A stretch of DNA of 64,000 nt from Macrostomum hystrix (lineage: Eukaryota; Animalia; Platyhelminthes): NCBI GenBank assembly GCA_950097015.1, contig CATNEN010000009.1, forward strand, positions 434,001 through 498,000, written 5' to 3'. Position numbers and translations under genes: made by a program. Below are positions 1-64,000 of this stretch, in pieces. The notes beneath the pieces were generated by a model, which saw nothing but the letters and a program-made list of their open reading frames with translations, searched no databases and was not told where the DNA came from. How positions within the stretch are numbered: position 1 is the first letter of the stretch; each line of letters starts with the position of its first letter.

Positions 1-1262
1 CTGACACCCTCACAGCTCTGACAGACTCATGTATATATATCTGCTGCTCTGACACCCTCACAGCCCTGACAGACTCATGTATATATATCTGCTGCTCTGA
101 CACCCTCACAGCCCTGACAGACTCATGTATATATATATATCTGCTGCTCTGACACCCTCACAGCTCTGACAGACTCATGTATATATATCTGCTGCTCTGA
201 CACCCTCACAGCCCTGACAGACTCATGTATATATATCTGCTGCTCTGACACCCTCACAGCCCTGACAGACTCATGTATATATATCTGCTGCTCTGACACC
301 CTCACAGCTCTGACAGACTCATGTATATATATCTGCTGCTCTGACACCCTCACAGCCCCGACAGACTCATGTATATATATATCTGCTGCTCTGACACCCT
401 CACAGCCCTGACAGACTCATGTATATATATATATCTGCTGCTCTGACACCCTCACAGCCCTGACAGACTCATGTATATATATATCTGCTGCTCTGACACC
501 CTCACAGCTCTGACAGACTCATGTATATATATCTGCTGCTCTGACACCCTCACAGCCCTGACAGACTCATGTATATATATATATCTGCTGCTCTGACACC
601 CTCACAGCTCTGACAGACTCATGTATATATATCTGCTGCTCTGACACCCTCACAGCCCTGACAGACTCATGTATATATATATATCTGCTGCTCTGACACC
701 CTCACAGCTCTGACAGACTCATGTATATATATCTGCTGCTCTGACACCCTCACAGCCCTGACAGACTCATGTATATATATATATCTGCTGCTCTGACACC
801 CTCACAGCCCTGACAGACTCATGTATATATATCTGCTGCTCTGACACCCTCACAGCTCTGACAGACTCATGTATATATATCTGCTGCTCTGACACCCTCA
901 CAGCCCCGACAGACTCATGTATATATATATCTGCTGCTCTGACACCCTCACAGCCCTGACAGACTCATGTATATATATATCTGCTGCTCTGACACCCTCA
1001 CAGCTCTGACAGACTCATGTATATATATCTGCTGCTCTGACACCCTCACAGCTCTGACAGACTCTTGTATATATAATTGCTGCTCTGACACCCTCACAGC
1101 TCTGACAGACTCATGTATATATATCTGCTGCTCTGACACCCTCACAGCTCTGACAGACTCATGTATATATATATGCTGCTCTGACACCCTCACAGCTCTG
1201 ACAGACTCATGTATATATATCTGCTGCTCTGACACCCTCACAGCTCTGACAGACTCATACGT
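1..1262. repeat. Minisatellite, ~48-52 bp unit (ctgacaccctcacagc[t/c]ctgacagactcatg(ta)nTCtgctgct) with a variable (TA)n core; runs off the window start
   Basis: About 25 tandem copies seen directly; unit length varies only in the internal TA microsatellite. Confidence 0.97.
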
Positions 1263-1603
1263 ATAATATCTCCTGCAAGAAGCAGTTGCCAGCTGTTTAG
1301 CTAAGGTCAGGTTAATTTATTGATTGAAGTGAGTCTTTAGGTCCAGTTAGGTTTCCTGTAATTAATCGAATGTCCGAATTGAATTTAAAGTGGAATGGCA
1401 AAGTGTATTTATGTACGAGTGACTCAGAGAGTAAACTCATTGGCAGCTCAGGCATAGCTAAGGCATTTATTTCAACCTGCACTCGGTTCCTAGCCTTGCA
1501 CAAAGGATTGAGCTTGGCAGAAATGTGTACTTCGCCAACAAATTATAAATTTGAAATCTTAGAATAGCCGGCTGGTTTGAGCAGGTGCATCGCATGCAGA
1601 GAC

Positions 1604-2010
1604 TCAGAGCTCCTCTTTAATATCATTTTTTTCTTTATCGGTTGCTCCGTCATCCACATTGAAGATGAGGCGCTCAGCATCCAGGACGTCGCGCATATAG
1701 AGCACATTCGGGTCGTTGCTACGGGCGTCTCCGGGCAGATCGGGGCGAAACTGTCGGTTGAACTCAATCAGAAAGCGAAGCGCATCGGTGAACCCGCGGC
1801 CTCCGGTCTCGTCTGTCATGCGGCTGGACCGGACCCCGCCCGTCTTCGTCACCATAAGCACCGACATGCCGGGCACCGAGACGGTCATGCCAGCGAGGCC
1901 CACCGATTTGAGCGACTCCGGCGAGTCCGCATGCGGCAGCAGGGCGAAATTGAAATTCCGCGTCAGCTTGCGGGACAGCACCTTGTGCAGCAGGGCGGGC
2001 TTGTCATCCT
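1604..2010 (-). CDS. ER-lumenal thioredoxin-fold (PDI-like, non-catalytic) protein, exon 3 (last), ending ...DIKEEL*
   Basis: Acceptor ccctcccgcag|AG at 2011-2012 is phase 1, matching the exon 2 donor. Reading frame is open to TGA at 1604-1606. C-terminal KEEL is KDEL-like. AATAAA lies on the - strand at ~1466-1471. Confidence 0.75.
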
Positions 2011-2044
2011 CTGCGGGAGGGCCGGTTCGGAAAAATGTAGACAA

Positions 2045-5000
2045 CAGACTGAACATTGGACAGACAGCTGGGCATGTCTATCACACAGGCTGGCATGTCT
2101 AACAGACAGCTGGGCATGTATATCACACAGGCTGGCATGTCTAACAGACAGCTGGGCATGTATATCACACAGGCTGAACATTGGACAGACAGCTGGGCAT
2201 GTCTATCACACAGGCTGGCATGTCTAACAGACAGCTGGGCATCTCTATCACACAGGCTGGCATGTCTAACAGACAGCTGGGCATGTCTATCACACAGGCT
2301 GGCATGTCTAACAGACAGCTGGGCATGTATATCACACAGGCTGAACATTGGACAGACAGCTGGGCATGTCTATCACACAGGCTGGCATGTCTAACAGACA
2401 GCTGGGCATGTATATCACACAGGCTGAACATTGGACAGACAGCTGGGCATGTCTATCACACAGGCTGGCATGTCTAACAGACAGCTGGGCATGTATATCA
2501 CACAGGCTGAACATTGGACAGACAGCTGGGCATGTCTATCACACAGGCTGGCATGTCTAACAGACAGCTGGGCATGTATATCACACAGGCTGAACATTGG
2601 ACAGACAGCTGGGCATGTCTATCACACAGGCTGGCATGTCTAACAAACAGCTGGGCATGTATATCACACAGGCTGGCATGTCTAACAGACAGCTGGGCAT
2701 GTCTATCACACAGGCTGGCATGTCTAACAGACAGCTGGGCATGTCTAACACACAGGCTGGCATGTCTAACAGACAGCTGGGCATGTATATCACACAGGCT
2801 GGCATGTCTAACAGACAGCTGGGCATGTATATCACACAGGCTGAACATTGGACAGACAGCTGGGCATGTCTATCACACAGGCTGGCATGTCTAACAGACA
2901 GCTGGGCATGTCTATCACACAGGCTGGCATGTCTAACAGACAGCTGGGCATCTCTATCACACAGGCTGGCATGTCTAACAGACAGCTGGGCATCTCTATC
3001 ACACAGGCTGGCATGTCTAACAGACAGCTGGGCATGTATATCACACAGGCTGAACATTGGACAGACAGCTGGGCATGTCTATCACACAGGCTGGCATGTC
3101 TAACAGACAGCTGGGCATGTATATCACACAGGCTGAACATTGGACAGACAGCTGGGCATGTCTATCACACAGGCTGGCATGTCTAACAGACAGCTGGGCA
3201 TGTATATCACACAGGCTGAACATTGGACAGACAGCTGGGCATGTCTATCACACAGGCTGGCATGTCTAACAGACAGCTGGGCATGTATATCACACAGGCT
3301 GAACATTGGACAGACAGCTGGGCATGTCTATCACACAGGCTGGCATGTCTAACAGACAGCTGGGCATGTATATCACACAGGCTGAACATTGGACAGACAG
3401 CTGGGCATGTCTATCACACAGGCTGGCATGTCTAACAAACAGCTGGGCATGTATATCACACAGGCTGGCATGTCTAACAGACAGCTGGGCATGTCTATCA
3501 CACAGGCTGGCATGTCTAACAGACAGCTGGGCATGTCTATCACACAGGCTGGCATGTCTAACAGACAGCTGGGCATGTATATCACACAGGCTGGCATGTC
3601 TAACAGACAGCTGGGCATGTATATCACACAGGCTGAACATTGGACAGACAGCTGGGCATGTCTATCACACAGGCTGGCATGTCTAACAGACAGCTGGGCA
3701 TGTATATCACACAGGCTGAACATTGGACAGACAGCTGGGCATGTCTATCACACAGGCTGGCATGTCTAACAGACAGCTGGGCATGTCTATCACACAGGCT
3801 GGCATGTCTAACAAACAGCTGGGCATGTATATCACACAGGCTGGCATGTCTAACAGACAGCTGGGCATGTCTATCACACAGGCTGGCATGTCTAACAGAC
3901 AGCTGGGCATGTCTAACAGACAGCTGGGCATGTCTAACAGACAGCTGGGCATGTCTATCACACAGGCTGGCATGTCTAACAGACAGCTGGGCATGTCTAT
4001 CACACAGGCTGGCATGTCTAACAGACAGCTGGGCATGTCTATCACACAGGCTGGCATGTCTAACAGACAGCTGGGCATGTATATCACACAGGCTGAACAT
4101 TGGACAGACAGCTGGGCATGTCTATCACACAGGCTGGCATGTCTAACAGACAGCTGGGCATGTATATCACACAGGCTGAACATTGGACAGACAGCTGGGC
4201 ATGTCTATCACACAGGCTGGCATGTCTAACAGACAGCTGGGCATGTCTATCACACAGGCTGGCATGTCTAACAAACAGCTGGGCATGTATATCACACAGG
4301 CTGGCATGTCTAACAGACAGCTGGGCATGTCTATCACACAGGCTGGCATGTCTAACAGACAGCTGGGCATGTCTAACAGACAGCTGGGCATGTCTAACAG
4401 ACAGCTGGGCATGTCTATCACACAGGCTGGCATGTCTAACAGACAGCTGGGCATGTCTATCACACAGGCTGGCATGTCTAACAGACAGCTGGGCATGTCT
4501 ATCACACAGGCTGGCATGTCTAACAGACAGCTGGGCATGTCTATCACACAGGCTGGCATGTCTAACAGACAGCTGGGCATGTCTATCACACAGGCTGGCA
4601 TGTCTAACAGACAGCTGGGCATCTCTATCACACAGGCTGGCATGTCTAACAGACAGCTGGGCATCTCTATCACACAGGCTGGCATGTCTAACAGACAGCT
4701 GGGCATGTATATCACACAGGCTGAACATTGGACAGACAGCTGGGCATGTCTATCACACAGGCTGGCATGTCTAACAGACAGCTGGGCATGTATATCACAC
4801 AGGCTGAACATTGGACAGACAGCTGGGCATGTCTATCACACAGGCTGGCATGTCTAACAGACAGCTGGGCATGTATATCACACAGGCTGAACATTGGACA
4901 GACAGCTGGGCATGTCTATCACACAGGCTGGCATGTCTAACAGACAGCTGGGCATGTATATCACACAGGCTGAACATTGGACAGACAGCTGGGCATGTCT

Positions 5001-6856
5001 ATCACACAGGCTGGCATGTCTAACAGACAGCTGGGCATGTATATCACACAGGCTGAACATTGGACAGACAGCTGGGCATGTCTATCACACAGGCTGGCAT
5101 GTCTAACAAACAGCTGGGCATGTATATCACACAGGCTGGCATGTCTAACAGACAGCTGGGCATGTCTATCACACAGGCTGGCATGTCTAACAGACAGCTG
5201 GGCATGTCTAACAGACAGCTGGGCATGTCTAACAGACAGCTGGGCATGTCTATCACACAGGCTGGCATGTCTAACAGACAGCTGGGCATGTATATCACAC
5301 AGGCTGGCATGTCTAACAGACAGCTGGGCATGTATATCACACAGGCTGAACATTGGACAGACAGCTGGGCATGTCTATCACACAGGCTGGCATGTCTAAC
5401 AGACAGCTGGGCATGTATATCACACAGGCTGAACATTGGACAGACAGCTGGGCATGTCTATCACACAGGCTGGCATGTCTAACAGACAGCTGGGCATGTC
5501 TATCACACAGGCTGGCATGTCTAACAAACAGCTGGGCATGTATATCACACAGGCTGGCATGTCTAACAGACAGCTGGGCATGTCTATCACACAGGCTGGC
5601 ATGTCTAACAGACAGCTGGGCATGTCTAACAGACAGCTGGGCATGTCTAACAGACAGCTGGGCATGTCTATCACACAGGCTGGCATGTCTAACAGACAGC
5701 TGGGCATGTCTATCACACAGGCTGGCATGTCTAACAGACAGCTGGGCATGTCTATCACACAGGCTGGCATGTCTAACAGACAGCTGGGCATGTCTATCAC
5801 ACAGGCTGGCATGTCTAACAGACAGCTGGGCATGTCTATCACACAGGCTGGCATGTCTAACAGACAGCTGGGCATGTCTATCACACAGGCTGGCATGTCT
5901 AACAGACAGCTGGGCATGTCTATCACACAGGCTGGCATGTCTAACAGACAGCTGGGTATGTCTAACAGACAGCTGGGTATGTCTAACAGACAGGCGGGTA
6001 TGTCTAACAGACAGGCGGGTATGTCTAACAGACAGGCGGGTATGTCTAACAGACAGCTGGGTATGTCTAACAGACAGCTGGGTATGTCTAACAGACAGGC
6101 GGGTATGTCTAACAGACAGGCGGGTATGTCTAACAGACAGGCTGGCATGTCTAACAGACAGCTGGGTATGTCTAACAGACAGCTGGGTATGTCTAACAGA
6201 CAGGCGGGTATGTCTAACAGACAGGCGGGTATGTCTAACAGACAGCTGGGTATGTCTAACAGACAGCTGGGTATGTCTAACAGACAGGCGGGTATGTCTA
6301 ACAGACAGGCGGGTATGTCTAACAGACAGCTGGGTATGTCTAACAGACAGGCGGGTATGTCTAACAGACAGGCGGGTATGTCTAACAGACAGGCGGGTAT
6401 GTCTAACAGACAGCTGGGTATGTCTAACAGACAGGCGGGTATGTCTAACAGACAGGCGGGTATGTCTAACAGACAGGCGGGTATGTCTAACAGACAGGCG
6501 GGTATGTCTAACAGACAGGCGGGTATGTCTAACAGACAGGCTGGCATGTCTAACAGACAGCTGGGTATGTCTAACAGACAGCTGGGTATGTCTAACAGAC
6601 AGGCAGGTATGTCTAACAGACAGGCGGGTATGTCTAACAGACAGGCGGGTATGTGAAACAGACAGCCGGTATGTCTAACAGACAGGCGGGAATGTCTATC
6701 AGACAGGCGGGTATGTCTAACAGACAGGCGGGTATGTCTAACAGACAGGCGGGTATGTGAAACAGACAGCCGGTATGTCTAACAGACAGGCGGGAATGTC
6801 TATCAGACAGGCGGGTATGTCTAACAGACAGGCGGGTATGTGAAACAGACAGCCGG
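2045..6856. repeat. 4.8-kb intronic minisatellite: 21-bp monomer, 42-bp dimer and 83-bp higher-order unit
   Basis: acagctgggcatgtctatcac/acaggctggcatgtctaacag alternate; gctgaacattgg recurs every 83 bp; pure 21-mers at ~5950-6856. It fills almost the whole of intron 2 of the Trx-like gene. Confidence 0.97.
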
Positions 6857-6894
6857 TTTTTCTAACTGCTGAGCTGGCCATTCTCTGCACTCAC

Positions 6895-7123
6895 TGACTG
6901 TGAAGAGCACCGTAAACTTGGACGGTTTGGAAGCAATGGCTTCAGCCAGCAAAGTCTTGGTGTCCCTCTCTGATTTCAGCACCGTCAAGAAGTCGTCCGG
7001 CACGGAGGACGCCGCGTGATCCAGCGCGGACTTGAAGCCCTCGGTGTCCAGAAACTTCTTCCGCTTCCGGGTCTCCCAGCCGAAGGGCAGCGAGCGGAAG
7101 AAGTGCTTGCTGGGGTCAAAGTT
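6895..7123 (-). CDS. ER thioredoxin-like protein, exon 2 (NFDPSKHFFRSLPFG...KFTVLFTV)
   Basis: Acceptor ctgccgcag|AAC (phase 0) and donor A|gtgagt (phase 1); open frame with GC-rich codon use. Confidence 0.7.
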
Positions 7124-7212
7124 CTGCGGCAGATGGCATCGAGTCAATGTTTCAAAACACGCCACTTCGAATTGTGGCAGATCACATCATCGCAGCCCAC
7201 CAGATTCAATAT

Positions 7213-7566
7213 TCAGAATCCACCAGGTCCCAGCATTCAGAATCATCCCAACCCACCAGGTCCCAGCATTCAGAATCATCCCAACCCACCAGGTCCCAGC
7301 ATTCAGAATCATCCCAACCCCCCAGGTCTCAGCATTCAGAATCATCCCAACCCACCAGGTCCCAGCATTCAGAATCATCCCAACCCCCCAGGTCTCAGCA
7401 TTCAGAATCATCCCAACCCCCCAGGTCTCAGCATTCAGAATCATCCCAACCCACCAGGTCTCAGCATTCAGAATCATCCCAACCCACCAGGTCTCAGCAT
7501 TCAGAATTATCCCAACCCACCAGGTCCCAGCATTCAGAATCATCCCAACCCACCAGGTCTCAGCGT
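7213..7566. repeat. 33-bp minisatellite in intron 1 of the Trx-like gene
   Basis: cagcattcagaatcatcccaacccaccaggtcc, about 11 copies. Confidence 0.95.
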
Positions 7567-7579
7567 GAACCCGCTATAC

Positions 7580-7873
7580 CAGCATTGTGAGCGCCTCCTT
7601 GTCGGCGGCATCCACCAATCCGAACCTGACGAGGCCGCGAACCTCGCCAGCCAGCCGCTTGACCTCCGGGTCCAGAAAGCCGTCGTGCATGTGCAAGACC
7701 CAGGCCTGGTCGTCCTGCAGAGCAATGCTCAAGTTGGACGCGGACAGCGGCACAAAGTCCCGGTAAACCTGGTGGTTCGTCATGAAGACGCTGCGCTTGA
7801 GGCCCTGAGCCTCCACTGAGGCCAGAGTCGGCAGAAGTAGCAGAGCGAGGCAGAAATATTTTTGCGGCAGCAT
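7580..7873 (-). CDS. ER thioredoxin-like protein, exon 1 (signal peptide MLPQKYFCLALLLLPTLASVEA + Trx-like domain lacking CXXC)
   Basis: ATG at 7873 followed by a hydrophobic signal peptide. SASNLSIALQDDQAWVL...LAGEVRGLVRFGLVDAAD resembles the thioredoxin pattern (NF..W.V....LA....G.V..G.VD). Donor CTG|gtatag. The spliced product is 309 aa. Confidence 0.7.
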
Positions 7874-8304
7874 CGCTGAGTGTGCTCTGCTGCTATTCGG
7901 GTTGCTGGGCGCAGCTCCGGCGCAGCAGTTCGGGCTATCTTGTACGCAAGACCTGCTAAGAGCGGAGGCCTTATCTCTCGGCTCATGTGTGGCCTTGAGA
8001 ACAGAGCAGAGGTGCTCAGACCAATTATGGCCTAGGCCAATTGACAAATTAGATTGGACTCAACTCACTGGCTAAGTGAATTCGCCAGGTGCAGCTGGAA
8101 CTCCGTTTGTTATCTCACCCGCCTGTCAGGCCGGGCCTCTATATGTGGACTGGATTCATCGCAGTCAGAAAAGACAAGCATGCAGATCAGCTTTGACACG
8201 TGGACAAGCAGAACATTTCTGTGTCGATTTCAGCGATTTTTCGCTCCAAAGAGTTGTCAATGTCGAATTGGAGTCGAGTGGCAGGGCTGGGCCGGCAGTG
8301 TAAA

Positions 8305-8500
8305 TAGGATGGTACAGCAAGACGGTACCGCAGGAGGTACTGCAGGACGGTACGGCAGGATGGTACAGCAAGACGGTACCGCAGGACGGTACTCCAGGAC
8401 GGTACCGCAGGACGGTACTGCAGGACGGTACTGCTGGGCGTTACTGTCTGACGGTACAGCAGGACGGTACTGCAGGACGGTACAGCAGACGGTACTGCAA
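8305..8500. repeat. Degenerate ~13-bp tandem repeat (ggacggtactgca)
   Basis: Repeated ggacggtac motif seen directly. Confidence 0.85.
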
Positions 8501-9432
8501 GTAGTACTGAGAGTAAGTAGCGAGTGGGGTTTGGAAGGCATTATAAAAAGCCTGCACTCTGAGGAAATCAAGGCTAAGACCGGCCGTCTATGCACCTCTG
8601 ATCCACTCCAGCCCCGGTAGCTCCTCAGTTCCAAGTTGGAATTGCATTAGCCCAACCCACTCACGGCTGGCCATCAATCTTGCACTCAATCAGTGGAGGC
8701 GCACTTTCTCCCGCCTGCCGGCCCCGCGGGCCCGCCCAAAAGTGCTGCCCCATGCAGGCTAGCAATCTCCTGCGCCCAGTAAATCAAAGCGCCCAGCTTG
8801 CCGTGCAACATAATTGTGCTTGAAGCAATTGCCGGGCTGGCTGCACTTTTAACTGCCGAGATTGATTGAGCCCAGAAGCAACTCATAGAAACTGAATGAG
8901 TAGTGCTGCACCTGTTTGCAAGCAAGGGTTACGTTGATTGGTGTCAGCACTCGCCGTGTGTGTATTTGTGTCATAATCAGAATATAGATAGCATCTGCAG
9001 CATGTGTTATGTACATCAGCAGGACTCGCGCTTAGCTTAGCGTGAGCAGTGACACTGGGGTAGGACGGGGTAGACTCTCTCAAGGCTCCGGGGGCAGCCC
9101 TCCAAACTGGACAACTAGGAGTAAAAATTGATTAAGAGTTACTCAGTGGCAGGTGCTGAAAAGCCTTACAGGCTTTTCCTCAGCGTAGTTCGAGTCGAGC
9201 GTAGTTCCTCATACCATTATTGGCTGAGTGAGGTGTTTTCTGAAAGCTTGCCCCGCTGATCGATCAGAGGAATTCATCGATAACTGCCCCGAGTAACCGG
9301 GTAGGCGCCACGCGAGGAGAATCAGCATTACGGGATACGTAAATGTGTAACATGTTCGGAGGCCTCATTTGAGCCGCTAATCCAATTGTAGAAGTGCAAG
9401 CAGCCAAGGAACTCTGGCAGCTTCGGTGCGCT

Positions 9433-10122
9433 CTACATCAGGCTGCACTTTTTCGCTGCCGCATCTTCCGCAGCGTCCGCTTTTGCTGCGCCTGGCGCGG
9501 CTGCCGTGCCCGCTGCTGATGTCCCCGCGCCGGCCTTGTCAGCCGCCTTGTCCGTCTTCTTGTCCGCCTTGCCTTTCTTTTTCTTGTCCCCCACAAGGGC
9601 CATGTTGCGCTCCTTGTCCATCTGCAGCAGCTGAGCAAACAGCTCCGTGACGTTGACGTTCTCCTTGGCTGATGTCTCGATGAATCCGCAGCCCCACTTG
9701 GCAGCGATGGCGCCGCCAACCTCCTTGCTGACATCCCTGGCGGCCTCGTCGCACTTGTTGCCCACAAGCATCATGGGGATTTTTACGATTTCCGGCCCCT
9801 TAATCTCCTTGATTTCTGTCACTATGGCGTTGAGCTCGACCAAGGTGGTCTTAGAGGTCACCGAGTACACCAGGATGAAGGCATGACCCTTGCTCATGCT
9901 CAGCCGCATCATGGCTGGGAACTGGTGTGAACCAGTTGTGTCCGTGATCTGCAGCGTGCACACCTGCTTGTCATTAGTGATCACCTGCCGGTAAGTGTCC
10001 TCCACTGTGGGGATGTAGGCCTCCTTGAAGGTGCCCTTGATGAAGCGTTGGACGAGGGAAGACTTGCCTACCCCAGCCGAGCCGAACACGGCCACTCGGT
10101 AGTCGTTGCTCTGCTCCGGCAT
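9433..10122 (-). CDS. DIRAS: Di-Ras small GTPase, single coding exon, 229 aa
   Basis: [11 protein letters not shown]-terminus, GSAGVGKS P-loop, DIRAS-specific [11 protein letters not shown] switch II, NKCD, ETSAK, and CAAX box CSLM. Confidence 0.95.
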
Positions 10123-10157
10123 AACAGCTCGGCTGCGGTTCTGTGAATGGAGAAGAG

Positions 10158-10808
10158 AAAGTGTTCATGGAGAGTGTTCATGGAACTCTCCAACTGTGCT
10201 CAGTGACAGTGATCATGGAACTCTCCAACTGTGCTCAGTGACAGTGATCATGGAACTCTCCAACTATGCTCAGTGAGAGTGTTCATGGAACTCTCCAACT
10301 GTGCTCAGTGACAGTGATCATGGAACTCTCCAACTGTGCTCAGTGACAGTGATCATGGAACTCTCCAACTATGCTCAGTGAGAGTGTTCATGGAACTCTC
10401 CAACTATGCTCAGTGACAGTGATCATGGAACTCTCCAACTGTGCTCAGTGACAGTGATCATGGAACTCTCCAACTATGCTCAGTGAGAGTGTTCATGGAA
10501 CTCTCCAACTATGCTCAGTGACAGTGATCATGGAACTCTCCAACTGTGCTCAGTGACAGTGATCATGGAACTCTCCAACTGTGCTCAGTGACAGTGATCA
10601 TGGAACTCTCCAACTATGCTCAGTGAGAGTGTTCATGGAACTCTCCAACTATGCTCAGTGACAGTGATCATGGAACTCTCCAACTGTGCTCAGTGACAGT
10701 GATCATGGAACTCTCCAACTGTGCTCAGTGAGAGTGTTCATGGAACTCTCCAACTATGCTCAGTGATAGTGTTCATGGAACTCTCCAACTATGCTCAGTG
10801 GGAGTGAT
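10158..10808. repeat. 35-bp minisatellite just upstream of the DIRAS 5'-UTR splice acceptor
   Basis: gtgatcatggaactctccaactgtgctcagtgaca, about 18 copies; acceptor cacag| at 10141-10142 on the - strand. Confidence 0.95.
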
Positions 10809-12696
10809 CCAGAATAATATCCGGATATCCAGAAGCCTGTACGATGTTCCTAGTGGTCTCTCAGAAAGCCTGAGATACGAACACCAGCCAGGAATGCCGC
10901 ATGTAGGCCTCCTGGTCTAAGGGGGCCCAGTGCGGAAAGTGCAAAACTCGGAGTTCTAACTGCGGCAGCTACTTATGAGCGGGAATGAGGAAAACTGAAA
11001 TAAACAGTCCAAGAGCGATCCCACAGGACTCTGAGCACAGCCTGCCAACAAATTATTGATGAGCTCAGGTGCCACTAGCCAAGTTGGGCTGGAGGCTGCG
11101 GGGCTGGGAGCGGCCGACCGGAAATTTTCCCAATTTGCAGTGAATCTCCCATGCGTCTCGGGGAGTTTTGCCCCAGTGCTGTGTGGCCTACTCAGCATTC
11201 CTCTGCTCCCTGCCTCCCAGATCTGGGACAGAAGAGTTGTCTTCAAACCTAGCAGATCATGTGAGAGTCTTCGAGTCCTTTGCCTGCTTAGAAACTCGAG
11301 TTTGAGAAAGAAAATTTCTCCATTGCACCACAGAAGAGATCAGTTTTAATGGCTGCTGCGGATTCTGAGCTTGAGCTGTCTCAAAGATTTGCGAGTAGAA
11401 CTCTGGATCCTCTAACAAGCCTGAGTGAAATTCATATCTATATTCGGCCAGGTTCGTGATGACAGGTTCGCTTGTTGCTTGGCGGCAGTCAGGGCTTAGT
11501 TAAAGGTGTTCTCCTGTGCTCCGACAGCTAGTACAAAAACAAATGGGAACTGGCCTTCAGCCAGTGAATGAAGACTGCACCCTGGCCATGCTAGTGCGAT
11601 TTTGAGCAGCCCATAGTGCGACTCAAGCGAGTTTCCTGTGACAGACTTGGGTCGAATTGGTTGCAATCAACTAGCCTTTCATCGCACCTGCCAGGTGTGG
11701 GCGGGCAGCCCCAGGCAGTTCTCAGCTCCTGCCTGCTGCTGCTTCAGCACCGCTGTCTGCCATCCCGCGCAATCCGCGTGTTCGAGTCCGCTGGGAAATC
11801 TGCTCACTCGGGAGTCCGGAGTGGCTCAGCCCCGCCTCACAGATTGGGATTAGCCTTCGCGTGCTTCCTCCCTTCCTGCTTAAGTCCTCCCTCGAGAGGA
11901 TTATCGGATTGCAACAGGGATTAGCAGATAGGGATTAAATTTCCGTCAGCCCATCTATCGCCGCTTCCTCTCAAACGGGCGCGGCTCCACTTTAGCTGCA
12001 CTTTCTGACGCTTGACATCTGGCCGTCAGCTCAGCGGGGCCTCACTGCCCCGCTACGTGGTGCCCGCTCTCTCCCCTCACTTGAAACCCGGATTGCCAAG
12101 GCCGTCTCATCCCACCCTCGCCGTCATCGCCATCTGGAATTCCCCCCAGATCCGCCAAGGCGCGAAGGCCGAAAGAGAGGCCACTTTCCTCTTGAAAAGC
12201 CGCCTCATGCAGACCTGCTACCCACATATTTTTATGTGCCAGGCGGCATCGCCAGCTCCGGCTCTGGAATTGTCCTGTCTCTCCCCTCTCCCCCTGGTCT
12301 CCGCCTACAGCCCTCCTGGGGGGAGCCTCTCTGCCCCGTCAGAAGTTCAGCGAGTGGGGAGCGCCAGCCCCGTGGGCGAGGACTGTGGCCGTGATGGGAG
12401 CCCCTGCACTCCAGCAGTTCTCTCCTATCCTCACCCTCTCTGTCTGTCTGCCCCGGAGTCTAAATGCATCCAAAAATGCTCCCAACTCAACGGGAATGGG
12501 GAGAAAAACTGAGCTGCATTGGGAAAAAACTGTCGGCCTCCGCTGAATCGATCAGATCGACCCGACTGGGCGGCCACGGAAAAGATGGGGCTCATTGGGG
12601 ATGGCGAGAGAATTATAATGCGATGCTAAAGGACAAAACTGGCCGCGAGTGAAACACATGGTTATGGTCTCAGCGCCTCATTAAGCTTTGAGCAGT

Positions 12697-13452
12697 CGAG
12701 ACAGAGGGAGACATGCTAGGAGTGTATGAGACAGAGGGAGACATGCTAGGAGTGTATGAGACAGAGGGAGACATGCTAGGAGTGTATGAGACAGAGGGAG
12801 ACATGCTAGGAGTGTATGAGACAGAGGGAGACATGCTAGGAGTGTATGAGACAGAGGGAGATATGCTAGGAGTGTATGAGACAGAGGGAGACATGCTAGG
12901 AGTGTATGAGACAGAGGGAGACATGCCAGGAGTGTATGAGACAGAGGGAGACATGCTAGGAGTGTATGAGACAGAGGGAGACATGCTAGGAGTGTATGAG
13001 ACAGAGGGAGAAATGCTAGGAGTGTATGAGACAGAGGGAGACATGCTAGGAGTGTATGAGACAGAGGGAGACATGCTAGGAGTGTATGAGACAGAGGGAG
13101 AAATGCTAGGAGTGTATGAGACAGAGGGAGAAATGCTAGGAGTGTATGAGACAGAGGGAGACATGCTAGGAGTGTATGAGACAGAGGGAGAAATGCTAGG
13201 AGTGTATGAGACAGAGGGAGACATGCTAGGAGTGTATGAGACAGAGGGAGACATGCTAGGAGTGTATGAGACAGAGGGAGACATGCTAGGAGTGTATGAG
13301 ACAGAGGGAGACATGCTAGGAGTGTATGAGACAGAGGGAGACATGCTAGGAGTGTATGAGACAGAGGGAGACATGCTAGGAGTGTATGAGACAGAGGGAG
13401 ACATGCTAGGAGTGTATGAGACAGAGGGAGACATGCTAGGAGTGTATGAGAC
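12697..13452. repeat. 30-bp minisatellite
   Basis: gagacagagggagacatgctaggagtgtat, about 25 near-perfect copies. Confidence 0.97.
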
Positions 13453-14695
13453 ACGGAGATTTAGATGAGAGTTGTGCCGGAGTTGAGGTTGGCGAGGTGG
13501 TTCGGGCTGCCGGAGTCTAAGTTTATGCGACTTTATCAATTAATCTCAGATCCCAGCCGCATGCTAGGATTTTTGGGATAACTCCCCAGTCGCCTCATCA
13601 ATCTCGTTGCCATTCTTCTGCGCAAATTTTAGACAGCAACTTGTAGAAGTGAGAACTGCAGTCCTACCAGACCTCACTTTAGCTGTTCTGGTTGGACTGC
13701 TCATTCACGCTAAAGTCTGTCATTTTTAATTTGTAGAAAGCATGCATCCACCGATGAAGCTGTAGTCCTCATGCAATGGGAGAAGTACTTTTGGGATTCG
13801 CTCCGCAGGACAAGGCGTGTGTGTGGGCATAGCGTAAGCACTGTGAGAGCTCAGGATGGGAAGAAAGAGTTGCTGCTGGTGGGAAAGTTTGCACCCGGTG
13901 TGGCTACTGCATGAAGCAGCAACAAATCGCGTCTCCATGGGCTGCGGGAGCTGGAAGGCAGCGACAGATGGCATTTTAGGATGCGAGACGGACGGAAGGA
14001 GGGGGAGGAACAGGAGGACGTGCAGCGTCCAAGTGAGGCAAGAGATGAAGGAAGTGGAGTAGGGTGGGAAATTCTCATGAGTACTGAGATGGGCTGACGG
14101 TGAGAACCCAAGGCATCACCTTGGGTTAGAGCCATAGAAGCGGGATTGAGGAAGAGGCAGAGCAGAAAGCTGAAAGCTTCTTCCGAAAGTCCGCTTCATT
14201 TCAGGTTGTGCGAAAGCCTCACGGAGATAAGAAATGGAGTCTGGAGGCCTGCATCTCGGGGAGACTCCATTCCCGGATTCTGCGGACTGGGCGGGTCAAA
14301 GGGAGCCTAAAAGCAAATTGGAATTGCCGCCAATCTTCTTTCCCTTAGTCGGTTCCTCGCGCGCTTCATTAGCGATTTCCCATTAACGGCCAGTATTCAA
14401 AGCCCTCTCTCATCCACTGGAAGAAGAAATTTCCTTTTTTCTTTAAATCAAATTTCCCCAAATTTTTGCTGATGGACTCAGCGGTGAGTCCATTTGAGCA
14501 TATAAAAGGAAGGCCATGCATCAGGGCGGGGCGGAGGCCAAAGAGAATCTACAACTGAGGAGTAGGCGGTGGGTGTCGACTTGCTGAAGAATGGGCGGAC
14601 TTGCATCCGATTTTGAAATTTGACTGCATAAAAGTAATCCCGCTACCTTTCTATAGCTCGGCTGCAGCGGCTGTGCTGTAGCTCACGCAGGGCCT

Positions 14696-14955
14696 GACGA
14701 CTCAACTGGCGACTCAACTGGCGACTCAACTGACGACTCAACTGGCGACTCAACTGGCGACCCAACTGGCGACCCAACTGGCGACTCAACTGACGACTCA
14801 ACTGGCGACTCAACTGGCGACTCAACTGGCGACTCAACTGGCGACTCAACTGACGACTCAACTGGCGACTCAACTGGCGACCCAACTGGCGACTCAACTG
14901 GCGACTCAACTAGTAACTCAGGTGGCTACTCAACTGGTTGTTAAACTCAACTGGC
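14696..14955. repeat. 12-bp minisatellite (ggcgactcaact)
   Basis: About 20 tandem copies. Confidence 0.95.
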
Positions 14956-15260
14956 TGCTCCACCTCAAACTGACAAATCAGACCCAACTAAGCCTTGGCT
15001 ATATGCTCGCTCCTAGCCCAATGCGCCACCCGCTGCCTTCAAATCTCCCCAGTTAAACTTTTCTGGTCTGCGGGGCCGCTGATTGGCCACCAACCACCGC
15101 CCTCTGCCATGATTTCCACCTCCTCCCTGCATGTAAATCTTGTGTTCGTTCTGTTCGATCAGGCTGCAGTCATGGCTATCGGCCAGCTAAGTTGGCCTCT
15201 TGAGCTACAGAATTTAGCTGAGCATTGCCCGCTACCTACAGCACTCAAAAGTCCATGACA

Positions 15261-15597
15261 GAATTCTTTCCACTAATCCAGCTGTGTATGCAGACATATG
15301 ACACGGTCCTCTATTCAGCCCTGAATCCTTTCCACCAATCCAGCTGTGTATGCAGACATATGACACGGTCCTCTATTCAGCCCTGAATTCTTTCCACTAA
15401 TCCAGCTGTGTATGCAGACATATGACACGGTCCTCTATTCAGCCCTGAATCCTTCCATCAATGCGTCTTTTTATGCAGACATATGACACGGTCCTCTATT
15501 CAGCCCTGAATCCTTCCATCAATGCGTCTTTTTATGCAGACATATGACATGGTCCTCTATTCAGCCCTGAATCATTCTACCAATCCAGCTGTGTATG
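15261..15597. repeat. ~62-bp tandem repeat
   Basis: ...atgcagacatatgacacggtcctctattcagccctgaat..., about 5.5 copies. Confidence 0.9.
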
Positions 15598-15601
15598 CTC
15601 A

Positions 15602-16216
<615 letters not shown>

Positions 16217-19200
16217 TCACTCCTGCAGAGCTGTTCCCAGCTGCTCTCCTCACTCCTCTGCTGTTTATTACCATCTCTCTGTGCTCAGAGGTCTCTCTTG
16301 AAGGCTCATGAGAGAGCCATACAGTCGCCAGCCTTAGAGCAGTGTTGACCCTGGCGCGAGGCCATTATGACTGGCCAGCACTTCCGGAACTGCCGGAAGC
16401 AGCCAGGGTAGCAGAGCTCTCTCTGTGGGTCTCTCTTTCAGCACGCAGATCAACTCTGCTTGTGCTTATTATTGAGTTAACACTCTCGCGGGCCTGCAAT
16501 TTCCTTGGCGTCTGGCTGGCTGGCAGATTTTTAGGCAAAAATGCAGGCCATTTCGGCGAGGCTCTCGGGGCCGGAGCAAAAGTGCAGGTCCGCACCGGAT
16601 CCATGATAAGGCCATGCATAACTGACAGCTCGGCTCGAGGATGAGAGTCGAGATGGAGAGCTGAATGCAAAAGAGGCTAGCAATTAGCATGCTGCAGCTC
16701 CCAGGCCTTTCCTCAGAGCTCCACCATGCAGATAAATGCGAGCCCGCAGCCTCCGGGGAAAGAGGATTATTCAATTTCTAGCCGGATTTTCAGCCACAAG
16801 GAATTCGAGACGCAATGCACGGCTGTCAGGGACACTTCCTTGGCATATTTTAGTCCAAAACCTGAGAGGTTAGAGAGGAGAAAGTGGAGAACAAGAAACG
16901 CGTGGCATCCTCCGAGCACGCACCAAACTTGCAATATGGTTTCACAAGAGGAACTCCGACGCTGTGCTTCGGATTGACTCATGTTGTCTCATTGTTGACT
17001 CATTGATGGATACCAGATGGGCCCTGCCTGTTGATTTGCCTGTTGACAGCGGTGAGTCAGCAAGCTCAGGCGGAATCAAGGAAAAATAGGTACTTGTATC
17101 CGGTTCAGTTGGTAAAATCTGCATGAATGTGGGTTCTATGCGAAGCAGTGGCCAAGAGCATAGAAGCGGCCCAATTTGCTAAATAATACGAGCGTACGTG
17201 TGTAGGTGTATATAATCCCGTTTTATTGATTGTCGCACGTGTTTCGTCAATACTCGAGACCCATCTCACGTGTGCTCAGCAGCTCCCACCTACTCCAATC
17301 TGCTATGCCAACTGAGCAGCTCCGAGAATCGCTGGCGAGTTTGCTCAGCCGATAGCAACTCAGCCCGGCAGCTGAGAACAAGACCCCAGAATGACCATCC
17401 GTTTCATTCCGCATGGCATAGTATAGTTTGCTCAGACTGAGTACACAGAACTCCCACGATCCTGTCTGAACTTGCGCAGACTCCGTGCTGCAAGCGCACT
17501 GCTCTGTCAACAGGCTCGAGGCTGCGAGGTTGCACCGAGACGGAATGCAGATCACATCTGAGATCAGGCTGAGGAGGGAAAGCAGGAAACATGAATGATG
17601 AAGGACAGCCTCCGACAGTCTCCGCTGTCCGACGTCGAACAGCTACGATGGTTCTCGGCACGCGAGAAACACGAGTTCGTTCAATGCTTTCTCAAGCCAT
17701 ATTCATTCGCTGTAGTTATTTTTGGCACAAGGCGGAAAGTTCGTGTCGGGCATGGGCGCACAGGAACTGTGGTGCTCTGTATGAATCTGGCGATGCGGCT
17801 TTGAAGATGCTACCCCTTGGAGCAGATATATGATTTCCCGGTCGGACATAAGGTCAAAGCGAGCGCGGGATCTCGTCAGGTGCAAAGAGTGGGTCAGTGG
17901 GGAATGAGGCCTGTATACTCATATTGTTTGGGACAATAAGCATTTGTGAACGTCGAGAATTCCCTTGCAAAAAAACAGGGCTTAGGGGAAAAAAGACAAG
18001 AGACTTCGGGATAATGATGGAATCCCACGAAAGAAGCGTGTGGAGATTGAAGGCAAGAATTAGGAGTGTGCAGATGAAGGATGAAGCGATAGAGTGAGTG
18101 ACAGGAAGAACTGGGTTCTGTGCATGAAAAGCACGACAACAAGAGAGAAGTGCAGGAGGCGCGCCTTACTCAGGGTTCCGATCGATATGCTGCACTTGAG
18201 ATGGGAAGCTGGGGAGAGATTGGAGCGCGGAGTTGATATGAGGACGTAAAGGGAGCTAGGTGCAGAGGGGCAAGTTCAGGTCTTCCGCTGGTCCAGCTCA
18301 CGAGCGATGGCCGGCGGAGCAATTTGTAAGGAAAATGGTGGCCAAGTGAAGCAGCAGGAAGATGCATGGGAAATCAGAGGCAGGAGAAGAACGAAAAATA
18401 GCCCTTTTTGGTAACGCAGTGAAGCCTGGACTAATGAGAGACTAATGAGGGAGTATAGTATGAGGAGCTATAGTAAAATAGGGAGACGCCAGCAAAGTCT
18501 CCCTGCTCCTAGATTTGCTGCTCCCGGACTTTGATATTGCCGCTATACTCTTTTCAAACTCCCAGAGCGCGGCCTTCCCATGGATTCCCCTACTGGAATT
18601 TTACAGCATCTAAAAAGCAGCCATGAAAAAATACTGTATCCAGTTTTTAAAGCAGCGCCAAAACAATCATATTCAATGAGTATAAAGCAAGATCCAAACA
18701 CAATTATAACTACCTGCGAACAACTTCCTCCGGTACAACTGGAGATGTTGGGTGTACAAGTTGGATCTACATAATAGGCTTTTTGAGCTAGACAGAATGC
18801 TTTTTAGACAATTAATGGAAATGTTAGGTTAACCCTTTTAACATCTCGTAATACTTCACACCTTAGTCTCACTTAATCTTAGTTATTTAGCGAGTTTACA
18901 TTTTCTGCCGCAATTAATCCTGTAAGGATGGAGTCGTTGGGTGGAGTATTTTTATTCGATGAACAGAGATACGTGACCTGACCATTGCTTGACCGAGTGA
19001 ACTGTCGCGGTCACCATTCTCTTAAATCCACTGAAATTCTGGAAATACTGGTACCGGGCCTTGAAAAAGTAACTATGACAAGACCATTGTGTGCAAGCTC
19101 TTTCCCGATCGTGTCAGTACGACGGGGATTCTCGCCCAGCACCTAGCATAAGAAAACAATGTCTTGCTTAAGAGCTATTTAGCTCTTAGCTAGTTTAAAC

Positions 19201-19486
19201 TAGTTTTTGGGTAAGAGAGTTTAAACAAAAACAATACTATCGTAAGGCTATATATGTAACCCGCTTTCTGTTTACTAACACTTCTTTAAAGAATTGACTG
19301 AATCATTGACTGACTAACTGAAATTCCAGAACAATCGTGTATATTGTCACGCTTAGTTGTTTATATGAAAATATATATTTGGGCCTAAAAAAAGTCAGTC
19401 CTATTAGTTCGAAAAAGTCGCAATCGTGAAATTGTCTTTTGAAATTAATTTTTATATGCTTGCTATAGGCCTAGACAAAGTCATTA

Positions 19487-19663
19487 ATGGATTTGCTGCT
19501 TAATATCGTCGACTTCGACCCGAAGAGTAAAAGTAAGAAAATAAAAGAGGAAACATATGAAGACTCTAGGCAGCACAGTCACACAAAGACTACCAAAAAC
19601 GACAATGCTGTTGTAGCTAGACGGACAGCAACAACAAAAGCAGAAAAATATGTCCAGGAAAAG
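19487..19663 (+). CDS. DDX31: Probable first coding exon of DDX31 (MDLLLNIVDFDPKSKSKK...)
   Basis: ATG start; M..LLN N-terminus resembles Dbp7/DDX31 family starts; phase-0 donor AAG|gtgtgt is compatible with the phase-0 acceptor at 21865. AT-rich, unlike the later exons. Confidence 0.5.
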
Positions 19664-21193
19664 GTGTGTATATATTGCAAATAGACCTAGTTTTTATTTC
19701 TCATTTTTTATGTCTGGTTTGAATTACGTGTTAACTGTTGCATAAAATGTATAAAAACTAGGCCTGTCAGCGTCAGGGAACCAAGAAAATGTAAGCCTAG
19801 GTATACATCTAATGTTACAAGCTGGGCCTATATATTGTCTAGACCTAGTAGTATCCATGATTTTAGCCCATGTATGCACAGGTATTCCTAAAATGTGCTG
19901 ATATAGTATGTACAGTTTTAGTATTAATAATAATAAGCCTATAGCTTGCTATGTGGGTGCCACTCATTTTGGTACTTGTCAGTGCTTTCCAGTACAGCTC
20001 AGCTCTTAGGCTGGGGACTGCTTTTCAGTGGGTGTCAGTAAGTGTCTTAACTTTTTATTTGTCAGCTGGTCTAGCTCTTGGCCACTTTGTCAACTACACT
20101 TAGGCCTATAAGTGTCAATAAACAGTGGAATAATTATGTCAATGTGCATGAGTCTAGCAGTTTCTGTATTTGCACAAGAGAGAGAGAATATAATAATATG
20201 AGAAAATGAGAATGATAATAAATTTATGTGTTCACTATAAAAATGATAGCAAAATATTGAATTGGGAACAAATTATGTTCAAGGGTATAAACAAGCACTC
20301 CCCATCCTAGGCAATGTACTGAAAAGTACTGACTGGTACCAAAATGAGTACTGGTACTGAAATGCATGGAATCTAGCTATATGCCTATATTGTATATATA
20401 GGCAAAACAAAGTATACATAGGCCTGTTAACAAAGGCCTCGACCTAGGCTAGCCCTTACTAATTAAAACTATTTTAATATTTAACTATTTAAAATGTTAT
20501 ATCTTATGTAGAATTCCACAGTAACCAAAATTTTTCTATATCCATATCCATATCTGTATCTCTAAAATTTTCCCCTAGCCTATCTGTATCCATAACTAAA
20601 AAAATCCTGTAACTTCCTGTAACCTTCATTATATCATGTGCACTATGTGCGTTACTCTTATATGGATACTTGTAGCCATATCCGTAGCTATGGCAGAACT
20701 CTAATCTTATGTAGTTTAATATAGAATTTGTCTTTATTACACACATTTAGTCTGTCTATTGCTTCTAAGAAAAAAAGATTTTGTTTTGAAATTCAATCAT
20801 TTCTAAGTTAAATTGTCACTTTTGTCACACTACTCTAGGTTTAAGTGTAACAGTTTTTGTGCTTAATTGCAACACATCTATAAATGCACCTGTCTGTATA
20901 AATACATTCTTCAGGAGGCCAAGCCAAATGCCTCAACTCAAATTAGTGGGTTTTTTGTCGTTTGTCGAATGGCATTTGCTATGACAATCAATGAGGCTGC
21001 ATCTTCATATCAATGAGTTTAGAATGAGTTCTGACTAAGAACTAAAGAAATCTTTACCTGCTAAACAGCCCGTTGAATTATCCTTTAGTGACAAGTATCA
21101 TGCCATTTTCTCAGATATATCTAGCGAATATATCTAGCATTGCGCTGACTCGAAGCTGTTGAAGGCAATCGATCCAAACCAAATTTGGTCCAG

Positions 21194-21545
21194 GTGAAGT
21201 CGAAGCGGAAGCTTTCACCGACCGCGGTAGACTCGGAGCTCTCGGCCTCAAAAAAGTTCAAGCCAGAGGCAGTCAAGTCTCCAAAGGGAATAACTGTTCG
21301 ACTGGCGAAAAAGTTGCAAAGGCCAAAACCGCAGCCGGCTGATGAAGCTGCGGCAGCATCGAGCAGGACGGTCCGACCAGGCGGCAATCTGGCCTTTGAA
21401 TCCGCGCCAGCTGAGGCCGAGGAAAGGCGGCAGCGGCAGCAGCAGCAGCAGCAGCAGCAGCGGCATCGCCAGAAGACTCAAACTTCCACTGGCGAAGTAG
21501 AAGGGCCTGACTGGGACAGCGTGGCCGATTGCCTTCTGGGTGAAG
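21194..21545 (+). CDS. Candidate Lys-rich/poly-Q exon, possibly part of the DDX31 N-terminal extension; 3' boundary uncertain
   Basis: GC-rich open frame after gtccag|GTG (VKSKRKLSP...QQQQQQQQ); only weak donors before the stop at 21568. Confidence 0.35.
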
Positions 21546-21614
21546 TGAAGGATGTCAAGAAGCTGTGAGAACTGCTTTAGCTTCAGCTTTCCTCGTCAGG
21601 TTTTGTCCAATAAT

Positions 21615-21830
21615 CCCATTACCATTCCACATCTGTGTGGGTCTTTGTTACTAGCCCCATCACCATTCTGCATCTGTGTAAGTCTTTGTTCCTAGTCCCA
21701 TCACTATTCTGCATCTATGTAGGTCTTTGTTCCTAGTCCCATCACCATTCCACATATGTGCGGGACTTTGTCCGATGACCCATTACCATTCCACATCTGT
21801 GTGAGTCTTTATTCCTTGCCCCATTACCAT
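21615..21830. repeat. Degenerate ~41-bp intronic tandem repeat
   Basis: cccat[t/c]accattccacatctgtgtg.gtcttt recurs about 5 times. Confidence 0.8.
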
Positions 21831-21864
21831 CTAGCTCGCACAATACGTTTGTTCTGACCTCCAG

Positions 21865-21978
21865 CAATCCTCGTTCAGCTTCCAGGAGCAGCTTGACATG
21901 GAGACTCCGACTGCAGACACGCAGAAGGTGTTCAGCAAGCTGGCCATCAAGGAGTGCAAGCATATCCATCCGTATTTG
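21865..21978 (+). CDS. DDX31: DDX31 exon (QSSFSFQEQL...QKVFSKLAIKECKHIHPYL)
   Basis: ctccag| acceptor and |gtaagt donor; aligns by eye with the DDX31 pre-Q-motif region (SSLF...EKVF...LHPHL). Confidence 0.8.
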
Positions 21979-22057
21979 GTAAGTTATGGTTTATTAATTT
22001 ACTAATCACTTGGCAGTTCCGCACAATTCTCAACGTAGCCTATTTTCAATCTTTCAG

Positions 22058-22172
22058 GTCTCCCTGCTGACCGAGAAGCTGAGTCTGGAGTACTTCACCA
22101 ATGTGCAGGCGGAGACCCTGCCGCTGGTACTGGCCGGCAAGGATGTGCTCATTAAGACTCAGACTGGTTCGG
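22058..22172 (+). CDS. DDX31: DDX31 exon with Q motif and start of motif I (FTNVQAETLP...KTQTGSG)
   Basis: ctttcag| acceptor and G|gtgagt donor. Confidence 0.9.
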
Positions 22173-22573
22173 GTGAGTGCCGACTACTACAGGTTATGTG
22201 ACGAGGGTCATGGTTGACGACGACGTTGATTTTCCCCGTCCCCACCAAGATAGCTTTGTACCGCAAAGTTTGTCTCGCCTTTTATGCCATGCCTGTCACA
22301 GTCGAGTTGAAACCAACGACGAGTTTTGCTACTCTTATTAGCAGTTAAAGCTTTTTAAAGAAATTTTCAACCACAAAAGAAAAATCTTTGTTTCGATGCG
22401 GCTGTAGTCCATTGTTTAGAGCTTGGCACTCCTTACCGGTAGGTCTGAAGTTCGAAACTCACTCCAGTGAACAGTGTGTCTTAGAGTATGAAAGTTATTT
22501 CCATGTTGCTTCAGTTCATCCACCTCTTTAGAGCACCTCTTTTGATCAAGCAATAATTGGCTGCTGCCCGCAG

Positions 22574-23208
22574 GCAAGTCCCTGGCCCTCCTGCTGCCGC
22601 TGGTGCAGCAGCTGCAGGCGGTGGAGCCGCCGCTAAACCGCAGTTCCGGCACGCAGGCGCTGGTTTTGTGCCCGACTCACGAGCTGGCCGAGCAGAGCCA
22701 CGCCCTGCTGCAGCAGCTGCTGCGGCCCTTCGTGCGCATCGTCAGCGGCCAGCTGGTCGGCGGGGTGAAGCGCAAGTCGCAGAAGGCCGCCCTCCGGCGT
22801 GGCCTCAACATCCTGGTGGCCACGCCACGGCGCCTCCTTGACCATCTGGAGCGGAGTAGCCGGCTGAGCCTGGGCTCCGGCATTCGCCTACTCATCATTG
22901 ACGAGGCCGACCGTCTGGCCGAGATGGGCTTCGAGCGCGACGTCCGGCGCATCGTTGAAGCCGTGTGCGTCTGCGGCAGGCGGCCGCAGACCCTGCTGTG
23001 CTCGGCCACGCTGACGGAGGGTGCCGAGCGGCTGGCTGGTCTGGCGCTGACTGACCCGAGCTGCGTGTCCGAGGATGCCGCCCTGCCGGCCAGCGTCCAG
23101 CATTTCGTGCTGGCCGTGCCAACCCGCATGCGGCTGCGGGCCTTGCTGTCTGTGCTGCGACCCGCCCTGGCCGCCGAACAGAAGGCCGCCCTGTTCCTGC
23201 CCACCCAG
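22574..23208 (+). CDS. DDX31: DDX31 exon, DEAD domain
   Basis: GKS, PTHELA, GGVKRKSQKAALRRGLNIL (DDX31/Dbp7 signature GGEKRKSEKARLRKG), DEAD and SAT motifs; canonical splice sites. Confidence 0.93.
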
Positions 23209-23261
23209 GTGAGTTGCTGGATGGCTCAGAGAGGTGGGCTGGCTGAGACTCTGGCTCATCA

Positions 23262-23387
23262 CTGACTGAGTCACCTGTGGCAGGTCTCAGGTCACTGATC
23301 ACTGAGTTACCTGTGGCATGTCTCAGGTCACTGATCACTGACTGAGTTACCTGTGTCATGTCTCAGGTCACTGATGACTGACTGAGT
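23262..23387. repeat. Short intronic tandem repeat (~36-40 bp, about 3.5 copies)
   Basis: actgagt[c/t]acctgtggca.gtctcaggtcactgat recurs. Confidence 0.8.
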
Positions 23388-23447
23388 CAAATTCTTCCAC
23401 AAGCTATTTATAAGCTCCGAATGTCGACCCCGCCTCTGCTTTCCCAG

Positions 23448-24209
23448 GCCTCTGTGGACTTTCACCACGCTCTGCTGTCAACTATTCTATCAGATTCCGT
23501 ACCTCTTTGTCGTCTCCATGGCAACCTGGCCCACGCCGACCGAATTCGGGCTTTTCGCGAGTTCGCCAGCCAGTCTGGCTCCGGCCTCCTCGTCACCACC
23601 GACGTCAGCGCGCGCGGCCTGGACCTCAGCCGCCTGTCCTGGGTCATCCAGGGCCCGGGCGAGCCACAGCTGTACTGCCACCGCGCCGGCCGCACCGCTC
23701 GACTAGGCCGCCCAGGCCGCTGCCTCCTCCTCCTGGACTCGGCGGAGGTCGCTCCCTACCTGCGCCTCCTGACAGCCGCGGACGGCCCCATCCAAGGGCT
23801 GCGCTTCGCCCCAGTGCCCGCAGACAGCCTGATGGAACGCTGCTGTCCTGATAACTTCGACCAGCTCGCACAGCTTGTGAACGACACTGACCAGCTGCGC
23901 GTCCTTGCCGAGGACGCTTTCGTGTCCACTGTGCGTGCCCGAGCCACCTTCGCCGGCGAGCTGCGCCGCGCCCTGCCCATGCCGCACCTGGGACATCTGG
24001 CCTCCAGCTTTTTCCTGTCCGACCCGCCCGGCGTAATCGCCGCCAACGCCCGACGCCGTCGGCACCCTGACGCGGCAGCTTACTCGACAGAGGGAGCCTC
24101 GTCTTCGAAGTCCGAGCGGCGCACCTCGAAGGTTTCGGCCGGCCGGCGGGTTCGAACAGGCGGTGTGGCTGCAGCGGACCGACTGTCCGAGTTCGCCAGC
24201 GGCATCTGA
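23448..24209 (+). CDS. DDX31: DDX31 last exon, helicase C domain
   Basis: RLHGN, TDVSARGLD and HRAGRTAR motifs; C-terminal SEFASGI*; AATAAA at 24283. Confidence 0.92.
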   Translation, partial: ASVDFHHALLSTILSDSVPLCRLHGNLAHADRIRAFREFASQSGSGLLVTTDVSARGLDLSRLSWVIQGPGEPQLYCHRAGRTARLGRPGRCLLLLDSAEVAPYLRLLTAADGPIQGLRFAPVPADSLMERCCPDNFDQLAQLVNDTDQLRVLAEDAFVSTVRARATFAGELRRALPMPHLGHLASSFFLSDPPGVIAANARRRRHPDAAAYSTEGASSSKSERRTSKVSAGRRVRTGGVAAADRLSEFASGI

Positions 24210-25074
24210 GCCCGCTGCCGGCTGCGAGTTAAGAGAACTGACAACTTTGGGACTGGCTTGCGGACACACTCACCTTCTTGGAAATAAATGAGCCCGGCAT
24301 TTTAGAGCATGCACACTGCTCACCGTTTTGTTGAGTAGGATAAACCTACCTGTCTTACCTTTGGTAATACATTTTCACTGATCTTCGTTCTTTTTGCCAT
24401 AGGAAATATTTTCATGCATTTTACTTCCCCGGTTCCCCCAAACTGGGACACTGACGGAATTTGGGATGGCCGCAATCTGCTTCTCAGACACGCTCTCAAC
24501 CGAATACGCATCCTGAGACAGATAGGCATCCAACCAGCATCTAAAGCCTGTTCTTGTGCTACTGGGCCAGTAGTATGTCGAATAGCGCAGGAAATATGCA
24601 GACGCCAACTCGGGTTTCCAGCAGAAATACGAGCACCCGCATTTCTCTTAGCAGGCCTGTCGGACTGACAAGCGAATTGATGCGAAATCGGCATCGATCC
24701 GCTCTGTCCCCCTCCGTGCGCGCTTTGTCCTTCTCTCTGGGTGACGAGGCCACGCAACGCTGGCCGCTGTAGAAATCAATCGATATTTAGTCGTGCTGGA
24801 GGCCCGATCTAGGATTTGTTCTAGTGTGTATGCGGCTGTCATGCACGAATCTTCGACAACAACCGAGGCCTAAGTAGAAATACTTGTGCGGCTTGGCTGG
24901 CATGTATTCTGCGAATTTATAATGAACTTCTGGCGCACCTTGTACTCGTAGAATTGCCGCCTGGGCTGTTTGAACTGGATCGTCTGCATCGCGACAGCTG
25001 CCACTCGGTGTTCGAGGCAAGGACTTGACTTTGATATCGACCCTGCCTTCGTGTCTTGCCACGCTTTTTGGCTT

Positions 25075-25980
25075 GCCTTCTGGCTATGAGAGCTGTTAGC
25101 TTGCCTTCAGGCTATGAGAGCTGTGAGCTTGCCTTCTGGCTATGAGAACTGTTAGCTTGCCTTCTGGCTATGAGAGCTGTTAGCTTGCCTTCTGGCTATG
25201 AGAGCTGTTAGCTTGCCTTCAGGCTATGAGAGCTGTTAGCTTGCCTTCAGGCTATGAGAGCTGTTAGCTTGCCTTCAGGCTATGAGAGCTGTTAACTTGC
25301 CTTCTGGCCATGAGAGCTGTTAGCTTGCCTTCAGGCTATGAGAGCTGTTAGCTTGCCTTCTTGTTATGAGAACTGTTAGCTTGCCTTCAGGCTATGAGAG
25401 CTGTTAGCTTGCCTTCAGGCTATGAGAGCTGTTAGCTTGCCTTCAGGCTATGAGAGCTGTAAGCTTGCCTTCTGCCTATGAGAACTGTTAGCTTGCCTTC
25501 AGGCTATGAGAGCTGTTAGCTTGCCTTCAGGCTATGAGAGCTGTTAGCTTGCCTTCTGGCCATGAGAGCTGTTAGCTTGCCTTCAGGCTATGAGAGCTGT
25601 TAACTTGCCTTCAGGCTATGAGAGCTGTTAGCTTGCCTTCTGGCCATAAGAGCTGTTAGCTTGCCTTCAGGCTATGAGAGCTGTTAGCTTGCCTTCAGGC
25701 TATGAGAGCTGTTAGCTTGCCTTCAGGCTATGAGAGCTGTTAACTTGCCTTCAGGCTATGAGAGCTGTTAGCTTGCCTTCTGCCTATGAGAACTGTTAGC
25801 TTGCCTTTAGGCTATGAGAGCTGTTAGCTTGCCTTCTGCCTATGAGAACTGTTAGCTTGCCTTCAGGCTATGAGAGCTGTTAGCTTGCCTTCAGGCTATG
25901 AGAGCTGTTAGCTTGCCTTCAGGCTATGAGAGCTGTTAGCTTGCCTTCAGGCTATGAGAACTGTTAGCTTGCCTTCAGGC
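25075..25980. repeat. 28-bp minisatellite
   Basis: ggctatgagagctgttagcttgccttca, about 32 copies. Confidence 0.97.
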
Positions 25981-26416
25981 AATCGAAGTACGAGTGGTAG
26001 GTGACCCAGACTTGGATCAATGGAGGGCAGTGAAGAATCGTCCTGTCTTTACTATGCCTTTGACGGGCCGGGGCCAGTGTTTGGAAACCAAGGCTCCTTA
26101 GCAATCGCTGGGAGCCCGCTAAACTTTGAATTCGATTTCGCGCTCGAGCAAGCCCATAAGATTCTGCGGACCCAACCCACTCCAGGCGGGCCTCCCTGTG
26201 CTTTTTTAATTGGTAGCGGAAGCACTTGGCCTCGAAAGCGGGCTAATGCCGTCTGCCAACCGTGACACGAGCTCCCGGAGTCCTGATTTGGACCCGCTTC
26301 TGAGCCAATTGGCCTGGATAAGAATAACTAACTGCTCAGTGGCTTTTGCGTTCTTCTGGAGCAGCGGATTCTGTATGAGTCGGGACTTGATCCTGATGAC
26401 CAAATTTCGCCAATGG

Positions 26417-26897
26417 ACTCACAGTGAGGACAGCATGGCTGTTTGCTGATGTCGCAGGCTCATTGTGAAGGTGTCCGCCAATGCACTCACAGTGAGGACA
26501 GCATGGCTGTTTGCTGATGTCGCAGGCTCATTGTGAAGGTGTCCGCCAATGCACTCACAGTGAGGACAGCATGGCTGTTTGCTGATGTCGCAGGCTCATT
26601 GTGAAGGTGTCCGCCAATGCACTCACAGTGAGGACAGCATGGCTGTTTGCTGATGTCGCAGGCTCATTGTGAAGGTGTCCGTCAATGCACTCACAGTGAG
26701 GACAGCATGGCTGTTTGCTGATGTCGCAGGCTCATTGTGAAGGTGTCCGTCAATGCACTCACAGTGAGGACAGCATGGCTGTTTGCTGATGTCGCAGGCT
26801 CATTGTGAAGGTGTCCGCCAATGCACTCACAGTGAGGACAGCATGGCTGTTTGCTGATGTCGCAGGCTCATTGTGAAGGTGTCCGCCAATGCACTCA
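26417..26897. repeat. 68-bp tandem repeat, 7 copies
   Basis: actcacagtgaggacagcatggctgtttgctgatgtcgcaggctcattgtgaaggtgtccgccaatgc. Confidence 0.97.
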
Positions 26898-27823
26898 GTC
26901 GATTCATCGCGTGCGGGCTGCTTGGTGATTTCGCCTGTGTTTCTTGCGAGAGCAGGTCTCCCATTGTACTTCAACCTGGCATGGATCTCAAATTTCGCCT
27001 AATTAAAGGCAATTGCATAAAAAATATTTTCTACCATTTTCATATTTTTTAAAATAGAGGCCAGGGTGATAAAGTGCGCGGCTCCGTCGGGCATACCAAG
27101 CAGACTGATGCCTTGAGACTGTCCCCGTGCCAGCTGATCTGTGCAATATTTTCTGACTCACATGCTTGCTAATTGTGGCCTTAGCTGGCTCATTTCCTGT
27201 GTCAATCAGTCTAAGCGCCGACGTCTTTGTGGAATAAAGTCTGTCTGAGGAACAAATTGTATCCCCGCTTCTTCCATATGCCATCTTCAAGGCAATTTCT
27301 ACCACTTGTGCCTCTTCCTCTCATCCACCAATCCTTAACAAAAGTGGCCCGAGTGGCATTGGTGGTGGCATGGCCACCGGGAGAGCCATCGAGTTGGTCC
27401 AATGCGCCAACAATATTATTTAAAGGGCATTAATTCAATTACTCCTGGCCTAATTAAGGATTTGGAGGGCCTCCCGCGGCTCCTTGATGTTCCTGTGTTC
27501 CCAGCCATCGGCTTGCCTGCTCTCGCGGTCTCGAAGCAGCGGCCAGTCCCTGCCGCCATTCTATTTGGTGTCGCATCCCGCTGAGAGGCGGCCTGGCTTT
27601 TAATTAGAGAGTTGAGGCAATTGAGGATCTGTCCGCTCCACTTCTGCGCCTTCACTCCCGCTTGCCGCCAAGGCAGCTGGGCAGCTCGAGGAGCTCGCGA
27701 CCTCCCGTATATTCATTGATCGTTGATAATGAATGACAATGACAATGACAATAATCATTGATCGCAGTAAGGTAGCATTGGGCTGAGAACAGCAGAAAGT
27801 AAGGGGTAGACAGCCAGCTGATG

Positions 27824-27825
<2 letters not shown>

Positions 27826-27871
<46 letters not shown>

Positions 27872-27872
27872 G
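27826..27872. repeat. (GACA)n microsatellite
   Basis: Seen directly. Confidence 0.95.
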
Positions 27873-28597
27873 CGTGACAGTTAGTCAGCAGAGCCGCCGG
27901 GTGTTGATCTCGTGGCGCAGCAGCTTCAGGTTCGCGCCGCCGCCGTCAGCTGCTCCTCTGGGCTCCTACAATTGGATTAGGTTGAATTTCACCGCGGTGT
28001 AGTTGCTGCAATACCTCGCTACAAGCCTCAAACCAGGATGCTGCTTGGAGACTGAGCTCTCTGCAGCTCACTGTGAGAATGCCGAGCAATTTCTGGACCC
28101 GTTCGAGCATAGAGGCGGGGGCGGGGGTCCTGTTATTTCCCCTCGGATCCATAATAAGGAGAAGTGATTGATTTTTGCTTTTCGCTACAAATCGATGCTT
28201 TCCCTTGCGGGCACTGACGCCTTGGCCACCCCTCCAGCCGCGGCGCGGCGGAAGAACATTTAATTTTGCGTAGAATTTCGCACTATAGTGCAAGGGCTGA
28301 ACTCTTGCTCACAAGGAAGACATTTTCCTCATCCAGTCTATTTGAGATCTGCTGGATAGCGGGCCGCTCTGAGGCCATTTCACGGAACTGACAAGGCTAC
28401 CGATTAGCCCAGGTCAGTCAGGCGCCAGGTGAGGCCAGAGCTTTCTTAGGGTGCTCCATGCAGTCAGCAATTTCTCCATTCCTCACAATAAACTGCTTCT
28501 TTGAGGTTCCGTAATCAGGTTTCTTGCGAAGTTAACTTTTCTCGAGCTTCCTTCCGCAGCCTGAACCTCAGCCTCTCCCTGACACACAAAGCATCAC

Positions 28598-28975
28598 CGG
28601 ACCTCCTGAATTGCCGTGGCAGCTCGTCATCCAAGCCGGACCTCCTGGACTGCTGCAGCAGTTCGTCATCCAAACCGGACCTCCTAGACTGCTGTGGCAG
28701 CTCGTCATCCAAGCCGGACCTCCTGGACTGCTGTGGCAGCTCGTCAATCAAGCCGGACCTCCTGGACTGCTGTGGCAGCTCGTCATCCAAGCCGGAACTC
28801 CTTGACTGCTGTGGCAGCTTGTCATCCTTGCCGGACCTCCTGGACTGCTGTGGCAGCTCGTCATCCTCGCCGGACCTCCTGGACTGCTGTGGCAGCTCGT
28901 CATCCAAGCCGGACCTCCTGGACTGCTGTGGCAGCTCGTCATCCAAGCCAAACCTCCTGGACTGCTGCGGCAGCT
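28598..28975. repeat. 39-bp minisatellite
   Basis: ggacctcctggactgctgtggcagctcgtcatccaagcc, about 9-10 copies. Confidence 0.95.
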
Positions 28976-29639
28976 ACCCCGTCGATAATAATGGCCGCCG
29001 GGGGACCCCGTGGACTCCGCAGACTCAACAGGACCTCCTGAACTGCTGCGACAAGAAGTTGAAGCCGCAGCGAAGCCCCTGACCCCCGCAGCGACGGTAG
29101 GCCAGGGCTGACGGACACTCAGCCTCATCTGCAGCTCCCAGTTTGCAGTCGCTCAGCTTCCCAACCCCTGTGGTCTTCTCCACCGCCTATTTTAGCCGCC
29201 TTGTGATGAAGCACAGAGGCTGGGGCTGCGTGGGACGAGAAGCAGCTGCGCCCGGGGCGCGTGGCTTTTCCCAAGGCGGGTCAGGCCTGGTTTGGACTGG
29301 GAGATCCCATGGGATTTAATGCAGGCCGCCCTCCATTCACTCTAAACTGTGAAAAAATGGGAGAAAATGTCGCTAGCTTTGGAATTAAACACCTTCCATA
29401 AAGTTTCTGGAGATTTGCTTCTGAATTGGGTTAATTACGGACTTTTCCTGGAAATGACTGCCTTGCAAGAGCAGCTGGAACTTTTCTTGAATCGGCAAGC
29501 GACACGAAATTATTTATCGTCCTTTCTACACTTAAAATCTTGCCCCTTCCTGTGCATGGTTGCATTCTGGCAACGTACTTGACGGACCACCTCAGATAGC
29601 CCCATCTGTCCCATCCGCCTCATCCCATCCTTCGCAATC

Positions 29640-30440
29640 CCATTTCATCACACCTTATCCCATCCCATCCCATCCAATCCCATTTCATCCAAGCCCATCC
29701 CAAACTGGCCCATCCCATCCCATCCAATCCCATCCAAGCCCATCCTATCCAATCCCATCCCATCCAATCCCATCCAAGCCCATCCCATCCAATCCCATCC
29801 CATCCAATCCCATCCCATTTCATCCCAGCCCATCCCATCAAAGCCCATCCCGTCCAATCCCATCCCATCCAATCCCATCCCATCCAAGCCCATCCAATCC
29901 AATCCCATCCCATCCAATCCCATCCCATCCAAGCCCATCCAATCCAATCCCATCCCATCCAATCCCATCACATCCAAGCCCATCCCATCCAAGACCATCC
30001 CATCCAATCCAATCCCATTTCATCCCAGCCCATCCCAAACTGGCCCATCCCATCCCAGCCCATCCCATCCCAGCCCATCCCATCCCAGCCCATCCCATCC
30101 AAGACCATCCCATCCAATCCAATCCCATTTCATCCCAGCCCATCCCAAACTGGCCCATCCCATCCCAGCCCATCCCATCCCAGCCCATCCCATCCAAGCC
30201 CATCCCAAACTGGCCCATCCCATCCCAGCCCATCCCGTCCAAGCCCATCCCGTCCAATCCCATCCCATCCAATCCCATCCCATCCAAGCCCATCCCATCC
30301 CATCCCATCCAATCCCATCCCATCTCATCCCATCCCATCGCATTTCATTTATCACATCCCATACTATCCTACCCCATGGCATCCTACCCTATCTCATCAT
30401 ATTCCAGCCATCCCATACATTCCATCCCATCCCATCCTGT
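29640..30440. repeat. (CCATC)n pentanucleotide array with variants
   Basis: Seen directly. Confidence 0.95.
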
Positions 30441-30657
30441 GTTGAGGATTGATTTCCGCTGCTGTTGCCACTCACCCCATCGCCGCTCCCATCTCATGGC
30501 AATCAGCACCAGGTCCTGATTTTATTAGCTACGCATGCGGGCTGCAGGGACTTGGGGATTTCGCTGTGGTGCTCGTGTGCTCTTCCTGGCTTAGGGATGA
30601 GCAGAGCATTAATTAGCTGGGGCTAATATGATCGTAATAATTCTGGCACGCGCTGTG

Positions 30658-30878
30658 CTAGAGCTGGGAGGCCAATTGTGCGGGGGCTTGGCTGCAAACA
30701 TTACAAGTACAATCGAAGGCACCACAGATACATCGCTCACCTTGCCCCAGCTGCCTCAGGGTGCGGCGCCTGCGACTTCGGCAGGTGAGAATCTTCCAGA
30801 AGGTGCGCCGGAAATTCACGTTGCACAGGGCGTAGCAGACAGGATTCATGGTGGAGTTCAGGTAGCACAGCCAGTAAC
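30658..30878 (-). CDS. mAChR: Muscarinic acetylcholine receptor, last coding exon (TM7, NPxxY, helix 8)
   Basis: gaacccgcag|GT TAC TGG gives [31 protein letters not shown]; phase 1 matches the upstream donor. The C-tail might splice further at the gtgagc near 30735. Confidence 0.88.
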
Positions 30879-31250
30879 CTGCGGGTTCAGGTTGAGGCCT
30901 TCAGGGTTCAGGGTTCATGATGGAGTTCAGGTAGCACAGCCAGTAACCTGCGGGTTCAGGTTGAGGCCTTCAGGGTTCAGGGTTCATGATGGAGTTCAGG
31001 TAGCACAGCCAGTAACCTGCGGGTTCAGGTTGAGGCCTTCAGGGTTCAGGGTTCATGATGGAGTTCAGGTAGCACAGCCAGTAACCTGCGGGTTCAGGTT
31101 GAGGCCTTCAGGGTTCAGGGTTCATGATGGAGTTCAGGTAGCACAGCCAGTAACCTGCGGGTTCAGGTTGAGGCCTTCAGGGTTCAGGGTTCATGATGGA
31201 GTTCAGGTAGCACAGCCAGTAACCTGCGGGTTCAGGTTGAGGTCTTCAGG
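30848..31250. repeat. 69-bp tandem repeat spanning the intron/exon junction of mAChR TM7
   Basis: Six copies of acceptor + GYWLCYLNS[T/I]MNP; AG positions at ~30879, 30948, 31017, 31086, 31155, 31224. Confidence 0.95.
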
Positions 31251-32266
31251 TTTGATGTGAAGCTCAGACATTCTAAGCCTTCAATGTTTCAGTTTCTAAG
31301 CTTAGACGGATAAGCCCAGAGAACTGTTGAACTTTCGGGTTCAGAAGAGGCAGGGGTTGAGTTGAGTTCACGGCTTTGTTCTCATGTTTTCTTCAAAAGC
31401 AAAAGCTAATTGCTCAGAGTAGCCTGTGCTGGCCGGCTGGCCTAAGGCTAATCCGAGCTGCTTTGAGCACAAAAAGGCGGCTGTCACACCAGACCAACCT
31501 TTTCGTAACTTTTATTTTGCTGCGCTTAAATAATCATTTTGCTCGTCTTTTTGCGCTAGGGTGGATTGCTAGCCTAGCCCCGGCCTGAGCGCCTCATTGC
31601 AGAGTTCCTTCCGAGCTCAGTGCGGCCACTCAGCTGGGTGAGGCAAACACTGAAGGGGAGAAGATGGGCCTGAAAGCCCAGTTGGAGAGGCCTTTGTGCC
31701 AAGACTTTCCGTCTCCCTGGCCCCCAATATTTTATTGATTGCCGGCAGTTGCTGCTCCACTGGCAGCCGACTCCAAAGAGATTTGATGAACGGCTCAGAA
31801 ATTTGCATTATTATGCCAGATAATTGGCGCAGATAAGAAATACCTGATTAATCAGGGGAGACGGCGCAGCCTTCTGTGCCACAAAAATTCCTGATAAATT
31901 TCGTGGCCAGCGGCCCGAGCAGCCCCTGAAACTGACAGCCAGTGGCGCCACTAAACTGGGCAAAAAACTCCCGCCCCCCCCAAACTGGGGAGAAGGGAGC
32001 TGGATAGGAAGGCCCAGGGAACTCGCAGCTGGTGCGGAGGCCTTGGAATGCCGATAGTGGGAGTTTTATTGTGCTGCCGCCCACGTCTTGGCTCAAAGCA
32101 GCGCGGGAAAACTGTGGCTGAGCTGGGCTGGGGAGCAGATAAAATAAAAAGGGAGAGGGAAATGAGAGTCGCTAAAAAGAGCGCTCCTGATGGGGAAAAG
32201 TTTCTAAACTTTCGCAGGTGTTGCAATTCCCGCCTGGGTCTTTCCAGCCAGCCAGCTGCTACTCAC

Positions 32267-32782
32267 CGAAGTTGTAGATGGTGTCCGGGATGAGCGGCTG
32301 GTAAAGCTCGTCCGGGCAGTGCGCCCGGTAGACGGCGCGAATGAGGGTGAAGACGCTGTAGGGAATCCACGTGATGATGAACACCAGCAGGATGGCGCTC
32401 AGCGTCTTGGCCGCCTTCTGTTCGTTCTTCGACTCCTTCTTGCTGTGCTTCTGCGCCTCGGAAACGCGTCTGAGGTTGCGCTGCGGGTGACCGGAATGCT
32501 GGCCCGTCCGGCGAAGGCTCGAGCCGTCGCCGATGCTGTCAATGCCGCTGTCCGCTGTAGCATTGGACTTGGCGCTGTCGAACCGACCAGCTGATGTAGC
32601 GGCCGGCTGATGGAGCTGCGACTGCTGCTTGAGGAACTGCGACGGCTCGGCTGTGACGTCAGAGATGCGCTTCGAGCGGAGCTGCACCCGACCGCGGCCG
32701 CTGGCGTCCGGCACGCGGATCCACACTATGTAGCTGGGCTGGTCCTCCGGCAGCTCCGAGACCAGCTCGTCCGAGAGCGAGA
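32267..32782 (-). CDS. mAChR: Muscarinic acetylcholine receptor, exon 2 (end of ICL3, TM6, ECL3)
   Basis: SKNEQKAAKTLSAILLVFIITWIPYSVF; acceptor gaacccgcag|TC and donor G|gtgagt, both phase 1. Confidence 0.9.
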
Positions 32783-33182
32783 CTGCGGGTTCGTGGCGTA
32801 GTCGGGCTCAGCTAAGGGCTGCCATTGGCCTGGGAGACTGCGGGTTCGTGGCCGGGTTGGGCTCAGCTAAGGGCTGCCAATGGCCTGGGAGACTGCGGGT
32901 TCGTGGCGGAGTCGGGCTCAGCTAAGGGCTGCCAATGGCCTGGGAGACTGCGGGTTCGTGGCGGAGTCGGGCTCAGCTAAGGGCTGCCAATGGCCTGGGA
33001 GACTGCGGGTTCGTGGCGGAGTCGGGCTCAGCTAAGGGCTGCCATTGGCCTGGGAGACTGCGGGTTCGTGGCGGGGTCGGTCTCAGCTAAGGGCTGCCAT
33101 TGGCCTGGGAGACTGCGGGTTCGTGGCGGAGTCGGCCTCAGCTAAGGGCTGCCATTGGCCTGGGAGACTGCGGGTTCGTGGC
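32780..33182. repeat. 55-bp tandem repeat containing the mAChR exon-2 splice acceptor
   Basis: Eight copies of gactgcgggttcgtggc at 55-bp spacing (32783 to 33168). Confidence 0.95.
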
Positions 33183-33607
33183 ACTGCATTCGAGTCACTT
33201 GGCGTACAGTTCAGCTCGGGTAGAACTCATTGAGCTGCCTGGAGCAGCTTGCACAGCTCGTCCCCATCTGCCAGATCATTACGCGCCACTCATCCAGCCA
33301 GGTAAGAAGACAGACACGAAAGGCAAGTTTCACCTGGCTCTGCAGGCCGCTGTGCAAACTGCCTGGCCAGCCTCTGCTTGCACACCGTTAATAATTGATG
33401 GCACCTTCTACCTCACAGCTACCGTGCCGCTCTGTCCACTTCGCATTTCGAGGTGGCGCCCGCGCCCGCAGCAGTTCTTCGATACAATGTCCTCTCACCT
33501 GCTTTTCTCAGTTTCTTCAAGGAAAATAAACTGCTGCGTGAAAAAGCGCGCTTGTTTTGTTCAACTCCCTGACTCGAGAACTTTAGCTTCGTAACTCTGT
33601 GATACCT

Positions 33608-33792
33608 ACTGCTCACCTGACAGCCTCAGTGCATTGCTATGGGATCTGCTGCTCACCTGACAGTCTCAGTGCATTGCTATGGGATCTGCTGCTCACCTGA
33701 CAGTCTCAGTGCATTGCTATGGGATCTGCTGCTCACCTGACAGTCTCAGTGCATTGCTATGGGATCTGCTGCTCACCTGACATTGCTATGGG
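33608..33792. repeat. 40-bp tandem repeat carrying CAG|GTGAGC donor consensus on the - strand
   Basis: ctgctcacctgacagtctcagtgcattgctatgggatctg, about 4.5 copies. Confidence 0.93.
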
Positions 33793-34559
33793 AACTTGGG
33801 CTGAAAGAAATCCCACAGGACATGAGAGTCCCACCTGATAGTCCTATTTGGAAAAGTTCTTGTTGACGCTTAGTGAGTAGACGACCCCCACTTTGCATTC
33901 TTCCCAATTCCCAGGTTTCTTCAACAGGGGAGGCCATTGTGGCAGCACGGTGCTTGAGGCAGATTCAAGCAGCTGGCCTGCAACCTGACGGCTGCAGCAG
34001 CTCTGCCCAGCAACTCGCTGAGGAGCCGGGCACACTGATTGATGCCGGCAAGCTGCTTGAGAGTGGCAGGAAGAGAAGTGCCCAGGCGGGCGGGGCTCCA
34101 GTCACTCATGCTGGCAGTCGCCCACTCAGTTCCCAAAGTCCTCCATCGTCGCGTACGCAAGCGGGCGCGCAAGAAATGCCACTTGACTGGCTCTGGCAAA
34201 CTCATCCAGGCTGCGGCAGCCTTGGAGAGGCCGCAGGCGGGTGGGACGGAGGCTGCCAGGTAAGCCGGGGTGGGGCCGGTGGGAGACAAAGTTCACACCT
34301 CACCCGCTGTTAAGCCAGGGGACGGCGGAGAGGAGGAGTCGAACATGAATGCCGCGCCGCAGGAGGCCAGAGGAGACTGCAGCTGCTCAGTGTCACAATT
34401 CACATCTGCTCTGAGCCTGTTCTGGGTACTCTCTCAGCCTTGTCAGGCCGCTTGTGGAGGCTAACAGGCATCGATTAGACTGACTCTGCGGCCTCAGGCC
34501 TGCCTGGCCGGCTAAAGTCCAGGCTGGCAGCTGCGACGGTTCCTAACCAATAGACATGG

Positions 34560-35270
34560 TAGATGACAGATGACAGATGACAGATGACAGATGACAGGTG
34601 ACAGATGACATGTGACAGATGAAAGATTATAAATTATAGATGGTAGATGACAGAGGACAGATGACATGTGACAGATGAAAGATGATAAATAATAGATGAC
34701 AGATGATAGATGACAGATGACAGGCGACAGATGACAGACGACAGATGACAGACGACAGATGACAGATTTATTGGATTAAAGATGATACACCTTAGATAAT
34801 AGGTGATATATGACAGACAATAGATGACAGACAATAGATGACAGACAATAGATGACAGACAATGGATGACAGACAATAGATGACAGACAATAGATGACAG
34901 ACAATGGATGACAGACAATAGATGACAGACAATGGATGACAGACAATAGATGACAGACAATAGATGGCAGACAATAGATGACAGACAATGGATGACAGAC
35001 AATAGATGACAGACAATAGATGGCAGACAATAGATGACAGACAATAGATGACAGACAATAGATGACAGACAATAGATGACAGACAATGGATGACAGACAA
35101 TAGATGACAGACAATAGATGACAGACAATGGATGACAGACAATAGATGGCAGACAATAGATGACAGACAATGGATGACAGACAATAGATGACAGACAATA
35201 GATGACAGACAATAGATGACAGATGATAGGTGATGGACAATAGATGACAGATGATAGGTGATGGGTGACC
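34560..35270. repeat. (agatgac)n / 14-bp atagatgacagaca array
   Basis: Seen directly. Confidence 0.93.
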
Positions 35271-35407
35271 GAAAGCAGATGACAGAAAGGACATAAGGCA
35301 GAGATATTAGAGATGAGAGATAAGTGATTAGTGATTAGAGATGCGTTTTAGAGGTGAGCTATGGGTGACTAGAGATGTGTGACGAGTGATGAGTTAGAGG
35401 CGATATG

Positions 35408-36012
35408 AGAGATTTGTGAGACATGAGAAAATCTCCGTCTCCTTCTCCATTCGAGGATTCGAGAGATTTGTGAGACATGAGAAAATATCCGTCTCCTTCT
35501 CCATTCGAGGATTCGAGAGATTTGTGAGACATGAGAAAATCTCCGTCTCCTTCTCCATTCGAAGATTCGAAAGATCTGTGAGACATGAGAAAATCTCCGT
35601 CTCCTTCTCCATTCGAGGATTCGAGGGATTTTTGAGACATGAGAAAATCTCCGTCTCCTTCTCCATTCGAGGATTCGAGAGATTTCTGAGACATGAGAAA
35701 ATCTCCGTCTCCTTCTCCATTCGAGGATTCGAGAGATTTGTGAGACATGAGAAAATCTCCGTCTCCTTCTCCATTCGAGGATTCGAGAGATTTGTGAGAC
35801 ATAAGAAAATCTCCGTCTCCTTCTCCATTCGAGGATTCGAGAGATTTGTGAGACATAAGAAAATCTCCGTCTCCTTCTCCATTCGAGGATTCGAGAGATT
35901 TGTGAGACATGAGAAAATATCCGTCTCCTTCTCCATTCGAGGATTCGAAAGATCTGTGAGACATGAGAAAATCTCCGTCTCCTTCTCCATTCGAGGATTC
36001 GAAAGATTTGTG
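35408..36012. repeat. 54-bp minisatellite, 11 copies
   Basis: gagatttgtgagacatgagaaaatctccgtctccttctccattcgaggattcga. Confidence 0.96.
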
Positions 36013-36399
36013 AAAGCAAGATTTCTTGTAAAAGCTGCGATTCCCGGAAACAATGAGGATGGCTTCAGCAGGTGATGAGGCATTCATGAGGGTGTGCAGC
36101 AGCCAAAGATGGGATCATTGGGCCGGGCCTGCTACGTGTCCTCGGGGATTTCATGACCGAAAGCGTCAGGGCTTCGGCCTGGCTCTGTCAGCAGCTTGGC
36201 GAGCGAATTGCTCAAGCAGAGCACACTCGGTGGAGTGGGCGGCATTCGGGAAAGCTGCTGCTTCCTCGAACCTGATAGGAGTCGAGTTTCGCGAACTTAG
36301 CTTTTTCCCCGTGACTGCCGGCAGGGCATTGCAAGGGCGCGAGGCTGAGGAATTTTCACTTGTGCTCGGGGTGGGAAGTCAAGGGATTATTTGCGAGCA

Positions 36400-36740
36400 T
36401 CCATTCATGTCCATTCATGTCCATTCATGTCCATTCATGTCCATTTATGTCCATTCATGTCCATTCATGTCCATTTATGTCCATTCATGTCCATTCATGT
36501 CCATTCATGTCCATTTATGTTCATTTATGTCCATTCATGTCCATTTATGTCCACAGGTTTATAAACAGCGAAACTTCTGAGCGGATCAGGTGGTTAAAAT
36601 ATAGGTGTGTAATCTGTTATGCATGTGTGATATGTATTAGACAGGTGTGTAATCTGTTATGCATGTGTGATATGTGTTAGACAGGTGTGTAATCTGTTAG
36701 ACAGGTGTATAATCTGCTAGGCAGGTGTGATACCTTTTAA
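36400..36740. repeat. 10-bp (tccattcatg)n array followed by a short aggtgtgtaatctgtta repeat
   Basis: Seen directly at 36400-36552 and 36602-36740. Confidence 0.85.
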
Positions 36741-36867
36741 GCAGGACAGATAATCTGTTAGACCCCATTTCCAATGGACAGGTGCGCGATCTTCATCATT
36801 CAGAAGGGTTAGCTTGCTCTGTCAGCATCGAGCTGCTAATAGTTCCCTTCCAAGTCAAGAAACTCAC

Positions 36868-37942
36868 ACTCTGCATCAGTCGCGGCTGACGGAGCCAGCG
36901 AAGACTCGGCTGGTCGGCCCCGCCTTCCGGCCTGGTAATTGGCCCGGAAGTAGGAGTCGGAGCGGGGAAAATGCAGCGTCGACACCGGCCGGTCCTCGCG
37001 CAGTGTCAGGCTGCCGTCCCTCTCCAGCAGGCGGCCGTCTCGTGCCTCGCCGTCTGCCGTGTCGTCCTCCTCCCCGGCGGTTCCGTTGTCGTCGTCCTTG
37101 TCGATGATTCGGCCGAGACAACCGCGGAGATCGCGCCGACGGTGTCGACCGCGACGTCGGCCTCGTCGAATTGATGACCCGGGTGACTCGCTCGCGCTAG
37201 CGTGGCCGGTACCTCCGCCGCCGCCTTGCAGATTCTGCAGCTCACGCTGTCGCCGCTTGGTCTCCTGGAAGATGCGCACGTACAGCACCGTCATGACGGT
37301 GACAGGCAGGAAGAAGGCCATGATAGAGGTGAAGAAGGTCAGATAGGGGTTGTCGTTGATGAACTCCACCTGGCAGACGGTAGCCAGGCGGTCGGTCTTT
37401 GTGGCGGAGGAGAGCACGATGAGAGGGCTCCAGAGCACGATGGATACAGCCCAGGCGCAGGTGATCATGATCAGAGCACGGCGTGGTGTGCGGTGCGCCC
37501 GATAGACCAGCGGGCTGGTGACGGAGCGGTAGCGGTCGATGGAGATGATGAGGAGGCTGGCCACGGAGGCGTTGCACATTGTGTAGTCGAAGCATAGGTA
37601 CAGGTTGCATGCCACCACGCCGAAAGGCCAGTGATTAACCAGCAGGTAGACAGTGTACGTCGGCATCGAGACGAAGCCTATGAGCAGGTCAGCCACGGCC
37701 AGCGACATTAGAAAGTAGTTGCTCACGGAGCGCAGCTGCGGATCGATGCGGAAGGAGACGAGAACCAGCAGGTTGCCGAAGCCAGTGACGGCGCTAGCGG
37801 CTGCGGCCAGTATGGCGTAGAGGACGATCTCGTACACGGACAGCACCTCCGGGTCTGCGGTGCTGTTCCGAGCGGCTGGGGCCAGCGACTGGTTCAGCAG
37901 CACCAGAGACAGCTGCGACGCGTCTTTGGGCACGCAGGACAT
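36868..37942 (-). CDS. mAChR: Muscarinic acetylcholine receptor, exon 1 (TM1-TM5 and most of ICL3); spliced product ~603 aa
   Basis: GNLLVLVSF, SNYFLMSLAVADLLIG, FDY (D3.32), NASVASLLIISIDRY, YRAHRTPRRA and FFLPVTVMTVLYVRIFQET match the muscarinic family; donor T|gtgagt at 36862-36867. Confidence 0.93.
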
Positions 37943-38044
37943 TCTGAGCTTGGACCTGAGAGACTATCTGGGAGACGATTACTCTTGGATTACTTCTGCA
38001 GTTGCGCCCTCCAGATGAAGGAGTGGAGAAAAAGCCAGTTCGGT

Positions 38045-38095
38045 GACAGCCAATGGCTCAGAGCCGACGTAATCGACGCCTCTGATTGGTTGGGA
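38045..38095 (-). promoter_or_regulatory. Paired CCAAT boxes ~110-150 bp upstream of the mAChR ATG
   Basis: agccaatgg at ~38049 and ctgattggttgg at ~38082 in opposite orientations; positional inference only. Confidence 0.3.
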
Positions 38096-38547
38096 AGGCT
38101 TTCCGTTTATCAACCTTCAGCTGTGTAACTCTGCAGAACCTCTTTTCCCCTAATCCCAGGCATAAATACCAGCATTGTTCGATTCCCTCACCTGTGTGAT
38201 GCTGAATGGCCTGACAATTGGATTCCGGGTGCACAAGTTCGCAATTCAGTCAGCAGCTTGAATAGACAAAGAAGCAATTCAGTGCTTTGAGAATGCTTAA
38301 AGGAGAATGAGCCACACATGAAAGATAGCCCGGGTCCCTTAAAATTTCGCTCAGTTCCATGCACTTTTGCACCCAGGCTGTCTCTAATCTTCAACGAGAC
38401 AGAGCCGCAGTGTGTCAAGGCGAAGACAAGTTTGCATGCTGAGCAGAGGATGCTCAAGTGGAAGCATGGGAGACGGTGAGGTTCTAAAATACTTTAAGGT
38501 TGTCATGAAGCTTTGAACTTTGAGTAGCTATGAAGTTAGGGAACTTT

Positions 38548-41500
38548 CATACTTGAACAGAATCATGGCTCATACTTGAACCATGGTTAATACTTGAACA
38601 GAATCATGGCTCATACTTGAACAGAATCATGGTTCATACTTGAACAGAATCATGGCTCATACTTGAACAGAATCATGGTTCATACTTGAGCAGAATCATG
38701 GCTCATACTTGAACAGAATCATGGTTCATACTTGAACAGAATCATGGTTCATACTTGAACAGAATCATGGTTCATACTTGAACAGAATCATGGTTCATAC
38801 TTGAACAGAATCATGGCTCATACTTGAACAGAATCATGGCTCATACTTGAACAGAATCATGGTTCATACTTGAACAGAATCATGGTTCATACTTGAACAG
38901 AATCATGGTTCATACTTGAACAGAATCATGGCTCATACTTGAACAGAATCATGGTTCATACTTGAACAGAATCATGGTTCATACTTGAACAGAATCATGG
39001 TTCATACTTGAACAGAATCATGGCTCATACTTGAACAGAATCATGGTTCATACTTGAACAGAATCATGGTTCATACTTGAACAGAATCATGGTTCATACT
39101 TGAACAGAATCATGGTTCATACTTGAACAGAATCATGGTTCATACTTGAACAGAATCATGGTTCATACTTGAACAGAATCATGGCTCATACTTGAACAGA
39201 ATCATGGTTCATACTTGAGCAGAATCATGGCTCATACTTGAACAGAATCATGGTTCATACTTGAACAGAATCATGGTTCATACTTGAACAGAATCATGGC
39301 TCATACTTGAACAGAATCATGGTTCATACTTGAACAGAATCATGGCTCATACTTGAACAGAATCATGGTTCATACTTGAACAGAATCATGGCTCATACTT
39401 GAACAGAATCATGGTTCATACTTGAACAGAATCATGGCTCATACTTGAACAGAATCATGGTTCATACTTGAACAGAATCATGGTTCATACTTGAACAGAA
39501 TCATGGCTCATACTTGAACAGAATCATGGTTCATACTTGAACAGAATCATGGCTCATACTTGAACAGAATCATGGTTCATACTTGAACAGAATCATGGTT
39601 CATACTTGAACAGAATCATGGTTCATACTTGAACATAATCATGGCTCATACTTGAACAGAATCATGGTTCATACTTGAACAGAATCATGGTTCATCTTGA
39701 ACAGAATCATGGCTCATACTTGAACAGAATCATGGTTCATACTTGAACAGAATCATGGTTCATCTTGAACAGAATCATGGCTCATACTTGAACAGAATCA
39801 TGGCTCATACTTGAACAGAATCATGGTTCATACTTGAACAGAATCATGGCTCATACTTGAACCATGGTTCATACTTGAACAGAATCATGGTTCATACTTG
39901 AACAGAATCATGGCTCATACTTGAACAGAATCATGGTTCATACTTGAACATAATCATGGCTCATACTTGAACAGAATCATGGCTCATACTTGAACAGAAT
40001 CATGGCTCATACTTGAACAGAATCATGGCTCATACTTGAACAGAATCATGGCTCATACTTGAACAGAATCATGGTTCATACTTGAACAGAATCATGGTTC
40101 ATACTTGAACAGAATCATGGTTCATACTTGAACAGAATCATGGTTCATACTTGAACAGAATCATGGCTCATACTTGAACCATGGTTCATACTTGCACAGA
40201 ATCATGGTTCATACTTGAACAGAATCATGGCTCATACTTGAACAGAATCATGGCTCATACTTGAACAGAATCATGGCTCATACTTGAACAGAATCATGGC
40301 TCATACTTTAACAGAATCATGGTTCATACTTGAACAGAATCATGGTTCATACTTGAACAGAATCATGGCTCATACTTGAACAGAATCATGGTTCATACTT
40401 GAACAGAATCATAGCTCATACTTGAACAGAATCATGGTTCATACTTGAACAGAATCATGGTTCATACTTGAACAGAATCATGGTTCATACTTGAACAGAA
40501 TCATGGTCATACTTGAACAGAATCATGGTCATACTTTGACAGAATCATGGCTCATACTTGAACAGAATCATGGTTCATACTTGAACAGAATCATGGTTCA
40601 TACTTGAACTAGAATCATGGCTCATACTTGAACAGAATCATGGTTCATACTTGAACAGAATCATGGCTCATACTTGAACCGAATCATGGTTCATACTTTG
40701 AACAGAATCATGGCTCATACTTGAACAGAATCATGGTTCATACTTGAACAGAATCATGGCTCATACTTGAACAGAATCATGGTTCATACTTGAACAGAAT
40801 CATGGTTCATACTTGAACAGAATCATGGCTCATACTTGAACAGAATCATGGTTCATACTTGAACAGAATCATGGCTCATACTTGAACAGAATCATGGTTC
40901 ATACTTGAACAGAATCATGGTTCATACTTGAACAGAATCATGGTTCATACTTGAACAGAATCATGGCTTCATACTTGAACAGAATCATGGTTCATACTTG
41001 AACAGAATCATGGCTCATACTTGAACAGAATCATGGCTCATACTTGAACAGAATCATGGTTCATACTTGAACAGAATCATGGCTCATACTTGAACAGAAT
41101 CATGGCTCATACTTGAACAGAATCATGGCTTCATACTTGAACAGAATCATGGTTCATACTTGAACAGAATCATGGTTCATACTTGAACATAATCATGGTT
41201 CATACTTGAACAGAATCATGGTTCATACTTGAACAGAATCATGGTTCATACTTGAACATAATCATGGTTCATACTTGAACAGAATCATGGCTCATACTTG
41301 AACAGAATCATGGCTCATACTTGAACAGAATCATGGTTCATACTTGAACAGAATCATGGCTCATACTTGAACAGAATCATGGTTCATACTTGAACAGAAT
41401 CATGGTTCATACTTGAACAGAATCATGGTTCATACTTGAACAGAATCATGGTTCATACTTGAACAGAATCATGGCTCATACTTGAACAGATCATGGTTCA

Positions 41501-44195
41501 TACTTGAACAGAATCATGGTTCATACTTGAACGAATCATGGTTCATACTTGAACATAATCATGGCTTCATACTTGAACAGAATCATGGCTCATACTTGAA
41601 CAGAATCATGGCTCATACTTGAACAGAATCATGGTTCATACTTGAACAGAATCATGGCTCATACTTGAACAGAATCATGGTTCATACTTGAACAGAATCA
41701 TGGCTTCATACTTGAACAGAATCATGGCTCATACTTGAACAGAATCATGGTTCATACTTGAACAGAATCATGGCTTCATACTTGAACAGAATCATGGCTT
41801 CATACTTGAACATAATCATGGTCATACTTGAACAGAATCATGGCTCATACTTGAACAGAATCATGGCTCATACTTGAACAGAATCATGGTTCATACTTGA
41901 ACAGAATCATGGCTCATACTTGAACAGAATCATGGCTCATACTTGAACAGAATCATGGTTCATACTTGAACAGAATCATGCTCATACTTGAACAGAATCA
42001 TGGCTCATACTTGAACAGCATGGTTCATACTTGAACAGAATCATGGTTCATACTTGAACAGAATCATGGCTCATACTTGAACAGAATCATGGTTCATACT
42101 TGAACAGAATCATGGCTCATACTTGAACAGAATCATGGTTCATACTTGAACAGAATCATGGTTCATACTTGAACAGAATCATGGCTCATACTTGAACAGA
42201 ATCATGTTCATACTTGAACAGAATCATGGCTCATACTTGAACAGAATCATGGCTCATACTTGAACAGAATCATGGTTCATACTTGAACAGAATCATGGCT
42301 CATACTTGAACAGAATCATGGTTCATACTTGAACAGAATCATGGCTCATACTTGAACAAATCATGGTTCATACTTGAACAGAATCATGGTTCATACTTGA
42401 ACAGAATCATGGTTCATACTTGACAGAATCATGGTTCATACTTGAACAGAATCATGGCTCATACTTGAACAGAATCATGGTTCATACTTGAACAGAATCA
42501 TGGTTCATACTTGAACAGAATCATGGCTTCATACTTGAACAGAATCATGGCTCATACTTGAACAGAATCATGGTTCATACTTGAACAGAATCATGGCTCA
42601 TACTTGAACAGAATCATGGTTCATACTTGAACAGAATCATGGTTCATACTTGAACAGAATCATGGCTCATACTTGAACAGAATCATGGCTCATACTTGAA
42701 CAGAATCATGGCTTCATACTTGAACCATGGTTCATACTTGAACAGAATCATGGTTCATACTTGAACAGAATCATGGTTCATACTTGAACAGAATCATGGC
42801 TCATACTTGAACAGAATCATGGCTCATACTTAAACAGAATCATGGCTCATACTTGAACAGAATCATGGCTCATACTTGAACAGAATCATGGCTCATACTT
42901 GAACAGAATCATGGCTCATACTTGAACAGAATCATGGCTCATACTTGAACAGAATCATGGCTCATACTTGAACAGAATCATGGTTCATACTTGAACAGAA
43001 TCATGGCTCATACTTGAACAGAATCATGGCTCATACTTGAACATAATCATGGTTCATACTTGAACAGAATCATGGCTCATACTTGAACAGAATCATGGCT
43101 CATACTTGAACCATGGTTCATACTTGAACAGAATCATGGTTCATACTTGAACAGAATCATGGTTCATACTTGAACAGAATCATGGTTCATACTTGAACAG
43201 AATCATGGCTCATACTTGAACCATGGTTCATACTTGAACAGAATCATGGTTCATACTTGAACAGAATCATGGCTCATACTTGAACAGAATCATGGTTCAT
43301 ACTTGAACAGAATCATGGTTCATACTTGAACAGAATCATGGCTCATACTTGAACAGAATCATGGCTCATACTTGAACAGAATCATGGTTCATACTTGAAC
43401 AGAATCATGGCTCATACTTGAACAGAATCATGGTTCATACTTGAACAGAATCATGGCTCATACTTGAACAGAATCATGGTTCATACTTGAACATAATCAT
43501 GGCTCATACTTGAACAGAATCATGGCTCATACTTGAACAGAATCATGGCTCATACTTGAACAGAATCATGGCTCATACTTGAACAGAATCATGGTTCATA
43601 CTTGAACAGAATCATGGCTCATACTTGAACAGAATCATGGTTCATACTTGAACAGAATCATGGCTCATACTTGAACCATGGTTCATACTTGAACAGAATC
43701 ATGGTTCATACTTGAACAGAATCATGGTTCATCTTGAACAGAATCATGGCTCATACTTGAACAGAATCATGGCTCATACTTGAACAGAATCATGGCTCAT
43801 ACTTGAACCATGGTTCATACTTGAACAGAATCATGGTTCATACTTGAACAGAATCATGGTTCATACTTGAACAGAATCATGGTTCATACTTGAACAGAAT
43901 CATGGCTCATACTTGAACCATGGTTCATACTTGAACAGAATCATGGTTCATACTTGAACAGAATCATGGTTCATACTTGAACAGAATCATGGCTCATACT
44001 TGAACAGAATCATGGCTCATACTTGAACAGAATCATGGCTCATACTTGAACAGAATCATGGTTCATACTTGAACAGAAACATGGCTCATACTTGAACCAT
44101 GGTTCATACTTGAACAGAATCATGGTTCATACTTGAACAGAATCATGGTTCGTACTTGAACAGAATCATGGTTCATACTTGAACAGAATCATGTG
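38548..44195. repeat. 5.6-kb 23-bp satellite (cagaatcatgg[t/c]tcatacttgaa)
   Basis: Roughly 240-250 copies with a binary T/C variant and occasional 17-bp deletion units (ttgaaccatgg). Confidence 0.98.
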
Positions 44196-45143
44196 CTCGC
44201 GCATTGAAGACTCAGATCATGGTTCATAGTTGAATATAATCATGTGCTCATACTTGAACATAATCATGTGCTCATGCATTGAAGAAATCAATGATCAACT
44301 GAGAATTCTTTGTCAATTTGCCTTGCTCCAAGCCCAGACACGACAAACGTTTTGCCTGTTTGTTCGGTGGCGCGGAAATAAATTTAAGGCAGCAATTCGG
44401 AGCAGCTGTGAGAGACAGGAACATTCCAGAGCTGAGTCACACATCGGCCAGAATACGATGCGTGCCCGTTGGCATCCGATCGCAGCCCGAGTCAACATTG
44501 CTTAGCCAGTGAGTGACTGTCTTCCAACCACATCTATCTAGCTTCTGCACTGAGCCAGTCATCTCAGTCATCTCAGATCTTGTTTAAGCAGCAGATTGAA
44601 AATTCAAAGCTTAAAATGCCATGCGGATTGTCCAGTAAGAACTGATTACGCTTCTAGGATTGCTCCACAGCATATTTCACTAGTGAGGTTGCAAAAAACT
44701 GAACCTATAGTGTCAGCTGAAAGTTTAATTTTACATTATTAATGATTGCCAATACAGCCTACTTGTCTCTGAGTAGTAGGGAAACATAGTCACTTTTAAC
44801 CATCGGTTTCTGAACAATGACCAGGAGACGGACCAGAACGCTGAACTTTTTAAAAAGTCAATGTGATGTGAGAACAGCCAAGTCATTGTTTAAAGAATCT
44901 GCGATTTGAATTTCAGTTTACAGAGAAAACACCAGCTTTCGTGAAGATTCCTTCAGGGTCAGGGGGCTGCAGCCATTCTGTTTTTTCCAGTGCAGCCATC
45001 TCTAGCGAACTCCAGAAAGCAACCAGATACGAATCAGTTATCCTTCCGTGAGCTCAAAAGCAGGCGTCGGTGGTTGGGGCGCCTTCATGTCTGCTTGCTT
45101 TCAGCTGAATGCCGTCGTCAACATTAGCATCGTTGTTGGCTGA

Positions 45144-45500
45144 ATGGAACCGATGCAATTGCTGGGAGCTTGGGCGACGGTGGCGTTGGTGGTGCTTCAT
45201 GTTTCTGCCAGCAGATCTGTTGTTAGCAGTAGGTGGAGGCGGCGGGGCAGGAAGAAGATACTGCACCAGGAGAAATTCAGCAGGTGTAACGCCAACCTTT
45301 GCGGCGACACAGCAGATTCACCTGGCTACGGCCGCGGCGGTGGCGGCAGCTCCAACACCGGCGGTTGGCCCGGAGGCAGCAGGGGCGGCAACGGCTTTGG
45401 CAGCTTTGGCGGCGGTGTCGGCGGGGGCGCTGGAAGTTCTACAAAGTGCCCCGGAGGAACGTATTCTCCTACGGTGTTTTTGGCGGTGACTCCCGACTAG
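45144..45500 (+). CDS. Candidate small secreted glycine-rich peptide precursor (118 aa)
   Basis: Hydrophobic N-terminus (MQLLGAWATVALVVLHVSA), basic RWRRRGRKK, three Cys, GGGG/GGxPGG-rich C-terminal half; GC-rich island in AT-richer flanks. No homology recognised. Confidence 0.4.
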   Translation: MEPMQLLGAWATVALVVLHVSASRSVVSSRWRRRGRKKILHQEKFSRCNANLCGDTADSPGYGRGGGGSSNTGGWPGGSRGGNGFGSFGGGVGGGAGSSTKCPGGTYSPTVFLAVTPD

Positions 45501-46258
45501 GCGGAGGAGGTTGACGCAGTTTTGCCCCTGCCTTCGCCAGGAGTATCGCCAGGGCAAATTCGAACAACACGGAGGCCGGCGGGCGCATCCTGGTTGAGCT
45601 GGCGGGCTCAGCGGGTTCCAGGTGCGACTGTGAGACGGACGCGAGCTGGCTGATTCGTCTTGACACTGAAAGTTTATAAGCGACTGATAATTATTCCCAT
45701 GTTTATCCTAACTCTAGCTAAAATAGTTCCAAACGAGAAACTGAAAACCTTGTATTCTTAATTTTTACAGTGTGCTGCGTCCATGATGAATTGCAGAAGC
45801 TGGAAAACAGACCGATCTGCAAGCCACATTATTAGCCAGATCGATCCGGCGATCCCGCGCATGGGCGTCGTGCCGCTCTTTCTGAAGCACCTGCTGCAGA
45901 GTCACCCGGGCGGGCAGGTTTGGGCAGACTGCAGTCTCAGCGCCCCATCAGCAATTCGCAAGACGCTCTGCAGGTTGTCGCGTGAGGCGTCACTCGGTAC
46001 GTCAACAGGAATGCCGGTCCTACCCCCTGAAGTAAGAACTTTCAACGCTTTCAACTCGGTGGCCTTTGACGTACTGTCTCACCTGCTCCGAGCTTAGATT
46101 ATACGAATCTGTATAATGCACGTGATGCTAAGATGCTTAACAAAGCTTTTGAAAAAACACGCGGTATATGAGAACAGTTTACTTCGTAAGCACCATGATT
46201 CTGGAGGCAAATATGACGATATTTCTACAACTGAATATGTGATCATTTTCCTCGCCCG

Positions 46259-49105
46259 TCAGCCGATGCAACAGTTTCTGTAGCGTCTTCGAGCAGCCGA
46301 TTTTAAGCAGCAGTTCTGCCCAGCAGTTCTGGCTGTGAAGCAGGGTTGGAAAATGTCAGAACACACTTTTAGAAGCATAGTTTGAAAAAATACGAGTAGT
46401 TCGTAAATAATTTGCTGTATTGAGCACAAATTTACGGATGAAGACATCAGCCGCATTAGCTTTCTCCGAGTCAGTTCGTGCTCCATGATGGTTCGGTGAT
46501 GAGTTTGAATGACACTGACCAGCTGCTCATGATTAAAACAGTAGTTCATGACCATGGTAAGCTCCTGTACGTCAGTGTCTTTGCTCAGCCCCACTTCGGA
46601 GTGTCATGCGGTGTCCCTTTCGATATTTAGACCTAGGTGTTCTACTATTAAGCACTTCTTAAGTGAATCGAAGTTGACGAAGAAGAAATTTTTTAAAGTT
46701 GTTCCTCTCTGTGGGAAACGTCTGCCCAACGAAGCCGTCGTCAGAATACAGTTCAGGACGCTGATTGTGATGTAGGCTGAACTTCGAGGCCGAGTCAGTT
46801 CCTTCAAGCTGTTTCCACAGAGCTTCTCTTGTTGCTTCTCCCGACATTAGTACCTCTCGACCACAGATACACTTTCGATGCTGAGCAGAGCTGCCTTGGC
46901 TTGTTCCACGCGGCCGAATTTCAGGTTTCAGCCATCGCTTTAAGAGTCTCTCGCGCCGTTAGTGCACAGTTTGGAAACCTTCCAATGCTGTCAATCAAGC
47001 CCTTCAGTGAGAAGGTTTTGACGAGGTTTCGATCTGCAAGTTGCAAGAAGACGTTTCTGACCGCGTCATGGAGCTCAAAGTATTGATAGCTTCTAGACGG
47101 TGTTTTGAATTTAAACCATGGGTTAGTAATGTTTAGAAATGGTTGGAAGTAAAATTTCTGGTCATCCAGCGGCTTGAGGGAATGAAGGTCGTCAGATGAC
47201 CATCCAGGACCTCGATCGAAGTATTCACAACATTAGCGCTTTTCGACTTGCTATACTCGTAGCTCCCACTTTTCAGTACACGGCTGCATCTCGCAGGAAG
47301 TAGTGTTTCATGCAAGCATCATCACCGAACTCGCCACCACTCAGTTGTTCGTACAGCATCCACAGCGACTGTTTCGTCAAGTATAACAAATTTTCGGATC
47401 GCCAGTCTGCTTGAGGCGTCGTTTCTAGAATGTAAAACACGATGCACTTTGCATGGTATGTTTTAAGCCCCTTCCCCTTCTCACGAATAACCTTCTTGAT
47501 GAGGTACTTAAGCACTATGAACAATTGGCCCTGCGAGTCCATGAGACTGCACATGAGGTGCCCCTCCAAAAAATTAGTGCTCACTCGAAGCTGCCTGCCC
47601 GACAGTCCTGGCGGTGCCGTTGTGACCAAATGACAGGGCGATTCTCGCAAGAGACTTGCGAGTGGCTCGAGAAGCGATTTGGGTTGGTGACTTTCTGGCT
47701 GATGTCCGATTTGCATTCTCGGGCTGATACTTGATCCAGTTGAGTATGAGTGCGGAGATGAAGCATATCCCTCAATGACCTCGATGTAAGGATAGCTGCA
47801 ACACAGGTAAGCGCTCACCAAGTCAAAGGCAGGCATGAGAAGCGATCCGTTCACTTGCTGGGTTTCTTTAAGTTTCTATAAAAAAGCGAACCTGAGCCCG
47901 AGGCTTCTACGTGGCCATTTTTTTAGTGAGCTTTCTCTTCGTCTCTCCCATCGCTGCACTTGCACCGTCCTTCAATACTCGTATTATAGAATCTGTCAGG
48001 CACAAACTCGGTCACGTCAATGTCGGAGTCCGCATCCGTTCTTCCAGAAAGCTGACAGAGACTGTTGCCCCATCCTTCAGAGAAGCTGCCCACAAATAAT
48101 TTTGCTTTCTTTCCCATTTGCTTCCGTTTGATTTCCTGCATGACACAGGCGGATATATAGCAGTGTTTCCGACCGGTCTCTTATATCGGAATGCTTTAGA
48201 AACAACTCAGCTGCAGCAGCGCTCCCAAATAAACAAGCGGCCTGCAGAAGAGCGACCATAACTTTCTGCTCGTAGAAGCTCGTTGATTTATATTGGAGCC
48301 GTTAGCCAGCAGCAGGCGAGTTGCAGCGAATTTTGACGCGACGATTGCACCAAAAATCGGCATCCAGCCGTCCCTGCTAGGGAAATCGACATTAGCCTCA
48401 ATGTTGATGAGTATCTTCATTATCTTGGTATGGCCATTTCGGGTTGCAGAGAACAGTGGCGTCTCGTCATGGGCGGCTCAAGATTGTCAAGATTTTCACC
48501 CGGTCGAGCCAGCTGCTTCACCACTTCTAAGTGGCCATAGGTGGCCGCCACAGACAGCGCCATTTCTCCAGGGTGTCGCTGGCGGCTAACATCGGCCCCA
48601 GCTTTGATGAGCTGTCGAACCACCAGATCGTGTCCTTTCTCAGAGGTTGCAATCAGAGGCGTCTCGTCCTTGTCTCTTGTGAGCTCGAAGTCAGCACACG
48701 AGCTAATCAAGGCTTTAACAATGCGCACATGACCATTCACGGAGGCGATCAGGAGTGGAGTTGCGCCGCTAATTTGCCGAAGGTTTACGTCCGCTCCGGA
48801 GCAAACCAGCTCTCTCACGACTTCAAGGTGCCCATCCTGCGCAGCAGTGTAGAGGGGAGTTGAGGCGATAACTTTCTGCTGCAAGTCGACATCAGCTTGG
48901 GCCATAATTACTGATATAAAAGTATCACCAGGTGGAGGTGACCGTTCTGGCTAGCCGCAAGCAGGGGCGTGATTCCGTTGCTATCGCGCAGATTCACATC
49001 AGCGCCGACTTTGATGAGCCGATTAACCGCGTCCGCTCGCCCGAGATTGGACGCGGATTGTAGACTAAATGCCGCTCCATTCATCATCTCAGCTGCATTG
49101 AGCAT
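46259..49105 (-). pseudogene. Intronless ankyrin-repeat (~8) + Mab-21/cGAS-like nucleotidyltransferase (cGLR) gene with a helical C-terminal extension, disrupted by multiple frameshifts and stops
   Basis: ANK repeats (TPLLAASQNGH, TPLYTAAQDGH, TPLLIASVNGH, TPLFSATRNGH); NTase VGSFSEG...SDIDV and FDLV; Mab-21 C-lobe CHLV...LRVS...E..L...LKYL...KTYHAKCIVFYILE...W...NLL...HYFL. At least 8 frame disruptions. Confidence 0.85.
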
Positions 49106-50150
49106 TGAGTTGTGACTGGCTGCTCGTTTGGGCGCGCAAAATCCACCTATACTAAATCTTTATTGGAATTCAAATTCAAAAAGGCGCCAAACCTAACCTA
49201 CTGACCAAAACTACTAAACTACTAAGCTTTTACAAATAGCACTTACGGGTAAAACTTATACCCAAACGAATACAAATCTCATTCAAACGAAAGGTATGTA
49301 GTCCACTTCTAAATACTTAAATTCACTTTGAAATTAAACTGCACGGTTAAGTGTACTAATAGTTAATTTTTATTTACTTGCGCCTTTTTAACACAAAATT
49401 AAATTCAAAATATTCTCAGCGTTCTATAATTCTAAACATTACAGGCTGCTTCCGAGAAGTTTTGTTATAATAACTAGACAAAAACTAACACCGGAAAAGC
49501 TTAGTATTTAATAAAATCATTTGGCGGAATAGTAGACCAGCCCAAAGTTGTGTTGAGAATGCCGGAATGAGGTTCGCTAAAATGACAACATTGCAGTACC
49601 CATAGCTGAGGCTTATTCGATTCTACTATCGTCTACTAGTGTGTAACAATGAGAATGACTGGCGCAGTTGCCAATATGTTCCTGTATTCTGATGCGCTTT
49701 GAAAATTTGCTCATAAGAACAGTATTTAGCAGAAATTATGTATCGAAGTCAACAGTGAGTATCCAAAAATTACATGATCATCACTAAAACTCAAACTACA
49801 GAAACGCAACCAGCATATTACACTTTTCAGATGGATTGTGGGAGCCAAGAAATTTTGTGCCAGTACTTAGCATTCTATTCTGCAGTCGTGCCATGCCCAG
49901 GTGACATTCAACTGGCAAACTAAGTTCCGTCATCCTTGAATTCTTTGTAGAAAATTTGCTAATTGCAAAGCTGCAGCTTGAAAGAAACGCAAGGAATTCA
50001 TACTCAACTCAGTTAGTATCTCATGAATAATTTCTGGTCGCTGAGCTGAGTAACTTGACTAAAAATTACGGCATAGAAAAATTTGGTTTGAGAGCGCCGC
50101 TCGCCAGCTTAAAAGCCATTGTCAAGTAACTTCTCCTCATTTGGGCAGCC

Positions 50151-50904
50151 ATGGAGGCGCGTGATGTGTTGCTCATTCAGGTAATCTCAATCATTTCCCT
50201 GCAGACTCTATGCAGCTTGCAGTGTCGAAAAGTCTACTCAGAAGTGAGCAACGCTTCACTGTGCATCGCAGGCGAGTTTATCCGCACAATGGGCAACACC
50301 ACAACAGACCTGCAGTGCTCGCTTCAGTGCGGTAGAGAGCCGCACTGCCAGGCATTCACCACTGCTGACGGTCCGTGTCAGCTGTTCGTGTTCGACAGGT
50401 GCAGCAAGTCGGTGAGAAACTGCAGCTACTCAAGGAGAGGCCGCCTGTTCGTGAAGCGTCAGCCGGGACTCGATCCGGGGGCGCTGTGTCCGTCTGGCTT
50501 CGGTGACGATCTGTACGGAGTGATGTACAATTACTTGTCCAACACTGATACTTGGGCCTCGCACAAGATGAAGTGTGAAACAAGTGGCGGACTCTCTATG
50601 CTCGCCGACGTAACTGACAGTGTAGAAATGAACCACTTGAACCAGCTGTTCAGTAAGTATGGTTCAGCGGCCTTTTTTCTCGATGGCCGGCAACTTGCCG
50701 GCAGCTCGGAGCCTTCAGGCGGCTGGTTTTGGTCTGGCTGCAACATTCCGCTGGATGGCAGTCTGTGGGCTAACAATGAGCCTAACAACGCTTTTACTGG
50801 CGAGAACGTCACAATCCGGGGTATCAGCCAGCCTGGATTGGGGGACGCCAATCCCGAAAGCCTGAAGAGGGGGTCTCTGTGAGTGCGTCTCACATTTTGA
50901 CTAG
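50151..50904 (+). CDS. Secreted PAN/Apple + C-type lectin protein, paralog 1; a 1-bp extra G at 50869-50873 shifts the last 11 codons (error or pseudogene)
   Basis: Signal peptide, PAN-like Cys pattern (CSLQCGREPHCQAF), CTLD with WANNEPNN. Removing one G restores RGLCECVSHFD* as in the paralogs. Confidence 0.8.
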
Positions 50905-51067
50905 GTTACAGTCAAGATAACAACGCACAGAAGGAAAGTTTTTGAATGCTTCTAGACAAACGTTTCGCTTCTTTTCAGACGGCACACTTTCCTTTTTAAT
51001 AATTAGATTGGCCTATCCTCACTGCGTCATTCAAGATGCAGCTGCACACTTCTAACTCTAAAAGGCT

Positions 51068-51705
51068 GCGATGAGTTATAGCAGTGCTCATGAGTTATAG
51101 CAGTGCTCATGAGTTATCGCAGTGCTCATGAGTTATAGCAGTGCTCATGAGTTATGGCAGTGCTCATGAGTTATAGCAGTGCTCATGAGTTATAGCAGTG
51201 CTCATGAGTTATAGCAGTGCTCATGAGTTATAGCAGTGCTCATGAGTTATAGCAGTGCTCATGAGTTATAGCAGTGCTCATGAGTTATAGCAGTGCTCAT
51301 GAGTTATAGCAGTGCTCATGAGTTATAGCAGTGCTCATGAGTTATAGCAGTGCTCATGAGTTATAGCAGTGCTCATGAGTTATAGCAGTGCTCATGAGTT
51401 ATAGCAGTGCTCATGAGTTATCGCAGTGCTCATGAGTTATAGCAGTGCTCATGAGTTATGGCAGTGCTCATGAGTTATAGCAGTGCTCATGAGTTATAGC
51501 AGTGCTCATGAGTTATAGCAGTGCTCATGAGTTATAGCAGTGCTCATGAGTTATAGCAGTGCTCATGAGTTATAGCAGTGCTCATGAGTTATCGCAGTGC
51601 TCATGAGTTATAGCAGTGCTCATTAGTTATGGCAGTGCTCATGAGTTATAGCAGTGCTCATGAGTTATAGCAGTGCTCATGAATTATAGCAGTGCTCATG
51701 AGTTT
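51068..51705. repeat. 19-bp minisatellite (gcagtgctcatgagttata), array 1
   Basis: About 33 copies; contains the palindrome ctcatgag. Confidence 0.97.
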
Positions 51706-52061
51706 CCAAAAGTCGGTCAATGTTTTTGCTTCAGGTAAATTTCAGGAGCAACTCGACGTCAATCAAACAGCATTGTTCTTGCGGTCCCATCTAGTATGAG
51801 CTAACAATAAAAAGTCACTTTTCTTGAAACAGCTGATAGTTAAGACAGTTCAATAAGACATTCCTAAGAACTTCTAAAAAATTGTTTGCGCACACACACC
51901 TGTAAATAATCAGGCGAAACATAACCTTGAACTTGTGGCTGGTTTGCTTGACAAAATTGAAACATTTGCATCGTATGATTTCCTCCCGCCAAAACTATTT
52001 GTTATTATATCGCTGAAGGAAGAACGCAGGCCCCAAGATGCAGTGGCTGCGTTGACACTCC

Positions 52062-52814
52062 TCAATTGAAGGGAGAAAGGCATTCGCAGAGAGCCCGCCT
52101 GGGTACAGAGTCCGCGGTGTCAACGAGCAGAGTGAAAGCCGAAATCTTCGCAACGACGTTCTCGTTTGGTGTGTCGGCGTTGTTCGGTTCGCCAGAGTTC
52201 CACAGACCGGAGCCCACCGAGATGTTGCAGCTGGCCCAGAACCAGCCGGCAGCAGGCTCATTGCTGCCCGGAAGCTGCATTCCACCTAAGTAAAAGGGCT
52301 GGGTTACAGTTTTGAAGATCGTGGCTATGTGGCTCATTTCCGTGCTGTCCATCACATCGGCCATAATCGACAGTCCGCCGTCCGACTCGCAGTTCTGCTT
52401 CTGCACGTTCCATACTTTGTTGCTCATCAGCATCTTGTACTTCACTCCGCACAGATCGTCACCGAAGCCAGACGGACACAGCGCTCCTGGATCGAGTCCC
52501 GGCTGACGCTTCACGAACAGGCGGCCTCTCCTTGAGCAGCTGCAGTTCCTCACCGACTTGCTGCACTTGTCGAACACGAACAGCTGACACGGACCGTCAG
52601 CAGTGGTGAAGGCCTGGCAGCGCTGTTTAAAGCTGCACAGCATGGCGCAGGTGCTAAAGTAGGGTGAGTTCAGTGTCTCAATAAATTGGCTGCTGATGCA
52701 AAGACTGCCGTTCTGCACGCTGTGATACTGCTCATACCAGGCCGCGTCTAGTGATGGCTGAGCTGTAGCAATGAGCACACTGAGAGCCAGGACGATCCTT
52801 TGATTTGCATGCAT
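52062..52814 (-). CDS. Secreted PAN/Apple + C-type lectin protein, paralog 2 (250 aa)
   Basis: Signal peptide, CAMLCSFKQRCQAF, CTLD FYLGG...WFW...WNSGEPNN...LCEC; intact single ORF. Confidence 0.88.
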   Translation of the reverse strand: MHANQRIVLALSVLIATAQPSLDAAWYEQYHSVQNGSLCISSQFIETLNSPYFSTCAMLCSFKQRCQAFTTADGPCQLFVFDKCSKSVRNCSCSRRGRLFVKRQPGLDPGALCPSGFGDDLCGVKYKMLMSNKVWNVQKQNCESDGGLSIMADVMDSTEMSHIATIFKTVTQPFYLGGMQLPGSNEPAAGWFWASCNISVGSGLWNSGEPNNADTPNENVVAKISAFTLLVDTADSVPRRALCECLSPFN

Positions 52815-53064
52815 TCTATGTTAAAGTTTGCTTTGTCGTCTGTATGATTTGATGCCCTTCTCGATTTTCTCCCCAGCCTACTTAAGCTCTGCATCTGTCC
52901 CCGGCACAACGCAACTAAAACAGTCTAACCTAGCAGGATTTTTATTGGATACTTTGAGTTTGGCTGTATTCATCACCCTAATACAACGATTAGAATGCAA
53001 GGCGAAAGGTAGCGATTTCAATGGGAAGGCACCCAGCAGGATGGTCGGTTCGACACCCTTTAGA

Positions 53065-55660
53065 AACAACAACAACAAAATACGCTGTCAGGTGGACGTC
53101 ACAGTGCACGCTTCAGAACCTGGGCGCGAACAAAGGCCGCACCGCCGGCAGTGGCCGGGGCGCCAGCATCGGCGAGCAGGCAGTCGACGAAACGCCGAGT
53201 TTGGGCCTGGCCGCGCCGGCAGGGTGCCTGCAGGGTTAGCAGCAGCACCTCCTGCACCGGCTGCGGGCAGTAGGACTCGGCGCGGATGATATGGCCTGCC
53301 AGCTGGAGTCGCCGAAGTTGCAGACGTTCACTTGGACGGGCCAGGCCGGCGCGGCGATAGAGTGCCGCGTTAGTGATCCGCTCGTCGCTGATCTTAAAGG
53401 CGGCGCGTAGCAGGCCAGCGTGCGCCGCATTGACTTGCTGCTCGAGCGAATCCGTCAGCGTCCAGGTCTCGGCGTTGTACAACAGGACGGTCTTGACCAC
53501 CGCCTGGAACAACACCGCCCTCTGGCGATCAGGTAGGGCCTCGGACTGCAGGACCGCCCTCACAGAACGAAAGGCAGCCCAAGCGTACCGGCGGCGACGC
53601 CGCAGATCTTCGCGGACGTCTGGTACCAGACCACCGAGGTAGATGAACTGCAGACAGCGTGGAAGCTCCGTTACCTGCCCGTCAGCGCCTCGGCAGAAAA
53701 TTGCGGCCCCGATGTCGCCCGGCACGCAGAGCACAACGGTCTTCTTCGTGTTGACCAACAGGCCGACACTCGCTGCAGTGCTAACCAGCTTGTCCAGCTG
53801 GCGCTGAGCGCCCTCTACGGTAGACGACAGCAGGGCGAGGTCATCGGCGTAGCCAAGCACGCTGAGCGTTTCTCCGGTTGACGTCGACCCACGCGTCGCC
53901 GCAGTAGGAAGCCGTCTTCGGTAGGAAGAGCAGTTCGTAGCACCCAGTCAAGCACCAAGACGAACAGGAATGTCGCTAGAGTGTCCCCATGGAGCACCCC
54001 GGAGGATGTCTCGAAGGAGTCCGAAAGGCCGTCCGGCGTCATCACAGCTGCTCTCGTGGCACAGTACAACGCCATGATGGCGGAGATCAGCTGCTCTCGT
54101 AGCACAGTACAACGCCATGATGGCGGAGATTAGCTGTTCTGGCACATGGTACGCGTGGAGCACATGTGGGAGCGCAACCGAGTCGAATGCCTTCATGAAG
54201 TCAATGAAGACAACAATCAGGTCCAACTGGCGCGTGCGCGCCTCCTCGATGGTTCGGCGAAGAGCTAGGATCTGCGTCACTGTGCCACGGTGGGGCCGAA
54301 ACCCGTTCTGCTCAGGTCGCAGGTAGGGATCCAGCACGGGTTGCAACCGCGATAGCAGCATCCGGTTGAACAACTTCGCAACACAGGATTGCAGGCAGAT
54401 GCCTCGGTGCTCGTCTAGCCGTGTAGTGCCCGGCTTCTTTGGAATGGCGATGATGTGCGCCATGGTCCACTCGGTGGGTGCCACCTCACCGGAGAGCACG
54501 CGGTTCATCACACGGGCGACCTCACTGGCCACACAGTGGATGCGCAGCGCCTCGATGGGCACCTCGTCGGGACCCAGCGCCTTGCCGCCCGTCGTCTTCT
54601 GGGCGAGCATCACGACTTCAGCCATGGTGACTGGTGCAACATTAAAACTGTCCTCTGACGGCAACGGCGTCTCTGGCGGCAGCGTCAGGATGTTGGGCAG
54701 CGGGGGTGGCGGCGCGTTGACTATGGCGGCGAAGAACTCGCGTAGCTCGTTCCTGCGCTCATCTGCAGGGTCGCCTTCCAAATTCAGTTGGATGCGCCGC
54801 TTCCGCCCTGTCTGAGCATCAATGGCGGACCAGGCCACGCGACCTCTGGCGTCGGGCCCAGCAGCAGAGACGGCCTGGACAGCTTTATCAACTGCGGCCT
54901 GCTGCCGCTGCAGATAGACAGTCGCCAGAGCCTCCTCCGCCTCGCGAGTAGGTCGCCTGCTCAGGCGGAGCTTTTCCAGATCTTCCCTCGCTTTCTGAAT
55001 CGCGGGGTCGTCCTGCCAGACCGGCTGCCCACGCTGGGCCGGTCGCATCAACGGGACCGCTTGTTCCGCGGCGGCTCGTACTGCGGCGCTCACATCCACG
55101 TACTCGGTGTGGCGCCGTCGGTCTATCGCGGCCAGGCGCATTGATAGCCTGAGCGTGGGCGGGCGCGGGGCCGCCAATGTCCTTTAACTCTTCGCTAACT
55201 TATTAATGTACATGCCTATATAATATAATTATCTTGTTCGCTCCAAACTAACAAACGTAAGAGTCTCTCTAAACGACACGACACTCGGCACCTCCACGCT
55301 TGCCGCCGAGCGCAGTGATGAAGGCGATAGCAAATTGGCAGTGCGTTCCGGCGTCTTTGAGAGCACGGTAGTAGCGTCGCGGTGGCCGCCTTGGCGGACG
55401 GTAGAGCGGATCGCGTAGCTCGAGGTCGCAGATGAGAAGCCGATGATCGGACCGCAGAGCCAGCGGCGTGATGGTGCGGCAGTTGACAGCGCGGCGGCGC
55501 TCACGGAAGCGCAGAAGCACGTGGTCGATGAGTGCTAGCCTCCGTGAAGCGAAGCGCGCGTTACGCCGCCTACGTCTGCAGCCCACGAAATTCGCGAGCC
55601 TGCTTGGTGGCTTGCGGAAGCGGCGTGGGTGCTGGCCGACACCATATCCTGCCTCTCCAG
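53065..55660 (-). mobile_element. 5'-truncated non-LTR retrotransposon (RTE-clade-like: APE C-terminus + RT), degenerate
   Basis: DHVLL...SDHRLL (APE); GKALGPDEVP, IIAIPKK, RGICL, EQNGFRP, FIDFMKAFDSV, GVLHGDTL, YADD, YLG, LLYNAETW (RT); 3' (TTG)n tail at ~53065-53080; frameshifts from a 43-bp duplication and near 53860. Confidence 0.92.
55108..55283. mobile_element. 176-bp solo-LTR-like insertion (TGT...ACA) with 5-bp TSD ctcgg, nested in the RTE ORF
   Basis: ctcgg at 55103-55107 and 55284-55288; imperfect terminal inverted repeat; removal restores GGT GCC GAG TAC GTG (GAEYV) in frame. Confidence 0.75.
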
Positions 55661-56427
55661 GCAAATTGAAAACACAAAAGTGAAAATTTAATTTCACATG
55701 GTTAAAATAGTTTTAGAATAAATAGCTTCAGTGTTCCGAGCTCATGAAACATGTGACACGGCGATAAAAAACGATTCTTAATTCAAACTTGTTCGTTTAT
55801 GCTCTTAGAATAATGAGAATAATGAAATAGTCTCCTCATTAAAAGCTCGAAGTCAGGTTTTTATTTTAGCAGCCTAATCTGAAACAACATTAAATATGAT
55901 AAATTTGACTCCCAATTCCAAAGCTTGAAGAGTGTCCTTTTAGCGGGCATGCATTTTTGGACCAGTCACGTTTGCTGCTGAGACTTAATGCCCATGCCTC
56001 ATGTGACTTACTTCCGAAACCCCTATTTCTTTAGCATTTCTGCCTGGACCGTGGGGAATGTCTGGATATTGTGCTAATAAACGCATCGCACACGCCACAA
56101 TGGTCCTACATCGAATTTCCAATCTACGAGAGTTAGCATTCCGTTGTTATCAAGCGAGAAATATTTGTCTGCCACTCTCGTATTGACGCAATAAAAAGGC
56201 AGCTCATGAATTATTAGCGGCTCTGGAGACTGGGATCGGCCGATGGGCTGATCGGAGCTGCCACCGGCTGCTGTCATATCAATGGCGCCATGAGTCAAAG
56301 TGACCTTGGCTGCACCCGACCGGGCAAAACAATGCGAAGAGGAGCAGGTGGCAGAGTAGGGGAGAGGCTGGTCTGCTCTGGCTCTGCTAGACTGTGCTAG
56401 GGGAAAAATTAGATTGGGCTGAGTTAA

Positions 56428-57178
56428 GCAGTGCTCATGAGTTATAGCAGTGCTCATGAGTTATAGCAGTGCTCATGAGTTATAGCAGTGCTCATGAGTT
56501 ATGGCAGTGCTCATGAGTTATGGCAGTGCTCATGAGTTATAGCAGTGCTCATGAGTTATAGCAGTGCTCATGAGTTATAGCAGTGCTCATGAGTTATAGC
56601 AGTGCTCATGAGTTATAACAGTGCTCATGAGTTATAGCAGTGCTCATGAGTTATAGCAGTGCTCATGAGTTATAGCAGTGCTCATGAGTTATAGCAGTGC
56701 TCATGAGTTATGGCAGTGCTCATGAGTTATGGCAGTGCTCATGAGTTATAGCAGTGCTCATGAGTTATAGCAGTGCTCATGAGTTATAGCAGTGCTCATG
56801 AGTTATAGCAGTGCTCATGAGTTATAGCAGTGCTCATGAGTTATGGCAGTGCTCATGAGTTATAGCAGTGCTCATGAGTTATAGCAGTGCTCATGAGTTA
56901 TGGCAGTGCTCATGAGTTATAGCAGTGCTCATGAGTTATAGCAGTGCTCATGAGTTATAGCAGTGCTCATGAGTTATGGCAGTGCTCATGAGTTATGGCA
57001 GTGCTCATGAGTTATAGCAGTGCTCATGAGTTATAGCAGTGCTCATGAGTTATAGCAGTGCTCATGAGTTATAGCAGTGCTCATGAGTTATAGCAGTGCT
57101 CATGAGTTATAGCAGTGCTCATGAGTTATAGCAGTGCTCATGAGTTATAGCAGTGCTCATGAGTTATAGCAGTGCTCT
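56428..57178. repeat. 19-bp minisatellite (gcagtgctcatgagttata), array 2
   Basis: Same unit and orientation as the array at 51068; about 39 copies. Confidence 0.97.
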
Positions 57179-57974
57179 GTGGCGAACTTCTGATTCAGCA
57201 GACTACGCTCGACTATAAAAAGTATCAATCCAGAAACGTTATTACAACCTGTGTACGTGTTTCTTTGTTATTTGTTATTTGTATAATTTTGAGACGTCCG
57301 CAATAGAAAAAACCAAGCTTATTATTTCATGCCACATCCAGGCTTGGTTCAGGGTCCGAATTGTAATCACAGTGGGTCATGAAATATCAACACTTGCATG
57401 AGATGAGATGCGAGGAGTTCCTTCCCCACGGCATCCCCAAAATATAGAAGGCAATAAGTAGTCTCACTTGCAGGTAATTTGACAGTCGCGGCCCAGACGG
57501 ACAACGACGGGAGAATATTAGCCGCTCATACGGTACTCGACGATGCACGATAAACCAGGGCAATTAGACGTTTATATTCACACTGGGAGAAAAAAATCGA
57601 ATGAGGAGATTTCACCGCTAAGGGACTCTTCCCTGCTCTGATGTGGTTCGGCCAGGCTAGTGCAGCTGCTAGCGATTTTTGGTTGGGCTGGGGACGGACT
57701 GGGGAGGACGAGACTGAGTCAAAATAGCCAGTCGAGGCGTGACCTATGAAAACAACATGCAGAAAGGGGCGGGGAGGTTAAGACCAGTGGCCTTCCAGCC
57801 CATCGCCACACGCAGTGGGAAAGAGGGGGAAGGGGGTGGGGCGTGCCTCGCTGGCCCATCCCCAACCCAAGCGGGGAGGTGCGAGGTGCTAAATTGCTCC
57901 CATTGTACTCAACTCAGGTGATGCCATCATCTCTTTAAATGGATCGATTCTCGATGGGGCAGCGGCTATGGCTT

Positions 57975-58030
57975 GGGGTGGTCGAGACCGTCCTGCTGCA
58001 CAACGCCGAGGCGTAGGCGCTACGCTAGAG
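57975..58030 (+). mobile_element. Small decayed RTE RT fragment
   Basis: GTG GTC GAG ACC GTC CTG CTG CAC AAC GCC GAG (VVETVLLHNAEA*) resembles VVKTVLLYNAETW of the element at 53.5 kb. Confidence 0.35.
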
Positions 58031-58514
58031 CGGCAGCTGGACTCGGCGCAATCGGGGCCTTCCAGGCTGACGAGAACGTTGGGAACAAGCCCTTTTACGT
58101 AAGGGCTCAGCTGCAACGCCCATCCTGCGCCTGCTACTACTGCTACTACAGCTGGCTACTGCCCACTGCCTGTTCAGGACATGCTGCTAATCACCTTGCA
58201 GGATCAAAGGGGACAGGCTCGCACCTGGAGATCAATAAGGCTCATATGGCTCCAAGCAGAAACGGCCTCACAATACTCTTTTCTGCGCTAAAGCAAGCTG
58301 GAAAAACTCCCGTAAAAACTAGACGCTGCAGAGTTGGGACTAAGAAGACATTGCTTGTGAGTGATGCAAAGAGCTCTTTCAAGGATCGATAATCTGCAAA
58401 CAATTGCAGCTGCAATCACTGAATAGTCAGGTGAAGTGGAATGTCCTACAAAGTGGAAAGTTGTCATCTAAGCCAGGGGTCGGCAAACTCCGGCCCGTTG
58501 CCCCTTCTGACATC

Positions 58515-59270
58515 TACAGTGTCCTGTTTCATCTCTCTCGTGTCTCATCTCTTCCGTGTCTCATCTCTTCCGTGTCTAATCTCTCCTGTGTCTCATCTCT
58601 CCAGTGTCTCATCTCTCCCGTGTCTCATCTCTTCCGTGTCTCATCTCTCCCGTTTCTAATCTCTCCTGTGTCTCATCTCTCCCCTGTCTCATCTCTCCCC
58701 TGTCTCATCTCTCCCCTGTCTCATCTCTCCTGTGTCTCATCTCTCCCGTTTCTAATCTCTCCTGTGTCTCATCTCTCCCGTTTCTAATCTCTCCTGTGTC
58801 TCATCTCTCCCCTGTCTCATCTCTCCCCTGTCTCATCTCTCCCCTGTCTCATCTCTCCTGTGTCTCATCTCTCCCGTTTCTAATCTCTCCTGTGTCTCAT
58901 CTCTCCCGTTTCTAATCTCTCCTGTGTCTCATCTCTCCATTGTCTCATCTCTCCCGTGTCTCATCTCTTCCGTGTCTCATCTCTCCCGTTTCTAATCTCT
59001 CCTGTGTCTCATCTCTCCCGTGTCTCATCTCTTCCGTGTCTCATCTCTCCCGTTTCTAATCTCTCCTGTGTCTCATCTCTCCAGTGTCTCATCTCTCCCG
59101 TGTCTCATCTCTTCCGTGTCTCATCTCTCCCCTGTCTCATCTCTCCTGTGTCTAATCTCTCTCGTGTATCATCCTTCTGTGTCTCATCTCTCCCGTGTCT
59201 AATCTCTCCCGTGTCTCATCTCTCCTGTGTCTAATCTCTCCCGTGTCTCATCTCTCCCCTATCTCATATT
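58515..59270. repeat. 16-17-bp pyrimidine-rich minisatellite (tgtctcatctctcc..)
   Basis: Seen directly. Confidence 0.95.
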
Positions 59271-60637
59271 TATACAGTCAATGCGGTCCGCTGTCGTCTT
59301 TTAGGTTCTCTCTTTGGACCGCCAGCAAATAAGTTTGCCTACCCCTGATCTAAGCGATAGGATGGCCGGCCTGAATAGAAAGCGTGCCAGAATGTTTTCT
59401 TTATTCTGCTATATAAAAGTACATCGGTATGAAAGCCTATGTAAACAGGCGGAGCCCTGCACGAATGATGGAATCTTCTCCACTGAAGTGCAGCTACACA
59501 AGTATTCCGCTTAGGAGACTGTCAGTCTCACTTGAATGACTGCCAGACAAGATCGTACCAGTCAACCACCACATGCGAGATCTCAACTCAACTCACATGT
59601 TGTGCCTTGAATTTCCAGAGAATTAAAGAAATGGGACCCAGACAAAAGTGAAAATTTAATTTCACATGGTTAAAATAGTTTTAGGATAATTAGCTTCAGT
59701 GTTCCACCGGCTCTGCAGTTTTGTTTTCGAATTTCCATAAGTCAATTTCCTACTCAACCGCTGCTACCTTAGATAAAGTACATGCGGATGAGCAAACTGC
59801 CCAGCATTTTAACCACAGGCAGAAGCTTTCGGTTTCGAAAGAAAAACATTAGCAAGGAACTTTAGTTGACATATTCAATGCAATAAAATGCAGCTTGGCT
59901 CTCAACAAGGCCTTTAACGGTGTAAAACTGTTGTTTGAACATGCCTAAAAAGTTTATAAGTTTTGAAGCATACAATCTACGCTTCGCGTAGTATAATAAA
60001 AATAAGAGTTATAATAATATAAAAATAATAAGAATTAGACTAATAATTGTTAGTACAATTATTATTATTATTGCAGGAGGTCTGTGGGCAACGGTACATT
60101 ACATTTAGTGACATTAGACCAATTTAGCTGACTCCTGAGCACACATGCACACAGATACCGTACACAGCAGTGTACAGCTGACCTGACTTTCTCATCGTCA
60201 GGCAGAGGCAGTGTACACTTTCACTGTGCCTTGGAGGTTGGCCCTCAAGGGCCCACCAGCCCCTAAGCGTTTTCTCCGCTGATGCGCCCAAATAAATGCG
60301 GCCTCGCCGCTCAGGGACCTTGGTGCGAGAGGCGAACGCGTTAACCGCTCTGCCACTCACCCTCCTTCGCGGAGTAGGGCTGCCGTAGATCGGCGACAGA
60401 CAGGTATGATTCAAAACCCGTAGTCAAGACATGTGCTTAGTCAAGACATGTGCCAGTCGTATTATACTTGTACTCATTTTTAGTTTCGTTCTTTTTTCTC
60501 TCACTACTATGAGTATTCGAGTTGTTGTTAGAGTCTTTGTGAGACCGAATTCTCGTAGCTTTTTATGCTTTGCTCACTTTTCAGAAACGGAACTGATAGC
60601 AAAATCTGTTCCTGTACGGATCCCTCTATCTGACAAT

Positions 60638-61340
60638 GTGTGTCAGGATGAGGTTGTTTGTGTCAGGATGAGGCTGTTTGTGTCAGGATGAGGTTGTTTG
60701 TGTCAGGATGAGGTTGTTTGTGTCAGGATGAGGTTGTTTGTATCAGGATGAAGTTGTTTGTGTCAGGAAGAGAGTGCTTGTGTCAGGATGAAGTTGTTTG
60801 TGTCAGGAGGAGACTGTTTGTGTCAGGTTGAGGCTGCAGGAGGAGGCTGTTTGTGTCAGGAGGAGGCTGTTTGTGTCAGGATGAAGTTGTTTGTGTCAGG
60901 AAGAGGCTGCTTGTGTCAGGATGAGGCTATTTGTGTCAGGATGAGGCTGCTTGTGTCAGGAGGAGGCTGTTTGTGTCAGGATGAGGCTATTTGTGTCAGG
61001 ATGAGGCTGCTTGTGTCAGGAGGAGGCTGTTTGTGTCAGGATGAGGCTGCTTGTGTCAGGAGGAGGCTGTTTGTGTCAGGTTGAGGCTGATTGTGTCAGG
61101 AGGAGGCTGTTTGTGTCAGGTTGAGGCTGCTTGTGTCAGGATGAGGCTGCTTGTGTCAGGAGGAGGTTGTTTGTGTCAGGATGAGGCTGTTTGTGTCAGG
61201 AGGAGGCTGTTTGTGTCAGGATGAGGCTGTTTGTGTCAGGTTGAGGCTGCTTGTGTCAGGTTGAGGCTGCTTGTGTCAGGAGGAGGCTGTTTGTGTCAGG
61301 TTGAGGCTGCTTGTGTCAGGAGGAGGCTGTTTGTGTCATG
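60638..61340. repeat. 20-bp minisatellite (tttgtgtcaggatgaggctg)
   Basis: About 35 copies with variants. Confidence 0.95.
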
Positions 61341-61922
61341 AGGTGAGTTGTGCCAGTCATGCAAGGCTCCAGCGGGCACAAAATGAAGCATTTACTAGAG
61401 ATCGGAAAGCACTTTTTCTGATCTCATCCAGCAGTGAAATACAAGTATGAGTATATTTCTATTGCTTTGAGCGAACTAAAAGAGTTCATGACTTCCCATA
61501 AAGACTCTCCGACTTCCTACTATAGTCTTTCCTAGTCTTTCCAGATCTTTCTTAGTCTTTTCAGAAAGAAGACTAGTGAAAAAGCTCAGAGCCTGATGGT
61601 TGGGGCCATTGTTACAGGATTGCTCAATCGCGTGATGAGGGCGCACCTGGAATGCTGCATTTTATTGTCTGTTAACAATCAGGCAAACATTAGAATCATG
61701 CGCAAAACTCAAGCTCTCCTGTTCTCAGGGTGCGAATATTTGCAGGTGCCTCTGTGGCTTTTAGCTTTTAGCTTTTAGCAGTAGCTGTGAGGAAAAACGA
61801 GCATGCCAATAGTTTCTCAGAAGGCTTTAAATTCCCAGCCGGAGAATCGGCTGGGAATAGGACTCACCATCCTGTGCATCGCGTGAACATTTTATAATTC
61901 TTGCGTTGTACTAAATATTTAA

Positions 61923-62654
61923 ATGAAATCTTTGTCACTTCTGGCACTAGCCATTCTGCTGCCGCTGAAAGCGCAGGGAACAGACAACACGCAGTTCTAC
62001 CAAGTCGATGGCAGTCTGTGCATCAGCAGCAGCTTCACCCAGGTGTTTGGTGTGACTGTCATTCGCTGCGCAGCTCTCTGCAGCCAGAACCCGCGCTGCC
62101 AGGCCTTCACCACTGCTGACGGTCCGTGTCAGCTGTTCGTGTTCGACAGGTGCAGCAAGTCGGTGAGGAACTGCAGCTGCTCAAGGAGAGGCCGCCTGTT
62201 CATGAAGCGTCAGCCGGGACTCGATCCAGGAGCGCTGTGTCCGTCTGGCTTCGGTGACGATCTGTGCGGAGTGAAGTACAAGATGCTGATGAGCTACAAA
62301 GTATGGAACGTGCAGCGGCAGAACTGCGAGTCGGAAGGCGGACTGTCGATTATGGCCGATGTGATGGACAGTGCTGAGCTGAGCCATGTCAACCAGCTGT
62401 TCACCAAGTATGGATCTCAGGGCTTCTTTGTCGGTGGTCAGCAGCTTTCGGGCAGCGTCGAGCCAGAAGGTGGTTGGCTGTGGGCGAGCTGCAACATCAC
62501 GGTGGACAGCAGCGTGTGGGCCAGCGGAGAGCCGAACAACGGCGCGGGCTCAGAAGATGTCATCATGCGTGTGGTTTCTCTTTCCCAGCTTGCGGATGTT
62601 GTTCGCGGCCTCACCAGACGGGCTTTGTGCGAGTGCGTGTCTCCGTTCGACTAG
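61923..62654 (+). CDS. Secreted PAN/Apple + C-type lectin protein, paralog 3 (243 aa)
   Basis: Signal peptide MKSLSLLALAILLPLKA, CAALCSQNPRCQAF, CTLD FFVGG...WLW...WASGEPNN...LCEC; intact. Confidence 0.88.
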   Translation: MKSLSLLALAILLPLKAQGTDNTQFYQVDGSLCISSSFTQVFGVTVIRCAALCSQNPRCQAFTTADGPCQLFVFDRCSKSVRNCSCSRRGRLFMKRQPGLDPGALCPSGFGDDLCGVKYKMLMSYKVWNVQRQNCESEGGLSIMADVMDSAELSHVNQLFTKYGSQGFFVGGQQLSGSVEPEGGWLWASCNITVDSSVWASGEPNNGAGSEDVIMRVVSLSQLADVVRGLTRRALCECVSPFD

Positions 62655-62789
62655 AAGATTTGAATGAATATTCAGAAAATACAAAGACTGTGCACCTGCA
62701 AAACCTGGCTTGGTTTCATTTTTTGTTTTCAATATGAAATATAACATTGCAGGTAGCTTTGCCATGATTGAAGGCTGTATACTCGTAGT

Positions 62790-63966
62790 TTCAGTAGTCA
62801 GATTGCTGTCAGTTTTTCAGTCAGATTGTTTTGTTTTCAGTCAGATTGTTTTCAGTCAGATTGCTGTCAGTTTTTTCAGTCAGATTGTTTTCAGTCAGAT
62901 TGCTGTCAGTCAGATTGCTGTCAGTCAGATTGCTGTCAGTCAGATTGCTGTCAGTCAGATTGTTTTCAGTCAGATTGCTGTCATTCAGATTGCTGTCAGT
63001 CAGATTGTTTTCAGTCAGATTGCTGTCAGTCAGATTGTTTTCAGTCAGATTGCTGTCAGTCAGATTGCTGTCAGTCAGATTGTTTTCAGTCAGATTGCTG
63101 TCAGTCAGATTGCTGTCAGTCAGATTGCTGTCAGTCAGATTGCTGTCAGTCAGATTGCTGTCAGTCAGATTGCTGTCAGTCAGATTGCTGTCAGTCAGAT
63201 TGCTGTCAGTCAGATTGTTTTCAGTCAGATTGCTGTCAGTCAGATTGCTGTCAGTCAGATTGTTTTCAGTCAGATTGCTGTCAGTCAGATTGCTGTCAGT
63301 CAGATTGCTGTCAGTCAGATTGCTGTCAGTCAGATTGTTTTCAGTCAGATTGCTGTCAGTCAGATTGCTGTCAGTCAGATTGCTGTCAGTCAGATTGCTG
63401 TCAGTCAGATTGCTGTCAGTCAGATTGCTGTCAGTCAGATTGCTGTCAGTCAGATTGCTGTCATTCAGATTGCTGTCATTCAGATTGCTGTCAGTCAGAT
63501 TGCTGTCAGTCAGATTGCTGTCAGTCAGATTGCTGTCAGTCAGATTGTTTTCAGTCAGATTGCTGTCAGTCAGATTGCTGTCAGTCAGATTGCTGTCAGT
63601 CAGATTGCTGTCAGTCAGATTGCTGTCAGTCAGATTGCTGTCAGTCAGATTGTTTTCAGTCAGATTGCTGTCATTCAGATTGCTGTCAGTCAGATTGCTG
63701 TCAGTCAGATTGCTGTCATTCAGATTGCTGTCAGTCAGATTGCTGTCAGTCAGATTGCTGTCAGTCAGGTTGCTGTCAGTCAGATTGCTGTCAGTCAGAT
63801 TGCTGTCAGTCAGATTTCTGTCAGTCAGATTGCTGTCATTCAGATTGCTGTCATTCAGATTGCTGTCAGTCAGATTGCTGTCAGTCAGGTTGCTGTCAGT
63901 CAGATTGCTGTCAGTCAGATTGCTGTCAGTCAGATTTCTGTCAGTCAGATTGCTGTCAGTCAGATT
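62790..63966. repeat. 15-bp minisatellite (cagattgctgtcagt)
   Basis: About 75 copies. Confidence 0.97.
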
Positions 63967-64000
63967 GCGGGCTCTGGAATTCGGATCTGGAACAGCAGTC

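Follow-up and report, generated by a model that had tools for sequence, protein, structure and literature searches.

cGAS-like receptors (cGLRs) have been delimited by a sequence motif, h[QT]GS X8-20 [DE]h[DE]h X50-90 h[DE]h, together with two-lobe homology and predicted structural homology (Li et al. 2023, PMC9980059). Fusions of the cGLR domain to ankyrin (ANK) arrays are a domain class listed in the same study, and ANK-fused as well as death-domain-fused cGLRs are described there from the coral Stylophora pistillata. In addition, rows 89-93 of its Table S3 give five cGLRs of Macrostomum lignano (PAA86972.1, PAA45980.1, PAA57558.1, PAA93208.1 and PAA68676.1), which were cloned without the ankyrin array and in which the GS..DxD, LKTYHAK and FHPF motifs are present. 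A literature search for cGLR together with Macrostomum returned no paper; the link was found in the supplementary material of Li et al. 2023, Macrostomum being absent from the main text, and we found no activity report for the five M. lignano constructs.

The locus analyzed here lies in a 64,000-nucleotide stretch of the genome of Macrostomum hystrix (contig CATNEN010000009.1, positions 434,001 to 498,000), which we refer to as the window; all positions below are those of the window. A preliminary description of this DNA had read the minus strand from 49105 to 46259 as approximately eight ankyrin repeats, followed by a Mab-21/cGAS-like nucleotidyltransferase (NTase) and a tail of approximately 300 aa, and had proposed a receptor of non-canonical architecture. 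The domain order is borne out by Pfam and by homology to paralogs. The architecture is not new, since Li et al. 2023 already contain the ANK-cGLR class and five members from M. lignano. The window locus is one decaying, ordinary member of a family catalogued since 2023.

Domain content of the locus

Stop-to-stop translation of the minus strand gives open pieces that chain through alternating frames from 49159 to 46262. This chain confirms that the parts lie in different frames, as had been implied. The features of the broken gene are as follows.

48199 to 49105, minus strand: remnant of an ankyrin array of 8 repeats, starting at the probable ancestral ATG at 49105 (Pfam Ank and frame continuity)
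near 48932-48915 and 48477-48465, minus strand: frameshifts in the ankyrin array, placed at 48932 and 48477 by frameshift-aware alignment to the paralog L002
48154 to 48198, minus strand: weakly conserved linker that joins the NTase to the ankyrin array; stops in frame lie at 48198-48196 and 48183-48181
47892 to 48153, minus strand: remnant of the NTase N-lobe exon, which holds GSFSEG and SDID and has an in-frame TAA at 47925-47923
47876 to 47891, minus strand: 16-nt relic of the family's phase-1 intron, with GT, pyrimidine tract and AG retained and the interior gone; unspliced
47276 to 47875, minus strand: NTase core and C-lobe, 200 codons open, with the third catalytic Asp (FDLV) and the Mab-21_C match
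46400 to 47275, minus strand: remnant of the family-specific helical tail, to which the C-exon open reading frames (ORFs) of four paralogs align only across frame changes
near 47276, 47184, 46927, 46865-46889 and 46681-46723, minus strand: frameshifts in the tail (alignment to four paralogs)

The first three open pieces are the ankyrin repeats, with Pfam matches to Ank (E 1.5e-24) and Ank_2 (E 7e-23) on 48905-48420 and to Ank_4 (E 4e-8) on 49105-48908. When the units are read along the frames, 8 of them run from 49105 to 48199 and pass seamlessly across two frame changes. Direct reading of the sequence places GSFSEG (48090-48073) and SDID (48027-48016) in the piece 48180-47926, and FDLV (47826-47815) in the 200-codon piece 47875-47276; these are the coordinates at which the three motifs had been reported. 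The latter piece matches Mab-21_C with E 1.3e-4 and 22.5 bits, slightly below the Pfam cut-off of 24.1. The N-lobe exon alone gave no Pfam match, either in the window copy of the gene or in a paralog. When the window N-lobe was aligned to those of the paralogs and of M. lignano, the identity was 42-50%, with the consensus VGSFSEGWGNSL..DSDIDV. The window tail (approximately 300 aa, 47276 to ~46400) is homologous to all paralog tails; four paralogs can be aligned with it as far as 46400, and 18 tails of the family could be aligned with it as well. In these analyses the broken pieces and exons were searched separately, the joined reading was judged by frameshift-aware alignment only, and the fold is that of an intact database homolog.

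With the large exon of a paralog as the query, the only full-length named relatives returned were M. lignano proteins with Ank and Mab-21_C domains (870-936 aa, ~45% identity). One of them, BOX15_Mlig031899g1 (890 aa), provided the fold. The AlphaFold2 model of its residues 290-890 (P0002:290-890) has a pLDDT of 90.3 and a pTM of 0.91, and in Foldseek it matched cGAS and Crassostrea virginica cGLR1 (Cv-cGLR1) best (E 3e-8, probability 1.0, TM 0.51-0.58 by target). This predicted structural homology was established on the intact homolog, and its transfer to the broken window copy rests on 39-46% sequence identity between the two. Among PDB sequences, a family profile built from the NTase and the tail, including both window pieces, matches cGLR1 (8gjy, E 1.4e-6) and cGAS (E ~8e-6).

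The tail was also modelled alone (pLDDT 89.6) and was mainly helical, with few short strands. No usable relative of this fold was found: the best E-value of Foldseek against the PDB was 0.48, the best Z-score in a wide VIA-align search was 7.9, to generic TPR and other helical repeats and inside the stated noise for helical proteins, and the ESM Atlas gave TM values of at most 0.50. The helical tail that had been left unexplained is thus a conserved, family-specific domain and not a peculiarity of the window copy.

We also compared the active site with the cGLR motif. In the window, VGS (48093-48085) is followed after 20 residues by DIDV (48024-48013) and after approximately 55-60 further codons by FDL (47826-47818). 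The residue before GS is V in place of the Q/T of the motif, in the window copy and in the whole flatworm family alike. Between DxD and the third Asp, the sequence is cut by the TAA at 47925, by the 16-nt intron relic and by a frameshift, and therefore the motif is absent from any single reading frame of the window copy. Homology extends over the NTase core as well as the C-terminal helix bundle, as seen in the N-lobe alignment, the Mab-21_C match and the family profile. A continuous coding sequence is missing from the window copy, the longest ORF in any transcript model being 176 codons.

The paralog family and the breaks in the window copy

The preliminary description had expected intact paralogs elsewhere, and they are present both in the same genome and in M. 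lignano. The C-lobe piece has at least 146 matches in the 220-Mb genome (on 42 contigs; best paralog 54% identity, E 1.8e-39), and the GS/DxD piece has 131 matches in the same genome (best paralog E 5e-17). The identity of the C-lobe piece to more than 140 paralog matches is 44-58%, and most family matches lie in frames that stay open, free of stops, for 430-600 aa. A common gene plan emerged from the 23 paralog loci that were inspected, namely an ankyrin exon, an N-lobe exon of ~140 aa, an intron, and one large exon that encodes the remaining NTase and a tail of ~260 aa. The N-lobe exon is fused to the ankyrin exon in some paralogs, for example L002. In all inspected paralogs, the NGHV..G motif is directly followed by a conserved GT..AG intron, which lies in phase 1 and measures 60-600 nt. 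A weak STING-like gene, a possible receptor, was also observed elsewhere in the genome, at 9.1045 Mb of contig C2, and a protein-atlas look-up of its ORF returned no result.

Against this plan, the window copy shows approximately eight frameshifts across what is one open frame per exon in the intact paralogs, together with four in-frame stops, two in conserved coding sequence (47925 and 46606) and two in the linker (48198 and 48183). The ankyrin and N-lobe parts of L002 form a single ORF, to which the window can be aligned only with frameshifts. The TAA at 47925-47923 immediately precedes the family-conserved NGHV motif, and another frame change occurs near 47860, downstream of the intron relic. 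The relic itself (47891-47876) is too short to splice, and the RNA contig of the window reads straight through it. To align the large-exon ORF of the paralogs (430-600 aa) with the window, four or five frames have to be used one after another and a stop crossed: the C-part is in frame 1 to 47276, in frame 0 to ~47184 and in frame 2 to ~46927, and then, after a brief uncertain stretch, in frame 0 from ~46865 and in frame 1 from ~46700, up to the stop at 46606-46604. An alignment to the paralog L006 gave an extra frame excursion at 47808-47683, which we rejected as an artefact because frame 1 fits the family consensus PAxDxV..CC.YP there. Conserved motifs of the tail can still be recognized in the window copy, and some of them are altered, FHPF to FQPF and DSAWKF to DSASKF.

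At the DNA level the window locus is single-copy, and only motif-sized stretches of ~55-150 nt match paralogs, at 71-82% identity. Based on this single-copy state, a recent duplicate and a repeat or transposon were rejected.

Transcription, splicing and a second haplotype

Three public runs (X2, X3 and X4) were compared with positions 45800-49500 as assembled contigs only. They add the following features.

47425 to 47584, minus strand: cryptic 160-nt intron, GTGAG...TCTAG (joint 47424|47585 in contigs of X2, X3 and X4)
46333 to 46435, minus strand: further cryptic intron of 103 nt, GT..AG (removed from some X3 and X4 contigs only)
49297, minus strand: 5' end of the transcript (X3 and X4 contigs stop here and continue in template-switch oligo letters)
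45749 to 46261, minus strand: 3' untranslated region of the transcript (stop of the last open piece at 46261-46259; extent from the X2 contig)

The X2 contig (3155 nt, from ~45749 to 49063) shows 0 differences from the window except for the skipped segment 47425-47584. This single contig covers both the ankyrin and the cGLR part, so that the two belong to one gene and one transcript, as had been claimed, and not to two genes. X3 and X4 share the skip of 47425-47584, some of their contigs also skip 46333-46435, and both skips are bounded by GT..AG on the gene strand. The X3 and X4 contigs end at 49297, where they are joined to letters foreign to the locus, which we take to be the reverse complement of the end of the SMART template-switch oligo; their other ends bear adapter letters, presumably of the Nextera adapter. 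The template-switch and adapter letters and the splice joints therefore indicate that the runs are cDNA and that the RNA starts near 49297, the sample type (RNA or DNA) being read from adapters and splice joints and not from records.

The RNA contigs carry every frameshift and stop of the DNA, and those of X3 and X4 are without any of the needed repairs. The linker stops are likewise present in the RNA, the contig being colinear with the DNA there. Given that contigs from other samples and the RNA itself reproduce the breaks, assembly error and RNA editing are excluded.

Splicing of the 160-nt intron shifts the frame and deletes a conserved helix of the Mab-21 domain, LKYLIKK..GLKTYHAK. This segment is coding in all paralogs, and its acceptor tract derives from substitutions private to the window copy; for these reasons we call the intron cryptic. 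The earlier statement that the locus has no introns has to be corrected in view of the 16-nt relic at 47891-47876 and the cryptic 160-nt and 103-nt introns of the transcripts. No transcript model, spliced or unspliced, has an ORF of more than 176 codons.

X3 and X4 also reveal a second haplotype. Relative to the window, its coding remnants carry four synonymous, six nonsynonymous and one nonsense change (at 48229), and it has deletions of 1 nt at 47113 and 3 nt at 46497. Furthermore, 55 other nucleotides replace 47796-48143, the segment with GS, DxD and the third Asp. With these changes and with family-invariant residues of the tail mutated, constraint on the window copy looks relaxed.

Interpretation and comparison with known cGLRs

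Homology to the family, breaks, transcription, splicing and allelic decay are all direct observations at this locus. The window copy cannot be the receptor that had been proposed, with ~8 frameshifts, four stops, a collapsed intron and splicing that removes part of the enzyme core. We consider it highly probable that the locus is a transcribed, non-processed pseudogene, the decayed remnant of an ANK-cGLR lineage of the Macrostomum type. The ancestral gene encoded a protein of ~945 aa from the ATG at 49105, with an ankyrin array, a cGAS-like nucleotidyltransferase and a helical tail. It later gained ~8 frameshifts, two coding and two linker stops, and an internal deletion that shrank the intron to 16 nt. 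The promoter still fires, giving RNA from ~49297, and a new cryptic intron excises part of the enzyme core. With no ORF above 176 codons and with this splicing, the RNA therefore yields neither a receptor nor a nucleotide signal. On the other hand, 200 consecutive codons and all three catalytic motif positions have survived intact, which argues that the decay is not ancient. Assembly of the reads into contigs could also have lost rare correctly framed isoforms or an uncommon intact allele.

The defined RNA start and the splicing are kept in at least two haplotypes. This is what one would expect if the coding function were dead and the transcript, or a short peptide with ankyrin repeats only, had taken on a new role, for example as a regulatory RNA on the paralogs or as a small ankyrin decoy from the ATG at 49105 (65 codons). 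We regard such a role as distinctly improbable, given that there is no conservation evidence for it and that the second haplotype carries both large and small disruptive changes. In addition, DNA similarity to the paralogs, in stretches of ~55-150 nt at 71-82%, is poor for RNA-RNA targeting, and a 65-aa fragment with two repeats would be unlikely to fold stably. It is also quite unlikely that the RNA or the ankyrin-only peptide of the dead copy modulates the large ANK-cGLR family, with the cryptic intron being part of this new use.

Another possibility is that the locus is a working ANK-cGLR gene, and that its breaks are assembly indels, unseen short introns, programmed frameshifts or the result of RNA editing. 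The intact residues of the catalytic motifs, the one open frame of 200 codons, the transcription of the locus and the existence of short introns in paralogs are consistent with this notion. However, independent contigs match the window base for base over all breaks, and at these points RNA and DNA are colinear. The frame changes lie inside exons that are uninterrupted in every paralog examined, and the only efficient splice deletes conserved coding sequence and shifts the frame. More than ten separate events would each need rescue, and a working gene therefore seems very unlikely. Two of its components were rejected individually: assembly indels, because an independent contig is identical over 3.1 kb, and short unrecognized introns as the cause of the frame changes, because of the colinearity of RNA contigs and DNA and because the changes fall inside single paralog exons.

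A processed (retrotransposed) origin of the pseudogene, which would account for the missing introns and to which the lack of a normal-sized ancestral intron and the contiguity of the ankyrin and N-lobe parts might point, is exceedingly improbable, since a 16-nt relic with GT, pyrimidine tract and AG lies exactly at the conserved intron position and thus indicates that nucleotides were deleted from inside the intron, as opposed to a spliced RNA having been reverse-transcribed, while the nearest paralogs L002 and L003 likewise have no intron between the ankyrin and N-lobe parts, the 3' end shows no poly(A) tract, AATAAA or ATTAAA, transcription begins at an active start site of the locus itself, and a DNA search of the genome found no high-identity parent gene.

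As a transcribed, non-processed pseudogene, the locus alone is of little weight, although it indicates that immune-type genes of the ANK-cGLR kind are gained and lost fast. It is a record of birth-and-death turnover within an expansion of flatworm cGLRs that is very large, a genome of 220 Mb giving at least 146 matches. It also offers a clean example of how a gene is dismantled, in which a conserved intron has collapsed to 16 nt, part of an exon is now spliced out as a cryptic intron, and a deletion that disrupts the copy still segregates. As for the intact members of the family, we infer that they act as cGLR-type sensors, in which the ankyrin array may sense a protein ligand or be autoinhibitory, as had been proposed.

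The nearest kin of the window copy are the intact paralogs at 3.06 Mb of contig C10 (L002) and at 0.217 Mb of contig C37 (L012/L014), with 50-54% identity in the C-lobe. They share its exon plan, and the ankyrin array occurs with or without a following intron. The difference lies in the state of the parts: the paralogs have a large exon open over 430-600 aa and an intron of 60-600 nt, whereas the window copy is frameshifted and its intron measures 16 nt.

The ANK-cGLR proteins of M. lignano show the domain order of the window family, namely ankyrin array, NTase and tail. They also share its motifs in the NTase (VGSFSEGWGNSL..DSDIDV, the third acid in PAxDxV and the LKTYHAK helix) and in the tail (FHPF, PDCA.TARE.L, DSAWKF and NFDAL), and are 30-46% identical to the window copy in the alignable parts. 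Unlike these proteins, the window copy lacks a continuous ORF and its conserved intron and is mis-spliced; it also belongs to a different genome, in which the identity of the family to M. lignano is only ~45%. The cGLRs of Stylophora pistillata belong to another phylum and share the design principle, a cGLR core joined to protein-interaction repeats. Finally, animal cGAS and cGLRs (human and mouse cGAS, and Cv-cGLR1 in 8gjw and 8gjy) have the GS / DxD / D motif in common with the window family, but cGAS has neither the N-terminal ankyrin array nor the ~260-aa C-terminal helical domain, both of which are present in the window family.

Intron relic, paralog transcripts and flanking frame at the pseudogene

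In every paralog examined (the M. hystrix loci L002, L004, L008, L012, L016, L017, L018, L021 and L024), a phase-1 intron of 60-600 nt lies directly after the NGHV..G motif. Only 16 nt (47876-47891) are left of its counterpart in the window, and this remnant still has the GT, the pyrimidine tract and the AG. Short contigs of high word depth from the public sequencing runs X2 and X5 (107 and 229, respectively) match the window at 48062-48095 only, a stretch of 33 nt that codes GSFSEGWG, and then continue into dissimilar sequence. These contigs are transcripts of a far more highly expressed paralog, and not of the pseudogene locus.

We also found an open frame head to head with the pseudogene:

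window 50151-50882, + strand: cysteine-rich ORF, 243 aa

Because this ORF starts approximately 850 nt from the RNA start of the pseudogene, both may be driven from one bidirectional promoter region.

Nearest paralogs and the family tail

The two nearest intact paralogs are as follows:

L002, contig C10 of the M. hystrix assembly (G000), 3059218-3062625
L003, contig C33 of the same assembly, 5293344-5296751

They have the same scores and the same large-exon ORFs, yet lie on separate contigs, and may be either haplotigs left uncollapsed in the assembly or copies that arose by duplication very recently. A coding-looking tandem repeat, with ORFs reading TAKLHLE... in several frames, is found 3' of both.

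The family also has a conserved tail, modelled in the M. lignano homolog BOX15_Mlig031899g1 (P0002):

P0002 residues 629-890 (model mad5a6258bfec), window 46400-47275: conserved tail, ~260 aa

The tail structure was predicted with high confidence, and a search for its relatives in the PDB and ESM Atlas returned none that were convincing, only generic TPR-like helical matches. A tail-only fragment from M. lignano carries the UniRef name 'Terpenoid synthase', probably a misannotation. In NCBI, one family member of 347 aa (49% identity) is assigned to a metagenome bin of a Kangiellaceae bacterium; animal DNA has probably contaminated this bin.

A STING-like open frame

The phylum of M. hystrix is said to be mostly without the STING pathway. 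The search for a STING homolog proposed in the preliminary description gave a sole match in the genome, albeit at 25 bits (E = 1.4e-5), under the Pfam cut-off of 27:

contig C2, 9104028-9105038 (L025:1000-2010), - strand: STING-like ORF, 337 codons, matching Pfam STING_LBD

The alignment spans positions 3-145 of the 182 in the profile, and all 14 weak matches of the ORF in the PDB are STING proteins. The match is weak yet specific, and this ORF is a candidate for a divergent STING-type receptor serving the cGLR family.
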